Source: an uncultured Gammaproteobacteria bacterium (GTDB lineage: Bacteria; Patescibacteriota; Patescibacteriia; UBA2591; UBA6264). Taken from it: a stretch of DNA of 26,681 bases. The notes below the pieces were generated by a model, which was not told the origin of the DNA, made no database searches, and saw only the letters and a list, made by a program, of their open reading frames with translations. The position numbers were made by a program, and so were the translations under genes. Shown piece after piece: positions 1 to 26,681 of this stretch. The stretch covers positions 1 to 26,681 of the forward strand of contig CAZDOL010000009.1 of assembly GCA_964507075.1 (NCBI GenBank), written 5' to 3'. Numbering within the stretch: the first letter of the stretch is position 1; every line of letters begins with the position of its first letter.

Positions 1-61
1 TGGCCAGAGCAATAGTTTTGTAAACTATAGGTCGTCGGTTCGAATCCGACTCCAGGCTCCA
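1..61 (+). tRNA. tRNA-Thr (anticodon UGU), 3' portion only; the 5' end lies outside the window
   Basis: Hand fold. T arm GTCGG-TTCGAAT-CCGAC (34-50). Variable loop AGGTC. Anticodon stem ATAGT/ACTAT with 7-nt loop TTTGTAA, giving anticodon TGT. Acceptor 3' strand TCCAGGC, discriminator T, encoded CCA ending at 61. Confidence 0.8.
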
Positions 62-84
62 TAAATCAATTAAAATGAATTATT

Positions 85-240
85 ATGTCCCAAGACAACT
101 TAATTAAATTAGAGTGTAGTGAATGTCATCGTATAAATTATTACTCTAGAAAAAACAAAAAAACCAACAAAGATAGGCTAGAGTTAAAGAAATATTGTCG
201 TTGGTGCAAGAAACACACTCTTCATAAAGAGACAAAATAA
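85..240 (+). CDS. rpmG: 50S ribosomal protein L33 (Cys4 zinc-ribbon type), 51 aa; below the ORF-track length cutoff
   Basis: My translation is [51 protein letters not shown]. It has the L33 hallmarks: CxxC...CxxC, YYSRKNKK, and TLHKETK at the C-terminus. ATG at 85, TAA at 238-240. Confidence 0.9.
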
Positions 241-255
241 TTTTGTTTCCTTAGA

Positions 256-326
256 GGGGGCGTGGTGAAGTGGTATCATAGGAGTCTCCAAAACTTTTGT
301 CAGAGGTTCGATTCCTCTCGCCCCTG
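256..326 (+). tRNA. tRNA-Trp (anticodon CCA)
   Basis: Hand-folded cloverleaf. Acceptor GGGGGCG/CGCCCCT (G1-U72 wobble). U8 present. Anticodon stem GGAGT/ACTTT with loop CTCCAAA (anticodon CCA). T arm AGAGG-TTCGATT-CCTCT. No encoded CCA. Ends are accurate to about +/-2 nt. Confidence 0.85.
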
Positions 327-346
327 CTTTATGCTAAAAATTCATT

Positions 347-1453
347 ATGACAGATTATTATAAAATTTTAGGAGTTGACAAGAATGCTTCATCCTCAGAA
401 ATTAAACAGGCCTTTAGAAAATTAGCTCACAAACATCATCCAGATAAAGCAGGCGGAGATGCGCAAAAATTCAAAGAAATCAACGCTGCTTATCAGGCTC
501 TTTCTGATCCAGAAAAACGTAAGATGTATAATCAGTACGGGTCTAAGTTTGAACAAGCTAAAGCTCAAGGGAATTATAAGGGATTTGATTTTAATGATTT
601 TGCTTCTTATGCTGATGCCATGAGAGAGGAAGGTTCGGGTGGTTTTAGTTTTAATGGGTCTGACTTCGGCGGGCTGGGAGATATATTCGGAGATTTGTTT
701 GGCGGGAACAGAGGATTTAGCAGAGGGACAAGATCAACCAATAGAGGACGAGATATTCAGGTTCGTTTAGTTATTGATTTTAGGGAAGCAATTTTTGGCG
801 TAGAAAAAGAACTTCGTTTTGAGCGATATACAAAATGTCCAAAATGCAAAGGTACGAGTTTAGAGCCCGGCAGTAAAATGGTTATTTGTCCTTCTTGCCA
901 AGGAAAAGGAGAAATTATCCAAAATCAATCAACTTTTTTAGGAAATTTTAGAACCAGAAGTATTTGCCCAGAGTGCCATGGACAAGGAAACATTCCAGAG
1001 AAAAAATGTCATTATTGTCATGGTCAGGGACGAGTTAAAGAATTTTCTAAAATTAAAATTAAGATACCAGCTGGAGTTGAGAGTGGGCAGACCATCAGAT
1101 TTCATGATTACGGAGAAGCTGGAAAATTGGACGGAGAACAAGGCGACTTATATGTTATAGTTGTTATACGACCAGATTCATTTTTTCAACGTCAAGGAAA
1201 TGATATTTTTAGTGAACAAGAGGTCTTAATTTCTCAAGCTGTTCTCGGAGATAAGGTTAAAATAAAAACTTTATATGGAGAAGTGAATTTAAAAATTCCC
1301 TCAGGCACTCAATCTGGTCAGGAATTCCGTTTAAAAGGAAAAGGGGTATCCAAAAAAGGAAATCAAATTGTTAAAATTAATATTAAAATTCCTAAGCGTT
1401 TGAGCTCCCAACAGAAAAATTTATTAGAAAAATTATCTCAAGAGGGTCTCTAA
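347..1453 (+). CDS. dnaJ: Molecular chaperone DnaJ (type I: J domain, G/F region, four CxxCxGxG zinc motifs, C-terminal substrate domain)
   Basis: DYYKILGV...HPD motif at the N-terminus. G/F-rich linker. Zinc motifs CPKCKGTS, CPSCQGKG, CPECHGQG and CHYCHGQG. Confidence 0.95.
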   Translation: MTDYYKILGVDKNASSSEIKQAFRKLAHKHHPDKAGGDAQKFKEINAAYQALSDPEKRKMYNQYGSKFEQAKAQGNYKGFDFNDFASYADAMREEGSGGFSFNGSDFGGLGDIFGDLFGGNRGFSRGTRSTNRGRDIQVRLVIDFREAIFGVEKELRFERYTKCPKCKGTSLEPGSKMVICPSCQGKGEIIQNQSTFLGNFRTRSICPECHGQGNIPEKKCHYCHGQGRVKEFSKIKIKIPAGVESGQTIRFHDYGEAGKLDGEQGDLYVIVVIRPDSFFQRQGNDIFSEQEVLISQAVLGDKVKIKTLYGEVNLKIPSGTQSGQEFRLKGKGVSKKGNQIVKINIKIPKRLSSQQKNLLEKLSQEGL

Positions 1454-1522
1454 TTTTGTATCTTATAATTAAAATACCTTAATTTTTATACAATAATATT
1501 TAATTTCAAGCTTTGCTTATAT

Positions 1523-2902
1523 ATGAATTTTGATTTTATATTAAACCCAAATCTTTTATCTTTCTATATTGAGCAAGGTTTTTATTATTTTGCTCAGTTT
1601 TTTTTAAATTATGGTCTTTGGATATTTTTAACCCTTGTTATTTTAACAATAATATGGAAGCATTGGATAGACAAAAATAAGAAACAATATTTATCCAAAC
1701 AGAAATATATACTTTTGGGAATTAATATGCCCAAAGATAATGAGCAGGGCCCAGAAGCAGTGGAAAGATTTTTTGTGCATTTAGCAGGCATTAGAGAGAA
1801 ATTTACATGGTATGAAAAGAATATTCAAGGCAAAAGCCAACTGAATATATCTTTAGAAATGGTCAGCATTGAGGGACAAATTCAATTTTTTATACACACC
1901 CCAGTTCAATTTCGTGATTTAGTGGAATCAGCTATCTACACTTCTTATCCTAGTTTAGAAATTTTTGAAGAAAACCAAGATTACACAGATAATGCATTAG
2001 AAGGATTTTTAGAAGATAAGCATAATGTCTGGGGCGCGGACCTTAAACTGGTTGAACAAAATCCCATTCCCATTAAAACTTACCCTGAATTTGAGCACAA
2101 ACTTAGTAAAGAATTAAAAGATCCATTAATAGATCTTTTGGAAGTTTTGGGCAGATTGAAGGCAAGCGAACAAATTTGGCTCCAATTTATTATTACTCCA
2201 ATTGACTCAGAACTTAAGGAAGAGGGAGAGAGATTAATAAAAAAGATCTTACTTGGGAAGGATATTAAAAAAAATCCTAACAACATTATAGATATGGCTG
2301 TGCTTTTCCTGATGAAATTTGGGCAAGATGCAGTAGAATTTATTAAAGAAGTCCTAGATCTTCATCCAACGGTAGATAAATTTGAAGACAAAGAAGAAAA
2401 GAATATTTCTTTACCAGGAGACAAACGTTTGATTGATGCGATTCAAAATAAAATATCTAAAATCGCTTTTGAATCTTGCATCAGGATGGTTTATTTGGCT
2501 GATAAAGAAGTTTTTGCCAAAGATAGAGGTATAACAGGAACTTTGGGCGCTTTTAACGCTTTTCGCGCAATAGATTTAAATAGTTTTGAGGTTTCATTAG
2601 TTTCAAGGGTTGCTGAGAAGAATTGGAAGGGCAGTAAAATTTTAGAAGCCCAAAAACAAGAAGTTATTAAGGCATATCAAAAAAGAGCTTTCAAGTGGAG
2701 GGCAAGGGTTGGTATCCCTAAGATAATTTTTAAAGTTAAAAATTTTTTAACCCTACCTGAACGTTCGGCTCCCAAAAGCATTTTAAACACAGAGGAATTA
2801 GCCACTATTTATCATTTCCCAGTTAATATGATAAAAGTATCTCTTATTAAAAAAACCAGTAGCAAAAAAGCCGAACCACCATTAGGATTGCCCGTTAAGT
2901 AG
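1523..2902 (+). CDS. Hypothetical membrane-anchored protein (N-terminal TM segment, large soluble C-terminal region); function unknown
   Basis: Long uninterrupted ORF of 459 aa. Hydrophobic N-terminus (GLWIFLTLVILTIIW). No catalytic motif that I recognise. ELATIYHFP motif near the C-terminus. Confidence 0.7.
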   Translation: MNFDFILNPNLLSFYIEQGFYYFAQFFLNYGLWIFLTLVILTIIWKHWIDKNKKQYLSKQKYILLGINMPKDNEQGPEAVERFFVHLAGIREKFTWYEKNIQGKSQLNISLEMVSIEGQIQFFIHTPVQFRDLVESAIYTSYPSLEIFEENQDYTDNALEGFLEDKHNVWGADLKLVEQNPIPIKTYPEFEHKLSKELKDPLIDLLEVLGRLKASEQIWLQFIITPIDSELKEEGERLIKKILLGKDIKKNPNNIIDMAVLFLMKFGQDAVEFIKEVLDLHPTVDKFEDKEEKNISLPGDKRLIDAIQNKISKIAFESCIRMVYLADKEVFAKDRGITGTLGAFNAFRAIDLNSFEVSLVSRVAEKNWKGSKILEAQKQEVIKAYQKRAFKWRARVGIPKIIFKVKNFLTLPERSAPKSILNTEELATIYHFPVNMIKVSLIKKTSSKKAEPPLGLPVK

Positions 2903-3080
2903 CGACTTTGTCTGATAAAATCAAACCCGTAGGGTGAAGATTTTTCAGCAACAAAGACGACTACCCTGTTAAATACTGCTATGCAGTAATTTCGCCAAAG
3001 GCGAAATTATTTAACAGGGTGCTCAAAAATAAAATAAAATTTAATTCGCTTTGCTCTAAAATTTTAATATTTTTGGCATG
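2900..3080 (+). repeat. Structured intergenic element, copy A (full length, core in 'A/B' orientation)
   Basis: Runs from TAG at 2900, the stop of the upstream ORF, to ATG at 3078, the rsmI start. Hairpin module 2912-2948. Core 2963-3020, bounded by ACCCTGTTAAAT / ATTTAACAGGGT. Right arm 3021-3077. Its flanks are near-identical to copy D (26314-26493). Confidence 0.9.
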
Positions 3081-3746
3081 AATTTATACATTATCGCTAC
3101 TCCCATTGGAAACCTTCAAGACATTAGCGCCCGAGCTTTAGAAATTTTAAAGAGCGTAAATTTTATTCTTTGCGAAGACACTAGGCATACGCAAAAACTT
3201 TTGTCTTTTTATAATATCTCAAATAAATTAGTTAGTTATCACCAGCATTCCAATCAGAGAAAAATTGATTATATTTTGGATTTACTCAATAATGGGCACG
3301 ACATAGCTTTGGTATCTGATGCTGGCACTCCTGGGATATCAGATCCTGGAAATAAATTAATTAATTTAGCGATTGAAAGAATAGATAAATTGAAAGTAAT
3401 CCCTATCCCTGGACCTTGTGCACCCATCACAGCTTTATCTGTTTCAGGATTTCCTACTGATAAGTTTATTTTTTATGGCTTTATCCCTCAAAAGAAAGGC
3501 CGTCGTAAAATTTTAGAACAGATAGTGAATAGTTCCTTAACTAGTGTTTTTTTTGAATCTGGGCATAGAATCCAAAAAACTTTAAATACTTTATTGGAAT
3601 TAAATTTGGAAAAAAAAATTGTAATTTGTAGGGAATTAACAAAGAAATTTGAAACTATTTATCGAGGTGCTGTTGAAGATTTATTACCATTAATGAAAGA
3701 TAAAGCTCTTAAAGGAGAATTTGTAATTGTTGTAGCAAATAAATAA
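3078..3746 (+). CDS. rsmI: 16S rRNA (cytidine1402-2'-O)-methyltransferase RsmI (tetrapyrrole-methylase fold)
   Basis: N-terminus LYIIATPIGNLQDISARALEILKSVNFILCEDTRHTQKLL and the DAGTPGISDPG motif are typical of RsmI. Confidence 0.85.
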   Translation: MNLYIIATPIGNLQDISARALEILKSVNFILCEDTRHTQKLLSFYNISNKLVSYHQHSNQRKIDYILDLLNNGHDIALVSDAGTPGISDPGNKLINLAIERIDKLKVIPIPGPCAPITALSVSGFPTDKFIFYGFIPQKKGRRKILEQIVNSSLTSVFFESGHRIQKTLNTLLELNLEKKIVICRELTKKFETIYRGAVEDLLPLMKDKALKGEFVIVVANK

Positions 3747-3756
3747 TTTTATTCTT

Positions 3757-5262
3757 ATGAAAAAATTTTACATCACCACTCCTATTTATTATGTTAATGA
3801 TTATCCTCATTTAGGTCATGCTTATTCTACTATTGCTGCTGATGTTTTGGCTAGATTTCATAGAATGAAAGGAGAGGAAGTATTTTTTCTGACCGGCACT
3901 GATGAACATGGCGCTAAAGTAGCTCAGATGGCTACTGAAAAGAAAATGGAGCCTCAAAAATTATGCGATCAAATTTCAGCTAAGTATGAAAAGGTTTGGG
4001 ATACTCTAAAAATTTCTTATGATAATTTCATCAGGACGACCAATTCCGAACACAAGAAAATAGTTGCTAAGGTTTTGCAGATATTGAACGACAAGAAGCT
4101 GATTTATAAGAGTGTTTACAAAGGACTTTATTGTGTCGCTTGCGAAAGGTATTATACTCCCAAAGAACTAATTAACGGAGAATGTCCTATCCACAAGAAA
4201 AAAGCAATCAGCTTATCTGAAGATTGCTATTTTTTTAAATTGTCGGTCTTTCAAGAAAAATTACTGAAACTAATCAAAAAAGGCGAGTTAATTATTGAAC
4301 CTATAGAAAGAAGGAAGGAACTTCTTAGTTTTTTAGAGTTGAATAAGTTAGAGGATTTAGCTATTTCTAGAACCAATGTAAAGTGGGGGATTTCTCTTCC
4401 TTGGGACCCAAAGCAGACTATTTATGTTTGGGTAGATGCTTTATTAAATTATCTTTCTGGTTTGGGATGGAATGGCAAAGTAAATCAAATACCAGAACAA
4501 TGGCCGCCAGATGTTCAGTTGTTGGGTAAAGATATATTAAGATTTCACGCTGTTATTTGGCCAGCTTTGCTTTTGGCCTTAAATATTCCATTGCCACGCA
4601 AATTATATATCCACGGTTTTTTTACAATCAATGGACAAAAAATGGGCAAATCTATGGGAAATGCTATTGACCCCGAAGAAATGGCAACAATTTTTGGTGT
4701 AGACGCTTTGCGCTGGCTGATACTTTCCTCCTTTCCTTTTGGTCGTGATGGTGATATCTCGCAATCCAAGTTCTATGATAAATATAACGCAGATTTATCT
4801 AATGGTCTGGGAAATTTATTGAGAAGAGTTTTGTCTTTAGCGGAAAAAGCTAATGAGAATTTTTTGTCCTCTAAAAATATTGAGCAAAAATTTCAAAAAG
4901 AAATTAAAGTTTTATGGAAAAATTATGATATCTTTTTTAACGAATTAAAATTTGAAACAATCACGACAAGCATTCAAAACTTTATAGGATTTTGTGATCG
5001 TTATGTTGACAAGAACGAACCATGGAAATTATTTAAGGATAATTTTAAGCAGTACAAGAATGTAATTTATAATCTATTGGAAAGTTTGCGTCATATTGCT
5101 TGGTTAATTCAGCCCTTTATGCCCGATAAAAGCGACGAAATTTTTAAAAGTTTAGGCCTGGAAAATTCAGAAAAAGAAAAATCTTTATCCATTGGACAAC
5201 AATGGGGAAAAACAGAATTTACAAATGTATCCCAAGGAAAAATCTTATTCCCCCGTTTATAG
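3757..5262 (+). CDS. metG: Methionine--tRNA ligase (short form without a C-terminal tRNA-binding appendage)
   Basis: HIGH-type motif (YPHLGHAYS). KMSKS-type motif (KMGKSMGN). Zinc knuckle CVACE...CPIH. Anticodon-binding region with NEPWKL. Confidence 0.95.
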   Translation: MKKFYITTPIYYVNDYPHLGHAYSTIAADVLARFHRMKGEEVFFLTGTDEHGAKVAQMATEKKMEPQKLCDQISAKYEKVWDTLKISYDNFIRTTNSEHKKIVAKVLQILNDKKLIYKSVYKGLYCVACERYYTPKELINGECPIHKKKAISLSEDCYFFKLSVFQEKLLKLIKKGELIIEPIERRKELLSFLELNKLEDLAISRTNVKWGISLPWDPKQTIYVWVDALLNYLSGLGWNGKVNQIPEQWPPDVQLLGKDILRFHAVIWPALLLALNIPLPRKLYIHGFFTINGQKMGKSMGNAIDPEEMATIFGVDALRWLILSSFPFGRDGDISQSKFYDKYNADLSNGLGNLLRRVLSLAEKANENFLSSKNIEQKFQKEIKVLWKNYDIFFNELKFETITTSIQNFIGFCDRYVDKNEPWKLFKDNFKQYKNVIYNLLESLRHIAWLIQPFMPDKSDEIFKSLGLENSEKEKSLSIGQQWGKTEFTNVSQGKILFPRL

Positions 5263-5265
5263 AAC

Positions 5266-5334
5266 TGTTTTTACCCAACCTCTACCTTTTGGGGAGTGTT
5301 TTTACCCAACATCTACATGTGTATCTACATGTGT
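5266..5334. repeat. Two short direct-repeat pairs in the metG-cvpA spacer
   Basis: TGTTTTTACCCAAC(C/A)TCTAC occurs at 5266-5285 and 5297-5316. ATCTACATGTGT occurs in tandem at 5311-5322 and 5323-5334. Confidence 0.85.
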
Positions 5335-5368
5335 AATTTAAAATTTAAATTCTTTTAATTATATTTTT

Positions 5369-5869
5369 ATGACTTTATTTGACCTAGTTTTGTTGCTTAT
5401 TTTGCTTGGTTTTGTTTGGTTTGGGCTTTGGCACGGACTTATTAGAACTATTAGCGGGATAGTAGCTTTTGTTTTGTCTTTAATAATTGCTAGTCGTTTA
5501 TATGAAGCTTTGGCCTTAAAGATATTGCCTCTTTTGAAGGATAATTTTACTTTGTCTCGGATTTTATCCTTTCTTCTCATTTTTTTTATTGCGCAAGCAA
5601 TTATTTTCTTTATATTCCGAGCGCTTAATAAAGTGTTTGATTTTTCTATCTTAAAAATTTTTAACCGTTTAGCTGGAGCTTTGTTTGGTTTAGTTGAGGG
5701 AGCATTAATAATTGGTTTTATTTTATATTTTTCATCAAAACTTCCATTGGGAGTTGTTTGGGCTAATTTTTTAGAAACATCTATATTTGCTGGCATTTTG
5801 ATTGGTTTCAGTAATATTTTATTACCTCTTTTGCCCAAAGCTATTAAACAAGTTCAATCTTTAATCTAA
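5369..5869 (+). CDS. cvpA: CvpA-family integral membrane protein (colicin V production protein family)
   Basis: About four hydrophobic helices, with the typical CvpA N-terminus (LFDLVLLLILLGFVWFGLWHGLIRTISGIVAF). The overlapping minus-strand ORF is low-complexity and K-rich, so it is an antisense artefact. Confidence 0.8.
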   Translation: MTLFDLVLLLILLGFVWFGLWHGLIRTISGIVAFVLSLIIASRLYEALALKILPLLKDNFTLSRILSFLLIFFIAQAIIFFIFRALNKVFDFSILKIFNRLAGALFGLVEGALIIGFILYFSSKLPLGVVWANFLETSIFAGILIGFSNILLPLLPKAIKQVQSLI

Positions 5870-5889
5870 TTAAATAATATATTTATATT

Positions 5890-8800
5890 ATGAGGAATAT
5901 CAGCAAGATTAGAAAAAGAAATGGAAAAGTAGTAAATTTTAACAAGATTAAAATTACTGAAGCTATTTATAAAGCCATTTTTGCCGTAAAAGGTGAGGAT
6001 GGAAAAGATTCCAAAAAATTAACAGAGAAGGTGGTTAAAATAGTTGCTAATCGTTTTCCAGATAAAGTACCTGGAGTGGAGGATATTCAGGATATTGTAG
6101 AACAGGTTTTAATCCATGCTGATTTAGCTGATGTAGCTCGTGCTTACATTCTTTATCGTGAAAAGAGGCGTGAAGCTAGAGAAATTATTGGAGAAGAAGA
6201 TAAAAGTGTGGATATGGTTAATAAATATTTAGCGGAAGCAGATTGGGAAATAAAAGAGAATGCTAATATGACTTTTTCTTTGCAAGGATTGAATAATTAT
6301 ATTTCTGGATTGGCTAGCAAAAAATATTGGCTTAATAAAATTTATCCCAAAGAAATTAGAGAAGCAATTCATTCGGGCAGTTTCCATATTCACGATCTTA
6401 GTTGCTTAGGTACTTATTGCATGGGTTGGGATTTGCATGGTTTATTGTTGAAAGGATTTACTGGCGTTTTTGGAAAAATATCTTCTAAACCAGCCAAGCA
6501 TTTTCGTCCAGCTTTAGGTCAGGTTGTCAATTTTTTTTATACCCTTCAGGGAGAAGCTGCTGGAGCAGAAGCTTTTTCTTCTTTTGATACTTATTTAGCT
6601 CCTTTTATTGCTTACGACAAATTGAATTATAAAGAAGTTAAACAAGCAATTCAAGAATTCTTGTTCAATTGCAATGTTCCGACACGGGTAGGCTTTCAGT
6701 GTGTTTCTAAAGATACTGAAATCCTCACTAAGAATGGATGGGCAAAATATAATCAAGTTAAGAAAAATGATATTATCGCTACATTTAATATAGAAAATGG
6801 TTGTATTGAATATTTGCCAGTGAATAATATTTTTCAAAAGAATTATAAAGGGAAAATGTATAATTTGAAAAACAGGATTAGCGACCAATTAATTTCACCA
6901 AAACATCGCGTCGTAAGAAAGAAATTTGGTTCAAATTCATATATTTTAGAAAAAATTGAGGATGTTCTTAAATTAAAATCCCCATTTATTGTTCCTGTGG
7001 GGAGTAATGGAAATATAAAAGAAAAAAGCATTGATAAAAATATTATTAAATTAATTGCTTGGGTCGTGTCAGAAGGCACTTTAGATAAAGGAGAGCGGGG
7101 TTCTGGCAGGATTAGTATTTATCAATCACGTATTAAAAATAGGAAAAATTATCAAGAAATATTATCTATTTGTCATGGTTTAAATTTAAAATATACCGAA
7201 AGATCACAACTTGGATTAGGGCAAGAATGTATGGTTATTAGATTTGATGCCAACGGCACAAGAAAGATTCTAAAATATTTTGGTTCAGACAAAGAAAAAG
7301 GAGTAAAGTTTATTCCTCAAAGTATAATTAATTGTGGAAGAGAATCAGCCAAGTTATTTTTAGAGACCTACATTAAGGGTGATGGTTATAATGGATGTAA
7401 AATTATGACCACTTCAGCACAGATAAGAGACTCTCTTTTGCATGTGATTGTTAATGCTGGTTTTGGAGCAACTGTTTCGGTTCGTCATCCAGATAATGCT
7501 TTATCTAAAAAAGATAGATATATTATCAGGATGATTCAACATAAAGATACTTATATTGATACCGTTGAAGAAATTGAATATAGCGGTATTATTTGGTGTC
7601 CAAATACATCCAATGAAACCGTGATAGCCAAAAGAAACGGCAAAATTTTTATTACAGGGAATACTCCATTTTCAAACATCACACTTGATTTAAGGGTGCC
7701 TAAAAATATGGCTAAATTACCTGTAATTATTGGCGGAAAAGCTCAGGACAGGACTTATGGAGAATTTCAGAAAGAAATGAATATGCTGAACAAAGCTTTT
7801 TATGAAATTATTATGGAAGGGGATGCCGACCAGAGAGTTTTTACTTTCCCTATTCCCACCATTAACATTACTAAGGATTTTGATTGGGATAATCCTGCTT
7901 ATAAGCCGATGTGGGAGGCAACAGCTAAATACGGCATTAACTATTTTTCCAATTTTATAAACTCTGACCTTGACCCAGAAGACATCAGAAGTATGTGTTG
8001 CCGTCTTAGAATCGACAACAAAGAACTCCATCATAGAGGTGGGGGTCTTTTTGGTAGCGCTCCACTTACGGGAAGCACGGGAGTTGTAACCATCAATCTG
8101 CCTCAAATTGGTTATTTATCCAAAACTAAAAAAGAATTTTGGGAACGGTTAGGACATTTAATGGATTTAGCAAAAGAAAGTTTAGAAATTAAGAGAAAAG
8201 TTCTGGAGGGTTTTATGGACAAAGGTCTTTATCCATATTCTAAATTTTACCTTTCTGAGATTAAAAAATTACGCAAAAGTTACTTGGCTAATCATTTTTC
8301 AACAATCGGATTAGTGGGTTTAAATGAAGCTTTATTAAATTTTATGGGGGAAGATATTGTTTCTGAAAAAGGAAGAAAATTTGCTCTAAAAATTTTGGAT
8401 TTTATGCGTGATTGTTTATTAGAATATCAAAAAGAAACCAACCAAATTTATAATTTAGAGGCTACGCCGGCCGAAGGCACGAGTTACCGTTTAGCAAAAA
8501 TGGACAAGGAAAAATATCCGGATATTATTACGGCTGGCACTAGCGCTCCTTATTACACAAATTCTAGCCAATTACCAGTTGATTACCAAGGGGGATTATT
8601 AGAGGCCCTAAAATTACAAGATGAGTTTCAAATAAAGTATACTGGAGGAACTGTTTTCCATGCATTTTTAGGAGAAAAAATTTCCGATGTTAGTGTAGTT
8701 AAATCATTGATTAAAAAAGTTTTTACCAAATTTCATTTACCATATTTTAGCTTTACTCCAACTTTTAGTATTTGCCCCAATCACGGTTATCTTAGTGGAG

Positions 8801-8940
8801 AACATTTTATTTGTCCTCAGTGCAATGCTCGTGCTGAAGTTTATTCTCGCATTGTCGGTTATTTAAGGCCGGTCCAACAATGGCATAAAGGAAAGCAAGA
8901 AGAATATTCAGAAAGAAAGAATTTTAAGCCGTCCTTATGA
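5890..8940 (+). CDS. nrdD: Anaerobic (class III) ribonucleoside-triphosphate reductase NrdD, interrupted in frame by a 321-aa intein
   Basis: N-terminal ATP-cone. Thiyl-radical loop SMCCRLRI. C-terminal zinc site CPNHGY...CPQCN. Glycyl-radical motif RIVGYLRPV. The extein is about 695 aa once the intein is removed. Confidence 0.92.
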   Translation: MRNISKIRKRNGKVVNFNKIKITEAIYKAIFAVKGEDGKDSKKLTEKVVKIVANRFPDKVPGVEDIQDIVEQVLIHADLADVARAYILYREKRREAREIIGEEDKSVDMVNKYLAEADWEIKENANMTFSLQGLNNYISGLASKKYWLNKIYPKEIREAIHSGSFHIHDLSCLGTYCMGWDLHGLLLKGFTGVFGKISSKPAKHFRPALGQVVNFFYTLQGEAAGAEAFSSFDTYLAPFIAYDKLNYKEVKQAIQEFLFNCNVPTRVGFQCVSKDTEILTKNGWAKYNQVKKNDIIATFNIENGCIEYLPVNNIFQKNYKGKMYNLKNRISDQLISPKHRVVRKKFGSNSYILEKIEDVLKLKSPFIVPVGSNGNIKEKSIDKNIIKLIAWVVSEGTLDKGERGSGRISIYQSRIKNRKNYQEILSICHGLNLKYTERSQLGLGQECMVIRFDANGTRKILKYFGSDKEKGVKFIPQSIINCGRESAKLFLETYIKGDGYNGCKIMTTSAQIRDSLLHVIVNAGFGATVSVRHPDNALSKKDRYIIRMIQHKDTYIDTVEEIEYSGIIWCPNTSNETVIAKRNGKIFITGNTPFSNITLDLRVPKNMAKLPVIIGGKAQDRTYGEFQKEMNMLNKAFYEIIMEGDADQRVFTFPIPTINITKDFDWDNPAYKPMWEATAKYGINYFSNFINSDLDPEDIRSMCCRLRIDNKELHHRGGGLFGSAPLTGSTGVVTINLPQIGYLSKTKKEFWERLGHLMDLAKESLEIKRKVLEGFMDKGLYPYSKFYLSEIKKLRKSYLANHFSTIGLVGLNEALLNFMGEDIVSEKGRKFALKILDFMRDCLLEYQKETNQIYNLEATPAEGTSYRLAKMDKEKYPDIITAGTSAPYYTNSSQLPVDYQGGLLEALKLQDEFQIKYTGGTVFHAFLGEKISDVSVVKSLIKKVFTKFHLPYFSFTPTFSICPNHGYLSGEHFICPQCNARAEVYSRIVGYLRPVQQWHKGKQEEYSERKNFKPSL
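6700..7662 (+). mobile_element. Intein with a double-motif LAGLIDADG homing endonuclease domain inside NrdD
   Basis: Starts at Cys (CVSKDTEILTKNG, block A). Block B-like motif SPKH. LAGLIDADG-like motifs LIAWVVSEGTL and LFLETYIKGDGY. Ends ...KIFITGN, followed by the +1 nucleophile Thr (TPFSNITLD). The flanking extein sequence reads VPTRVGFQ|TPFSNITLD. Confidence 0.85.
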
Positions 8941-9638
8941 TTTTTTATGGTTGGCAAAAAGAATCATTGATTGAGTGGCCAAGCAAGATTTGTTCAGTTG
9001 TTTTCGTGGGAGGATGTAATTTTCGTTGTCCTTTTTGTCATAATCCAGATTTGATTCCTGCTTCTCCGCAATTGCCCAAAATTGACGAAAAAGAAATTCT
9101 AGATTATTGCTTAAAGAATAAAGATCTACTTGACGGCTTAATGCTCACGGGGGGCGAGCCATTAGTTAGCAAAAAAGAAGATTTAGTAAATTTTATTCAA
9201 AAAGTTAGGAAAATAGGATTGCTATTAGGAATAGAAACCAATGGATCTAACCCTGACATGATTACTTATTTATTAGAAAAAAAATTGGTCGATTATATAG
9301 CTATGGATATTAAGGCTCCTTTGGACGTTAAGAGATATAGTGAGGTTAGTGGTGTTAAAATTAACTTGAGTAATATTCAAAAAAGTATTAAGATTATTAT
9401 GGGTTCCAAAATTGATTATGAATTTCGCACTACGGTTATTCCATGTTTTTTGAACGATGATGATATTTTAAAAATTACTAATCAAATTAAAGGAGCTTTA
9501 AAATATTGTTTACAACAGTTTAGATCAGAAAATACATTTGATTCGAAATTGAAAAAAATAAAACCATATTCGCAACAATGGTTTAAAGGCGTCTCCAAAA
9601 AGATTGATAATAAATTAAATATAGAAATTCGTTATTAA
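8937..9638 (+). CDS. nrdG: Anaerobic ribonucleotide reductase activating protein (radical SAM)
   Basis: CNFRCPFCHN is the CxxxCxxC radical-SAM cluster motif. GGEPL motif present. Its start overlaps the nrdD stop (ATGA), and it lies immediately downstream of nrdD. Confidence 0.85.
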   Translation: MIFYGWQKESLIEWPSKICSVVFVGGCNFRCPFCHNPDLIPASPQLPKIDEKEILDYCLKNKDLLDGLMLTGGEPLVSKKEDLVNFIQKVRKIGLLLGIETNGSNPDMITYLLEKKLVDYIAMDIKAPLDVKRYSEVSGVKINLSNIQKSIKIIMGSKIDYEFRTTVIPCFLNDDDILKITNQIKGALKYCLQQFRSENTFDSKLKKIKPYSQQWFKGVSKKIDNKLNIEIRY

Positions 9639-9667
9639 TACATATCTTAAATATTTAATATATTTTT

Positions 9668-11080
9668 ATGTTTTTCAAAAAAATATTTTCTCCATCAAAA
9701 CCTGATTTTCTTAAAAAAGAGAAAGAGGAAGAGGAAGGAAAGGTGATTTGGACAGAGAAAAAACCAGCGCCCAAAAAGAAAAAACCAGGCACTTTTTTTA
9801 CCCTTCGTTTCAAATTAAGGCCTATTATGGGTGTAATGTTAGTTAGTATGATTATTGGCGCGATAGCTGGCGGTTTTGCCGGATATTATGCTGGTAGTTA
9901 TTTTCTGACGGATTTTATTTCTACTTCTTCTATTATTGCCCCACAGGTAATCAGGCATAGTGATAATAATTTATTACCTACTTCAAACCAAGATGCGACT
10001 ATAGCCGTAGAACAGGCAAGTCCATCTGTAGTGAGCATTATAGTTACCAAAGAGATTACTACTTATTACGGCAATCCACAATCCTCATTTGATGATTTTT
10101 TTAAAAATTGGTCTTTTGGTTTTGATGATTTTTTTTATGGCCCACGAATACCAGAAAATTGGGGACCAAATCCACCACAGGAAGAGAAAAAGGAGACACG
10201 ACAAATAGGCGGCGGTACTGGTTTTATTATTTCAAGTGAAGATGGTTTAATCTTGACCAATAAACATGTAGTTTCAGACACAGAAGCAGAATATACTGTT
10301 ATTACAAACGATGGCGAGAAATATGAAGCAGAGGTTTTGGCGCGAGACCCATTTAATGATATTGCGATTTTGAAAGTTCAAGCATCTGATTTATCAGAGA
10401 TTAAATTAGGAGATTCAGATACACTAAAGATTGGACAAACAGTGATAGCTATCGGAAATGCTTTGGGAGAATATCGTAATACAGTTACTAAAGGCGTTAT
10501 TAGTGGTATTAGCAGGCGAGTAATCGCTGGTGATGCTTATGGTTCATCAGAGGTTTTAGAAAATGTAATTCAAACTGACGCAGCTATTAACTTTGGTAAT
10601 TCTGGTGGTCCTTTAATTAATTTGCAAGGAGAAGTAATTGGCATTAACACAGCCATTAATATAGAAGGACAATTAATAGGATTTGCTATTCCAGTTAATC
10701 AAGCTAAGCAAGTTATTGAAAGCGTTAAAGAATATGGTTATATTATTAGACCATACATAGGGGTAAGGTATACATTGATTAATAAGGATATTATTGAGAA
10801 AAATAATTTAGAAGTTAATTACGGAGCTTTAATTGTTCGCGGACCCGAAGAATCTGATTTAGCTGTTATTCCGGGTTCTCCAGCTAATAAAGCAGGTTTA
10901 GCAGAAAATGATATTATTTTGGAGGTTAATGGAGAGAAAATTAACGAAGAATATTCTTTATCTAGGGCTATTCAAAAACATCAACCCGGAGATGAAATAG
11001 AATTAAAAGTTTATCATCAAGGCGAAGAAAAAATAATTAAAGTAATCTTAGAAGAATACAACAAACCAACAGAAGAATAA
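9668..11080 (+). CDS. htrA: HtrA/DegP-family trypsin-like serine protease with a C-terminal PDZ domain, N-terminally membrane anchored
   Basis: Catalytic triad contexts TNKHV, DIAILK and GNSGGPL. PDZ-like segment GSPANKAGLAENDIILEVNG. N-terminal TM helix MGVMLVSMIIGAIAGGFAG. Confidence 0.88.
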   Translation: MFFKKIFSPSKPDFLKKEKEEEEGKVIWTEKKPAPKKKKPGTFFTLRFKLRPIMGVMLVSMIIGAIAGGFAGYYAGSYFLTDFISTSSIIAPQVIRHSDNNLLPTSNQDATIAVEQASPSVVSIIVTKEITTYYGNPQSSFDDFFKNWSFGFDDFFYGPRIPENWGPNPPQEEKKETRQIGGGTGFIISSEDGLILTNKHVVSDTEAEYTVITNDGEKYEAEVLARDPFNDIAILKVQASDLSEIKLGDSDTLKIGQTVIAIGNALGEYRNTVTKGVISGISRRVIAGDAYGSSEVLENVIQTDAAINFGNSGGPLINLQGEVIGINTAINIEGQLIGFAIPVNQAKQVIESVKEYGYIIRPYIGVRYTLINKDIIEKNNLEVNYGALIVRGPEESDLAVIPGSPANKAGLAENDIILEVNGEKINEEYSLSRAIQKHQPGDEIELKVYHQGEEKIIKVILEEYNKPTEE

Positions 11081-11115
11081 TAATAAATATTTAATAAATA
11101 ACTATATATATCACA

Positions 11116-11142
11116 ACACTACAGGGTCTGACCTTGTAGTGT
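11116..11142 (+). terminator. Hairpin of shared 3' module, copy 1 (after htrA)
   Basis: ACACTACAGGGT-CTG-ACCTTGTAGTGT forms a 12-nt-arm hairpin. It is part of a roughly 75-nt module that begins at the last codons and stop (..GAAGAATAA..ATATATATCACAACACT..). The downstream T tract is weak (ATTT). Confidence 0.55.
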
Positions 11143-11144
11143 AT

Positions 11145-11173
11145 TTGACAAAAGCTCTCTTTTTTGCTAATAT
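11145..11173 (+). promoter_or_regulatory. Sigma70-type promoter for the 261-aa gene
   Basis: TTGACA (11145-11150), a 17-nt spacer, then TGC-TAATAT (extended -10, 11165-11173). Confidence 0.55.
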
Positions 11174-11231
11174 CATTAATACTAAGTAATTAAATAACCA
11201 AACAATCTAATTTATTTTAATTATTAAATTT

Positions 11232-12017
11232 ATGATAAGTGAAAAAGATTTTCAACCTCCTGTTGATCCGACGAACACTGAGTCAAAAGAGGACAAAAAA
11301 GAAGAAATAATAGAATCAACAGAAGAAGATGTAATGCCGAACCAGGAAGTAGATTCGCAAGAAGAAAAAGAGAATAAAGGTACAGAAGAAGAAAGAAAAG
11401 TTAAGCTTTCGGAGAGATTTAATGCGATTCAGGACATTATGGATTATAAAAGAATCAAAGAAGGAATGATGTCTGAAAGAGAAAAAAAATATTTTAGTGG
11501 TGCACACAATAGCGTTGATGTTTTTTCCAAATTAGAAGATTATATCCGTGATTGTTTAGAAAAGAATGCGCCTGCTGATGAGATAGAAAAAAATGTGGAT
11601 ATTCTTGAATATAGCGCAGGTGAGTTATTAAAAGATAACCCTAATAGAGAAGAATCAGATAGACGCCTCGCTCAGTTTATTAAAGATAGAATAGATCATT
11701 TTGTAGCTACATTTAATCAACGTATAGAGGTAATAGAAAAATCAGGCATATGCGACTTACAAGAAGAAGCAATTAAAATCGCGAAAGAAAAAATTGATCT
11801 ACTTTTAAAAGATGCAGAAGAAATCATAAAGCAAGGCGTAGAAGATAGAGCAGAGGGGAAGAAATTAAACACAGGAGACGCAAAATTATTGATGAAAGTA
11901 GCCAATGAAATGGAGCATGCTATTCCTGGCGTGGAAGCGAGCCACGAAGCTGCTTTGCTTTTTAGAGCTGATGATTTTAAAGAAGAGAAGCCAGAAGAGA
12001 AGCCAGAAAAAGAATAA
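11232..12017 (+). CDS. Hypothetical acidic E/K-rich protein (261 aa), probably largely helical or coiled; function unknown
   Basis: Long ORF with its own promoter and terminator modules. No motif that I recognise. Its N-terminus MISEKDFQ parallels MIKENDQEFQ of the next unknown gene. Confidence 0.65.
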   Translation: MISEKDFQPPVDPTNTESKEDKKEEIIESTEEDVMPNQEVDSQEEKENKGTEEERKVKLSERFNAIQDIMDYKRIKEGMMSEREKKYFSGAHNSVDVFSKLEDYIRDCLEKNAPADEIEKNVDILEYSAGELLKDNPNREESDRRLAQFIKDRIDHFVATFNQRIEVIEKSGICDLQEEAIKIAKEKIDLLLKDAEEIIKQGVEDRAEGKKLNTGDAKLLMKVANEMEHAIPGVEASHEAALLFRADDFKEEKPEEKPEKE

Positions 12018-12046
12018 AGATTTAAGAAATAATCATATATATCACA

Positions 12047-12073
12047 ACACTACAGGGTCCGACCCTGTAGTGT
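12047..12073 (+). terminator. Hairpin of shared 3' module, copy 2 (after the 261-aa gene)
   Basis: ACACTACAGGGTC-C-GACCCTGTAGTGT has perfect 13-nt arms and is followed by TTTTTGTAT. Confidence 0.7.
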
Positions 12074-12158
12074 TTTTGTATATAGATTGTTTGTGGGGTT
12101 TTTAATATTCTAATATTTTGATATAATATTATATATGGAAATTACAGAGTCTAAATAA
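12074..12158 (+). repeat. Duplicated copy of the prfB promoter and first codons (truncated remnant encoding MEITESK*)
   Basis: TTTTGTATATAG..TTGTGGGGTTTTT..TG-A-TATAAT..ATATATGGAAATTACAGAG matches 13246-13385 (TTTTTTTGTATTATAG..TTGTAGGGTTTTA..TG-G-TATAAT..ATATATGGAAATGACAGAA). ATG at 12135, stop at 12156-12158. Confidence 0.75.
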
Positions 12159-12215
12159 AGTAGCAGAATTGAGAGTCTCAGTCTTAGCTTGGGAGCCAAG
12201 TTCCTCAACCTTTAT

Positions 12216-12244
12216 TTAACAAAATATATATTTTTTGCTAAAAT
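12216..12244 (+). promoter_or_regulatory. Sigma70-type promoter for the repeat-protein gene (homologous to the one at 11145-11173)
   Basis: TTAACA (12216-12221), a 17-nt spacer, then TGC-TAAAAT (12236-12244). The surrounding TTTTTTGCTAA..CTAA.TAATT..AAATTTATGAT sequence is shared with the upstream region of the 261-aa gene. Confidence 0.5.
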
Positions 12245-12285
12245 TATTGAACTAAATAATTTAATTTGTTCTAATTTTAAAATTT

Positions 12286-13170
12286 ATGATTAAAGAAAAT
12301 GATCAAGAATTTCAAGAAAAAGCTCTTGATTATATCCAAACTCTTTTATATCAAGGTGCAAACAAGGATTTAGTTGCCGAGAATTTAGCTGGGTTAGATT
12401 CAGACAGAGCATGGAAAATGCGAGAAGATTTTTTGGCCCAGGGCGTAGATAAGCGTTGGATTATTTCTGGTTTAGCTGGGTTAAATTCAGACAGAGCATG
12501 GAAAATGCGAGAAGAGCTTTTGTTTCAAGGCGTAAACAAGGATTTAGTTGCTCTGAGTTTAAGTGGTTTAGATTCAGATAGAGCATGGGATATGCGACAA
12601 GATCTTTTGTCTCAAGGCATACACAAGCCTGATATTGTTAGAGGTTTAGTTGGTTTAGATTCAGATAGAGCATGGAAAATGCGAGAAGAATTTTTTTCTA
12701 AGGGCACAGTCAAAGAATCAGTTCCCTTAAGTTTAATTGGTTTAGATTCAGATAGAGCATGGGATATGCGAAAGAGGATTTTGTCTAAAATCTATACTAA
12801 TTTATCTACTCAAGAATTATATCAGAATTGGGTTGCTCAGAGTTTAACTGGTTTAGATTCAGATAGAGCATGGAAAATGCGAGAAAATCTTTTGCTTCGA
12901 AAGGGAACAAGGAATTCAATTACTCAGAGTTTAGCTGGGTTAGATTCAGATAGAGCATGGGACATGAGAGAAAGAATGTTATCTTATGGCGTAAATAACA
13001 ATTGGATTGTTAAAAGTTTAGCTGGGTTAGATTCAGATAGAGCATGGGACATGAGAGAAAATTTTTTGTCTCAAGGCGCAGACGAGGGCCGTGTTGCTCA
13101 AGGAGTTTATGGTGATTATACAATGGTAGGTGTCAGAAAAGCAAGAAGAGATAAAGCAGAACAAGAATAA
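12286..13170 (+). CDS. Hypothetical tandem-repeat protein: eight copies of a 29-residue unit with core GLDSDRAW(K/D)MRE; predicted alpha-solenoid; function unknown
   Basis: Protein-level repeats such as LAGLDSDRAWKMREDFLAQGVDKRWIISG. The fifth unit is 37 aa. Alternating conserved hydrophobic and charged positions suggest a helical hairpin repeat. Confidence 0.75.
   Translation: MIKENDQEFQEKALDYIQTLLYQGANKDLVAENLAGLDSDRAWKMREDFLAQGVDKRWIISGLAGLNSDRAWKMREELLFQGVNKDLVALSLSGLDSDRAWDMRQDLLSQGIHKPDIVRGLVGLDSDRAWKMREEFFSKGTVKESVPLSLIGLDSDRAWDMRKRILSKIYTNLSTQELYQNWVAQSLTGLDSDRAWKMRENLLLRKGTRNSITQSLAGLDSDRAWDMRERMLSYGVNNNWIVKSLAGLDSDRAWDMRENFLSQGADEGRVAQGVYGDYTMVGVRKARRDKAEQE
12388..13107 (+). repeat. 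Intragenic 87-nt tandem repeat array (8 units; unit 5 is 111 nt)
   Basis: Units start at 12388, 12475, 12562, 12649, 12736, 12847, 12934 and 13021. The core GG(G/T)TTAGATTCAGA(C/T)AGAGCATGGGA/AAA.ATG is almost invariant at the nucleotide level. Confidence 0.9.
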
Positions 13171-13195
13171 ATATTTCAAAAATAATTATATACAT

Positions 13196-13250
13196 CTCAA
13201 CACTCCAGAGCTGTACCCCGTTCTACGGGGTCTGACCTTGTAGTGTTTTT
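13196..13250 (+). terminator. Shared 3' module, copy 3 (after the repeat-protein gene), with an internal insertion
   Basis: Sequence is CTCAACACT-CCAGAGCTGTACCCCGTT-CTACGGGGTCTGACCTTGTAGTGT followed by TTTTTTT. It carries about 18 extra nt relative to copies 1 and 2. A CCCCG-TTCTA-CGGGG hairpin lies at 13216-13230. Confidence 0.6.
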
Positions 13251-13293
13251 TTGTATTATAGTTAATCTGTAGACGTTGGGCAAAAACATTAGT

Positions 13294-13325
13294 AAGGTTT
13301 GGAAGCTGAGCTTCCAAACTTTTAT
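13294..13325 (+). terminator. Rho-independent terminator-like hairpin upstream of the prfB promoter
   Basis: AAGGTTTGGAAGCT-G-AGCTTCCAAACTTTT: long perfect arms followed by a T run. It belongs to the same hairpin family as 17754-17785. Confidence 0.65.
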
Positions 13326-13327
13326 GT

Positions 13328-13356
13328 TTGTAGGGTTTTATATATTTTGGTATAAT
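13328..13356 (+). promoter_or_regulatory. prfB promoter (extended -10)
   Basis: TTGTAG (13328-13333), a 17-nt spacer, then TGG-TATAAT (13348-13356). The prfB ATG follows only 10 nt after the -10 element. Confidence 0.55.
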
Positions 13357-13365
13357 ACTATATAT

Positions 13366-14454
13366 ATGGAAATGACAGAATTAATTTCAGAATTAAATAA
13401 TTTTGAGCAACGGATGATCAAGATGCGGGATTTTTTTGATATTGATCTTATAAAACAAAAAATTCAGGAATTAGAAAAAGAAATGGCTAAACCAAATTTT
13501 TGGGGCAACCAAAAACAAGCCAGCAATAAGTCAAAAGAATTAGCAGATTTTAAAAATACATTAGATAAATGGCAAGATTTGCAAACTTCCATAAAGGATT
13601 GTTTAGAAATAGCCATTTTAGACAAAGACGACCAGACAGTAACTCTGAGAAAAGATATTGAGCAAGAATTTAATAAAATTAGAAAAGAATTAATTGATAT
13701 GGAGAAGGCAACTTTTTTGTCTGGCAAATATGACAAAAAAGATGCGCTTTTTTCTATTTTTGCAGGGGCTGGCGGAGTAGATGCTCAAGATTGGACAGAA
13801 ATGCTTTTGAGGATGTATTTGAGATTTGCTGAAAAAAAAGCATGGACAACTCATATTATTGAGCAATCGCGGGGCACAGAAGCAGGTATTAAAAGTGTTA
13901 CAATAGAAATAGAAGGTGAGTTTGCTTACGGTTTTTTAAAAGAAGAAGCAGGGGTTCATCGTTTGGTAAGAATTTCTCCTTTTGATGCCGAAAAAATGAG
14001 ACATACTTCTTTTGCTATGGTTAGCGTCTTGCCAGAAATGAATGAAGTTGAGATTGAAATTGATCCTGACGATTTAAGAATTGATACCTTTTTGTCCTCT
14101 GGTCACGGAGGGCAAAATGTTCAAAAGAATGAAACAGCAGTTCGGATTGTTCATATTCCCACTAAACTGACAGTTAGTTGTCAATCTGAGAGGTCGCAAA
14201 ATCAGAATAAAGAAAGAGCATTGAAAATTTTAAAATCAAAGCTCTATCATTATGCTCAAGCTGAACTAGAAGAAGAGAAACAAAGTTTGCGCGGAGAATT
14301 TAAGTCAGCTTCTTGGGGAAATCAAATTCGTTCTTATGTTCTGCATCCCTACAAGATGGTTAAAGATTTAAGAACAGGATATGAAACAAACGATCCAGAA
14401 AAAATTTTGGACGGAGACTTGGAAGAAATAATAGAAAGCTCACTTAAAAAATAA
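13366..14454 (+). CDS. prfB: Peptide chain release factor 2, encoded in a single frame with no programmed +1 frameshift
   Basis: SPF tripeptide (RISPFDA) and GGQ motif (SGHGGQNV). I place the start at ATG 13366 (MEMTELISELNN). The TTG at 13276 given in the ORF track would read through a terminator hairpin and the promoter. Confidence 0.9.
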   Translation: MEMTELISELNNFEQRMIKMRDFFDIDLIKQKIQELEKEMAKPNFWGNQKQASNKSKELADFKNTLDKWQDLQTSIKDCLEIAILDKDDQTVTLRKDIEQEFNKIRKELIDMEKATFLSGKYDKKDALFSIFAGAGGVDAQDWTEMLLRMYLRFAEKKAWTTHIIEQSRGTEAGIKSVTIEIEGEFAYGFLKEEAGVHRLVRISPFDAEKMRHTSFAMVSVLPEMNEVEIEIDPDDLRIDTFLSSGHGGQNVQKNETAVRIVHIPTKLTVSCQSERSQNQNKERALKILKSKLYHYAQAELEEEKQSLRGEFKSASWGNQIRSYVLHPYKMVKDLRTGYETNDPEKILDGDLEEIIESSLKK

Positions 14455-14459
14455 GTATT

Positions 14460-16298
14460 ATGTGTGGAATTGTTGGCTATATTGGTCCCAAAAATGGAAT
14501 AAAAATTAGCATTAAAGGATTAAAACGATTGGAATATCGTGGTTATGATTCTGCTGGCTTGGCTGCTTTGTTTGGCAATAAAATTATTTGTCAAAAAACA
14601 AAAGGTAAGGTTGTTGTTTTAGAAAAGCAACTCTCTTTTGATTCTAAAGAAAGTCATTTGGTTATTGCTCATAATCGTTGGGCTACTCATGGAGAGCCTA
14701 ACAAAGATAACGCGCATCCGCATTTTGATTGTGATAAAAAAATATTTTTAGTTCATAACGGCGTTATTGAGAATTATCGTTCTTTAAAAAAGTGGTTAAT
14801 TAAAAAAGGGCACAAGTTTGAATCAGAAACAGACACAGAAGTGATAGCGCATTTAATAGAAGAATATTACGAGAATGATTTGTTAAAATCTGTCCAAAAA
14901 ACTTTAAGTTTACTGGAAGGTGCTTATGGGTTGGCAATTATTTGCGAGCAAGAGCCCGATAAATTAATTGTTGCTAAAAAGGGAAGTCCTTTGGCAATCG
15001 GCGTTTGCGACAAAGGGGAATATATTGTTGCCTCCGACCCAGTTGCTATTATTGAGCACACTAAAAAGGTTATCTATTTAGATGATGGCGAGATTGGCGT
15101 TTTAAGCCATAAAGGGATGAAGATAACAAATTCAAAAAATTTAAAAATTAAAAAAGAAATTCAAAATATTGAATGGGATTTAGCTAAAATAGAAAAAGAA
15201 GGATTTCCTCATTTTATGCTTAAGGAAATATTTAAACAGCCCGAGACAATTGCTAATGCATTTCGAGGTAGGGTTTTTAAAAAAGAAGGAATAATTAGAT
15301 TAGGGGGACTAAGCAAATGGCTTGATTTTATATCTCAATCTCCTCGAGTAGTTTTTTTGGCCTGTGGCACTTCTTGGCATGCTGGACTAATAGCTAAGTG
15401 TCTTTTTGAAAGCTTAGTTGGCATTTCAGGGAGCACTGAATATGCCTCTGAATTTAGATATTCTAACCAGCCTATTGATGAAAAAACATCTTATTTTGTC
15501 ATTAGTCAATCAGGAGAGACGGCCGACACCTTAGAATCATTAAGAAAGATAAAAAAAGAAGGTGGTCATGTTTTTGGCATTGTTAATGTAGTTGGCTCAA
15601 CAATCGCTCGCGAGTCAGATGCTGGCATTTATATTCATGCTGGACCAGAAATTGGGGTTGCCTCTACAAAGGCGTTTACTTCACAGATTACCTTGTTCTC
15701 AATTTTGTCATTATTTTTGGGTTTTAAAAAAGGACTAATAAGAAAAGGACAGCTCATAAAATATATTTCGGCATTGGAAAAACTTCCCCAACAGGTTGAA
15801 GAAATTTTATCAGATAATAAAAAGATTCAAGCAATTGCTGAAAAATATTATAAATTTAAAAATGTTTTATATTTGGGTAGGGGATATAATTTTCCGACAG
15901 CTTTAGAGGGGGCATTAAAATTAAAAGAGATTTCTTATATTCATGCCGAAGGTTATCCAGCGGCGGAGATAAAACATGGCCCCATTGCTTTAATTGACAA
16001 AGATATGCCAGTTGTGGTAATTGCTACTAACAAAGAGGACTTGATTTATCAAAAAATAATAACCAATATAGAAGAAATAAAAGCCAGAGGAGGAAATATT
16101 TTAATTATAGCTAACAAAGGAGACAAAACTATTAAACGTTTGTCCAGTCAAATAATTTATGTTCCCGAAACGGTTGATTTTCTTTCCCCAATATTAAATG
16201 TTATTCCCTTGCAGTTATTGTCTTATTATATTGCTGTAAAGCGTGGGTGTGATGTAGATAAACCACGTAATTTAGCCAAAAGCGTTACAGTAGAATAA
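14460..16298 (+). CDS. glmS: Glutamine--fructose-6-phosphate aminotransferase (isomerizing)
   Basis: N-terminal MCGIVGY (Ntn Cys). Two SIS domains. C-terminal ...DKPRNLAKSVTVE. Confidence 0.95.
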   Translation: MCGIVGYIGPKNGIKISIKGLKRLEYRGYDSAGLAALFGNKIICQKTKGKVVVLEKQLSFDSKESHLVIAHNRWATHGEPNKDNAHPHFDCDKKIFLVHNGVIENYRSLKKWLIKKGHKFESETDTEVIAHLIEEYYENDLLKSVQKTLSLLEGAYGLAIICEQEPDKLIVAKKGSPLAIGVCDKGEYIVASDPVAIIEHTKKVIYLDDGEIGVLSHKGMKITNSKNLKIKKEIQNIEWDLAKIEKEGFPHFMLKEIFKQPETIANAFRGRVFKKEGIIRLGGLSKWLDFISQSPRVVFLACGTSWHAGLIAKCLFESLVGISGSTEYASEFRYSNQPIDEKTSYFVISQSGETADTLESLRKIKKEGGHVFGIVNVVGSTIARESDAGIYIHAGPEIGVASTKAFTSQITLFSILSLFLGFKKGLIRKGQLIKYISALEKLPQQVEEILSDNKKIQAIAEKYYKFKNVLYLGRGYNFPTALEGALKLKEISYIHAEGYPAAEIKHGPIALIDKDMPVVVIATNKEDLIYQKIITNIEEIKARGGNILIIANKGDKTIKRLSSQIIYVPETVDFLSPILNVIPLQLLSYYIAVKRGCDVDKPRNLAKSVTVE

Positions 16299-16306
16299 GG
16301 AATGTT

Positions 16307-17755
16307 ATGACTTCGTCTAAAATATTTTTTTATTGCTTGTTCTCTTTTGTTTTAGGCATAGGATTAGCATCTTTTTTGTTCATTTCTTCTTTTTTCCTAT
16401 ATTTTGCGACAACAATACTATTATTAATATTAATTTTCATAAGCAAGAAAGCTAAGATTTATTTTTTTATCTTTCTTTTTTTCTTTATAGGAATTGTTTA
16501 TTATCAATTTAGAGAAGAAACAATAGACGAGAATCATATTGCTTTTTTCAATGACGAAAAAGTTGTTTTTCAGGGCAAGGTGATTAAAGAAATAGATGAG
16601 CGCCTTGATAAAATTAAAATTACGCTTGGCAATATTGTAATTGATGGCAAAGATTTAAAAGGTAAGATTTTAGTTAACGCCCCCCTATATTCTGATTATC
16701 AATATGGTGATGTATTAGAGGTAGAGTGTAAGACAGAGGGCCCAGAATTGATTGAGGGTTTTGATTATGGCAACTATTTATCTCGTTATGGAATTTATTC
16801 TGTTTGCTATTGGCCTAAAATTAGAATCATTGAAAAATCTAAGCAAAGTAGTATATACTCAAATATTTTAAAATTCAAAAAGAAAAGTTTGAATTTTATT
16901 ACAGCCAATTTTCCTGAACCCCAGGCAACTTTTTTGTCAGCAATATTATTAGGACTCAAAAAACAAATACCTTCTGATATGAGAAGCTGGTTTAGTTTAT
17001 CAGGCGTATCGCATCTTTTAGCGGTTTCTGGTCTCCATATCGCTATTTTAATTCAAGTTATCGCCATACTGCTGACAAATGTTTTTTTGATTAAACGACA
17101 AAAAGTTTTTTTGCCTACAATTTTTATTATATCATTATTCATTATTTTAATAGGAGCCCCTGCTTCTGCTATTCGCGCTGGCTTAATGGGCTTGGTTTTA
17201 TTATTAGCTCACAATATTGAACGTCCTTATTTATCCTTGAATTCTTTGGCTTTGATTGGAATATTAATGTTATTGATAAATCCAAAATTATTAATATTTG
17301 ATATTGGATTTCAATTATCTTTTTTAGCAGTTCTAGGTATTTGTCTTTTCTATAAATTATTTAATAAATGGTTTGAGAAAATACCTAATCATAGATTTTT
17401 TCCTTTGAGAAATTATTTAAGTATTACGCTCAGTGCCCAGATTTTGGTTCTACCATTGATTTTATATTACTTTGGTAATTTATCTTTAATAGCCCCAATT
17501 TCTAATCTTTTGATTTTATTGGTTATGCCTATAGTAATGTTACTGGGCTTTTTCTTTATATTTGCAAGCTTTATAAGTTTCTGGTTGGCTCAGATATTTT
17601 TTTGGCCAGTTTGGATTTTAATAACATATATTATTTTAATAGCAAAGATTTTGTCAGCTATTCCTTATTTATCTTTTGTGATTATGGGTTTTCCTTTATT
17701 AGCTGTATTATCCATATACATTTTATTGTTTTTACTCTTCATTAGATTGAAATAA
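16307..17755 (+). CDS. comEC: ComEC/Rec2-family DNA internalisation channel protein (DUF4131-like N-terminal OB region plus polytopic competence domain), lacking the C-terminal MBL domain
   Basis: Many TM helices. The SGVSHLLAVSGLHIAIL motif is typical of the ComEC competence domain. An N-terminal soluble insert lies between TM helices. Confidence 0.8.
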   Translation: MTSSKIFFYCLFSFVLGIGLASFLFISSFFLYFATTILLLILIFISKKAKIYFFIFLFFFIGIVYYQFREETIDENHIAFFNDEKVVFQGKVIKEIDERLDKIKITLGNIVIDGKDLKGKILVNAPLYSDYQYGDVLEVECKTEGPELIEGFDYGNYLSRYGIYSVCYWPKIRIIEKSKQSSIYSNILKFKKKSLNFITANFPEPQATFLSAILLGLKKQIPSDMRSWFSLSGVSHLLAVSGLHIAILIQVIAILLTNVFLIKRQKVFLPTIFIISLFIILIGAPASAIRAGLMGLVLLLAHNIERPYLSLNSLALIGILMLLINPKLLIFDIGFQLSFLAVLGICLFYKLFNKWFEKIPNHRFFPLRNYLSITLSAQILVLPLILYYFGNLSLIAPISNLLILLVMPIVMLLGFFFIFASFISFWLAQIFFWPVWILITYIILIAKILSAIPYLSFVIMGFPLLAVLSIYILLFLLFIRLK

Positions 17756-17785
17756 AAGTTTGGACACCGAGTGTCCAAACTTTTG
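17754..17785 (+). terminator. Rho-independent terminator-like hairpin between the two ComEC-derived genes
   Basis: AAAAGTTTGGACAC-CGA-GTGTCCAAACTTTTG overlaps the comEC stop codon. Confidence 0.65.
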
Positions 17786-17807
17786 CAAATAATAATAGTT
17801 TAATCAG

Positions 17808-18722
17808 ATGCGATTACATTTTTTTAACAAAAATAAGTCAGAAAAATCTAAAAAATTTGTATCAACTTCCATATTAATAATTGGGATATTATTTTTTGTT
17901 AATTTAATTATTTTAGGTTATTCTTTGTTTTTTGTTTCGCCAATTTCAACAGAATTGAGAGTTGTTTTTTTAGATGTAGGACAAGGAGATGCAATTTTAA
18001 TCCAAACCCCACAACAAAATATTCTTATAGATGGTGGTCCTGATAAAAATATTATTAGAAAATTAGACCAATATATCCCATTAACTAAACGGCATATTGA
18101 TTTAATGGTTTTAACTCATCCAGACGGCGATCACTTAATCGGATTGGTTGAAGTTTTACGGCGTTGGTCTGTTGGTGCAGTAGCGGAAAGTGGAATAAAA
18201 AGTTTCAATCCCGCTTACATTGAGTTTAACTCTTTAATTGAATCTAAAAATATTAAAAGGCATACCATTGATACTCCCCAAAGAATGGTTGTTAAAGATG
18301 ATTTATTTTTTGATTTTCTCTGGCCTTCCTCAAAAGAACTAATAGATGATAATGAAGGAGATTGCAATTTTCTTTCTTTGGTTGCGATGTTGAGCTATGA
18401 AGATAATGATTTTCTGCTTACTGGCGATGCCACCAAAGAAACCGAAGAAGAGTTAATATTACAAAACATAAACTTAAAAGCTGACGTTTTAAAAGCTGGT
18501 CATCATGGTTCAAAGTATTCTTCAACTATGGAATTTTTAAATAAAGTTGAGCCCGAATACGCGATTATTTCCGTGGGAGAAGATAATAACTTTGGTCATC
18601 CGAGCTTAAGAGTTTTAGATAATTTTAGGAAAATTAATGCTGAGGTATTGCGTACTGATGAAAAAGGTGATATAATATTTGAAAGTAATGATCAAAAGTT
18701 GACAGTAAAAACACAGAGGTAG
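17808..18722 (+). CDS. Membrane-anchored metallo-beta-lactamase-fold hydrolase, equivalent to the ComEC C-terminal MBL domain but encoded as a separate gene
   Basis: N-terminal TM helix. The motifs FLDVGQGDAILIQ, THPDGDHLIGL, GHHGS and FGHP fit the ComEC-type MBL (HxHxDH-like THPDGDH). Confidence 0.8.
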   Translation: MRLHFFNKNKSEKSKKFVSTSILIIGILFFVNLIILGYSLFFVSPISTELRVVFLDVGQGDAILIQTPQQNILIDGGPDKNIIRKLDQYIPLTKRHIDLMVLTHPDGDHLIGLVEVLRRWSVGAVAESGIKSFNPAYIEFNSLIESKNIKRHTIDTPQRMVVKDDLFFDFLWPSSKELIDDNEGDCNFLSLVAMLSYEDNDFLLTGDATKETEEELILQNINLKADVLKAGHHGSKYSSTMEFLNKVEPEYAIISVGEDNNFGHPSLRVLDNFRKINAEVLRTDEKGDIIFESNDQKLTVKTQR

Positions 18723-18743
18723 ATATCATTTATTATTTTGATT

Positions 18744-18772
18744 TGCCTTATTGTTTAAGGCATTTTGTTTTT
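18744..18772 (+). terminator. Rho-independent terminator after the MBL gene
   Basis: TGCCTTA-TTGT-TAAGGCA followed by TTTTGTTTTT. Confidence 0.65.
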
Positions 18773-18783
18773 AAATATTCTTT

Positions 18784-19248
18784 ATGGAAAGAACATTAAT
18801 TTTACTAAAGCCCGATGCTTTACAAAGAAATTTATTAGGACAAATTATAGTGCGTTTTGAAAACAAGGGCTTGAAGGTTGTGGGACTGAAAATGATGAAA
18901 TTAAGCGATGCTTTGTTGTCCGAACATTATGCTCATCATAAAGATAAGCCCTTTTTCAGAGATTTAGTTAATTTTATGGAGAGTGCTCCTGTAATAGCAA
19001 TTGCATTGGAGGGAATAGAGGCCGTTAATACTGTACGAATTCTTTGCGGGCCTACTTCTGGTCGCAAAGCTGATGTAGGTAGTATTCGTGGGGATTTTTC
19101 TATGAGTGGTCAACATAATATTATTCATGCTTCTGATTCTGTAGAGACAGCTACTAATGAAATTCAACGTTTTTTTCAAGAAGAAGAAATTTTTGAATAT
19201 AAAAAAATGGATTTGAGCGCTATTTATTCTCAAGAAGAATTGACATAA
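18784..19248 (+). CDS. ndk: Nucleoside-diphosphate kinase
   Basis: MERTLILLKPDA...; active-site His context NIIHASDS. Confidence 0.93.
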   Translation: MERTLILLKPDALQRNLLGQIIVRFENKGLKVVGLKMMKLSDALLSEHYAHHKDKPFFRDLVNFMESAPVIAIALEGIEAVNTVRILCGPTSGRKADVGSIRGDFSMSGQHNIIHASDSVETATNEIQRFFQEEEIFEYKKMDLSAIYSQEELT

Positions 19249-19283
19249 TATAGCTTTTGGGAAGAAATGTGGAAAAGTAAATC

Positions 19284-19312
19284 TTGCCAAAAAATTATTA
19301 ATAGGATATCAT
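19284..19312 (+). promoter_or_regulatory. Candidate promoter for tuf
   Basis: TTGCCA (19284-19289), a 17-nt spacer, then TATCAT (19307-19312). This would give a leader of about 170 nt before the tuf ATG. Confidence 0.35.
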
Positions 19313-19488
19313 TATTTATGAGCGAGCGAGCGAAAAGTAAATTCCTTTTCTTTTCCGAGCGAGCGAAATAAACAAAGGGTTTATTATCCTTTATTACTGT
19401 TTAATAAAATTAAAATAATTTCGCGATTGCTGTTATTCTTTTATTAATAATTAATTATTCAGCACGCGGAAATAATGAGGTAAATAAT

Positions 19489-20697
19489 ATGGCAGAAAAA
19501 GAAAAATTTGAAAGAGGCAAAACACATGTTAACGTGGGAACGATTGGTCACGTAGACCATGGCAAGACTACATTAACAGCAGCTATGTTAAAATGTTTAA
19601 AGTCCTCTGGCAAAAAGATTGACAAAGAAAGGACAGTAGACCAAATTGATAGCGCCCCAGAAGAAAAAGAAAGGGGAATCACTATTGCTTTGGCTCATGT
19701 TGAGTATGAAACTGACAAACGTCATTATGCTCATATTGATTGTCCTGGTCATGCTGATTATATTAAAAATATGATCACAGGCGCCGCTCAAATGGACGGC
19801 GCGATTTTAGTAATTTCGGCAACTGATGGACCTATGCCACAAACAAGAGAACATATCCTTTTGGCTCGCCAAGTTGGGGTTCCAGCTATAGTGGTTTTCT
19901 TAAATAAGACTGATATGGTAGAGGACAAAGAATTAATTGAATTAGTAAAAGAAGAGGTTAAGGATTTACTTAAGAAATATGAATATCCTGGTGACGAAAT
20001 TCCTATTATTGAAGGATCAGCGCTTAAGGCATTAGAATGTGGTTGTGGTAAAACAGATTGTCCTAATTGTGGTCCTATTTTAAAATTAATTGATTCCATA
20101 GATGAATATATTCCTGAACCCAAAAGAGACACTGATAAACCATTTTTAATGCCTATTGAAGATATCTTCTCAATTGAAGGAAGAGGCACCGTGGTTACTG
20201 GTAAGATTGAAAGAGGCAAGGTAAAAATCAACCAAGAGGTGGAAATTGTTGGTTTAAGGCCAACCAAAAAAACAGTAGTAACTGGAATAGAAATGTTTAG
20301 AAAATCATTAGACGAAGGTTTGGCTGGCGATAATGCGGGTATTCTTTTAAGAGGTACTAAAAAAGACGAAATAGAAAGAGGTCAAGTTTTAGCCGTACCT
20401 GGAACTGTAACGCCTCATACTGAATTTGAAGGCAAATCTTATATTCTTTCTAAAGATGAAGGTGGTCGTCACACCCCATTTTTTAATGGTTACAAACCTC
20501 AGTTTTATATTCGTACCACAGACGTAACTGGTGAAGCAGATTTACAGAAAGGAACTGAAATGGCAATGCCTGGTGATACCTTAAATCTTATCATCAAACT
20601 GTCTAAACCTATTGCTCTTGAGGAGCAACAAAGATTTGCCATCAGAGAAGGTAGTCGCACTGTTGGAGCAGGAGTAGTTACCAAGATAATCAAATAA
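19489..20697 (+). CDS. tuf: Elongation factor Tu, with a Cys4 insertion in the variable loop of domain I
   Basis: [14 protein letters not shown] and NKTD GTPase motifs. GAGG SD-like sequence at 19476-19479, nine nt upstream of the ATG. Insertion [13 protein letters not shown]. Confidence 0.97.
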
Positions 20698-20725
20698 AAG
20701 GAGCTCTCTCAAAAAATTTGATATT

Positions 20726-21088
20726 ATGACAAAAAAGATTCAAGACCAAAAGAAAAAACAGATTGAAAAGGATAAATCTGACTATAAACCCCGTATTCGC
20801 ATTAAGGTAAAATCTTACGATCACAGAGTTATTGATGAAGCATTAAAAGAAATTATTTCCGCCGTCAGTCGTTCTGGCGCAAAAATAGTAGGACCAATTT
20901 TTTTACCGACTATTAAAAGGAAATATACTGTTCTTCGTTCATCTTTTGTTCATAAGAACTCACAAGATCAGTTTGAGAAAAGAACTCATAATCGGTTAAT
21001 TGATATTGTGAATTTTAACCCTCAGACTTTAGAGGTTTTAAGGAGTTTGAATTTACCGGCTGGAGTAGACGTAGAAATAAAGATGTAA
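20726..21088 (+). CDS. rpsJ: 30S ribosomal protein S10 (with an N-terminal K-rich extension of roughly 18 aa)
   Basis: The core RIRIKVKSYDHRVIDEALKEI...RSSFVHKNSQDQFEKRTHNRLIDI matches S10. Confidence 0.93.
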   Translation: MTKKIQDQKKKQIEKDKSDYKPRIRIKVKSYDHRVIDEALKEIISAVSRSGAKIVGPIFLPTIKRKYTVLRSSFVHKNSQDQFEKRTHNRLIDIVNFNPQTLEVLRSLNLPAGVDVEIKM

Positions 21089-21223
21089 AATTGAATTAAT
21101 AAAAGGTTTTTACTTACCATTGATAACCGTTTGTTGAATAACAAATGAAGTGTTAAGGGGAATTAATTACCTGGGGAGAAAAATTTTCATTAATTTAAAT
21201 CAGACAAAATAGAATAATAAATA

Positions 21224-21272
21224 AGCCGGATTTGTAACCGGTCTCTAAGGGTCTGGTTCTCTGGCTTTTTTT
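21224..21272 (+). terminator. Intrinsic-terminator-like long hairpin plus T7 tract inside the 217-nt rpsJ-rplC spacer
   Basis: AGCCGGA...AACCGGTCTC-TAA-GGGTCTGGTT.TCTGGCT is followed by TTTTTT(T). The outer helix is 7 bp and the inner helix about 9 bp, with G-U pairs and one mismatch. Confidence 0.55.
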
Positions 21273-21305
21273 ATTGAATATTTTTTATAACATTAAATAC
21301 AAGGT

Positions 21306-21905
21306 ATGAAATTTATTCTGGGAAGAAAAATAGAAATGACTCAAATATTTCAGGGAGAGAAGGTTGTTCCAGTAACTAAAATAAAAGCTGGGCCCTGTTT
21401 TGTTACTCAAATAAAAGAAAATAAATTTGAGGACGAATCATATTTTACTATTCAGATTGGATTTGAAAAGGCAAATCAAAAGAAGGTAAAAAAACCGCAA
21501 AAGTATATTCCTCATAAACATTTATCAGAGTATAAAACTTTAGAAAAAAATGAACTCAAAGTTGGTGACGAAATAAGAGTTAACATTTTTGAGAAAGGCC
21601 AGAAAGTTGATTTAAGGGGCATATCTAAGGGTAAAGGTTTTCAAGGAGTAGTTAAAAGACATGGATTTCATGGTTCTCCCGCTAGTCATGGCCACAAAGA
21701 TCAACTGAGAATGCCGGGTTCAATTGGTTCTACTGACGCTGGTAGAGTTTTTAGGGGCAAAAAAATGGGAGGCAGAATGGGCGGACAAAGTGTGACCGCT
21801 AAGAATTTAGAAATTATAGATATCATCCCAAAAGAGAATTTATTGTTAGTAAAAGGAGCTGTCCCTGGAGCTAGAAATTCTTTAATAAAAATTATCCAAG
21901 TTTAA
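21306..21905 (+). CDS. rplC: 50S ribosomal protein L3
   Basis: GKGFQGVVKRHGFHG...MPGSIG...RVFRGKKMGGRMGG. Confidence 0.95.
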   Translation: MKFILGRKIEMTQIFQGEKVVPVTKIKAGPCFVTQIKENKFEDESYFTIQIGFEKANQKKVKKPQKYIPHKHLSEYKTLEKNELKVGDEIRVNIFEKGQKVDLRGISKGKGFQGVVKRHGFHGSPASHGHKDQLRMPGSIGSTDAGRVFRGKKMGGRMGGQSVTAKNLEIIDIIPKENLLLVKGAVPGARNSLIKIIQV

Positions 21906-21916
21906 ATTTAATTTAT

Positions 21917-22549
21917 ATGCCCACAGTTTCGGTTTATAATCAAAAAGGAGAATCAATAAAGCGCCAGAAATTAAGTAATCAAATTTTTGGTTGCAAATCT
22001 CAGAAAGACATTATTCATCAGGTAGTAGTTTTATCTTTGGCTAACAAAAGGCATCCTTTTGCTCATACCCTTAAGAAAGGAGATGTTCATGGAGGTGGCA
22101 AGAAGCCTTGGCGACAAAAAGGAACTGGTCGAGCTAGAGCTGGCTCTATTCGTTCCCCACTTTGGAGAGGAGGAGGAATTACTTTTGGGCCAGACAAAGA
22201 AAGAAATTATTCTAAAAAAATCAATAAAAAAATCAAAAGGAAAGCTATTTATATGTGTTTGTCCGACAAGGTTGAAAGTAAAAGATTATATGTCTTGGAT
22301 AAAATAGAATTATCAGAAATTAAAACTAAGAAATTTGTAGATATTTTAAATAAATTAATTCCAGAAAAAAATAAAAAAATTCTTCTAGCCTTAGAGAGTA
22401 ATAATAAAAATATTATTAAATCCGCGCACAATATTGAAAAACTTCGCACAATGCCCGTTGAAAGTTTAAATGTTTTGGATTTATTAAAAGCAGACTATTT
22501 AGTTACAACTATAGAAGGGATTAAAAAAATAGAAAAACACTATGTCTAG
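21917..22549 (+). CDS. rplD: 50S ribosomal protein L4
   Basis: GGGKKPWRQKGTGRARAGSIRSPLWRGGGITFGP. Confidence 0.95.
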   Translation: MPTVSVYNQKGESIKRQKLSNQIFGCKSQKDIIHQVVVLSLANKRHPFAHTLKKGDVHGGGKKPWRQKGTGRARAGSIRSPLWRGGGITFGPDKERNYSKKINKKIKRKAIYMCLSDKVESKRLYVLDKIELSEIKTKKFVDILNKLIPEKNKKILLALESNNKNIIKSAHNIEKLRTMPVESLNVLDLLKADYLVTTIEGIKKIEKHYV

Positions 22550-22553
22550 AGAC

Positions 22554-22649
22554 ATCAGGTACTTGGGTAATCAGGTACTTGGGTAATCAGGATTTTAATT
22601 ATTTAATTTACCCAATTAACCAATTAACCAAGCACCCAATTAACCAATT
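22554..22649. repeat. Tandem and interspersed short repeats in the rplD-rplW spacer
   Basis: The 16-nt unit ATCAGGTACTTGGGTA is present in 2.4 copies (22554-22591). CCCAATTAACCAATT occurs at 22611-22625 and 22635-22649. TTGGGTAA (22579-22586) is complementary to TTACCCAA (22608-22615). Confidence 0.85.
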
Positions 22650-22653
22650 CAAT

Positions 22654-23130
22654 ATGTTCTTATTTAAGAAGAAAAAAGATTCCTTGACACCACCCGTCAA
22701 GACCGATCAGAAAAAAGAGAAGTCATTGACCATTAAGAAGGGTGCGCCTTCAGTTTCTTCTGTTCCAGGGATTTCAAAACAAGAGTCAAAAAAGGTAACG
22801 CCAATTTCTAAATCAAAAGCAGTTCATCTTGGCTCAAATAAGGATCTTTTTGGAAATCTTTTGCTTCGGCCCATTATAACAGAAAAAGCTACAATTTTAG
22901 CAGGAGAAAATAATTGTTACGTTTTTGAGATTGCTTCACGAGCAAATAAAATTTCTATTAAGAAAGCGATTGCGGAAGTCTATAATTTTACTCCTATTAA
23001 AATTAATATCGTTAAAATTAAGGGCAAAAGTGTAAGGTATGGTCGTTCACGGGGCAGGACTAAAAATAAAAAAAGAGCTTTAGTTTTTCTTAAAAAGGGT
23101 GATCATATAGAATTTGTAAAAAGGGGCTAA
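22654..23130 (+). CDS. rplW: 50S ribosomal protein L23 with a K-rich N-terminal extension of roughly 65 aa
   Basis: The canonical L23 core begins at LLRPIITEKAT. I prefer ATG 22654 (MFLFKKKK) over the track's TTG at 22579, which lies inside the repeat region. The exact start remains uncertain. Confidence 0.85.
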   Translation: MFLFKKKKDSLTPPVKTDQKKEKSLTIKKGAPSVSSVPGISKQESKKVTPISKSKAVHLGSNKDLFGNLLLRPIITEKATILAGENNCYVFEIASRANKISIKKAIAEVYNFTPIKINIVKIKGKSVRYGRSRGRTKNKKRALVFLKKGDHIEFVKRG

Positions 23131-23139
23131 ACCAATTTT

Positions 23140-23982
23140 ATGTTAAAATTATATAAACCAACAACTCCAGGGAGACGAAAAGCGAGCGTAGTGGACACCA
23201 AAGAGTTGTCTAATGTTAGGCCTGCTAGGAAATTACGAGTTATTAAAAAGCGTAAATCTGGTCGTAGTCACGGAAAGATTACTATTAGGCATCAGGGTGG
23301 ACAAGAAAAGAGATATTATAGGATGATTGATTTTAGGCGCGACAAATTTGACATACCAGCTACAATAAAAACATTAGAGTATGACCCTAATCGTTCTGCG
23401 TGGATTGCTTTAGTTTGTTATGCGGACGGAGAAAAGAGATATATTTTAATGCCAGAGGGAATGGAAATTGGTGATGAAATTTTAAATTCTCAAAAGAAAA
23501 TTGATGCTGATTTAGGAAACAGAATGCTTTTAAAATATATTCCTTTAGGCACCAAAGTTTATAATATAGAATTACAACCTAATCAGGGAGGAAAGATAGC
23601 GCGCTCAGCCGGAAATGCGTCTGTTTTAATGGATATCAATGAGGGTTTAGCTCAATTAAAATTACCCTCTAGCGAAAGAAGAATGGTTTCTGAAAATTGT
23701 TTGGCTAGTATTGGTTCGGTTAGTAATCCAGAGTGGCGTTTCGTTCGTTGGGGCAAAGCAGGACGCATGAGACATAGAGGCATCAGACCTACGGTTAGAG
23801 GAAAAGCAATGGCTCCTGTGGCACATCCACATGGTGGAGGTGAGGGGAATTCTCCGATTGGTTTGAAGCATCCAAAAACTCCATGGGGTAAACCAGCATT
23901 AGGAGTTAAAACCAGAAATAAAAAGAAATGGACCAATAAATATATAGTCTTAAGAAGGGTTAAAAAAAGAAAGAAAAAATAA
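23140..23982 (+). CDS. rplB: 50S ribosomal protein L2
   Basis: YKPTTPGRR...; HPHGGGEG motif. Confidence 0.96.
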   Translation: MLKLYKPTTPGRRKASVVDTKELSNVRPARKLRVIKKRKSGRSHGKITIRHQGGQEKRYYRMIDFRRDKFDIPATIKTLEYDPNRSAWIALVCYADGEKRYILMPEGMEIGDEILNSQKKIDADLGNRMLLKYIPLGTKVYNIELQPNQGGKIARSAGNASVLMDINEGLAQLKLPSSERRMVSENCLASIGSVSNPEWRFVRWGKAGRMRHRGIRPTVRGKAMAPVAHPHGGGEGNSPIGLKHPKTPWGKPALGVKTRNKKKWTNKYIVLRRVKKRKKK

Positions 23983-24014
23983 ATTAGGAATTAGAAATTA
24001 GGAATTAGAAATTA
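23983..24014. repeat. 14-nt tandem repeat (ATTAGGAATTAGAA x2.3) filling the rplB-rpsS spacer
   Basis: Copies at 23983-23996 and 23997-24010, followed by a partial ATTA. There is a 7-nt sub-period (ATTAGGA / ATTAGAA). Confidence 0.85.
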
Positions 24015-24024
24015 TTTATATATT

Positions 24025-24318
24025 ATGTCTAGATCACTTAAAAAGGGACCTTGGGTGGACCCAAAATTATTAAAGAAAATATCCAAATTAAAATCAGGAG
24101 ACAAGACAATTATAAAAACTTGGTCTCGTAGTTCAACTATTATTCCAGAAATGGTAGGTTTTGTTTTTGGTGTTCATAATGGAAAAATTCATATTCCTGT
24201 TTCAATTTCTGAAAATATGATTGGCCATAAGTTGGGTGAGTTCTCTTTGACTAAAAATTTTGTCAAACACGGAGGAAAGATGCAAAAAGCTCTAGAAACG
24301 GCTGCTAAGAAAAAATAA
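24025..24318 (+). CDS. rpsS: 30S ribosomal protein S19
   Basis: [12 protein letters not shown]...[17 protein letters not shown]. Confidence 0.95.
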
Positions 24319-24336
24319 TAATTATAAAATTTTTTT

Positions 24337-24936
24337 ATGCAAGTGCAAGCTCGAAGTAAGTATTTAAAAATCTCGGCCAAGAAAATGAGATTAGTGGCTG
24401 TAACTATTAAAGGAATGGATGTTTCTTATGCTTTAGATTATTTGAAATTCATTCCCCATAAAGCATCACCGTTAGTTTCTAAACTTCTTCATTCAGCCAT
24501 AGCTAACGCTGAGCATAATTTTAATCTTGATAGTCATAATCTATTTGTAAAAAAAATCTTTGCTGACGAAGGAACAATGCTTAAAAGGTGGCGCGCTAGA
24601 GCGTTTGGTAGAGCTACTCCTATACATAAAAAAAGTTCGCATTTAACAATTATTTTAGAAGAAAAAGTTCCTAGCAAGCAACAACATAAATCAAACGACA
24701 ATAAATTAAAAGAACCTTCTGTTTTAAAGACTGATTTGCATGAAACAAAAATAAAACCTTTAGAAAGTGTACATTCTGGGAAATTAGAGAAAGATGAAAT
24801 AGAAGAAGAAACTAAAGAGGGCAGAGACAGTCAGGAACAAGATAATAAATATCGCAAAAAACAAAATCTTAAGCGAGTTCAGAATAAATCTAAAGCCATA
24901 ACACTAAAAAAGATTTTCAGAAGAAAAAGTATTTAA
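24337..24936 (+). CDS. rplV: 50S ribosomal protein L22 with a charged C-terminal extension of about 90 aa
   Basis: The L22 core runs through ...RWRARAFGRATPIHKKSSHLTIILEE. It is followed by a K/E/Q-rich tail. Confidence 0.92.
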   Translation: MQVQARSKYLKISAKKMRLVAVTIKGMDVSYALDYLKFIPHKASPLVSKLLHSAIANAEHNFNLDSHNLFVKKIFADEGTMLKRWRARAFGRATPIHKKSSHLTIILEEKVPSKQQHKSNDNKLKEPSVLKTDLHETKIKPLESVHSGKLEKDEIEEETKEGRDSQEQDNKYRKKQNLKRVQNKSKAITLKKIFRRKSI

Positions 24937-25117
24937 AGGGCTTTGTCTGATAAAATCAAACCCGCAGGGTGAAGATTTTTCAGCAACAAAACCTTTACCC
25001 TGTTAAATACTGCTACGCAGTAATTTCGCCAGAGGCGAAATTATTTAACAGGGTACTCAAATTTGAAACGAAATTTCCTTCGTTACTTCGTAACTCGTAA
25101 ATTTAGACAAATTTAGT
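24937..25117 (+). repeat. Structured intergenic element, copy B (core in 'A/B' orientation, divergent right arm)
   Basis: Hairpin module 24947-24983. Core 24997-25054 (ACCCTGTTAAAT...ATTTAACAGGGT). The right arm differs from copies A and D and contains its own hairpin, AACGAA-ATTTCC-TTCGTT. Confidence 0.9.
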
Positions 25118-25768
25118 ATGGGCAGAAAAGTAAATCCAAAAATTTTCCGCATCCCGCTTATTAATCAGTGGGATTCAAAGTGGTTCGCTAGTAAAAATAA
25201 ATTCCGCCATTTTTTGGAGGAAGATTTACGAATTAGAAAATTTTTAAAGACAAAATTAAAAAATTGCGGAATTTCTAAAATAACTATAGAAAGATTTGCA
25301 GGAACATTTAGGGTAATAATTCATACCGCTAAACCTGGTTTGATTATTGGTAGAGGTGGCCTTGATATTGAAAAGCTAAAGAAGGTAATCAAGCTAAATT
25401 TTTTAAAAAATAAAGATTTGAATTTAGAAATTAATGTCATAGAAGAAAAATCACCTTTGTTAGCCGCAGAAGTAGTGTTAGAAGGAGCAATTTTGGAGTT
25501 AGAAAAAAGGATGCCATATAGACGAGTGTTGAAAAAGGTTATCAAGCAGGTTCAGGACGGAAAAGCTAATGGGGTTAAAATTATAGTCAAGGGACGTTTG
25601 GGCGGTGCCGAAATAGCCAGATCAGAAAAAGCGATCTGGGGAAATCTCCCCCTTCATACTCTACGCGCTGACATAGATTATGCTCGTGGAGTGGCAGCCA
25701 CTACCTATGGTTCTATTGGCGTTAAGGTTTGGATTTATAAAGGAGAGAAGTTTAGTAATTCTGTCTGA
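25118..25768 (+). CDS. rpsC: 30S ribosomal protein S3
   Basis: MGRKVNPKIFR...KH domain...GRLGGAEIARSE. The stop TGA (25766-25768) lies inside the repeat element's conserved TGTCTGATA. Confidence 0.95.
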   Translation: MGRKVNPKIFRIPLINQWDSKWFASKNKFRHFLEEDLRIRKFLKTKLKNCGISKITIERFAGTFRVIIHTAKPGLIIGRGGLDIEKLKKVIKLNFLKNKDLNLEINVIEEKSPLLAAEVVLEGAILELEKRMPYRRVLKKVIKQVQDGKANGVKIIVKGRLGGAEIARSEKAIWGNLPLHTLRADIDYARGVAATTYGSIGVKVWIYKGEKFSNSV

Positions 25769-25902
25769 TATTTTTAAGTCCGCAGGACGCAGAAAATTCA
25801 GCTACAGAATTGCTACCCTGTTAAATAATTTCGCCTTTGGCGAAATTGCCACGGAGTGGCATTTAACAGGGTGCTCAAAAATTAATAAATTAATTTTTTC
25901 GC
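25762..25902 (+). repeat. Structured intergenic element, copy C (core in 'C/D' orientation, short right arm, covarying hairpin module)
   Basis: Hairpin module 25765-25801. Core 25815-25872. Right arm GCTCAAAAATTAATAAATTAATTTTTTCGC runs up to ATG 25903. Confidence 0.9.
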
Positions 25903-26316
25903 ATGTTAATGCCCAAAAAGTTAAAACATCGCAAAAGTCATAAAGGACGCGCTAGGGGTAAGAGGATAGCCACTAGAGGTACGAGGGTTAGCTTTGGAGA
26001 TTTTGGATTAAAAGGATTGGATTTTTCTTGGATTACTTCTAGACAGATTGAGTCAGCTCGTCGCACCATAACTCATTCTCTGGCCAAAACTGGAAAGGTA
26101 TGGATTAGGATATTCCCACATAAACCAGTGACAGCTAAGGGAGCAGAAGTACCAATGGGCGGTGGTAAGGGAGCAGTTGATCATTATGTGGCGGTAGTTA
26201 AACCAGGTACTGTTCTTTTTGAGGTTGCTGGGGTTGAAGAAACAGTTGCTAAAGAAGCTTTTCGTTTAGCTTCGCATAAACTACCCGTAAAAACAAAGTT
26301 TGTTTATAGGGTATAG
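25903..26316 (+). CDS. rplP: 50S ribosomal protein L16
   Basis: [16 protein letters not shown]...; typical L16 over its whole length. Confidence 0.96.
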
Positions 26317-26493
26317 CGACTTTGTCTGATAAAATTGAACCCGCAGGGTGAAAATTTTTCAGCCACAAAGACGCTACCCTGTTAAATAATTTCGCTTACA
26401 GCGAAATTGCCGCAGAGCGGCATTTAACAGGGTGCTCAAAAATCTAATAAAATTTAATTCGCTTCGCTCTAAAATTTTAACATTTTTGGCATG
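26314..26493 (+). repeat. Structured intergenic element, copy D (full length, core in 'C/D' orientation)
   Basis: Runs from TAG 26314-26316, the rplP stop, to ATG 26491, the rpmC start. Hairpin module 26326-26362. Core 26376-26433. The right arm differs from copy A at only 4 positions. Confidence 0.9.
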
Positions 26494-26676
26494 AAAATAT
26501 CTGAATTTAAAGCAAAAACAAAACAAGAATTGCAAAAAATATGTAGATCTGAACAGGAAAAGTTGAGACTATTGCGTTTTGACATTAAACTCAAACAATC
26601 TAAAAATGTGAGAGAAATACGAAAAACTAGAAAGCTAATTTCTCAGATGTTAACAATTTTGAACACAAAAAAATGA
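26491..26676 (+). CDS. rpmC: 50S ribosomal protein L29
   Basis: Size of 61 aa, position after rplP, and ELQKICRSEQEKLRLLRFDIKLKQSKNVREIRKTRKLISQMLTIL. Confidence 0.9.
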   Translation: MKISEFKAKTKQELQKICRSEQEKLRLLRFDIKLKQSKNVREIRKTRKLISQMLTILNTKK

Positions 26677-26681
26677 TCAAT
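26673..26681 (+). CDS. Possible start of 30S ribosomal protein S17 (ATGA overlap with the rpmC stop); only 3 codons are in the window
   Basis: ATG at 26673 overlaps TGA at 26674-26676. S17 normally follows L29. There is far too little sequence to confirm this. Confidence 0.25.

Follow-up and report, generated by a model that had tools for sequence, protein, structure and literature searches.

The DNA analysed here is a 26,681-nt stretch from an uncultured member of the Patescibacteria, in the candidate phyla radiation (the whole stretch is referred to below as the window), and it raises the question of how nearly the same sequence came to lie in several gaps between genes, reaching each time from the end of one gene to the start of the next. 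The genomes of Patescibacteria are tiny and densely packed with genes, and knowledge of their mobile DNA and of how they control the expression of their operons is scarce.

An earlier note on this DNA had reported that the spacer upstream of rsmI (copy A) matches the one between rplP and rpmC (copy D), and this observation is confirmed. Both copies begin with TAGCGACTTTGTCTGATAAAAT and end with TCTAAAATTTTAA(T/C)ATTTTTGGCATGAA. The TAG is the stop codon of the DUF8128 gene in copy A and of rplP in copy D, and the ATG is the start codon of rsmI and of rpmC, respectively. The spacers are 175 nt (2903-3077) and 174 nt (26317-26490) long, and the outer parts of the two copies, named P1 and P3 below, are 91% (about 6 differences) and 93% (about 4 differences) identical. 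Copies A and D are alike from TAG through ATGAA, with about 90% identity over 175 nt, and their flanks are unrelated, both in the 20 nt 5′ of TAG and in all sequence past ATGAA. The shared end proposed in the note stands through the ATG; the AA that follows it is host sequence. Copies B and C are further members of this family (Table 1). None of the four window copies lies inside an ORF, and the core pattern of the element has four matches in the window and none in 100 shuffles. As the same arrangement recurs in many independent ENA and JGI assemblies, an assembly artefact is ruled out.

Table 1. Element copies in the window, with the extent of their three parts.
Feature	Position	Strand	Context or codon
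Copy A	2900..3080	+	between the 459-aa DUF8128 gene and rsmI
Copy A, P1	2900-2963	+	stop TAG 2900-2902
Copy A, Y module	2964-3019	+	
Copy A, P3	3020-3080	+	ATG 3078-3080
Copy B	24934..25120	+	between rplV and rpsC
Copy B, P1	24934-24997	+	stop TAA paired with TTA
Copy B, Y module	24998-25053	+	
Copy B, P3	25054-25120	+	ATG 25118-25120
Copy C	25753..25905	+	between rpsC and rplP
Copy C, P1	25753-25815	+	
Copy C, Y module	25816-25871	+	
Copy C, P3 (short)	25872-25905	+	ATG 25903-25905
Copy D	26314..26493	+	between rplP and rpmC
Copy D, P1	26314-26376	+	stop TAG 26314-26316
Copy D, Y module	26377-26432	+	
Copy D, P3	26433-26493	+	ATG 26491-26493

Following a suggestion of the earlier note, orthologous junctions were compared with those of relatives that lack the element. 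At the rplN-rplX junction, strains that are 99.77-99.97% identical over 12 kb differ only by a complete 174-nt fifth copy (copy E). The empty allele reads TAG AAATTTT ATG, and its 7-nt native spacer is missing from the filled allele. A second strain (L122), checked for more element polymorphism, differs only in the upstream context of tuf. The closest relative at the junction upstream of rsmI (RsmI 92% identical; L217/L218) is without the element there, and its two genes overlap as ATGA. It follows that the element brought both the TAG found in copy A and the gap between stop and start. Among the ribosomal protein genes, the relative L133 (96% identity in L16) lacks the element at all three junctions. 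It has TAA TATTTT ATG at rplP-rpmC, where the window has TAG, and TAA followed by 22 nt and ATG at rplV-rpsC. The related locus L134 carries a copy of a different subfamily at rplP-rpmC. At this L16-L29 junction both the window and L134 have a copy and the closer relative L133 has none, which may reflect a precise loss. In a further locus (L165), as compared to L149, the ATG of the element stands in place of the host ATG. In all five filled/empty comparisons (rplN-rplX, the DUF8128 gene-rsmI, rplP-rpmC, rplV-rpsC and rpsC-rplP) the native spacer is lost and no sequence is duplicated. The outcome that the note had named as refuting its inference, with the same stop and start codons and the flanking nucleotides already present without the element, was not found. 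The copies within this genome are 91-93% alike, as compared to 82-84% identity between its genes and their orthologs in L133.

Copy C shows that the stop triplet is intrinsic to the element, as this copy retains a TAG (25753-25755) that pairs with CTA although it lies out of frame and is not used. The S3 reading frame ends at a TGA (25766-25768) within the conserved GTCTGATA of this copy, as the note had observed. A tail of about 20 amino acids that S3 has in relatives is missing here, copy C having replaced about 20 codons of it. The idea that the element preserves both neighbouring ORFs consequently needs to be qualified, as the upstream ORF is not always spared.

The repeat is about 175 bases long, and each copy consists of a P1 hairpin, a Y-shaped middle module (Y module) and a P3 hairpin, directly abutting one another. 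In copies A to E, L134 and L060 the linkers between these domains measure 0 nt, no base is left unpaired next to the stop, and the two bases TG of the ATG are the only unpaired ones next to the start. P1 begins at the T of the stop codon, its basal helix holding the stop triplet, in which TAG pairs with CTA or TAA with TTA, and P3 closes at the A of the downstream ATG. Stop and start are placed side by side by the predicted fold. The Y module in this genome has 15-bp arms, TTYACCCTGTTAAAT, that enclose two small hairpins. In one subfamily P3 bears its own ATG. Copies A to E include stops in all three frames, with back-up stops that shut the other two frames within 40 nt.

Folding of each copy gave z scores of -6.3 to -9.1, and the helices are maintained by compensatory changes. 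In P3, 96% of the cells are paired and 11 of 20 pairs include double changes; its covariation score is 0.412, compared to 0.128 in shuffles (500 made, none reaching the observed score) and to no more than 0.075 with the partner slid. Double changes were found in 13 of the 15 P1 pairs. Selection specific to RNA was tested by sense and antisense stability and by G-U content, and no asymmetry was found: the fold is equally stable on both strands, and G-U pairs occupy 2 of 297 cells. Searching Rfam 15 at the gathering score identified only tRNAs in the window; at E ≤ 10 there was no credible match over 24800-26681, and in 18 loci from other phyla the Y sites gave no match. Over the window and these loci together, the matches were limited to tRNAs and a T-box. 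A terminator/promoter cassette was rejected, since there are no sites resembling intrinsic terminators and the sigma-70 promoter-like sites are at background (7 compared to 6.7 expected, no excess over shuffles). The junction of Y and P3 reads TTAACA-18-TAAAAT, which is promoter-like. Sequestration of a Shine-Dalgarno sequence was rejected as well, as no such sequence was found at any gene examined in these lineages.

The earlier note had treated the cassette as one complete unit. Its stop and start boundaries are supported, and the cassette proved to be modular rather than monolithic. The note had missed two features, an inversion and a mosaic. A 34-nt core of the middle module is inverted between copies A and B on one side and C and D on the other, and the long inner hairpins of A and C, with their loops, are exact reverse complements of each other. 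Hairpin loops between inverted repeats can flip. Copy B includes a P3 variant whose apical hairpin is longer. The mosaic is copy A: the base of its P1 and its P3 are D-like, while the tip of its P1 and its core are B-like (94% identity in the core). Copy E has D-like P1 and P3 around an unrelated core, and P3 was also found with middle hairpins other than Y modules.

The P1 to P3 architecture (TAA-AGGGCTTTGTC ... TTGGC-ATG) recurs in distant Patescibacteria, with the primary sequence of the basal helices conserved. All five copies in this species lie between co-directional genes, in one orientation, and abut the downstream ATG. Other lineages contributed about 14 more copies, every one of them in the same direction as its flanking genes; they extend to the ATG of a long ORF and start at the stop of the upstream ORF wherever such an ORF exists. 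The genes downstream of these are varied (TsaC, a 5′-3′ exonuclease, S19, S5, S14 and L2). The boundary rule is thus based on five copies in about 47 kb of this genome and about 14 elsewhere, and as a genome-wide rule it is an extrapolation. Strict polarity and strongly conserved basal helices would also suit a selected cis-acting function.

The Y module, a three-way junction of about 64 bp, is found alone in at least 8 phyla, in either orientation, nested or in tandem. Ten of 129 Y matches (two of them mirror-image halves of one palindromic contig) lie in open frame inside a long ORF, where they add about 20 residues (HPVK...FNRV). Essential genes are among the hosts, which include those for amidase/GatA, RrnaAD/KsgA, a class I aminoacyl-tRNA synthetase, Pol III delta′ and a MotA/ExbB family protein. 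The sole match in a cultured organism (Clostridium thermobutyricum, L053) was rejected, as it looks like a simple hairpin and is probably due to chance. Searching the literature by sequence and by topic found coincidences with PCR primers (a Picrophilus plasmid paper) and general papers on MITEs, and no description of the family.

We consider it reasonably probable that the cassette represents a family of non-autonomous, modular repeats of Patescibacteria that form hairpins, colonise co-directional gene junctions and spread by copying. The results above show its anatomy, the conservation of its structure, its polarity, its presence/absence polymorphism, the stop codon that it brings along, its mosaicism and its distribution; how the copies are made and why they are tolerated we infer as follows. 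New copies would arise at the DNA level, templated by an existing copy, and the likely route would be microhomology-guided template switching or gene conversion between gene ends. The earlier note had suggested gene conversion, and the mosaicism among copies argues in its favour. Copies D and E have TATAG in common on the left and ATGAAAAT on the right; the left-hand microhomologies are short (3-8 nt), and no donor of the recent copy E was found. An alternative route would be insertion just 5′ of the TG of the start codon, after which a deletion would occur between short direct repeats. If the insertion took place at A|TG of the E site, it would make an 8-bp direct repeat, TTTTATAG, and its collapse would yield the observed junction. 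By either route the element would take the place of the native spacer of 0-22 nt and, now and then, of a dispensable tail of the gene upstream. Modules would be swapped between copies, and the core of the middle module would flip.

Both neighbours would remain expressed because the unit carries its own punctuation: with its own stop codon and start context, it could spread through ribosomal-protein operons without breaking the flanking genes. The placement of stop and start side by side is plausibly tolerated in operons that are devoid of Shine-Dalgarno sequences, in which expression may depend on coupling.

A rather unlikely alternative, in our view, is that the element is a selected cis-acting RNA of polycistronic mRNAs, its spread representing recruitment rather than selfishness. 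P1 would then be a 3′ protective hairpin of the upstream cistron, the middle a cleavage site and P3 a 5′ hairpin of the downstream cistron; or else the fold would hold stop and start together to keep translation coupled. The co-orientation of every examined copy with transcription, the uninterrupted fold that joins the stop codon to the A of AUG, the strong covariation and the conservation of the basal helices across distant lineages would all suit such a role. Read-through of transcription is expected where intrinsic terminators are lacking, coupling and structure could matter in genomes without Shine-Dalgarno sequences, and unrelated long hairpins are found at the same operon junctions in many other Patescibacteria. 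However, close relatives and even co-existing strains do without the element at the same junctions, and its target genes are functionally unrelated. The helices are near-perfect Watson-Crick on both strands with G-U pairs almost absent, the middle module occurs in either orientation and within ORFs of other genomes, and no Rfam family matches. Moreover, structure right after a stop codon reduces coupling in published screens (PMC12548453).

We also think it unlikely that the cassette goes beyond a tolerated parasite and is a mobile "punctuation module", folded and recognised whole by ribosomes or RNases, and that its Y core is mobilised by a hairpin-specific DNA enzyme common to at least 8 phyla. 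By analogy with tRNA punctuation, such a module might be cleaved or excised at the bases of P1 and P3, or it might act as a structured bridge for termination-reinitiation in Patescibacteria devoid of Shine-Dalgarno sequences. The putative enzyme would account for the flip/flop cores, the nesting at hairpin tips, the absent target duplications and the fact that the 15-bp arms are invariant.

That the element is a classical MITE is quite improbable. A transposase acting in trans would then recognise terminal inverted repeats (TIRs) and make target-site duplications (TSDs), and the boundaries would be due only to selection against disruptive insertions. Like a MITE the element is multicopy and polymorphic, and inverted arms of 15 bp are present in its Y module. 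However, the ends of the unit as a whole are not inverted repeats: comparing the first 45 nt to the reverse complement of the last 45 nt gave best local scores of 6-9, with a shuffle mean of 6.9 and maximum of 12. The five filled/empty comparisons described above show no target duplication, and no consistent TSD was found flanking 124 Y copies. In 1.4 Mb of loci there was no long, autonomous element with the same arms, only scattered solo half-sites, and IMG/VR viral contigs, plasmids and phages gave no matches. With neither TIRs nor TSDs, the classical MITE was rejected. That the boundary identity of A and D is a coincidence between AT-rich spacers sharing merely TAG and ATG is practically ruled out: ATGAA does reach only 2 nt into the genes, both of them host sequence, but this reading is refuted by the extent of the A/D identity and the comparison of their ends, the core-pattern shuffles, the compensatory changes, the empty sites and the relatives of the element in other genomes.

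A repeat family that replaces spacers inside the most conserved operon of bacteria would represent a route for selfish DNA into translationally coupled essential genes, and it offers a natural experiment on how initiation proceeds across a structure of 175 nt where Shine-Dalgarno sequences are lacking. Gene calling is affected as well, since stop codons are new, S3 tails are truncated and N-terminal residues are added. The Y module merits separate study: it could mark horizontal flow of DNA between episymbionts and other bacteria, and it hints at a putative hairpin-processing activity.

The insertion logic, which the earlier note had considered unusual, has a partial precedent in mycobacterial MIRUs. 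These are small mobile repeats found in one orientation in the intercistronic gaps of operons, and their insertion at start codons leaves the neighbouring gene expressed (PMC12548453). The cassette is likewise intercistronic between co-directional genes, fixed in orientation and abutting a start codon. However, neutrality of MIRUs is achieved by an internal small ORF coupled at -4 nt, and a relay ORF of this type was rejected here since three-frame translation of copies A to E is closed in every frame. The cassette also consists of three conserved hairpins, is not tandemly repeated and has no sequence in common with MIRUs.

BOX elements of Streptococcus pneumoniae and BIME/REP mosaics of enterobacteria are modular intergenic repeats made of separable, structure-forming modules. 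They are transcribed within operons, are not known to encode a transposase and include modules in alternate orientations. The cassette resembles them in its combinable, structure-forming units, but they differ from it in sequence and host phylum and are not known to extend exactly from stop to start or to carry these codons. REPs are short (20-40-nt) GC-rich palindromes with a GTAG/CGTC head, linked to RAYT transposases; no unit headed in this way is visible in the element sequences of the window.

Integron attC sites have R″ and R′ boxes in the order 5′-RYYYAAC ... GTTRRRY-3′ at the hairpin base. They were rejected, as the order is reversed in the Y arms, with GTTAAAT...ATTTAAC on either strand, and ribosomal genes in conserved order are not integron cassettes. 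The inverted cores recall the hairpin-associated minute inversions of chloroplast non-coding DNA and the flip/flop ITR hairpins of parvoviruses, where an asymmetric interior between inverted arms occurs in two orientations. The Y core of A and B is similarly the reverse complement of that of C and D, although this is an analogy of DNA behaviour only, with no role as a replication origin or telomere.

Correia elements of Neisseria are repeats of about 100-150 nt that are co-transcribed with their neighbours, contain TATAG in their termini and can supply stop codons and promoter-like hexamers. TATAG, supplied stop codons and co-transcription are common to both families, but the 26-bp terminal inverted repeats and the TA target duplication of Correia elements are absent here, as the earlier note's distinction would have it. 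Its distinction from the Rickettsia palindromic elements (RPEs) holds for the cassette and not for the middle module, which elsewhere acts as an RPE-like palindromic repeat, both in intergenic DNA and in frame in conserved protein genes. RPEs are 100-150 bp long and are not known outside Rickettsia; the Y module differs in its smaller size, its three-way junction and its spread over phyla, and here it is set within a larger polar cassette. We conclude that the cassette represents a new modular mobile repeat family, which resembles MIRUs, BOX/BIME elements and RPEs and belongs to none of them.

The window is low in GC and of Patescibacteria type, and all of its genes lie on the plus strand: dnaJ, a gene for a 459-aa DUF8128 protein (hyp), rsmI, metG, cvpA, nrdD, nrdG, htrA and others, then tuf and the S10 operon (S10, L3, L4, L23, L2, S19, L22, S3, L16, L29). 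Native spacers of this genome are AT-rich and short and lack a Shine-Dalgarno sequence. Four copies (A to D) of a repeat cassette that runs from the stop codon of one gene to the start codon of the next were located. The match between copy A (hyp-rsmI) and copy D (rplP-rpmC) that the earlier note had described was borne out. Their first 22 nt are the same (TAGCGACTTTGTCTGATAAAAT), their final 28 nt (...TTTTGGCATGAA) contain one difference, and the 20 nt outside either end are unrelated. The spacers are 175 nt (A) and 174 nt (D) long, and the outer two of their three abutting hairpin modules (P1, Y and P3, 5' to 3') are 91% (P1) and 93% (P3) identical. Chance as the origin of the repeat is excluded, as the conserved core pattern has four matches in the window and none in 100 shuffles. 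The arrangement of copies recurs at 99.7-100% identity in many independent ENA/JGI assemblies and is therefore not an assembly artefact.

Positions of the cassette copies, of Y modules and of other features in the window and in retrieved loci (L plus number)
Feature	Sequence	Positions
Cassette copy A	Window	2900-3080
Cassette copy B	Window	24934-25120
Cassette copy C	Window	25753-25905
Cassette copy D	Window	26314-26493
Tandem Y copies	L009	2051-2161
Y nested in a Y	L038	831-889
Y nested in a Y	L082	2373-2428
Y nested in a Y	L106	6868-6923
Y in frame in conserved gene (others exist)	L005	6849-6904
Y in frame in conserved gene	L004	679-734
Y in frame in conserved gene	L016	4882-4937
Y in frame in conserved gene	L100	1869-1922
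Y in frame in conserved gene	L066	2648-2697
S3-L16 spacer	L172	2970-3570
CACAACACTACAGGGTCYGACCYTGTAGTGT repeats	Window	11105-11142, 12037-12084, 13223-13256
87-nt tandem repeats	Window	12272-13168
294-aa ORF	Window	12286-13170
S10-L3 spacer	Window	21089-21305
GGTACTTGGGTAATCAG/GGAATTAGAAATTA motifs	Window	22550-22600, 23983-24024
GGTACTTGGGTAATCAG/GGAATTAGAAATTA motifs	L121	12084-12166, 17740-17788
rpsL-rpsG-fusA before tuf	L122	1-3260
ndk in their place	L121/window	19249-19750
In-frame indel in S3	L204	3475-3626

Each of copies A-D folds as three hairpin domains without linkers (z = -6.3 to -9.1). P1 (63-64 nt) starts at the T of the stop triplet; at its base, copies A, C and D pair TAG with CTA, and copy B pairs TAA with TTA. 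In the middle module, CCCTGTTAAAT, two small hairpins and ATTTAACAGGG, in this order, make up a three-way junction. P3 is closed by U-A, G-C and C-G pairs (or U-A, A-U and C-G), formed with the last two bases of the spacer and the initial A of the start codon. In copies A-D, a fifth copy (E, at rplN-rplX of related contigs) and the relatives in L134 and L060, the fold from stop to start pairs every base at the 5' end, and at the 3' end just the TG of the start codon stays unpaired. In the family alignment, 96% of P3 cells are paired, 11 of the 20 pairs show double changes, and covariation reaches 0.412; shuffles give 0.128, with none of 500 reaching the observed value, and slid partners give 0.075 at most. 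P1 shows double changes in 13 of 15 pairs, and the sequence of its basal helix is conserved. All three frames are closed within 40 nt of the 5' end, by TAG, a TGA in GTCTGATA and a later TGA, and no ORF bridging the element was found in any of them. No terminator-like site was found in the element; a promoter-like match (TTAACA-18-TAAAAT) spans the Y/P3 junction, and such matches are no more frequent than in shuffles.

At rplN-rplX, a single indel separates contigs of the same species that are 99.77-99.97% identical over 12 kb. L121-L123 carry the 174-nt copy E, while L124-L126 read TAG AAATTTT ATG, a native 7-nt spacer that the filled allele lacks. In L133, whose L16 is 96% identical, the element is missing from all three S10-operon junctions (TAA+22 nt+ATG, TAG ACGATTT ATG and TAA TATTTT ATG); the last of these is rplP-rpmC, so the rplP stop is TAA there and TAG in the window. 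In L217 and L218, with RsmI at 92% identity, rsmI and the DUF8128 gene overlap (...GTTAAATGAAAT...), which makes copy A's TAG new, and likewise the gap between stop and start. In a slightly more distant relative at 87% (L213-L215) this junction holds a different 75-nt insert, a GC-rich hairpin (GACGTCCAACGTCCACAGCGCTGTGGACGTTGGACGTC) followed by a P3-like 3' tail, and was thus hit or remodelled independently. At rpsC-rplP, the empty state is certainly ancestral. S3 of relatives runs about 20 residues beyond KGEKF, and S3 of the window ends KGEKF-SNSV*, from element codons and the TGA inside GTCTGATA; the insertion of copy C thus took away host sequence, namely the S3 tail. The TAG of copy C itself is out of frame and still paired, which makes the stop triplet intrinsic to the element. 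In another lineage, the S19-L22 junction of L149 reads TAA ATT ATG CAATAC, and that of L165 (90% identical) holds a 254-nt relative of the element ending AAATTT ATG GCA CAATAC, so the L165 start codon comes from the element. The compared empty sites did not show what the earlier note had named as refuting, namely identical stop, start and flanks already in place where the element is missing. The proposal of a stop-to-start cassette is supported, and it can be widened to a family that spans the Patescibacteria.

Profile searches of 1.46 Mb of retrieved loci identified relatives of P1 and P3 in many other Patescibacteria lineages (L134, L082, L151, L172, L166, L007, L060, L116, L025, L165 and L088, and two each in L144 and L173). 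All are co-oriented with the flanking genes and finish ...TTGG(C/T) ATG, the start of a long ORF; where there is an upstream ORF, its stop is the opening triplet of TAA(A)GRGYTTTGTC. The downstream genes encode, among others, a TsaC/Sua5-type protein, a 5'-3' exonuclease, a membrane protein, S19, S5, S14 and L2, so the element is not confined to ribosomal genes. In its middle position the family has either Y or a different hairpin with a CCC...GGG base. In L172, from another lineage, the S3-L16 spacer is 601 nt long: a middle-type hairpin and a P3 module are separated there by an inserted GC-rich ORF of 90 aa, which lies on the opposite strand and is preceded by a Shine-Dalgarno-like site of its own. 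Hairpin-forming spacers of 60-200 nt, from stop to start and unrelated in sequence to the window's element, were also seen at several ribosomal-operon junctions of many other Patescibacteria lineages (S10/spc operons of L147, L185, L167, L151, L166, L182, L210 and L196). One such spacer family, TATGCCCGC...GCGGGT ATG, is present in L185 (two copies) and L167.

The Y module also occurs on its own. A scan for its arms in GTDB representative genomes returned at least 120 stretches, and the matches listed come from at least eight phyla, including Patescibacteria (many classes), Desulfobacterales, WOR-3, Omnitrophota, Stahlbacteria, Armatimonadota, Acidobacteriota and Deferribacteraceae. The arms reach 15 bp (TTYA|CCCTGTTAAAT), and at least 82 of the 119 distinct cores among the matches listed have the two-hairpin fold. 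Tandem copies, and copies nested in one small hairpin of another Y, suggest a preference for hairpin tips. Ten of 129 among the matches listed, two of them the mirrored halves of a single palindromic contig, sit within long ORFs and keep the frame, contributing about 20 residues (HPVK...FNRV) to proteins that include amidase/GatA, KsgA, a class I aminoacyl-tRNA synthetase, Pol III delta' and MotA/ExbB. IMG/VR viral contigs gave no match to Y, nor did plasmid and phage records to the whole cassette.

Copies combine modules of different types. In copy A, the base of P1 and all of P3 are D-type, and the P1 tip and the core are B-type (core 94% identity); copy E is D-type in P1 (94%) and P3 (87%) with an unrelated core. 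The L14-L24 (25 nt) and L24-L5 (32 nt) spacers of L134 resemble the 3' end of copy B P3, or both cassette ends, CTTGTAAATTTAGACAAATTTGGGT being close to the final 24 nt of copy B; they may be what deletions have left of earlier copies. Summed over 12 copies, the antisense strand folds as well as the sense strand (-776 and -769 kcal/mol), G-U pairs fill 2 of 297 P3 cells, and the long inner hairpin of copy A is the exact reverse complement of that of copy C, loop included. These are properties of DNA palindromes. Hairpin interiors between inverted repeats are known to tend to invert, which most simply explains the flip/flop of the Y core. The polarity of the cassette relative to genes and its conserved basal helix would also fit a cis-acting RNA selected for processing, stability or coupling, but we regard this as unlikely: strains that co-exist with carriers have no element at these junctions, the target genes are functionally unrelated, G-U pairs are nearly missing and the core is accepted in both orientations. 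A classical TIR/TSD MITE is disfavoured, and no target duplication was detectable at Y copies among the matches listed.

Despite these traits of DNA palindromes, the constant orientation of P1 and P3 with respect to transcription shows that selection bears on what is tolerable for the transcript or for the ORFs on either side. Tolerance would stem from a stop in each frame and a start context brought by the element, from its lack of a terminator and from a compact fold that sets stop beside start. Two DNA-level routes are compatible with all junctions. In one, a resident copy would serve as source for gene conversion or for template switching guided by microhomology; copies D and E have TATAG in common at their left side and ATGAAAAT at their right, and ATGAAA starts are frequent among genes here. 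Neither a donor copy for E nor a candidate enzyme was found. Alternatively, the element would insert directly 5' of the TG of the start codon, after which short direct repeats would collapse. At hyp-rsmI this would yield the observed sequence with zero host bases lost, and at rplN-rplX it would make TTTTATAG...TTTTATAG 3 nt apart, whose collapse would give the observed junction; a TATA repeat would act likewise at rplP-rpmC, turning TAA into TAG.

Several other features were observed. A second repeat family in the window (CACAACACTACAGGGTCYGACCYTGTAGTGT, then T-rich sequence) comes after three consecutive genes and looks like terminator-type hairpins in duplicated spacers. The 294-aa ORF contains at least six tandem repeats of 87 nt (29 codons). 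The S10-L3 spacer, inside the operon, is unusually long (217 nt), and in it a T run comes after a GC-rich hairpin (AGCCGGATTTGTAACCGGTCTCTAAGGGTCTGGTTCTCTGGCTTTTTTT). Several spacers share short motifs, tandem or dispersed (GGTACTTGGGTAATCAG; GGAATTAGAAATTA), and the L23 ORF may begin at a TTG (22579) and so be extended at its N terminus. The context of tuf in L122, together with its initial ~250 nt, which are unlike those of the window's tuf, suggests two tuf copies or a rearrangement. In another lineage, the 98.5% identical contigs L204 and L205 differ by a 150-nt indel in the C-terminal Gly/Arg-rich tail of S3.

The feature is real. No Rfam family matches the cassette, no description of its family was found in the literature searched, and we rate it as a small non-autonomous structured repeat, a so far undescribed variant of such repeats. 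BOX and BIME elements are modular and mosaic, as is the cassette, and RPEs have their in-frame behaviour in common with the Y module. Correia elements resemble the cassette in being co-transcribed but differ from it in having TIRs and TA duplications. The cassette has no relay ORF, unlike the mycobacterial MIRUs, whose logic is nevertheless the closest: they insert at operon start codons and are neutral via a coupled internal ORF (PMC12548453).

Follow-up and report, generated by a model that had tools for sequence, protein, structure and literature searches.

The rplV-rpsC, rpsC-rplP and rplP-rpmC spacers of the S10 ribosomal operon are each filled by one copy of a modular structured element. 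All coordinates refer to the window, which is the whole stretch of 26,681 nucleotides of DNA that was analysed. A repeated structured element in these three consecutive spacers had been proposed in an initial, sequence-only reading, and this proposal is upheld. The spacers are 181 nt (24937-25117), 134 nt (25769-25902) and 174 nt (26317-26490) long, respectively, and the three copies fold with z-scores of -6.32, -9.13 and -7.45, values that were equalled in 0/200 dinucleotide shuffles in each case. When the three operon copies are aligned, the mean column identity is 74%, and the core arms ACCCTGTTAAAT and ATTTAACAGGGT are unchanged in all of them. The arm 12-mer occurs exactly eight times in the window, forming four inverted pairs, compared with approximately 0.003 occurrences expected by chance from simple arithmetic for an exact 12-mer in 53 kb (both strands). 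Each full copy consists of three abutting helical domains, which are called the left arm, the core and the right arm, and these are located as follows:

24934..24997, + strand: left arm of copy 1; its first codon is the rplV stop TAA, and its base pairs as TAAAGG/CCTTTA
24998..25053, + strand: core of copy 1; closing stem CCCTGTTAAAT/ATTTAACAGGG, 12 bp counting the flanking A-T pair
25054..25118, + strand: right arm of copy 1; its last nucleotide is the A of the rpsC ATG
25753..25815, + strand: left arm of copy 2; begins at an out-of-frame TAG within rpsC, and UAGUAAUUCUGU pairs with ACAGAAUUGCUA
25816..25871, + strand: core of copy 2; hairpin order B-A, AATTTCGCC-TTT-GGCGAAATT followed by GCCAC-GGA-GTGGC
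25872..25903, + strand: short right arm (32 nt) of copy 2; base TGC...GCA, and its last nucleotide is the A of the rplP ATG
26314..26376, + strand: left arm of copy 3; its first codon is the rplP stop TAG, and TAGCG/CGCTA are paired
26377..26432, + strand: core of copy 3; inner hairpin order B-A
26433..26491, + strand: right arm of copy 3; its last nucleotide is the A of the rpmC ATG
2900..3080, + strand: fourth copy; left arm 2900-2963, core 2964-3019, right arm 3020-3078

The 37-nt hairpin module that was originally noted is real, but it represents only the top of a left arm that measures 61-64 nt and starts at the stop codon. The base helix of this arm contains the stop codon (TAA or TAG), and in copy 1 the arm carries an internal AA/GAA loop and an apical GCA loop. 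Copy 2 had been placed entirely within its spacer, from 25769, whereas it actually begins inside rpsC at 25753, such that its left arm contains the final five rpsC codons and the TGA stop (25766-25768, within GTCTGA). The core, which is 50-63 nt long among all representatives, has an invariant 12-bp stem that encloses two short hairpins of free sequence. Although a 58-nt core with such a stem and two hairpins had been seen, the inner hairpin order in copy 1 (A-B, namely ACTGC-TAC-GCAGT and then AATTTCGCC-AGA-GGCGAAATT) is opposite to that in copies 2 and 3, and the existence of the core as an independent unit in several phyla had been missed. Likewise, the ‘A-rich right arm’ does reach the ATG, but it is itself a conserved hairpin whose base, TGC...GCA, includes the A of this codon; in copy 1, nested helices (CAAATTTG/CAAATTT and AAATTT/AAATTT) surround GTTAC-TTC-GTAAC. 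Across copies, the right-arm base helix holds either the A or all of the next gene’s ATG. It is this incorporation of both stop and start codons into the fold that the earlier anatomy overlooked.

The structure of the element is under selection. All stop-to-ATG sequences evaluated (69/69) fold as left arm, core and right arm. The stop codon is complementary to the three nucleotides preceding CCCTG in 55 of 56 copies and covaries with this partner (TAA with TTA, TAG with CTA), and the right-arm base is fully complementary in 41/58. Compensatory changes were observed for 14 of the 14 pairs of the right arm and 18 of the 21 pairs of the left arm, and compensated variants of the closing stem also exist. 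Among right-arm cells, 94% are paired, compared with 70% in shuffled versions, and the observed level was reached by 0/500 shuffles. Two loop features of the left arm are also conserved: its internal loop contains only purines (RA opposite GAA) and is strand-specific, and its apical triloops follow the pattern GNA. The arm stems are near-perfect Watson-Crick helices with approximately 3% G-U pairs, and a strand-asymmetry test (G-U versus A-C) revealed that G-U pairs in the arms are no more frequent on the sense strand than on the antisense strand. The argument for selection at the RNA level must therefore be carried by orientation, codon placement and the purine loops only. A wobble test on core flanks yielded an orientation bias in the C-A direction rather than the G-U direction.

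The element had been viewed as a feature of the S10 operon, which proved too narrow. The fourth copy in the window extends from the TAG stop of a DUF8128 gene to the ATG of an rsmI-like gene and is found in every strain fetched, and its location upstream of the latter gene demonstrates that the element is not restricted to ribosomal-protein genes. Approximately 90 further distinct copies were found in Patescibacteria metagenomes, and both arms covary strongly. Within a set of 93 distinct copies, 82/85 share their strand with the gene downstream. Many of these genes are non-ribosomal, and the list includes rsmI, sua5, queA, relA/spoT, thrS, rsmH, atpC, secF, pilM and RNR genes. The element always adjoins the downstream ATG, and some copies constitute the entire 5ʹ leader after a divergent upstream gene. 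Such copies, along with cores that reside inside coding sequences, conflict with the notion that the element is tolerated only between cistrons. Because the copies in the operon are sense-oriented, they should be co-transcribed with it, as was expected initially.

The element disperses and turns over. A fifth copy, located between rplN and rplX, is present in the sequences L001-L003 and absent from L004-L006, with flanks that are 99.8-99.96% identical. Occupancy also varies between sister species, as is evident from the following spacer lengths:

tuf-rpsJ: 28 nt in species A, 180 nt in species B
rplV-rpsC: 181 nt in species A, 179 nt in species B, 16 nt in species C
rpsC-rplP: 134 nt in species A, 7 nt in species B, 25 nt in species C
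rplP-rpmC: 174 nt in species A, 299 nt in species B, 18 nt in species C
rpsQ-rplN: 8 nt in species A, 9 nt in species B, 117 nt in species C

Right-arm remnants are left at two ‘empty’ junctions in species C, and deletion remnants keep exactly the 3ʹ strand of the right arm beside the ATG. When filled and empty sites are compared, the old spacer is seen to be replaced rather than split (TAG-AAATTTT-ATG becomes TAG-174 nt-ATG), and the same is true at tuf-rpsJ, rplV-rpsC, rpsC-rplP and rpsQ-rplN. These comparisons revealed no target-site duplication, which together with spacer replacement is unlike ordinary cut-or-copy transposition. The insertion of copy 2 removed the last 14-16 codons of rpsC, and RpsC is 216 amino acids long here versus 232 and 230 amino acids in sister species. 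Modules are exchanged as well, given that some orthologous copies have left and right arms in common and unrelated core interiors, and others have the left arm and core in common and right arms of different type. A search for left-right arm pairs without a core gave just one or two ambiguous cases (L176, L143).

The core is a selfish unit: it flips, nests, is exchanged among copies and is found on its own in many phyla. At least 129 cores were found in genomes of at least eight phylum-level groups, including Patescibacteria, WOR-3, Omnitrophota, Desulfobacterales and others. The core is bounded by perfect 11-12-bp inverted arms. Cores occur in both orientations relative to the left and right arms, the inner hairpins of copy 1 being flipped relative to those of copies 2 and 3, and they are also seen in tandem and nested within other cores. 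Core-only copies have an orientation bias of 22 to 4 (22/26). A TA dinucleotide lies beside at least one arm in approximately 70% of cores, and the flanks vary. Cores also create in-frame inserts of 17-21 residues in RsmA, GatA, LeuRS, RecG, glycosyltransferases, a DsbD-like protein and ExbB. Cores within ORFs are always open in frame, and the encoded peptide in RsmA, GatA, LeuRS, RecG and others reads PVK...FNRV or LLN...LTG. Relative to KsgA 6ifs, the RsmA insert is a clean addition of 18-20 residues. It lacks a duplication, its boundaries are ambiguous by at most 1 nt, and on the opposite strand it is preceded by TTTA and terminates in TGAA. None of the copies in the window lies within a protein, apart from the five-codon rpsC tail. 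The invariance of the closing stem across phyla is unusual for REP-type repeats and may reflect conservation of a binding partner or of a function.

No transposase, RAYT or other mobilizing candidate was found near approximately 217 cores in 214 loci. Clustering of 831 ORFs within 3 kb of cores yielded housekeeping families only, with no recurrent transposase-like cluster, and wherever two cores are close together, the ORFs separating them are housekeeping genes such as ftsE, ftsX, prfB and rpsS. Similarly, no long element bounded by core arms was found in these 214 loci. Arms occurring singly and arms paired over a long range were examined as possible borders of a parent element, and the one candidate, of 850 bp in L090, proved to be a metallo-beta-lactamase-fold gene between direct repeats rather than a transposon.

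Searches of reference collections likewise produced no relative. Two tRNAs are the sole matches in the window to Rfam 15 at the gathering score, and only chance-level matches emerge up to E = 10 (best 21 bits versus a threshold of 59), in line with the sequence-only reading, which knew of no such motif. When 72,556 plasmids and 50,697 phages were searched by BLAST with a core consensus, only chance fragments were returned; no viral contig among 2.9 million matched in an exact-pattern scan, and literature searches by arm sequence and topic found no description of the element. With no match among the Rfam, phage, plasmid and viral collections or the literature searched, the element is best read as a new family.

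Several established RNA and DNA functions were also considered and set aside. No copy has a terminator-like site (a stem followed by a T run), and thus the original judgement that these are not intrinsic terminators holds. A ribosomal-protein autoregulatory leader (e.g. S10/L4) is inconsistent with copies that precede non-ribosomal genes and with junction occupancy that differs between sister species. Hammerhead and other small ribozymes were rejected on the basis of the lack of unpaired junction nucleotides and of any Rfam match. Shine-Dalgarno mimicry by CAGGGTGA is contradicted by the inconsistent position of this motif and by its sequestration in the closing stem. The sequence TGTTAAAT is shared with the XerD arm of Escherichia coli; however, its flanks carry neither a dif central region nor a XerC arm. 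Duplication of a TA target, which would rebuild both TAA and ATG, was rejected on two grounds, namely the absence of the old spacer and the GGCATG ending of many copies.

The closest parallels are found among mobile palindromes. The REP and BIME sequences of enterobacteria and pseudomonads are mobilized by RAYT Y1 transposases, are transcribed and stabilize upstream mRNA. Like these, the element is a short extragenic palindrome of high copy number that is often situated between co-transcribed genes without target-site duplication. BIMEs are mosaics of units in either orientation, and here the left arm, core and right arm are exchanged independently. However, a REP is a single hairpin of 20-40 nt with a species- or genus-specific sequence, whereas the element has a three-way-junction core, a closing stem that is invariant across phyla and two long arms fitted to stop and start codons. 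Moreover, ORF clustering revealed no RAYT gene in the vicinity of any copy. Rickettsia palindromic elements (RPEs) reside between genes and also in frame in unrelated housekeeping proteins, with a conserved peptide for each family (PMC10969869). The core is similarly found in frame in unrelated proteins with a conserved peptide, a comparison made at the level of description, although RPEs are approximately 150 bp and confined to Rickettsia whereas the core is 50-63 nt and occurs in multiple phyla. Bacterial MITEs such as Correia/NEMIS, ERIC, BOX and RUP are structured, 100-200 bp long, co-transcribed and polymorphic for presence or absence (PMC10969869). BOX elements are modular, MITEs insert into one another, Correia inverts, and mRNA is affected via RNase III or RNase E (PMC10969869). 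Although our element is also structured, modular, nested and, through insertion polymorphism between related genomes, polymorphic, the terminal inverted repeats of its full left arm-core-right arm form would amount to no more than a weak shared TTTGTCT approximately 8 nt from each end in one right-arm subtype. It also lacks target duplication, and the 214 loci yielded no parent insertion sequence. In addition, those families are not described as strictly sense-oriented or as fitted between a stop codon and an ATG.

Two further systems offer more limited resemblance. Integron attC sites have the consensus RYYYAAC on the 5ʹ side and GTTRRRY on the 3ʹ side. Each is a palindrome, variable in its centre, that folds as a single strand and lies after the end of a gene. 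The core arms GTTAAAT/ATTTAAC fit GTTRRRY/RYYYAAC. An attC identity was nevertheless rejected because the polarity is reversed (GTTAAAT...ATTTAAC, with GTTRRRY 5ʹ and RYYYAAC 3ʹ) and because the neighbours are ribosomal-protein or housekeeping genes in conserved order. There is no integrase or cassette array, and copies lie inside ordinary operons and ORFs. RNase III signals are located between the cistrons of T7 early mRNAs, and mitochondrial tRNA punctuation leaves mRNAs that begin at AUG. The analogy would be in mode of working only, as structured units positioned exactly between cistrons, and the left arm, with its upper stem, asymmetric loop and lower stem, is like a T7 R1.1-type signal. 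Those signals are not mobile repeats, however, and processing of the element is suggested here only by analogy.

We consider it reasonably probable that the element is a non-coding, non-autonomous, modular palindromic repeat, representing selfish DNA similar to REP/BIME, MITE and RPE sequences, and that its turnover in this lineage of Patescibacteria continues. Among the three roles offered at the outset, the REP/MITE-like one best fits the evidence because of strain-level presence and absence, patchy occupancy in sister species, nested cores and in-frame insertions in proteins. Copies would reach new gene junctions by a trans-acting mechanism, by ectopic gene conversion or by both, and would be lost through deletion between short repeats. 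Every copy is expected to be co-transcribed with its downstream gene. To survive, a copy would have to terminate translation of the upstream gene, adopt a compact fold in the sense strand and allow the next start codon to be used; such a filter for compatibility with translation would produce both the strict sense orientation and the close fit between stop and start codons. Alternatively, the sense orientation could reflect insertion into the lagging-strand template. The element would also be expected to affect the mRNA that carries it, in that its stable hairpins probably protect the flanking cistrons or act as processing sites.

A host-beneficial cis-acting RNA that punctuates operons, with mobility being secondary, is an unlikely alternative that nevertheless accounts for several details. 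It might serve as an RNase III-type processing signal, as a stabilizer hairpin for both cistrons, as a means to bring stop codon and AUG together for termination-reinitiation, or as a cleavage site that leaves leaderless mRNA. Such roles are favoured by the fact that the element adjoins the downstream ATG even when it forms the whole leader after a divergent gene, by the remnants that retain exactly the right-arm 3ʹ strand beside the ATG, by the strand-specific purine loop and GNA loops kept amid covarying stems, and by covariation of the stop codon with its partner. Furthermore, direct reading of the other junctions of the operon found no obvious Shine-Dalgarno sequence, so start-site context may matter. 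A beneficial RNA is difficult to reconcile, however, with sister species and even strains that lack the element at the same junctions, with the truncation of rpsC by an insertion, with cores that occur in coding sequences and in both orientations, and with the absence of G-U asymmetry between strands.

This last observation instead suits a purely DNA-level element, in which an HUH/Y1-type mechanism, resembling those of IS200/IS605 or RAYTs, would act at the replication fork, the hairpins would matter only in its single-stranded DNA intermediates, orientation would follow replication direction and the RNA fold would be irrelevant. Near-perfect Watson-Crick palindromes with approximately 3% G-U pairs, the predominance of triloops such as GAA closed by C-G, the RsmA insert with its lack of duplication and its TTTA and TGAA borders on the other strand, the 22/26 bias of core-only copies and the insertion of cores into cores are all compatible with this mechanism. 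Yet we judge the reading as a whole to be somewhat less likely again than operon punctuation. It leaves unexplained why the left arm starts at a stop codon, why the right arm ends exactly at ATG in approximately 90 independent copies, why in-ORF cores remain open in frame and why the loops are purine-only; moreover, no Y1 transposase such as TnpA was seen among the clustered neighbour ORFs of the loci. Very improbable is a portable promoter, whereby the right half supplies a Correia-like sigma-70-type promoter to the downstream gene. Copies 2 and 3 do contain TTAACA (in the core 3ʹ arm) followed after 17-18 nt by TAAAAT or TAAATT (18 nt and TAAAAT in copy 3), and the same boxes can be read in the fourth and fifth copies and in L010. 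However, the -10-like box is missing from copy 1 and from the G+C-richer relatives L033, L097 and L100, which keep the architecture, and an overall scan is at background (31 sites versus 24.7 expected).

A bolder version of events, which we regard as speculative and improbable, is that the element is a self-propagating ‘portable gene junction’. This mobile cassette would bring its own stop codon and dock on the next start, and its RNA would be recognized, cut or bridged for translation of the downstream gene. The 58-nt three-way-junction core would then be a new minimal element class, moved as folded single-stranded DNA by an enzyme conserved across phyla. If true, this would constitute a bacterial counterpart of tRNA punctuation and of the formation of leaderless mRNAs, built on a core that is able to colonize intergenic spacers and, in frame, essential proteins.

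Patescibacteria genomes are very small and gene-dense. The selfish repeat that we favour adds 130-300 nt at many operon junctions in such a genome, including those of the most highly expressed operon of the cell. It also has consequences for annotation, as copies inflate spacers, truncate or extend proteins (RpsC here) and place 17-21 residues into conserved domains. Clean cases of recent gain, loss, module exchange and in-frame protein insertion are now available from uncultured bacteria. The spread of Rickettsia palindromic elements and similar palindromes is an unsolved question, which strain-level polymorphism in public metagenomes makes tractable. The core stem that is invariant across phyla may point to a conserved partner such as an enzyme or a binding protein.

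The S10 ribosomal operon at the right-hand end of the window, in which the repeat was noticed, has the following gene order:

tuf, rpsJ, rplC, rplD, rplW, rplB, rpsS, rplV, rpsC, rplP, rpmC

The rplV-rpsC, rpsC-rplP and rplP-rpmC spacers are 181, 134 and 174 nt long, and most other junctions of the operon measure 8-42 nt. When aligned, the three spacers share 74% mean identity, with the arms ACCCTGTTAAAT and ATTTAACAGGGT unchanged in all, and their element copies (copies 1, 2 and 3, in operon order) are far more stable than shuffled controls (fold z = -6.3, -9.1 and -7.5). Lengths, alignment and fold scores thus confirm the repeated structured element proposed by the sequence-only reading, and the repeat in the three spacers is real. 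That reading also stated correctly that the stems lack a following T tract, as no T run was found after those of the copies. The Rfam search it recommended returned no family for the element, whether at the gathering score or with E values up to 10.

Between stop codon and ATG, the element folds into three helical domains (left arm, core and right arm) that directly adjoin one another with zero linker nucleotides. The first two are:

Left arm: 61-64 nt, beginning at the stop codon
Core: 56 nt lying between CCCTG and CAGGG, a three-way junction

The base helix of the left arm depends on the stop codon (TAAAGG/CCTTTA with TAA, TAGCG/CGCTA with TAG), and is followed upward by a 2-nt bulge, a middle helix, a 2-by-3 internal loop, a 4-bp helix and a triloop. 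The 12-bp closing stem of the core bears a G+C-rich 5-bp hairpin and an AATTT...AAATT hairpin; these inner hairpins, called A and B, are ordered A-B in copy 1 and a fourth copy, and B-A in copies 2 and 3. In the right arm, a variable hairpin sits inside two nested helices formed by the self-complementary boxes CAAATTTG and AAATTT, and the basal TGC...GCA pairing takes in the A of the ATG. Some right-arm subtypes hold the entire ATG in a helix, for example CATAGTTG paired with CAACTATG. The first base of the element gives TAA or TAG, and the other two frames usually have TGA and TAA. Copy 2 starts at 25753, within rpsC, where its TAG is out of frame; rpsC stops at the TGA of GTCTGA inside the copy.

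The element is not restricted to the S10 operon, since the fourth copy (2900-3080) separates a DUF8128 gene from an rsmI-like gene. A fifth is present at rplN-rplX in three ENA assemblies, on contigs with identical RpsC. The ~47 kb covered for this organism contains exactly five copies, and all but one belong to the S10/spc cluster. When metagenomes were scanned for the full element with an exact pattern, 88 loci with ~90 distinct copies were recovered. Among these, the downstream gene is co-stranded with the element in 82 of 85 cases and the upstream gene in 76 of 84; the other eight adjoin a divergent upstream gene and constitute the entire leader. Leader copies at L150 and L177 (L numbers denote loci fetched from other assemblies or metagenomes) have TTGAAT, 16 nt and TAAAAT directly 5' of the element's TAAAG. 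Spacing from stop codon to core peaks at 63-64 nt, and from core to ATG at 58-64 nt and at 31 nt. The three stop-codon bases complement the three bases 5' of CCCTG in 55 of 56 copies, a match that the search pattern partly imposes, and the right-arm base is fully complementary in 41 of 58. Genes 3' of copies have varied housekeeping roles and include Sua5, QueA, RelA/SpoT, ThrRS, RsmH, ATP synthase epsilon, SecF, PilM, RsmI and ribonucleotide reductase. Sense orientation is strict, with the element tailored to stop and start codons.

Covariation is seen in both arms, and the structure is under selection. Compensatory double changes are seen at all 14 pairs of the right arm (32 sequences), in which 94% of cells are paired, compared with 70% in shuffles (0/500 as high) and at most 62% with partners slid. 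For the left arm (19 sequences), the corresponding values are 18 of 21 pairs with compensatory changes and 90% versus 70% of cells paired. The closing stem does not vary in the pattern-selected set; a relaxed scan recovered the fully compensated stems CCCCGTTAAAT/ATTTAACGGGG, CCCTGTGAAAT/ATTTCACAGGG and CCCCGTTAGAT/ATCTAACGGGG. On the sense strand, the left-arm internal loop is made of purines only (GA/GAA ten times, AA/GAA six, GA/AAA three); base counts on its 5' side are A 48, G 21, C 1 and T 0, and most apical loops are GNA. Such strand asymmetry would be unexpected if the palindrome mattered solely as double-stranded DNA. However, G-U pairs make up ~3%, equally between strands, which weighs against RNA-specific selection.

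Comparisons between strains and species reveal recent gain or loss of copies and the swapping of modules among them. The fifth copy's rplN-rplX site is a bare TAG-AAATTTT-ATG in three JGI assemblies, whose flanks are >99.7% identical to the filled ones. Species B (L178, L129, L155) and C (L181, L136, L166), ~85% nucleotide-identical, are sister species of the organism of the window (species A), and occupancy differs between their operons. Species B has copies at tuf-rpsJ, rplV-rpsC, rplP-rpmC, rplN-rplX, rpsH-rplF and secY-adk, the rplP-rpmC copy having a second core nested within a hairpin of the first, and species C has the sole copy of its operon at rpsQ-rplN. The 'empty' rplP-rpmC and rplN-rplX spacers of species C consist of the terminal 24-27 nt of the right arm, which indicates that elements were lost with the ATG-proximal strand retained; the remnant TAAAATTTTAAAATTTTTGGTATG differs by one base from the arm of species B and is derivable via deletion between two TAAA repeats. 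At rplV-rpsC, the left arms of species A and B show two differences in 61 nt and the right arms are similar, whereas the core interiors are unrelated; at rplN-rplX, left arm and core are common and the right arms are of unlike types. This mixed similarity, together with the single core subtype of species B (in both orientations), is a signature of exchange among copies. In every filled/empty pair the former spacer is gone, not split. Copy 2 replaced the C-terminal tail of RpsC, so that the protein has 216 aa in species A versus 232 and 230 aa in the sister species, a loss of 14-16 residues.

Element-free sites at L181 (reverse complement 3054-3069; rplV-rpsC of species C) and L187 (~6300) carry ATTAACG (TAAATTAACGAA, AAATTAACGTC), resembling the 3' arm ATTTAACAGGG, a likeness that may mark either a past loss or a favoured target site. 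At L177 (~990-1120), a distinct palindromic insertion of ~130 nt (GGCTTTACCCCGCACCTTTTAAGGAT...ATCCTTAAAAGGTGCGGGGTTTATT) adjoins a repeat copy, is missing in the related L150, and counts as a second small mobile element of these genomes.

Other junctions of the operon, at rplD-rplW (window 22550-22653) and in L001 (13457-13539, 13966-14107, 17276-17489), hold different hairpin-forming short tandem repeats with inverted complements (e.g. GGTACTTGGGTAATCAG twice with ACCCAATTAACC, CATGGGAA three times with TGTTCTAATGTTCAAATG, AAATCCG four times with TTTAGAATTTAGAG); matching places in sister species measure 9-106 nt. The rpsJ-rplC spacer (21089-21305, 217 nt; 213 nt in species B) ends 3' in a stem and T run (GGCTTTTTTTATTG) and could be an attenuator or leader after rpsJ, with no kinship to the repeat. 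A 240-nt spacer upstream of tuf (19249-19488) contains direct repeats of GAGCGAGCGAGCGAAAAG and a promoter-like TTGCCA, 17 nt, TATCAT at 19284-19312. The same terminator-like 74-nt block (hairpin CACTACAGGGTC.GACC.TGTAGTG plus T run; at 11074-11147, 12005-12078 and 13158-13231) follows each of three consecutive genes, and gene 12286-13170 has 87-nt tandem repeats (12272-13168). Protein L22 (rplV, 24337-24936) has a lysine/glutamate-rich C-terminal extension of ~85 residues, and L23 (rplW, 22579-23130) a long N-terminal one.

The core constitutes an independent element: it crosses phyla, can be nested and occurs in frame within proteins. Scanning one genome per species gave at least 120 loci and at least 129 cores among the matches listed, which come from many Patescibacteria classes, WOR-3, Omnitrophota, Stahlbacteria, Deferribacteraceae, Desulfobacterales and other deltaproteobacterial MAGs, and some MAGs labelled Spirochaetales, Bacteroidetes or Gammaproteobacteria; several of the contigs are 100-950 kb. 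Across these listed matches the closing stem sequence is constant, the inner hairpins have no common sequence, and 76 of 90 classifiable cores lie between co-directional genes, with many ribosomal-protein neighbours in several phyla. Cores without arms read TTCA-core-TAAA on the sense strand in 22 of 26 cases. Two cores can follow each other in tandem (L012), a nested core can replace another's G+C-rich hairpin (L062, L083, L108, L021, L031, species B), and in some lineages a core caps a long palindrome built by the flanks (L068, L073). No core was found in viral contigs with an exact-pattern scan, or in plasmids and phages, which gave only chance fragments. In WOR-3 the core interior is a conserved 40-nt non-hairpin sequence. 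WOR-3/Stahlbacteria loci L013, L014, L016, L019, L035, L039, L044, L046, L056, L075, L082, L098, L102 and L104 have the same closing stem around the conserved interior ATTTACAAAATTAAGTACAAGTAATCATCTCTGGTACTTT, with conserved flanks (...GTATTGTCAAAAATCTAACCACAGATTCA on one side, GARCCACAGAGA on the other), and could represent either the gene of a small RNA or another element that shares this stem.

At least 11 loci carry the core in frame within a conserved protein, read as PVK...FNRV or LLN...LTG. Cores of 50-63 nt give inserts of 17-21 residues across several lineages (e.g. L015 4882, L009 6849, L008 679, L125 7551, L107 1979), and nine of 11 have a length of 2 mod 3, which with a 4-nt tail keeps the reading frame. 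An 18-20-residue insert cleanly breaks the alignment of RsmA to B. subtilis KsgA (6ifs); GatA can be aligned through an enlarged linker. LeuRS, RecG, two GT4 glycosyltransferases, a DsbD-like protein and ExbB each have a Pfam domain that continues over the insert. The RsmA site, AGAG-TTCA[core]-TAAAAAAG versus an inferred AGAGTAAAAAAG, corresponds to insertion with zero duplication, equivalently 3' of TTTA on the opposite strand.

The element is a dispersed, modular, strongly structured repeat, and not a terminator, an Rfam family or a ribosomal-protein leader. Given their operon position and, in leader copies, the promoter-like site just 5', copies are presumably co-transcribed with neighbouring genes. 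Its uniform form would then arise by selection on the transcript, in which upstream translation must be halted, the insert folded away and the next AUG left usable. By analogy with REP, Correia and ERIC elements, which affect mRNA decay or processing (PMC10969869), the hairpins probably do likewise. Replacement-type junctions, remnants and mosaics suggest that copies and remnants undergo ectopic gene conversion with one another, and the core behaves as if an enzyme that recognises hairpins in single strands were acting on it in trans. In its behaviour the element resembles REP/BIME repeats, bacterial MITEs and Rickettsia palindromic elements. Unlike MITEs it shows no target duplication, and no parent element turned up in 214 loci; its polarity is wrong for integron attC. 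Its novelty lies in uniting a cross-phylum core, a three-domain fit from stop to start codon and in-frame protein inserts. The element is of clear interest for research on mobile DNA and reduced genomes.

Follow-up and report, generated by a model that had tools for sequence, protein, structure and literature searches.

The window analyzed here, a stretch of DNA of 26,681 nucleotides, poses the question of what keeps the helices of a small hairpin intact in several of its gene-to-gene spacers while the bases that form them change. A preliminary description had seen in this pattern selection that acts on structure, either of RNA or of single-stranded DNA, and not on primary sequence. We located the copies with a degenerate 37-nt pattern run over the whole window and obtained exactly four matches, at 2912-2948 (copy A), 24947-24983 (copy B), 25765-25801 (copy C), and 26326-26362 (copy D), where zero are expected in shuffled sequence. 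Copies A, B, and D read CTGA-T-AAAAT-(CAA/TGA)-ACCC-G(T/C)A-GGGT-(GAAG/GAAA)-ATTTT-TCAG, and copy C reads CTGA-T-ATTTT-TAA-GTCC-GCA-GGAC-GCAG-AAAAT-TCAG. The four copies and every compensatory change attributed to them are indeed present. Three A-T pairs of the middle helix are flipped in C relative to A, B, and D, as can be read directly from the sequence, and two pairs of the apical helix are doubly substituted in C; across the 37-nt module, all 10 stem differences between C and the other copies are compensated, with Watson-Crick pairing kept. Outside the module, in what we call the core below, the ninth pair of the long hairpin is T-A in D but C-G in the other three copies, and the small hairpins read ACTGC/GCAGT, GCCAC/GTGGC, and GCCGC/GCGGC.

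The Module Is Part of a Three-hairpin Element That Fills Entire Spacers

The 37-nt hairpin is one arm section of a larger three-hairpin repeat. The complete element has 135-180 bases, occupies the entire gene-to-gene spacer, and consists in each copy of P1, a three-way-junction core, and P3, in this order and abutting with zero linker bases. Each of the four spacers folds into these three abutting domains, with an RNA minimum free energy of -57 to -62 kcal/mol and z scores of -5.9 to -8.6; copy C adopts the same fold with DNA parameters (z -9.9), and does so on the opposite strand too. P1 is a long hairpin of 63-64 nt that encloses the 37-nt module and whose outer stem shows covariation as well, with CTTTGT/ACAAAG in A and D against TTCTGT/ACAGAA in C. 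The core is an 11-bp outer stem, CCCTGTTAAAT/ATTTAACAGGG, around two flush hairpins, which together make a perfect three-way junction. P3 has the form TRC-T-CAAA... ...TTTG-GYA and is closed by the A of the downstream ATG, at 3078, 25118, 25903, and 26491. At its other end the element reaches into the preceding gene, with the upstream stop codon paired in the base of P1 as TAG/CTA in A and D and within TAAAGG/CCTTTA in B. Copy C is the exception, in that the S3 frame enters P1 and ends with TGA at 25766-25768, higher in the stem.

In copy A, P1 was delimited by RNAfold at 2900-2963 on the plus strand (71.2 bits with model R1), and the TAG of the upstream ORF at 2900-2902 pairs with CTA at 2961-2963. 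The core follows at 2964-3019 with the arms CCCTGTTAAAT/ATTTAACAGGG and the short hairpin first on the plus strand ("flop"); it is annotated on the minus strand, where model R2 scores 78.4 bits against 41 on the plus strand. P3 (TGC-T-CAAAAAT ... ATTTTTG-GCA) spans 3020-3078 on the plus strand, its last paired base being the A of the ATG of an rsmI-like gene. Copies B to D lie further downstream, where the operon order is L22-S3-L16-L29. P1 of copy B (24934-24997, plus strand, R1 83.3 bits) holds the L22 stop TAA (24934-24936) in its base; its core (24998-25053, minus strand), again with the short hairpin first on the plus strand, was assigned from the arms, the fold, and model R2, and its P3 (25054-25118, plus strand) ends on the A of the S3 start codon.

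All parts of copies C and D were assigned to the plus strand. In copy C the 5' strand of P1 (25753-25815, R1 71.2 bits) encodes the last codons of S3, the core (25816-25871, R2 79.8 bits on the plus strand) has the long hairpin first ("flip"), and a short P3 (25872-25903; TGC..AAAAATTAA taaa TTAATTTTT..GCA) ends on the A of the L16 ATG. In copy D the L16 stop TAG at 26314-26316 pairs with CTA within P1 (26314-26376, R1 70.5 bits), the core at 26377-26432 is also long-hairpin-first (R2 80.8 bits), and P3 at 26433-26491 is closed by the A of the L29 ATG. With 83-86% complementarity over 58-59 nt, the cores of A and B are the reverse complement of those of C and D.

The Element Belongs to a Large Family with Covarying Helices

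A scan of one genome per species that required exact core arms returned at least 120 genome loci, most of them from Patescibacteria lineages; of the rest, several contigs each belong to WOR-3 and Omnitrophota metagenome-assembled genomes, and others to Stahlbacteria and Desulfobacterota. A metagenome scan, for which the pattern was the core with exact arms plus the start of P3, gave 84 loci that yielded 93 distinct P1-core-P3 composites. Since both scans required exact arms, the invariance of the arms is partly built into the sample.

In these larger samples the helices are kept as pairings far beyond chance while their sequences change. The P1 covariance model found 98 matches representing 88 distinct copies, in whose alignment both partners change in 24 of the 25 pairs; covariation scores 0.395, compared with 0.122 ± 0.007 after shuffling (0 of 500 shuffles reach 0.395) and at most 0.183 with slid partners. 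For the core (144 distinct rows), 97.9% of the cells are paired, the score is 0.469 versus 0.097, and all 14 inner pairs covary, each with all four Watson-Crick types; both alignments were fitted to the model, and these scores therefore lean toward structure. Two flush hairpins form in 143 of 202 unique core interiors, compared with 2 of 4040 shuffles. The second pair of P3 is G-C in 26 copies and A-T in 26, with no mismatch among the 52; covariation extends to more of its pairs, and an invariant bulged T is followed by a purine-purine internal loop. A seemingly conserved G.U in the base of P1 in one alignment turned out to be an artifact of forcing TAAAG-type copies onto a TAGCG-type model.

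At the gathering score, Rfam 15 reports only two tRNAs in the window and leaves the element unmatched, and a permissive Rfam scan of 24900-26520 gave chance-level matches only (E ≥ 0.24). A literature search by sequence and by topic returned primers and unrelated matches, with no description of such repeats in Patescibacteria. The element is a new family of a known kind of repeat, namely those like the Rickettsia palindromic elements (RPE), REP/BIME, BOX, or MITEs.

The Core Behaves as Mobile DNA

The core measures 50-62 bp with its 11-bp arms, which are exact in 230 of the 247 copies at the fetched loci, a proportion to be read alongside the fetch pattern, which itself required exact arms. 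The few variant arms are compensated, wobble-paired, and broken in equal parts. Of the proposal that structure and not primary sequence is under selection, the conservation of the pairings is borne out, but the arms are conserved as sequence too.

Within composites the core lies with the long hairpin first, relative to the transcript, in 41 cases and with the short hairpin first in 34; outside composites the asymmetric flanks TTTA...TGAA predict its polarity only loosely. Purines make up 89% (115/129) of the small-hairpin triloop in the long-hairpin-first cores and 23% (25/107) in those of the other orientation, and because this bias reverses with the orientation of the core, the triloop follows the DNA and not the RNA. 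Sense and antisense strands of the core fold equally well, and only ∼2% of its inner cells are G.U. Of the two levels that the preliminary description had left side by side, RNA or single-stranded DNA, the core belongs to DNA and is not a dedicated RNA.

Cores, or a related CCCCGTTAGAT palindrome, are nested at the hairpin tips of other copies, including the small-hairpin position of cores themselves, and they are found in frame within genes. In a GatA with such an insert, the core-encoded peptide HPVKCRFAAISRTAKLFNRV lies within the stretch (residues 12-496) that aligns without a break with GatA in the PDB; two GT4 glycosyltransferases and a DsbD each have a single Pfam domain across the insert; and further cores lie within the reading frames of KsgA and, in a linker, of HolB. 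Of 122 cores, 36 are flanked by direct repeats of at least 7 nt, where ∼6 are expected, although these repeats range from 7 to 12 nt, their offsets vary, and some are found within larger repeats. Among 1.4 Mb of fetched loci there was no ORF-enclosing or transposase-coding master copy with the same arms, and the unpaired arms in these loci belong to nested copies or to variants whose arms lie ∼125-135 nt apart. Taken with the comparison of strains below, the invariant arms, the two orientations, the nesting, the spread over several phyla, and the in-frame copies make selfish palindromic DNA the best reading of the core that these sequences suggest.

Spacers Are Replaced Flush from Stop to Start Codon

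Relatives that are ∼83-89% identical have no element at the S3|L16 junction and carry a longer C-terminal tail of S3 there; in one of them (L130) the L22|S3 junction is empty as well. At tuf|S10 two relatives have an element where the window has an empty spacer of 28 nt, and a relative's ortholog of copy B has kept P1 and P3 around a core interior that is wholly different. The closest comparison comes from two contigs, L205 and L208, that encode an identical L16 and whose sequences around L14|L24 are 99.8-99.97% identical. Here L208 has the 7-nt spacer TAG-AAATTTT-ATG, which in L205 is replaced to give TAG, a 174-nt element, and ATG. In every such pair of a filled and an empty junction, the native spacer has been replaced flush from stop to start, and not split. 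The L14|L24 copy is 85% identical to copy D, and the two have TATAG in common at their 5' junctions and ATGAAAAT at their 3' junctions, which hints at microhomology-guided copying. Between strains, 0 substitutions were found among 680 element bases.

We also considered that the 3' strand of P3 might be native spacer, as suggested by L130, whose L16|L29 spacer is identical to the final 22 nt of copy D. The same 3' strand is, however, shared by many unrelated junctions, so what L130 retains is more likely a remnant of the element.

P1 and P3 Keep to the Direction of the Downstream Gene

In composites retrieved with the pattern of the core and the start of P3, the downstream gene is co-oriented in 75 of 76 cases, and one composite sits 4 nt before a tRNA; the nearest upstream gene runs in the same direction in 70 and lies on the opposite strand in 9. 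A real ORF has its ATG at the end of P3 in 51 of 74 copies. P1 starts with a stop codon in 47 of 52, but only about half of these codons terminate a long ORF in frame. No Shine-Dalgarno motif precedes the genes of the window.

The two flanking hairpins differ in the strand that they favor. Isolated mismatches in P1, read on the sense strand, are G.T in 12 cases and A.C in 2, at positions that differ between copies, and by folding energy the sense strand of P1 is the more stable in 37 of 48 informative copies. P3, by contrast, folds better as antisense in 60 copies and as sense in 11, so the strand evidence as a whole is mixed. Both helices are ∼22-25 bp long, and P1 keeps a purine-rich 2x3 internal loop (RA/GNA) across subfamilies. 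Judged by eye, this 2x3 loop is not a K-turn, as it is without tandem G.A geometry. Given the sense-strand features of P1 and the co-orientation with the downstream gene, a constraint on the 37-nt hairpin and the rest of P1 at the level of RNA, or of the sense strand, is plausible, and for P3 such a constraint is plausible as well.

A Mosaic Selfish Repeat as the Preferred Explanation

We think it likely that the element is a multi-copy, mosaic, non-coding selfish repeat in which three palindromic modules (P1, core, and P3) each fold on themselves. The core would be a small T-shaped DNA palindrome with invariant 11-bp arms, a non-autonomous selfish DNA that may spread within and between genomes into spacers, into the hairpin tips of other copies and, in frame, into genes, and that would flip its orientation as other DNA palindromes do. 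It presumably moves or recombines through folded DNA, by a hairpin-dependent mechanism, and the lasting perfection of its stems would reflect a need to fold as single-stranded or cruciform DNA, repair by copying from arm to arm, or both. P1 and P3 would be lineage-specific flanking modules of a Patescibacteria subfamily, which jointly with the core would take the place of the entire spacer between stop and start codon. Since they form part of operon transcripts, here that of L22-S3-L16-L29, a compact fold in the mRNA would be a further constraint on them.

Several observations speak against this reading. Neither a transposase nor an ORF-carrying master copy appeared among the 1.4 Mb of loci, the flush replacement from stop to start is not what simple transposition leaves, and the direct repeats are as variable as described above. 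A functional RNA would account equally well for the absolute rule of orientation, the conserved loops rich in purines, and the excess of G.U in P1, and the exact conservation of an 11-mer across phyla is not accounted for.

For the core, the compensatory changes might instead be a by-product of the dynamics of DNA palindromes and owe nothing to selection on the fold, an explanation that is possible though not the one we would choose. Intra-strand template switching or conversion would copy one arm onto the other, and recombination between arms would invert loops and interiors, in a flip-flop. Such processes would leave core stems that are essentially Watson-Crick, as they are (∼2% of the inner core cells are G.U and ∼4% unpaired), even within coding sequence; they would also fit the 0 G.T or A.C intermediates at covarying P3 pairs among 52 copies and the loops and entire interiors found in both orientations. 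P1, however, has kept asymmetric bulges and internal loops that conversion would erase and tolerates G.T on one strand only, and hairpins that differ completely yet abut without a linker suggest a constraint on shape. Selection, to which the preliminary description had ascribed the compensation, is not its only possible cause, since arm-to-arm template switching or conversion in DNA palindromes also produces double changes.

Somewhat less probable, in our estimate, is that the whole of P1-core-P3 is a functional intercistronic RNA, a "punctuation" or insulator cassette of the kind represented by the RNase III sites of phage T7. Once cut, the upstream message would keep a protective hairpin at its 3' end, and the start region, otherwise sequestered by P3, would become accessible in an organism without Shine-Dalgarno sequences. 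The orientation with the downstream gene would be expected of such a cassette, as would the stop codon paired in P1, the A of the AUG that closes P3, the G.U excess on the sense strand of P1, and the genes without a Shine-Dalgarno motif; hairpin folds occur in other long spacers of the same operon, too. With their helices of ∼22-25 bp and conserved purine-rich internal loops, P1 and P3 fit the geometry of an RNase III site (a helix of about two turns plus an internal loop), at which cleavage is a prediction. An RNA cassette is harder to reconcile with a core that flips relative to the transcript and has copies inside ORFs, with the same junctions being free of the element in close strains and relatives, and with the 9 copies whose nearest upstream gene is on the opposite strand and the one before a tRNA. 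Nor does it fit a P1 TAA that terminates a long ORF in frame in no more than about half of the copies, or a P3 without sense-strand bias.

An unlikely but more far-reaching reading would combine the two levels. The arms and the T fold would be the cis site of an undescribed DNA-mobilizing system that recognizes hairpins and acts on one strand, HUH-like or Xer-like and common to Patescibacteria, WOR-3, and Omnitrophota. In Patescibacteria this site would have been domesticated with P1 and P3 as a stop-to-start "punctuation" cassette, which might be processed, or might start transcription internally, for expression without Shine-Dalgarno sequences and which might spread by microhomology at stop and start codons.

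That the element is a portable promoter is more doubtful still. A -35-like TTAACA would come from the arm and, 17-18 nt downstream, a -10-like TAAAAT from the 5' strand of P3, such that transcripts would start inside P3 and lack its inhibitory 5' strand. A scan does find TTAACA-18-TAAAAT in copy D and TTAACA-17-TAAATT in copy C, the same spacing was seen by eye in A and many relatives, and the element is always upstream of a co-oriented gene, once upstream of a tRNA. Promoter-like matches nevertheless number 7, against 6.7 expected from shuffles, copy B and its abundant subfamily have CGAAAT at the -10 position, a -35 role leaves the invariance of the full 11-mer unexplained, and the same arms occur inside ORFs.

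Finally, it is very improbable that the core is a site for site-specific recombination, whether attC-like as in integrons or Xer/dif-like: it does lie between genes, as attC does, and GTTAAAT and ATTTAAC in its arms agree with the consensus of the attC core site, but on both strands these occur in the order GTTRRRY...RYYYAAC (GTTAAAT...ATTTAAC), the reverse of the required RYYYAAC...GTTRRRY, so that the AAAT/ATTT end faces the interior, and there are several copies per 10 kb, some in ORFs. As for dif, TGTTAAAT equals the outer 8 nt of the XerD arm, TTATGTTAAAT (PMC2731167), which amounts to only 8 matching bases of 11, and the flanks are without a conserved second, XerC-like arm or 6-bp spacer and tend to direct, not inverted, repeats.

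Comparison with Known Repeats

The closest parallel in kind is with RPE, which are likewise short, non-coding palindromic repeats of a reduced genome, located in spacers and in frame in protein genes, to which they add a short peptide; a transposase is known for neither. The in-frame copies in GatA, GT4, DsbD, KsgA, and HolB place the core beside them as a palindromic repeat within functional genes. The likeness is one of kind; taxon and sequence are different, and the core of 50-62 bp is set apart by its T fold with two hypervariable inner hairpins, its 11-bp arms that are invariant across phyla, and its orientation flips.

REP and BIME of enterobacteria and pseudomonads, which are mobilized by RAYT, resemble the element as extragenic palindromes that occur in either orientation, form mosaics in operons, and are transcribed. 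REPs differ in being single imperfect hairpins with a GTAG or CGTC tag, species-specific and rarely in ORFs. No 20-40-nt imperfect palindrome with such a tag is present here: the foot of the core stem reads TTYA-CCCTG, and GTA occurs only as the triloop at the apex of P1. Pneumococcal BOX and the Correia elements (CREE) of Neisseria share with it the form of modular or inverted-repeat intergenic sequences of 100-200 bp that fold in mRNA near gene starts, and Correia elements are moreover substrates of RNase III and may contain promoter boxes. Neither is related to it in sequence, and a Correia element is one long hairpin with 26-bp terminal repeats and a TA duplication, as against three flush hairpins from stop to start.

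MITEs are comparable in that the element is short, non-coding, and multi-copy (four copies in 26.7 kb) with terminal inverted repeats. The equivalent of a target-site duplication, which in MITEs has a fixed length, would be the direct repeats of at least 7 nt at 36 of 122 cores versus ∼6, with their variable length and offset, and the 1.4 Mb of loci contained no autonomous transposase-coding partner with the same ends.

The inverted terminal repeats (ITRs) of parvoviruses and AAV offer an analogy only. With an outer stem and two small hairpins they too form a T shape and exist as flip and flop, to be compared here with 143 of 202 two-hairpin interiors and the 41 and 34 cores in the two orientations. 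ITRs are ∼125 nt long and form the ends of a linear single-stranded DNA genome, with Rep-binding and nicking sites; the elements described here, unlike ITRs, are internal, chromosomal, and multi-copy, and are without the terminal position and the Rep sites. The RNase III sites of phage T7 are similar as hairpins with internal loops that fill the spacers of a polycistronic message; they differ in not being repeats of a mobile family and in having no invariant palindromic core.

Implications for Streamlined Genomes and Operon Annotation

Patescibacteria have some of the smallest and most streamlined of bacterial genomes, yet here a structured repeat occurs about every 7 kb, four junctions of the essential S10/spc ribosomal-protein operon included. 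Identical arms across phyla would point either to a shared mobilizing or binding activity or to DNA that passes frequently between these groundwater lineages. In annotation, long spacers that look "empty," short inserts that stay in frame in conserved proteins, and gene ends that are cut short, as in the tail of S3, are accounted for by the family. As a matter of method, strong covariation can arise from DNA palindromes and does not by itself prove that an RNA is functional. Should P1 and P3 be processed, they would give access to how operon genes are expressed without Shine-Dalgarno sequences.

We also examined the spacers as possible intrinsic terminators. In 24300-26681 there are 0 terminator-like sites and no T run; true hairpin-plus-T-run sites lie elsewhere in the window.

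Element C and Strain Differences in the Ribosomal Operon

In the window, S3 takes its final codons and its stop codon (25753-25768) from element C, which fills the spacer between the S3 and L16 genes. The window S3 is ∼20 residues shorter than the S3 of relatives, as seen by comparing 25753-25768 with 3080-3250 of L167 and 3145-3325 of L130, two loci fetched for comparison, and the lysine/glutamate-rich C-terminal tail of the protein is replaced in the window by the element.

A fifth copy of the element is present at L14|L24 in L205 (11427-11600), a contig of the same species, and lies just past the end of the window. This copy is missing in the L208 strain, which is 99.8-99.97% identical, and the spacer there reads simply AAATTTT (2990-2996). 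L206 is a contig whose S10-spc operon is identical to that of L205, and the genes upstream of it differ (positions 1-4800 of both contigs), being rpsL-rpsG-fusA-tuf in L206 and glmS-comEC-ndk-tuf in L205. The location of 78 of the 86 differences between these two contigs inside tuf suggests a recombination breakpoint within this gene.

Core Variants and P3 Pairing in Other Loci

In WOR-3 and Stahlbacteria we observed a variant of the core that retains the usual 11-bp arms and encloses a 40-nt interior that does not form two hairpins (L006, L007, L009, L012, L026, L030, and L047, among other loci). Direct AACCACAGA repeats border the variant, of which each MAG carries many copies. Doubly compensated versions of the core arms are also borne by mini-palindromes of the form CCCCGTTAGAT-loop-ATCTAACGGGG, which occur at P1 or P3 hairpin tips and also adjoin WOR-3 cores (L085 3625-3690, L088, L098, and L009 2455-2490). 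In long versions of the core, ∼115-125 nt separate the usual 11-bp arms (L033 5173-5318, L129 5942-6086, L138 5511-5656, L197 1576-1712, and L204 1741-1877), and a much longer hairpin with arms AAGATTTG...CAAATCTT appears to take the place of one of the usual hairpins.

Cores also occur in-frame in HolB, at a similar site in the linker that follows the δ' N-terminal domain, in two MAGs, one from Omnitrophota and one from Patescibacteria (L038 5542-5603 and L068 1869-1922); the similar position may be coincidental or may reflect either a tolerated hot spot or a transfer. In one P3 subfamily, seen in the relatives L124, L122, L133, L149, L161, and L182, the 5' strand GCTCAATG is able to pair with the 3' end beside the ATG or, alternatively, with CATTGAGC in the P3 apex. 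The latter pairing is possibly an alternative P3 fold, in which the start codon would be unpaired.

Other Long Spacers and Signals in the Window

Further long spacers in the same ribosomal operon as the elements consist of short tandem repeats (L4|L23 in the window, 22550-22653; L205 12672-12754, 13181-13322, and 16491-16704), examples being GGTACTTGGGTAATCAGG twice, ATGGGAAC three times, and AAATCCGA four times. Because in several of these spacers the repeats are followed by their approximate inverted complement, folding into long hairpins is possible there too. In Omnitrophota, cores are flanked by similar iteron-like repeats. The ORF at 22579-23130 in the mechanical ORF list is L23 over-extended into the L4|L23 spacer. 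The S10|L3 spacer (21089-21305), at 217 nt unusually long within the S10 operon, contains no core and carries near its end a G+C-rich hairpin and, after it, a T run.

No Shine-Dalgarno-like motif was found in any of the upstream regions of genes in the window, which has a G+C content of 33%; these regions are A+T-rich, with T nearly always at -1. Three related ACACTACAGGGTC..GACCCTGTAGTGT hairpins with a trailing T run (11105-11147, 12047-12084, and 13223-13256) each lie 3' of one of three consecutive genes, and the neighboring upstream regions are likewise repeated (repeat families D4, D8, D9, and I5). These hairpins look like ordinary intrinsic terminators that themselves form a small repeat family. 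The ORF at 12286-13170 includes about six tandem copies of an 87-nt (29-amino acid) repeat (12272-13168) and matches DUF4113 only weakly.

Follow-up and report, generated by a model that had tools for sequence, protein, structure and literature searches.

A T-shaped nested palindrome found in both orientations in operon spacers of a Patescibacteria genome: a candidate miniature mobile element

A 58-nt palindromic core lies at positions 25815-25872 of the stretch of DNA analysed here (26,681 nucleotides in all, hereafter the window), and recurs in both orientations relative to conserved flanks. The question raised by this locus is whether the core is a site-specific invertible segment, a nested palindromic module able to insert in either orientation, or the outcome of a recombinational shuffling of modules, all three having been put forward in the original prediction.

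Four cores within composite spacers

The prediction of four 58-nt cores, each bounded by perfect 12-bp inverted repeats, was confirmed, and the coordinates given proved exact: core A spans 2963-3020, core B 24997-25054, core C 25815-25872 and core D 26376-26433, no strand being assigned to any of them. The arm ACCCTGTTAAAT, which faces ATTTAACAGGGT at the other end of core C, occurs eight times over the two strands (2963/3009, 24997/25043, 25815/25861 and 26376/26422); shuffles of the window give a chance expectation of 0.22 matches, and a count of eight was not reached in any of the 100. The hairpins within the cores also read as described, including their loops. The small hairpin comes first in cores A (ACTGC-TAT-GCAGT) and B (ACTGC-TAC-GCAGT), followed by AATTTCGCC-AAA-GGCGAAATT and AATTTCGCC-AGA-GGCGAAATT, respectively, and the two interiors are 94% identical. 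On the + strand of core C the large, 21-nt hairpin AATTTCGCC-TTT-GGCGAAATT precedes the small, 13-nt one, GCCAC-GGA-GTGGC; core D likewise starts with the large hairpin, AATTTCGCT-TAC-AGCGAAATT, followed by GCCGC-AGA-GCGGC.

The proposed division into two orientation classes was reproduced by a covariance model built in the small-then-large order, which scored cores A and B at 85-86 bits on the + strand and 44-46 on the - strand, and cores C and D at 86-87 bits on the - strand and 35-37 on the + strand (85.9 and 37.3 for core C). No further core copy was found in the window by the same model. Outside the core a single orientation is kept in all four copies, as expected, by a left hairpin module and by the right arm GCTCAAAAAT (ACTCAAATTT in B). 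Copies A and D do combine near-identical flanks (88% identity on the left, 93% on the right) with opposite core orientations: their interiors are 54% identical when compared unflipped and 74% when one of them is flipped, and the 21-nt hairpin matches between the two classes including the loop, AAA vs TTT. The caveat that the classes are not simple flips of one another also holds, since the small hairpin differs at 3 of 5 stem pairs.

Left hairpin, core and right arm form composites, mosaics of palindromic modules which occupy whole stop-to-start spacers, mostly within the S10-spc ribosomal protein operon. Composite A (2903-3077, + strand; left hairpin 2906-2956, right arm 3021-3077) takes up the entire spacer between the stop codon of the DUF8128 gene and the ATG of the TP_methylase gene. 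The spacer between L22 and S3 is filled by composite B (24937-25117, + strand), where a left hairpin at 24938-24994 and the core are followed by a divergent right arm, bearing small hairpins of its own. In composite C, the left hairpin module (25757-25811, + strand) shows compensated changes with respect to A, B and D, and contains the S3 stop codon TGA (25766-25768), while the right arm (25873-25902, + strand) is made of GCTCAAAAAT and an AT-rich tail, reaching the L16 start codon at 25903. Composite D (26317-26490, + strand; left hairpin 26320-26370) fills the L16-L29 spacer, and its right arm is 93% identical to that of composite A. With a further composite, E, five copies are present in about 52 kb of this genome; none was found in the 5.4 kb upstream of the window. 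The tetranucleotide GTAG is present only in the left-hairpin loop of A and E, and in composite C a TTAACA within the core arm is followed, after 17 nt, by TAAATT, resembling a -35/-10 pair. A tRNA-Trp at 256-327 is the only tRNA or tmRNA gene found in the window, and no intrinsic terminator was predicted in the region 24300-26681.

Orientation of the core at each locus

The same loci were compared across strains and MAGs, as had been suggested along with the prediction, and all four are fixed in one orientation, in 8-10 consensus assemblies each. Cores B, C and D are identical in sequence and orientation in 8, 9 and 9 covering contigs, respectively (nine contigs, from different samples), and core A in ten contigs, one of them from an independent NCBI assembly; the comparison is one of consensus assemblies, in which rare flipped reads would not show. 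A metagenome scan returned no match for flipped C and D alleles, and none for the native C and D controls, so that the scanned collection is one without these contigs. It had also been suggested to look elsewhere in the genome for a tyrosine or serine recombinase, or a TnpA of the RAYT or IS200-IS605 type; no recombinase or transposase was found in the about 52 kb searched around the copies, and the Pfam domains of the window and of the DNA extending it are those of housekeeping genes only.

These data bear on the first of the three proposals, an active site-specific inverton in which a recombinase would, within one population, invert the 34 bp enclosed by the 12-bp inverted repeats. Perfect inverted repeats do enclose a segment seen in both orientations relative to its flanks, as in known bacterial invertons (fimS, hin/hix, the invertible promoters of Bacteroides). 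The core differs from these in lacking both an adjacent recombinase and, among consensus assemblies, any heterogeneity within the population: sequence and orientation are the same at each locus in all covering assemblies. Furthermore, its 34-bp interior holds neither a promoter nor a coding switch and is too short for two-site synapsis on duplex DNA, the two orientation classes are not exact flips of one another, and the same architecture is found in frame within genes. As the four loci are fixed in orientation, the element is not a switch; the tempting reading of the core as a phase-variable mini-inverton is not supported and is thereby removed, active flipping retaining hardly any probability.

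A family present in several phyla, with a structure that looks DNA-level

At least 120 genome stretches carry the pattern CCTGTTAAAT-N28-42-ATTTAACAGG. Among the matches listed, the hosts include many CPR lineages, Omnitrophota, WOR-3 and Desulfobacterales, so that one arm sequence is common to deeply separated phyla of the same anoxic habitats; a multi-phylum family had not been foreseen. The consensus ends read (T)YAC-CCTGTTAAAT ... ATTTAACAGG-GTR(A), with terminal inverted repeats of 12-17 bp, and arms of 15-22 bp are reached in other genomes among the matches listed; the 10-nt arm owes part of its invariance to the search pattern. The filler between the ends, of about 34 bp, consists of two short perfect palindromes, abutting without spare bases. 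Most of the matches listed show this two-hairpin interior, with hairpins that covary freely, and arm variants are always compensated. The GCCGC small hairpin is found in both orders within the same composite frame, namely at locus L013 on one side and in core D and loci L099 and L118 on the other; the sequences at L013 (GCCGC-TCT-GCGGC) and at L099 and L118 (GCCGC-AGA-GCGGC) are exact reverse complements. Hairpin order is no lineage marker. A full-text search, by the arm sequence and for palindromic or MITE elements of CPR or Parcubacteria, yielded no published description of the family. Viral carriage was considered and rejected: the single match in a viral contig collection is non-palindromic, lies inside a coding sequence and looks like a chance occurrence.

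The level at which the structure is kept was evaluated from its pairing. Overall, 98.3% of the pair cells are paired, vs 77.9% in shuffles, and two-sided changes amount to 648 cells, vs 152 in shuffles, while one-side-only (G-U) changes are almost absent. On the sense strand 67 G-T and 49 A-C pairs were counted, which indicates no clear strand bias. Among the matches listed, intergenic copies are small-first in 20 cases and large-first in 19, the asymmetry of the flanks relative to the sense strand is 17 vs 21, loops are of 3 nt in 134 out of 182 cases, and 76 out of 91 junctions are without an unpaired base. Since G-U pairs are nearly absent, strand bias is lacking, loops are mostly of 3 nt and junctions have no unpaired bases, the structure looks DNA-level rather than RNA-level, a point which the original prediction had not anticipated.

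Two other explanations were weighed. According to one of them, the composites would function as a structured RNA, inside the polycistronic mRNA for ribosomal proteins, with a processing, stabilising or insulating role, or an internal promoter, and hairpin order would be neutral. The five copies of this genome do all lie on the coding strand, with neighbouring genes that run in the same direction, and each takes up a spacer from stop to start; the predicted folds are very stable (-48 to -52 kcal/mol; z-scores from -6.6 to -8.1), elements recur at varying spacers in the ribosomal-protein operons of other genomes, and composite copies in several genomes retain TTAACA with TAAAAT or TATAAT 17-18 nt further on. 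Yet the family shows no preference for the sense strand by any of the three counts given above, and its massive covariation nearly without G-U pairs, its 3-nt loops and its tight junctions are at odds with an RNA, as are the copies in frame inside ORFs and the one present or absent among near-identical strains. Only tRNAs matched Rfam 15 at the gathering score, and only noise was added at E-values up to 10; the promoter-like sites (TTAACA-N17/18-TAAAAT), which coincide in part with the right arms of C and D, are not commoner than in shuffles, 7 vs 6.7. A role as RNA is accordingly rated quite unlikely.

Even less probable is the other explanation, by which the core would be a site of binding or action for a conserved host DNA protein (a Xer-type recombinase, gyrase or some other enzyme specific for structure), spread and kept through recognition of its arms rather than being itself a transposon. 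Arms conserved across phyla around free interiors, arm variants always compensated and the lack of an element-encoded enzyme among the ORFs of the matches listed would suit such a site; moreover, TGTTAAAT coincides with the outermost 8 nt of the XerD arm in E. coli dif. Against it, no conserved 28-bp Xer layout (a second arm and a 6-8-bp spacer) is found beside the arms, either in A-E or in the family, the element is present in multiple copies and inserts into genes, and arm conservation is in part imposed by the search pattern. A dif/Xer site proper, single-copy and composed of two 11-bp arms around a 6-8-bp centre, was rejected, only 8 nt being common, with no partner arm. Integron attC sites (5'-RYYYAAC ... 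GTTRRRY-3') were rejected as well: the order is reversed here, GTTAAAT ... ATTTAAC on both strands, and the neighbours are ribosomal protein genes, not cassettes.

Signs of mobility, comparable systems and the proposed origin of the two classes

The second proposal, a nested palindromic module inserted in either orientation, gained support from other genomes, where nested and tandem cores, flanking direct repeats, in-frame insertions and equal hairpin orders are seen. Cores lie within cores at loci L069, L091 and L038, and in tandem at L016. Of 129 copies among the matches listed, 25 are flanked by direct repeats of 7 nt or longer, lying no more than 16 nt away on either side, vs 2-4 out of 129 in displaced-window controls; when WOR-3-type flanks are left out, the figure is 13 out of 100, vs 2-4. 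The repeats, of about 7-8 bp, vary from 6 to 9 nt in length and from 1 to 7 nt in distance from the arms, most copies have none, and in some lineages they are part of conserved composite flanks; because of this variable length and offset, and of the partial overlap with composite flanks, a fixed target-site duplication is not established. Among the matches listed, 12 of 138 copies lie in frame within long open frames; the independent ones number 11, since L011, a palindromic contig, enters the count twice. Eight in-ORF copies, scanned with Pfam, belong to real conserved proteins, Amidase/GatA (L012), RsmA (L020), glycosyltransferases, DsbD_2 and LeuRS (L011) among them, and in several of the eight the domain match runs across the insert; the in-frame peptide reads 'PVKS...FNRVK' or 'TLLN...LTG'.

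Insertion polymorphism was observed for composite E, located between L14 and L24, which is present in four contigs and absent from four others with flanks 99.8-99.97% identical. The junction is TAG-AAATTTT-ATG when empty and TAG-CGATTTT[166 nt]T-ATG when filled, with no duplication, and is thus not a clean insertion; this sole empty/filled pair concerns a 166-174-nt composite, not a bare core. Gain or loss of a stop-to-start composite as one unit had not been foreseen. An all-against-all clustering of the 799 ORFs neighbouring the 120 loci, among the matches listed, revealed no recurrent transposase or recombinase, all recurrent families being housekeeping ones; neither there nor in the 52 kb of this genome was an autonomous partner, or a transposase with matching ends, found. 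The reading of the family as non-autonomous mobile DNA is supported.

Several known systems resemble the element in part. Like MITEs (e.g. the Correia/NEMIS elements of Neisseria), it is about 60-170 bp long and multicopy, has terminal inverted repeats and no coding capacity, is often flanked by short direct repeats, is mostly intergenic or within operons, differs in presence between strains, and may carry an outward -35-like hexamer in its terminal repeat. Perfect 12-bp terminal inverted repeats around a short non-coding interior, multiple copies and the insertion polymorphism of composite E place it close to this class. Differences are the two freely varying, compensated perfect mini-palindromes, the self-nesting, the spread over several phyla and the irregular flanking repeats; nor is it known to have a cognate full-length insertion sequence.

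The palindromic elements of Rickettsia are reportedly selfish repeats which are maintained, in frame, within conserved genes for proteins, to which they similarly add a short peptide; they occur also between genes and have no known mobilising enzyme. They differ in sequence, in hosts and in size (100-150 bp, vs cores of about 55-65 bp), and the core is distinguished by its T-shaped two-hairpin interior and sharply conserved arms; the cores, unrelated in sequence and found in another host clade, are not members of that family and share its behaviour only.

Composites also recall the REP/BIME mosaics of enterobacteria and REPIN-RAYT systems, in which palindromic units and conserved linkers follow stop codons in operons, and the unit, like the core, may take both orientations within a mosaic; the core is, however, a nested three-way palindrome rather than a simple imperfect hairpin. 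One account (PMC3733652) describes palindromes of 20-40 bp that bear a conserved GTAG or CGTC tag at one end. Assignment to REP or REPIN-RAYT was rejected: core ends read (T)YAC-CCTG...CAGG-GTR, without such a tag, and the in-frame copies are at variance with a strictly extragenic location. The neighbouring ORFs of the matches listed include no RAYT gene. The inverted terminal repeat of AAV, a parvovirus, has the same T geometry, an outer palindrome around two short ones with 3-nt loops of the AAA/TTT type, and its flip and flop states, like the two core configurations, differ in the order of the inner palindromes. AAV repeats are the ends of a linear single-stranded genome, where flip and flop arise through hairpin transfer nicked by Rep; the cores, nested in a T and found in either order, lie between or within genes as internal repeats of chromosomal contigs, with no Rep/HUH gene or nick site identified for them, and their two states are not exact inversions.

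The third proposal, module shuffling, is also supported, by the decoupling of interior and flank similarity among copies A-E: D and E have flanks 93% and 86% identical around unrelated interiors (54% identity unflipped, 49% flipped). Together with the equal hairpin orders, this decoupling suggests that the orientation classes reflect orientation-blind insertion or an exchange of interiors. The mobile-module and shuffling proposals thus stand, and the inverton one does not. With somewhat more than even confidence, the core is interpreted as a miniature non-autonomous mobile DNA element, a T-shaped nested palindrome embedded in a composite mosaic, orientation-blind and fixed at the loci of this genome. 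Because its two ends are the same sequence inverted, an inserting or interior-copying agent would find no intrinsic polarity; insertion, or replacement of the interior templated by another copy through the identical arms, could then occur in either orientation, giving the two classes. The element would be moved in trans by a staggered-cut, DDE-like enzyme encoded elsewhere or on another replicon. Against this interpretation count the failure to find an autonomous partner among the ORFs searched, the irregular flanking repeats, the junction of composite E and the share of the search pattern in the invariance of the arms. In addition, a strong target specificity would be required for cores to have inserted independently at one and the same nucleotide in every composite copy, and RecA-dependent recombination, by which interiors could be exchanged, usually needs a length above that of the 12-bp arms.

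Flipping in place over evolutionary time is a less probable alternative. Composites would have been duplicated with their core, and the interior later inverted between the perfect 12-bp arms by intramolecular recombination or by template-switching during replication, as in flip/flop termini or in the small hairpin-loop inversions of chloroplast spacers; short inverted repeats, when perfect, are known to support such events. The better match of A and D interiors when one is flipped, within near-identical flanks, the agreement of the 21-nt hairpin down to its loop, and the exact reverse-complement small hairpins in one composite frame (L013 vs L099 and L118) all point in this direction. But no flipped allele appears in the 8-10 assemblies per locus, and the small-hairpin differences between A and D, with the unrelated interiors of D and E, make a flip alone insufficient, replacement of interiors being needed anyway.

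A more speculative and rather doubtful idea is that the arm duplex, on the T-shaped fold, may be the substrate of a structure-specific enzyme common to CPR bacteria, Omnitrophota, WOR-3 and Desulfobacterales, which would copy or move the element via a folded single-strand or hairpin intermediate, with composites possibly co-opted as stop-to-start 'punctuation' of ribosomal protein operons, bearing an outward promoter. If it exists, such an enzyme would be a chromosomal analogue of parvoviral flip/flop hairpin transfer, and would explain the orientation-blind interiors, the G-U-free compensation, the nesting of cores in one another, and the presence of the family in several phyla with no transposase linked to it.

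The genomes of CPR bacteria (Patescibacteria) have a reputation for extreme streamlining and a scarcity of mobile DNA. Here a repeat family colonises their most conserved operon, S10-spc, differing between strains 99.8-99.97% identical, and places in-frame copies inside essential enzymes, a behaviour first described for the Rickettsia elements. The activity that would mobilise the family offers a lead to an enzyme of DNA handling common to uncultured lineages. Peptides of 18-22 residues are added to conserved proteins and spacers of 130-180 nt to operons, affecting gene calling and the alignment of phylogenetic marker genes; the elements may also break or fold metagenome assemblies, and they provide a convenient marker of strain-level variation.

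The 58-nt cores and the composite elements that carry them

The 12-mer ACCCTGTTAAAT occurs 8 times in the window (shuffle expectation, 0.22), as four inverted pairs, each bounding a core of 58 nt. In cores A (2963-3020) and B (24997-25054), a 13-nt hairpin is followed by a 21-nt hairpin; in cores C (25815-25872) and D (26376-26433), the 21-nt hairpin comes first, and is followed by a 13-nt hairpin differing from that of A and B. The modules around the cores keep a single orientation throughout. The two orientation classes were quantified by the strand-specific scores of a covariance model, built in the small-then-large hairpin order: A and B score 85-86 bits on the + strand, C and D 86-87 bits on the - strand, and all four score 35-46 bits on the opposite strand. 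Every sequence detail of the original prediction, four cores with inverted 12-mer arms and opposite hairpin order inside flanks of the same orientation, was confirmed by reading, and the difference in order is backed by these scores. The model found no further copy in the window, in the 10 kb downstream or in the 5.4 kb upstream, except a fifth one, named E.

The window is dense in genes, all on the same strand (tRNAs, DnaJ, MetRS, NrdD, RF, GlmS, ComEC, EF-Tu and the S10 operon). Each core lies in the middle of a composite element of about 135-175 nt, which occupies the entire spacer from stop codon to start codon and comprises an irregular hairpin of about 50 nt on the left, then a short linker, then the core, then GCTCAAAAAT (in composite B, ACTCAAATTT) and an AT-rich tail up to the ATG. 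Composites B, C and D fill the whole of the L22/S3, S3/L16 and L16/L29 spacers, respectively, and composite A lies between the DUF8128 and TP_methylase genes. A, B and D start at, or overlap, the upstream stop codon; the left hairpin module of C contains the S3 stop codon TGA (25766-25768), together with the last few S3 codons. Contigs related to the window derive from metagenomes of lakes and groundwater, plus one NCBI assembly. The same composite is found in other genomes, labelled Patescibacteria/CPR.

The TTAACA of the right core arm, followed after 17-18 nt by TAAAAT, TAAATT or TATAAT, looks like a -35/-10 pair directed outward (3011-3040, 25863-25891 and 26424-26453; also in L013, L069 and L027), and several genomes retain it in their composite copies. 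Within the window, sites of this type are not enriched over shuffles.

Three consecutive genes are each followed by another repeated intergenic module (11074-11147, 12005-12078 and 13158-13231): a GC-rich hairpin, CACAACACTACAGGGTC...GACCCTGTAGTGT, and a T-run, terminator-like by appearance. The upstream leaders are also repeated (11188-11249, 12242-12303), and an 87-nt unit is repeated in tandem (12272-13168) in the ORF at 12286-13170. The NrdD gene (1016 aa; 5890-8940) is split in one assembly (L137 5081-8130) into two ORFs of 577 and 439 aa, owing either to a frameshift variant or to faulty assembly. In the DnaJ/DUF8128 spacer (about 1510-1520), a palindrome of 28 nt, GGTTCTGCGAGTGGAGCGAGCAGA..., is inserted in one variant of the population (L133, about 4404-4437; cf. 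L131, about 4019-4025). In the tRNA-L33 gene interval, which lies immediately upstream of the window, an AT-rich stretch of about 143 nt with 'tagaattt' repeats stands in one contig (L135, about 2572-2760) where others have about 18 nt; it is unrelated to the core family.

The wider family and the level at which it folds

The pattern CCTGTTAAAT-N28-42-ATTTAACAGG was found in at least 120 stretches of a species-representative genome collection. Hosts, among the matches listed, include many CPR lineages, Omnitrophota, WOR-3/Stahlbacteria and Desulfobacterales; a few matches in Peribacillus and Pedobacter look like chance hairpins. Among 2.9 million viral contigs the element is all but missing, and a literature search found no description of it. 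The usual form is ttYAC-CCTGTTAAAT-[hairpin][hairpin]-ATTTAACAGG-GTRaa. Ten arm bases served as search pattern, so that arm invariance is partly by construction; arm variants among sequences matched by the covariance model only are always compensated (CCCCGTTAAAT/ATTTAACGGGG, CCCTGTGAAAT/ATTTCACAGGG). Two hairpins are predicted in 91 of the 131 distinct interiors among the matches listed, 76 of these 91 forming a three-way junction with no unpaired base, and 134 of 182 loops are of 3 nt. WOR-3 elements have interiors without hairpins, between 8-bp direct repeats of the ATCTGCGT type; ATCTGYGK direct repeats are seen on the flanks of WOR-3 cores.

Pairing was evaluated on 140 distinct aligned sequences. 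Pair cells are paired in 98.3% of cases, versus 77.9% in shuffles; the value falls to 37-48% on shifting the partner by 1-3 columns. Two-sided changes affect 14 of 14 inner pairs (648 cells, versus 152 in shuffles), with almost no one-sided (G-U) states. Rfam gave no match. Neither a strand preference nor G-U intermediates are expected of a DNA palindrome; both are expected of a functional RNA. For copies inside genes or between co-directional genes, the sense strand shows 67 G-T and 49 A-C oppositions; the intergenic ones among them are small-first in 20 cases and large-first in 19, and the flank asymmetry T..G versus C..A is 17 versus 21. These figures favour a DNA-level palindrome, as do the loops of 3 nt and the lack of unpaired bases at the junction, although the predicted RNA folds are very stable (z-scores from -6.6 to -8.1).

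Two other sequences were noted near cores. In one WOR-3 locus (L087 6190-6330), two copies of a second, unrelated repeat, AATCTGTCCCGCTTTCTTCGGGATCCCGCCAAAGGC, lie between two cores. In two unrelated genomes (L041 7329-7390 and L065 1050-1130), GTGAAG(C)TTATCCACA directly follows a core; TTATCCACA, a perfect DnaA-box-like 9-mer also found within the long core interior of L049, may be there by coincidence.

Mobility and insertion sites

Composite E (L001 11427-11600) lies just past the right end of the window, in the L14/L24 spacer. It is present in 4 contigs and missing from 4 others, the flanks of a filled and an empty contig being 99.8-99.97% identical over 11.8 kb. The empty allele (L004 2990-2996) reads TAG-AAATTTT-ATG, the filled one TAG-CGATTTT[166 nt]T-ATG, with no target duplication and not as a clean insertion. 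A, D and E share exact boundaries (|), starting TAG|CGAYTTTG and ending TTTTTSGY|ATGAA, so that the whole spacer behaves as the unit. The element behaves as mobile DNA.

In the family at large, cores are found at the hairpin position of other cores (L069, L091, L038) and in tandem (L016). The nearest 16 nt on either side of 25 of 129 copies contain direct repeats of 7 nt or more, versus 2-4 of 129 in a control with one side displaced by 40 nt; without WOR-3-type flanks, the figures are 13 and 2-4 of 100. Twelve of 138 copies lie within long open frames (11 independent, palindromic contig L011 being counted twice), and translate as PVKS...FNRVK or TLLN...LTG. All 8 host ORFs tested against Pfam are real conserved proteins; hosts include Amidase/GatA, RsmA, group-1 glycosyltransferases, DsbD_2, a DNA polymerase III delta-like protein and LeuRS, and in several the domain match runs across the insert. 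Persistence inside genes is known from Rickettsia palindromic elements, which the core family resembles in this respect. L011 (JAHJJO010000063.1) is entirely a perfect palindrome, with the same LeuRS gene in two inverted copies, probably a fold-back assembly artefact; besides the in-frame core, this LeuRS has a NUDIX domain insert.

Of the 120 loci listed, 14 or more have elements in ribosomal protein operons, by rough estimate a several-fold enrichment to which sampling bias may contribute. S10-spc-alpha operons with cores include those of L010, L018, L062, L075, L114, L118 and L122, and the occupied spacers vary (S10/L3, L2/S19, S19/L22, S17/L14, L14/L24, S13/S11). No recurrent transposase or recombinase family was found among the 799 ORFs of these 120 loci, among the matches listed.

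Origin of the two orientations

The original prediction left three explanations open: an invertible segment, a nested palindromic module inserting in either orientation, and shuffling of modules. For the invertible segment, the same loci were compared across assemblies. In nine contigs from different samples, reached via the L16 protein, B, C and D have the same sequence and orientation in 8/8, 9/9 and 9/9 covering contigs; A is identical in 10/10 contigs reached via the TP_methylase protein, which include an independent NCBI assembly. These are consensus assemblies, from which a rare flipped subpopulation could escape. A scan of a metagenome contig collection gave 0 matches for flipped C and D alleles, and also 0 for the native-sequence control, so that the first figure carries no weight. 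About 52 kb of this genome contain no recombinase or transposase gene. With no heterogeneity among assemblies and no recombinase nearby, the inverton class was rejected: cores A-D are not an inverton, and a regulated one is very unlikely.

The composite form is common to several CPR genomes (L013, L057, L099, L118, L040, L069, L027, L045, L105, L108), with both hairpin orders present. The small hairpin GCCGC occurs in both (L013 versus window D, L099 and L118), so the two classes are not a pair of old lineages with one fixed orientation apiece. The interiors of A and B are 94% identical, their right arms only 61%. A and D have flanks 88% and 93% identical, and interiors 54% identical, or 74% with one flipped; D and E have flanks 93% and 86% identical, and unrelated interiors. 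Interior and flank histories in this genome are thus decoupled, as module shuffling implies, and a single flip in place cannot give this pattern: the interior was replaced, or the core re-inserted, either being possible both ways round since the arms are the same sequence inverted. Evolutionary flipping in place, by way of the arms, may have contributed. We favour insertion of a mobile nested palindrome, or exchange of its interior, which would be blind to orientation; the nested and tandem cores and the two hairpin orders within the composite form agree with the module proposed originally.

Among known systems, REP/RAYT was rejected (the element has no tag and is not extragenic), as were attC (site order is reversed) and dif (the 28-bp layout is missing). 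In geometry the element is like the flip/flop T-shaped terminal hairpin of parvoviruses, and a parvoviral terminus was rejected, the cores not being terminal. The element works like a MITE, and its arrangement in this genome is like a BIME mosaic.
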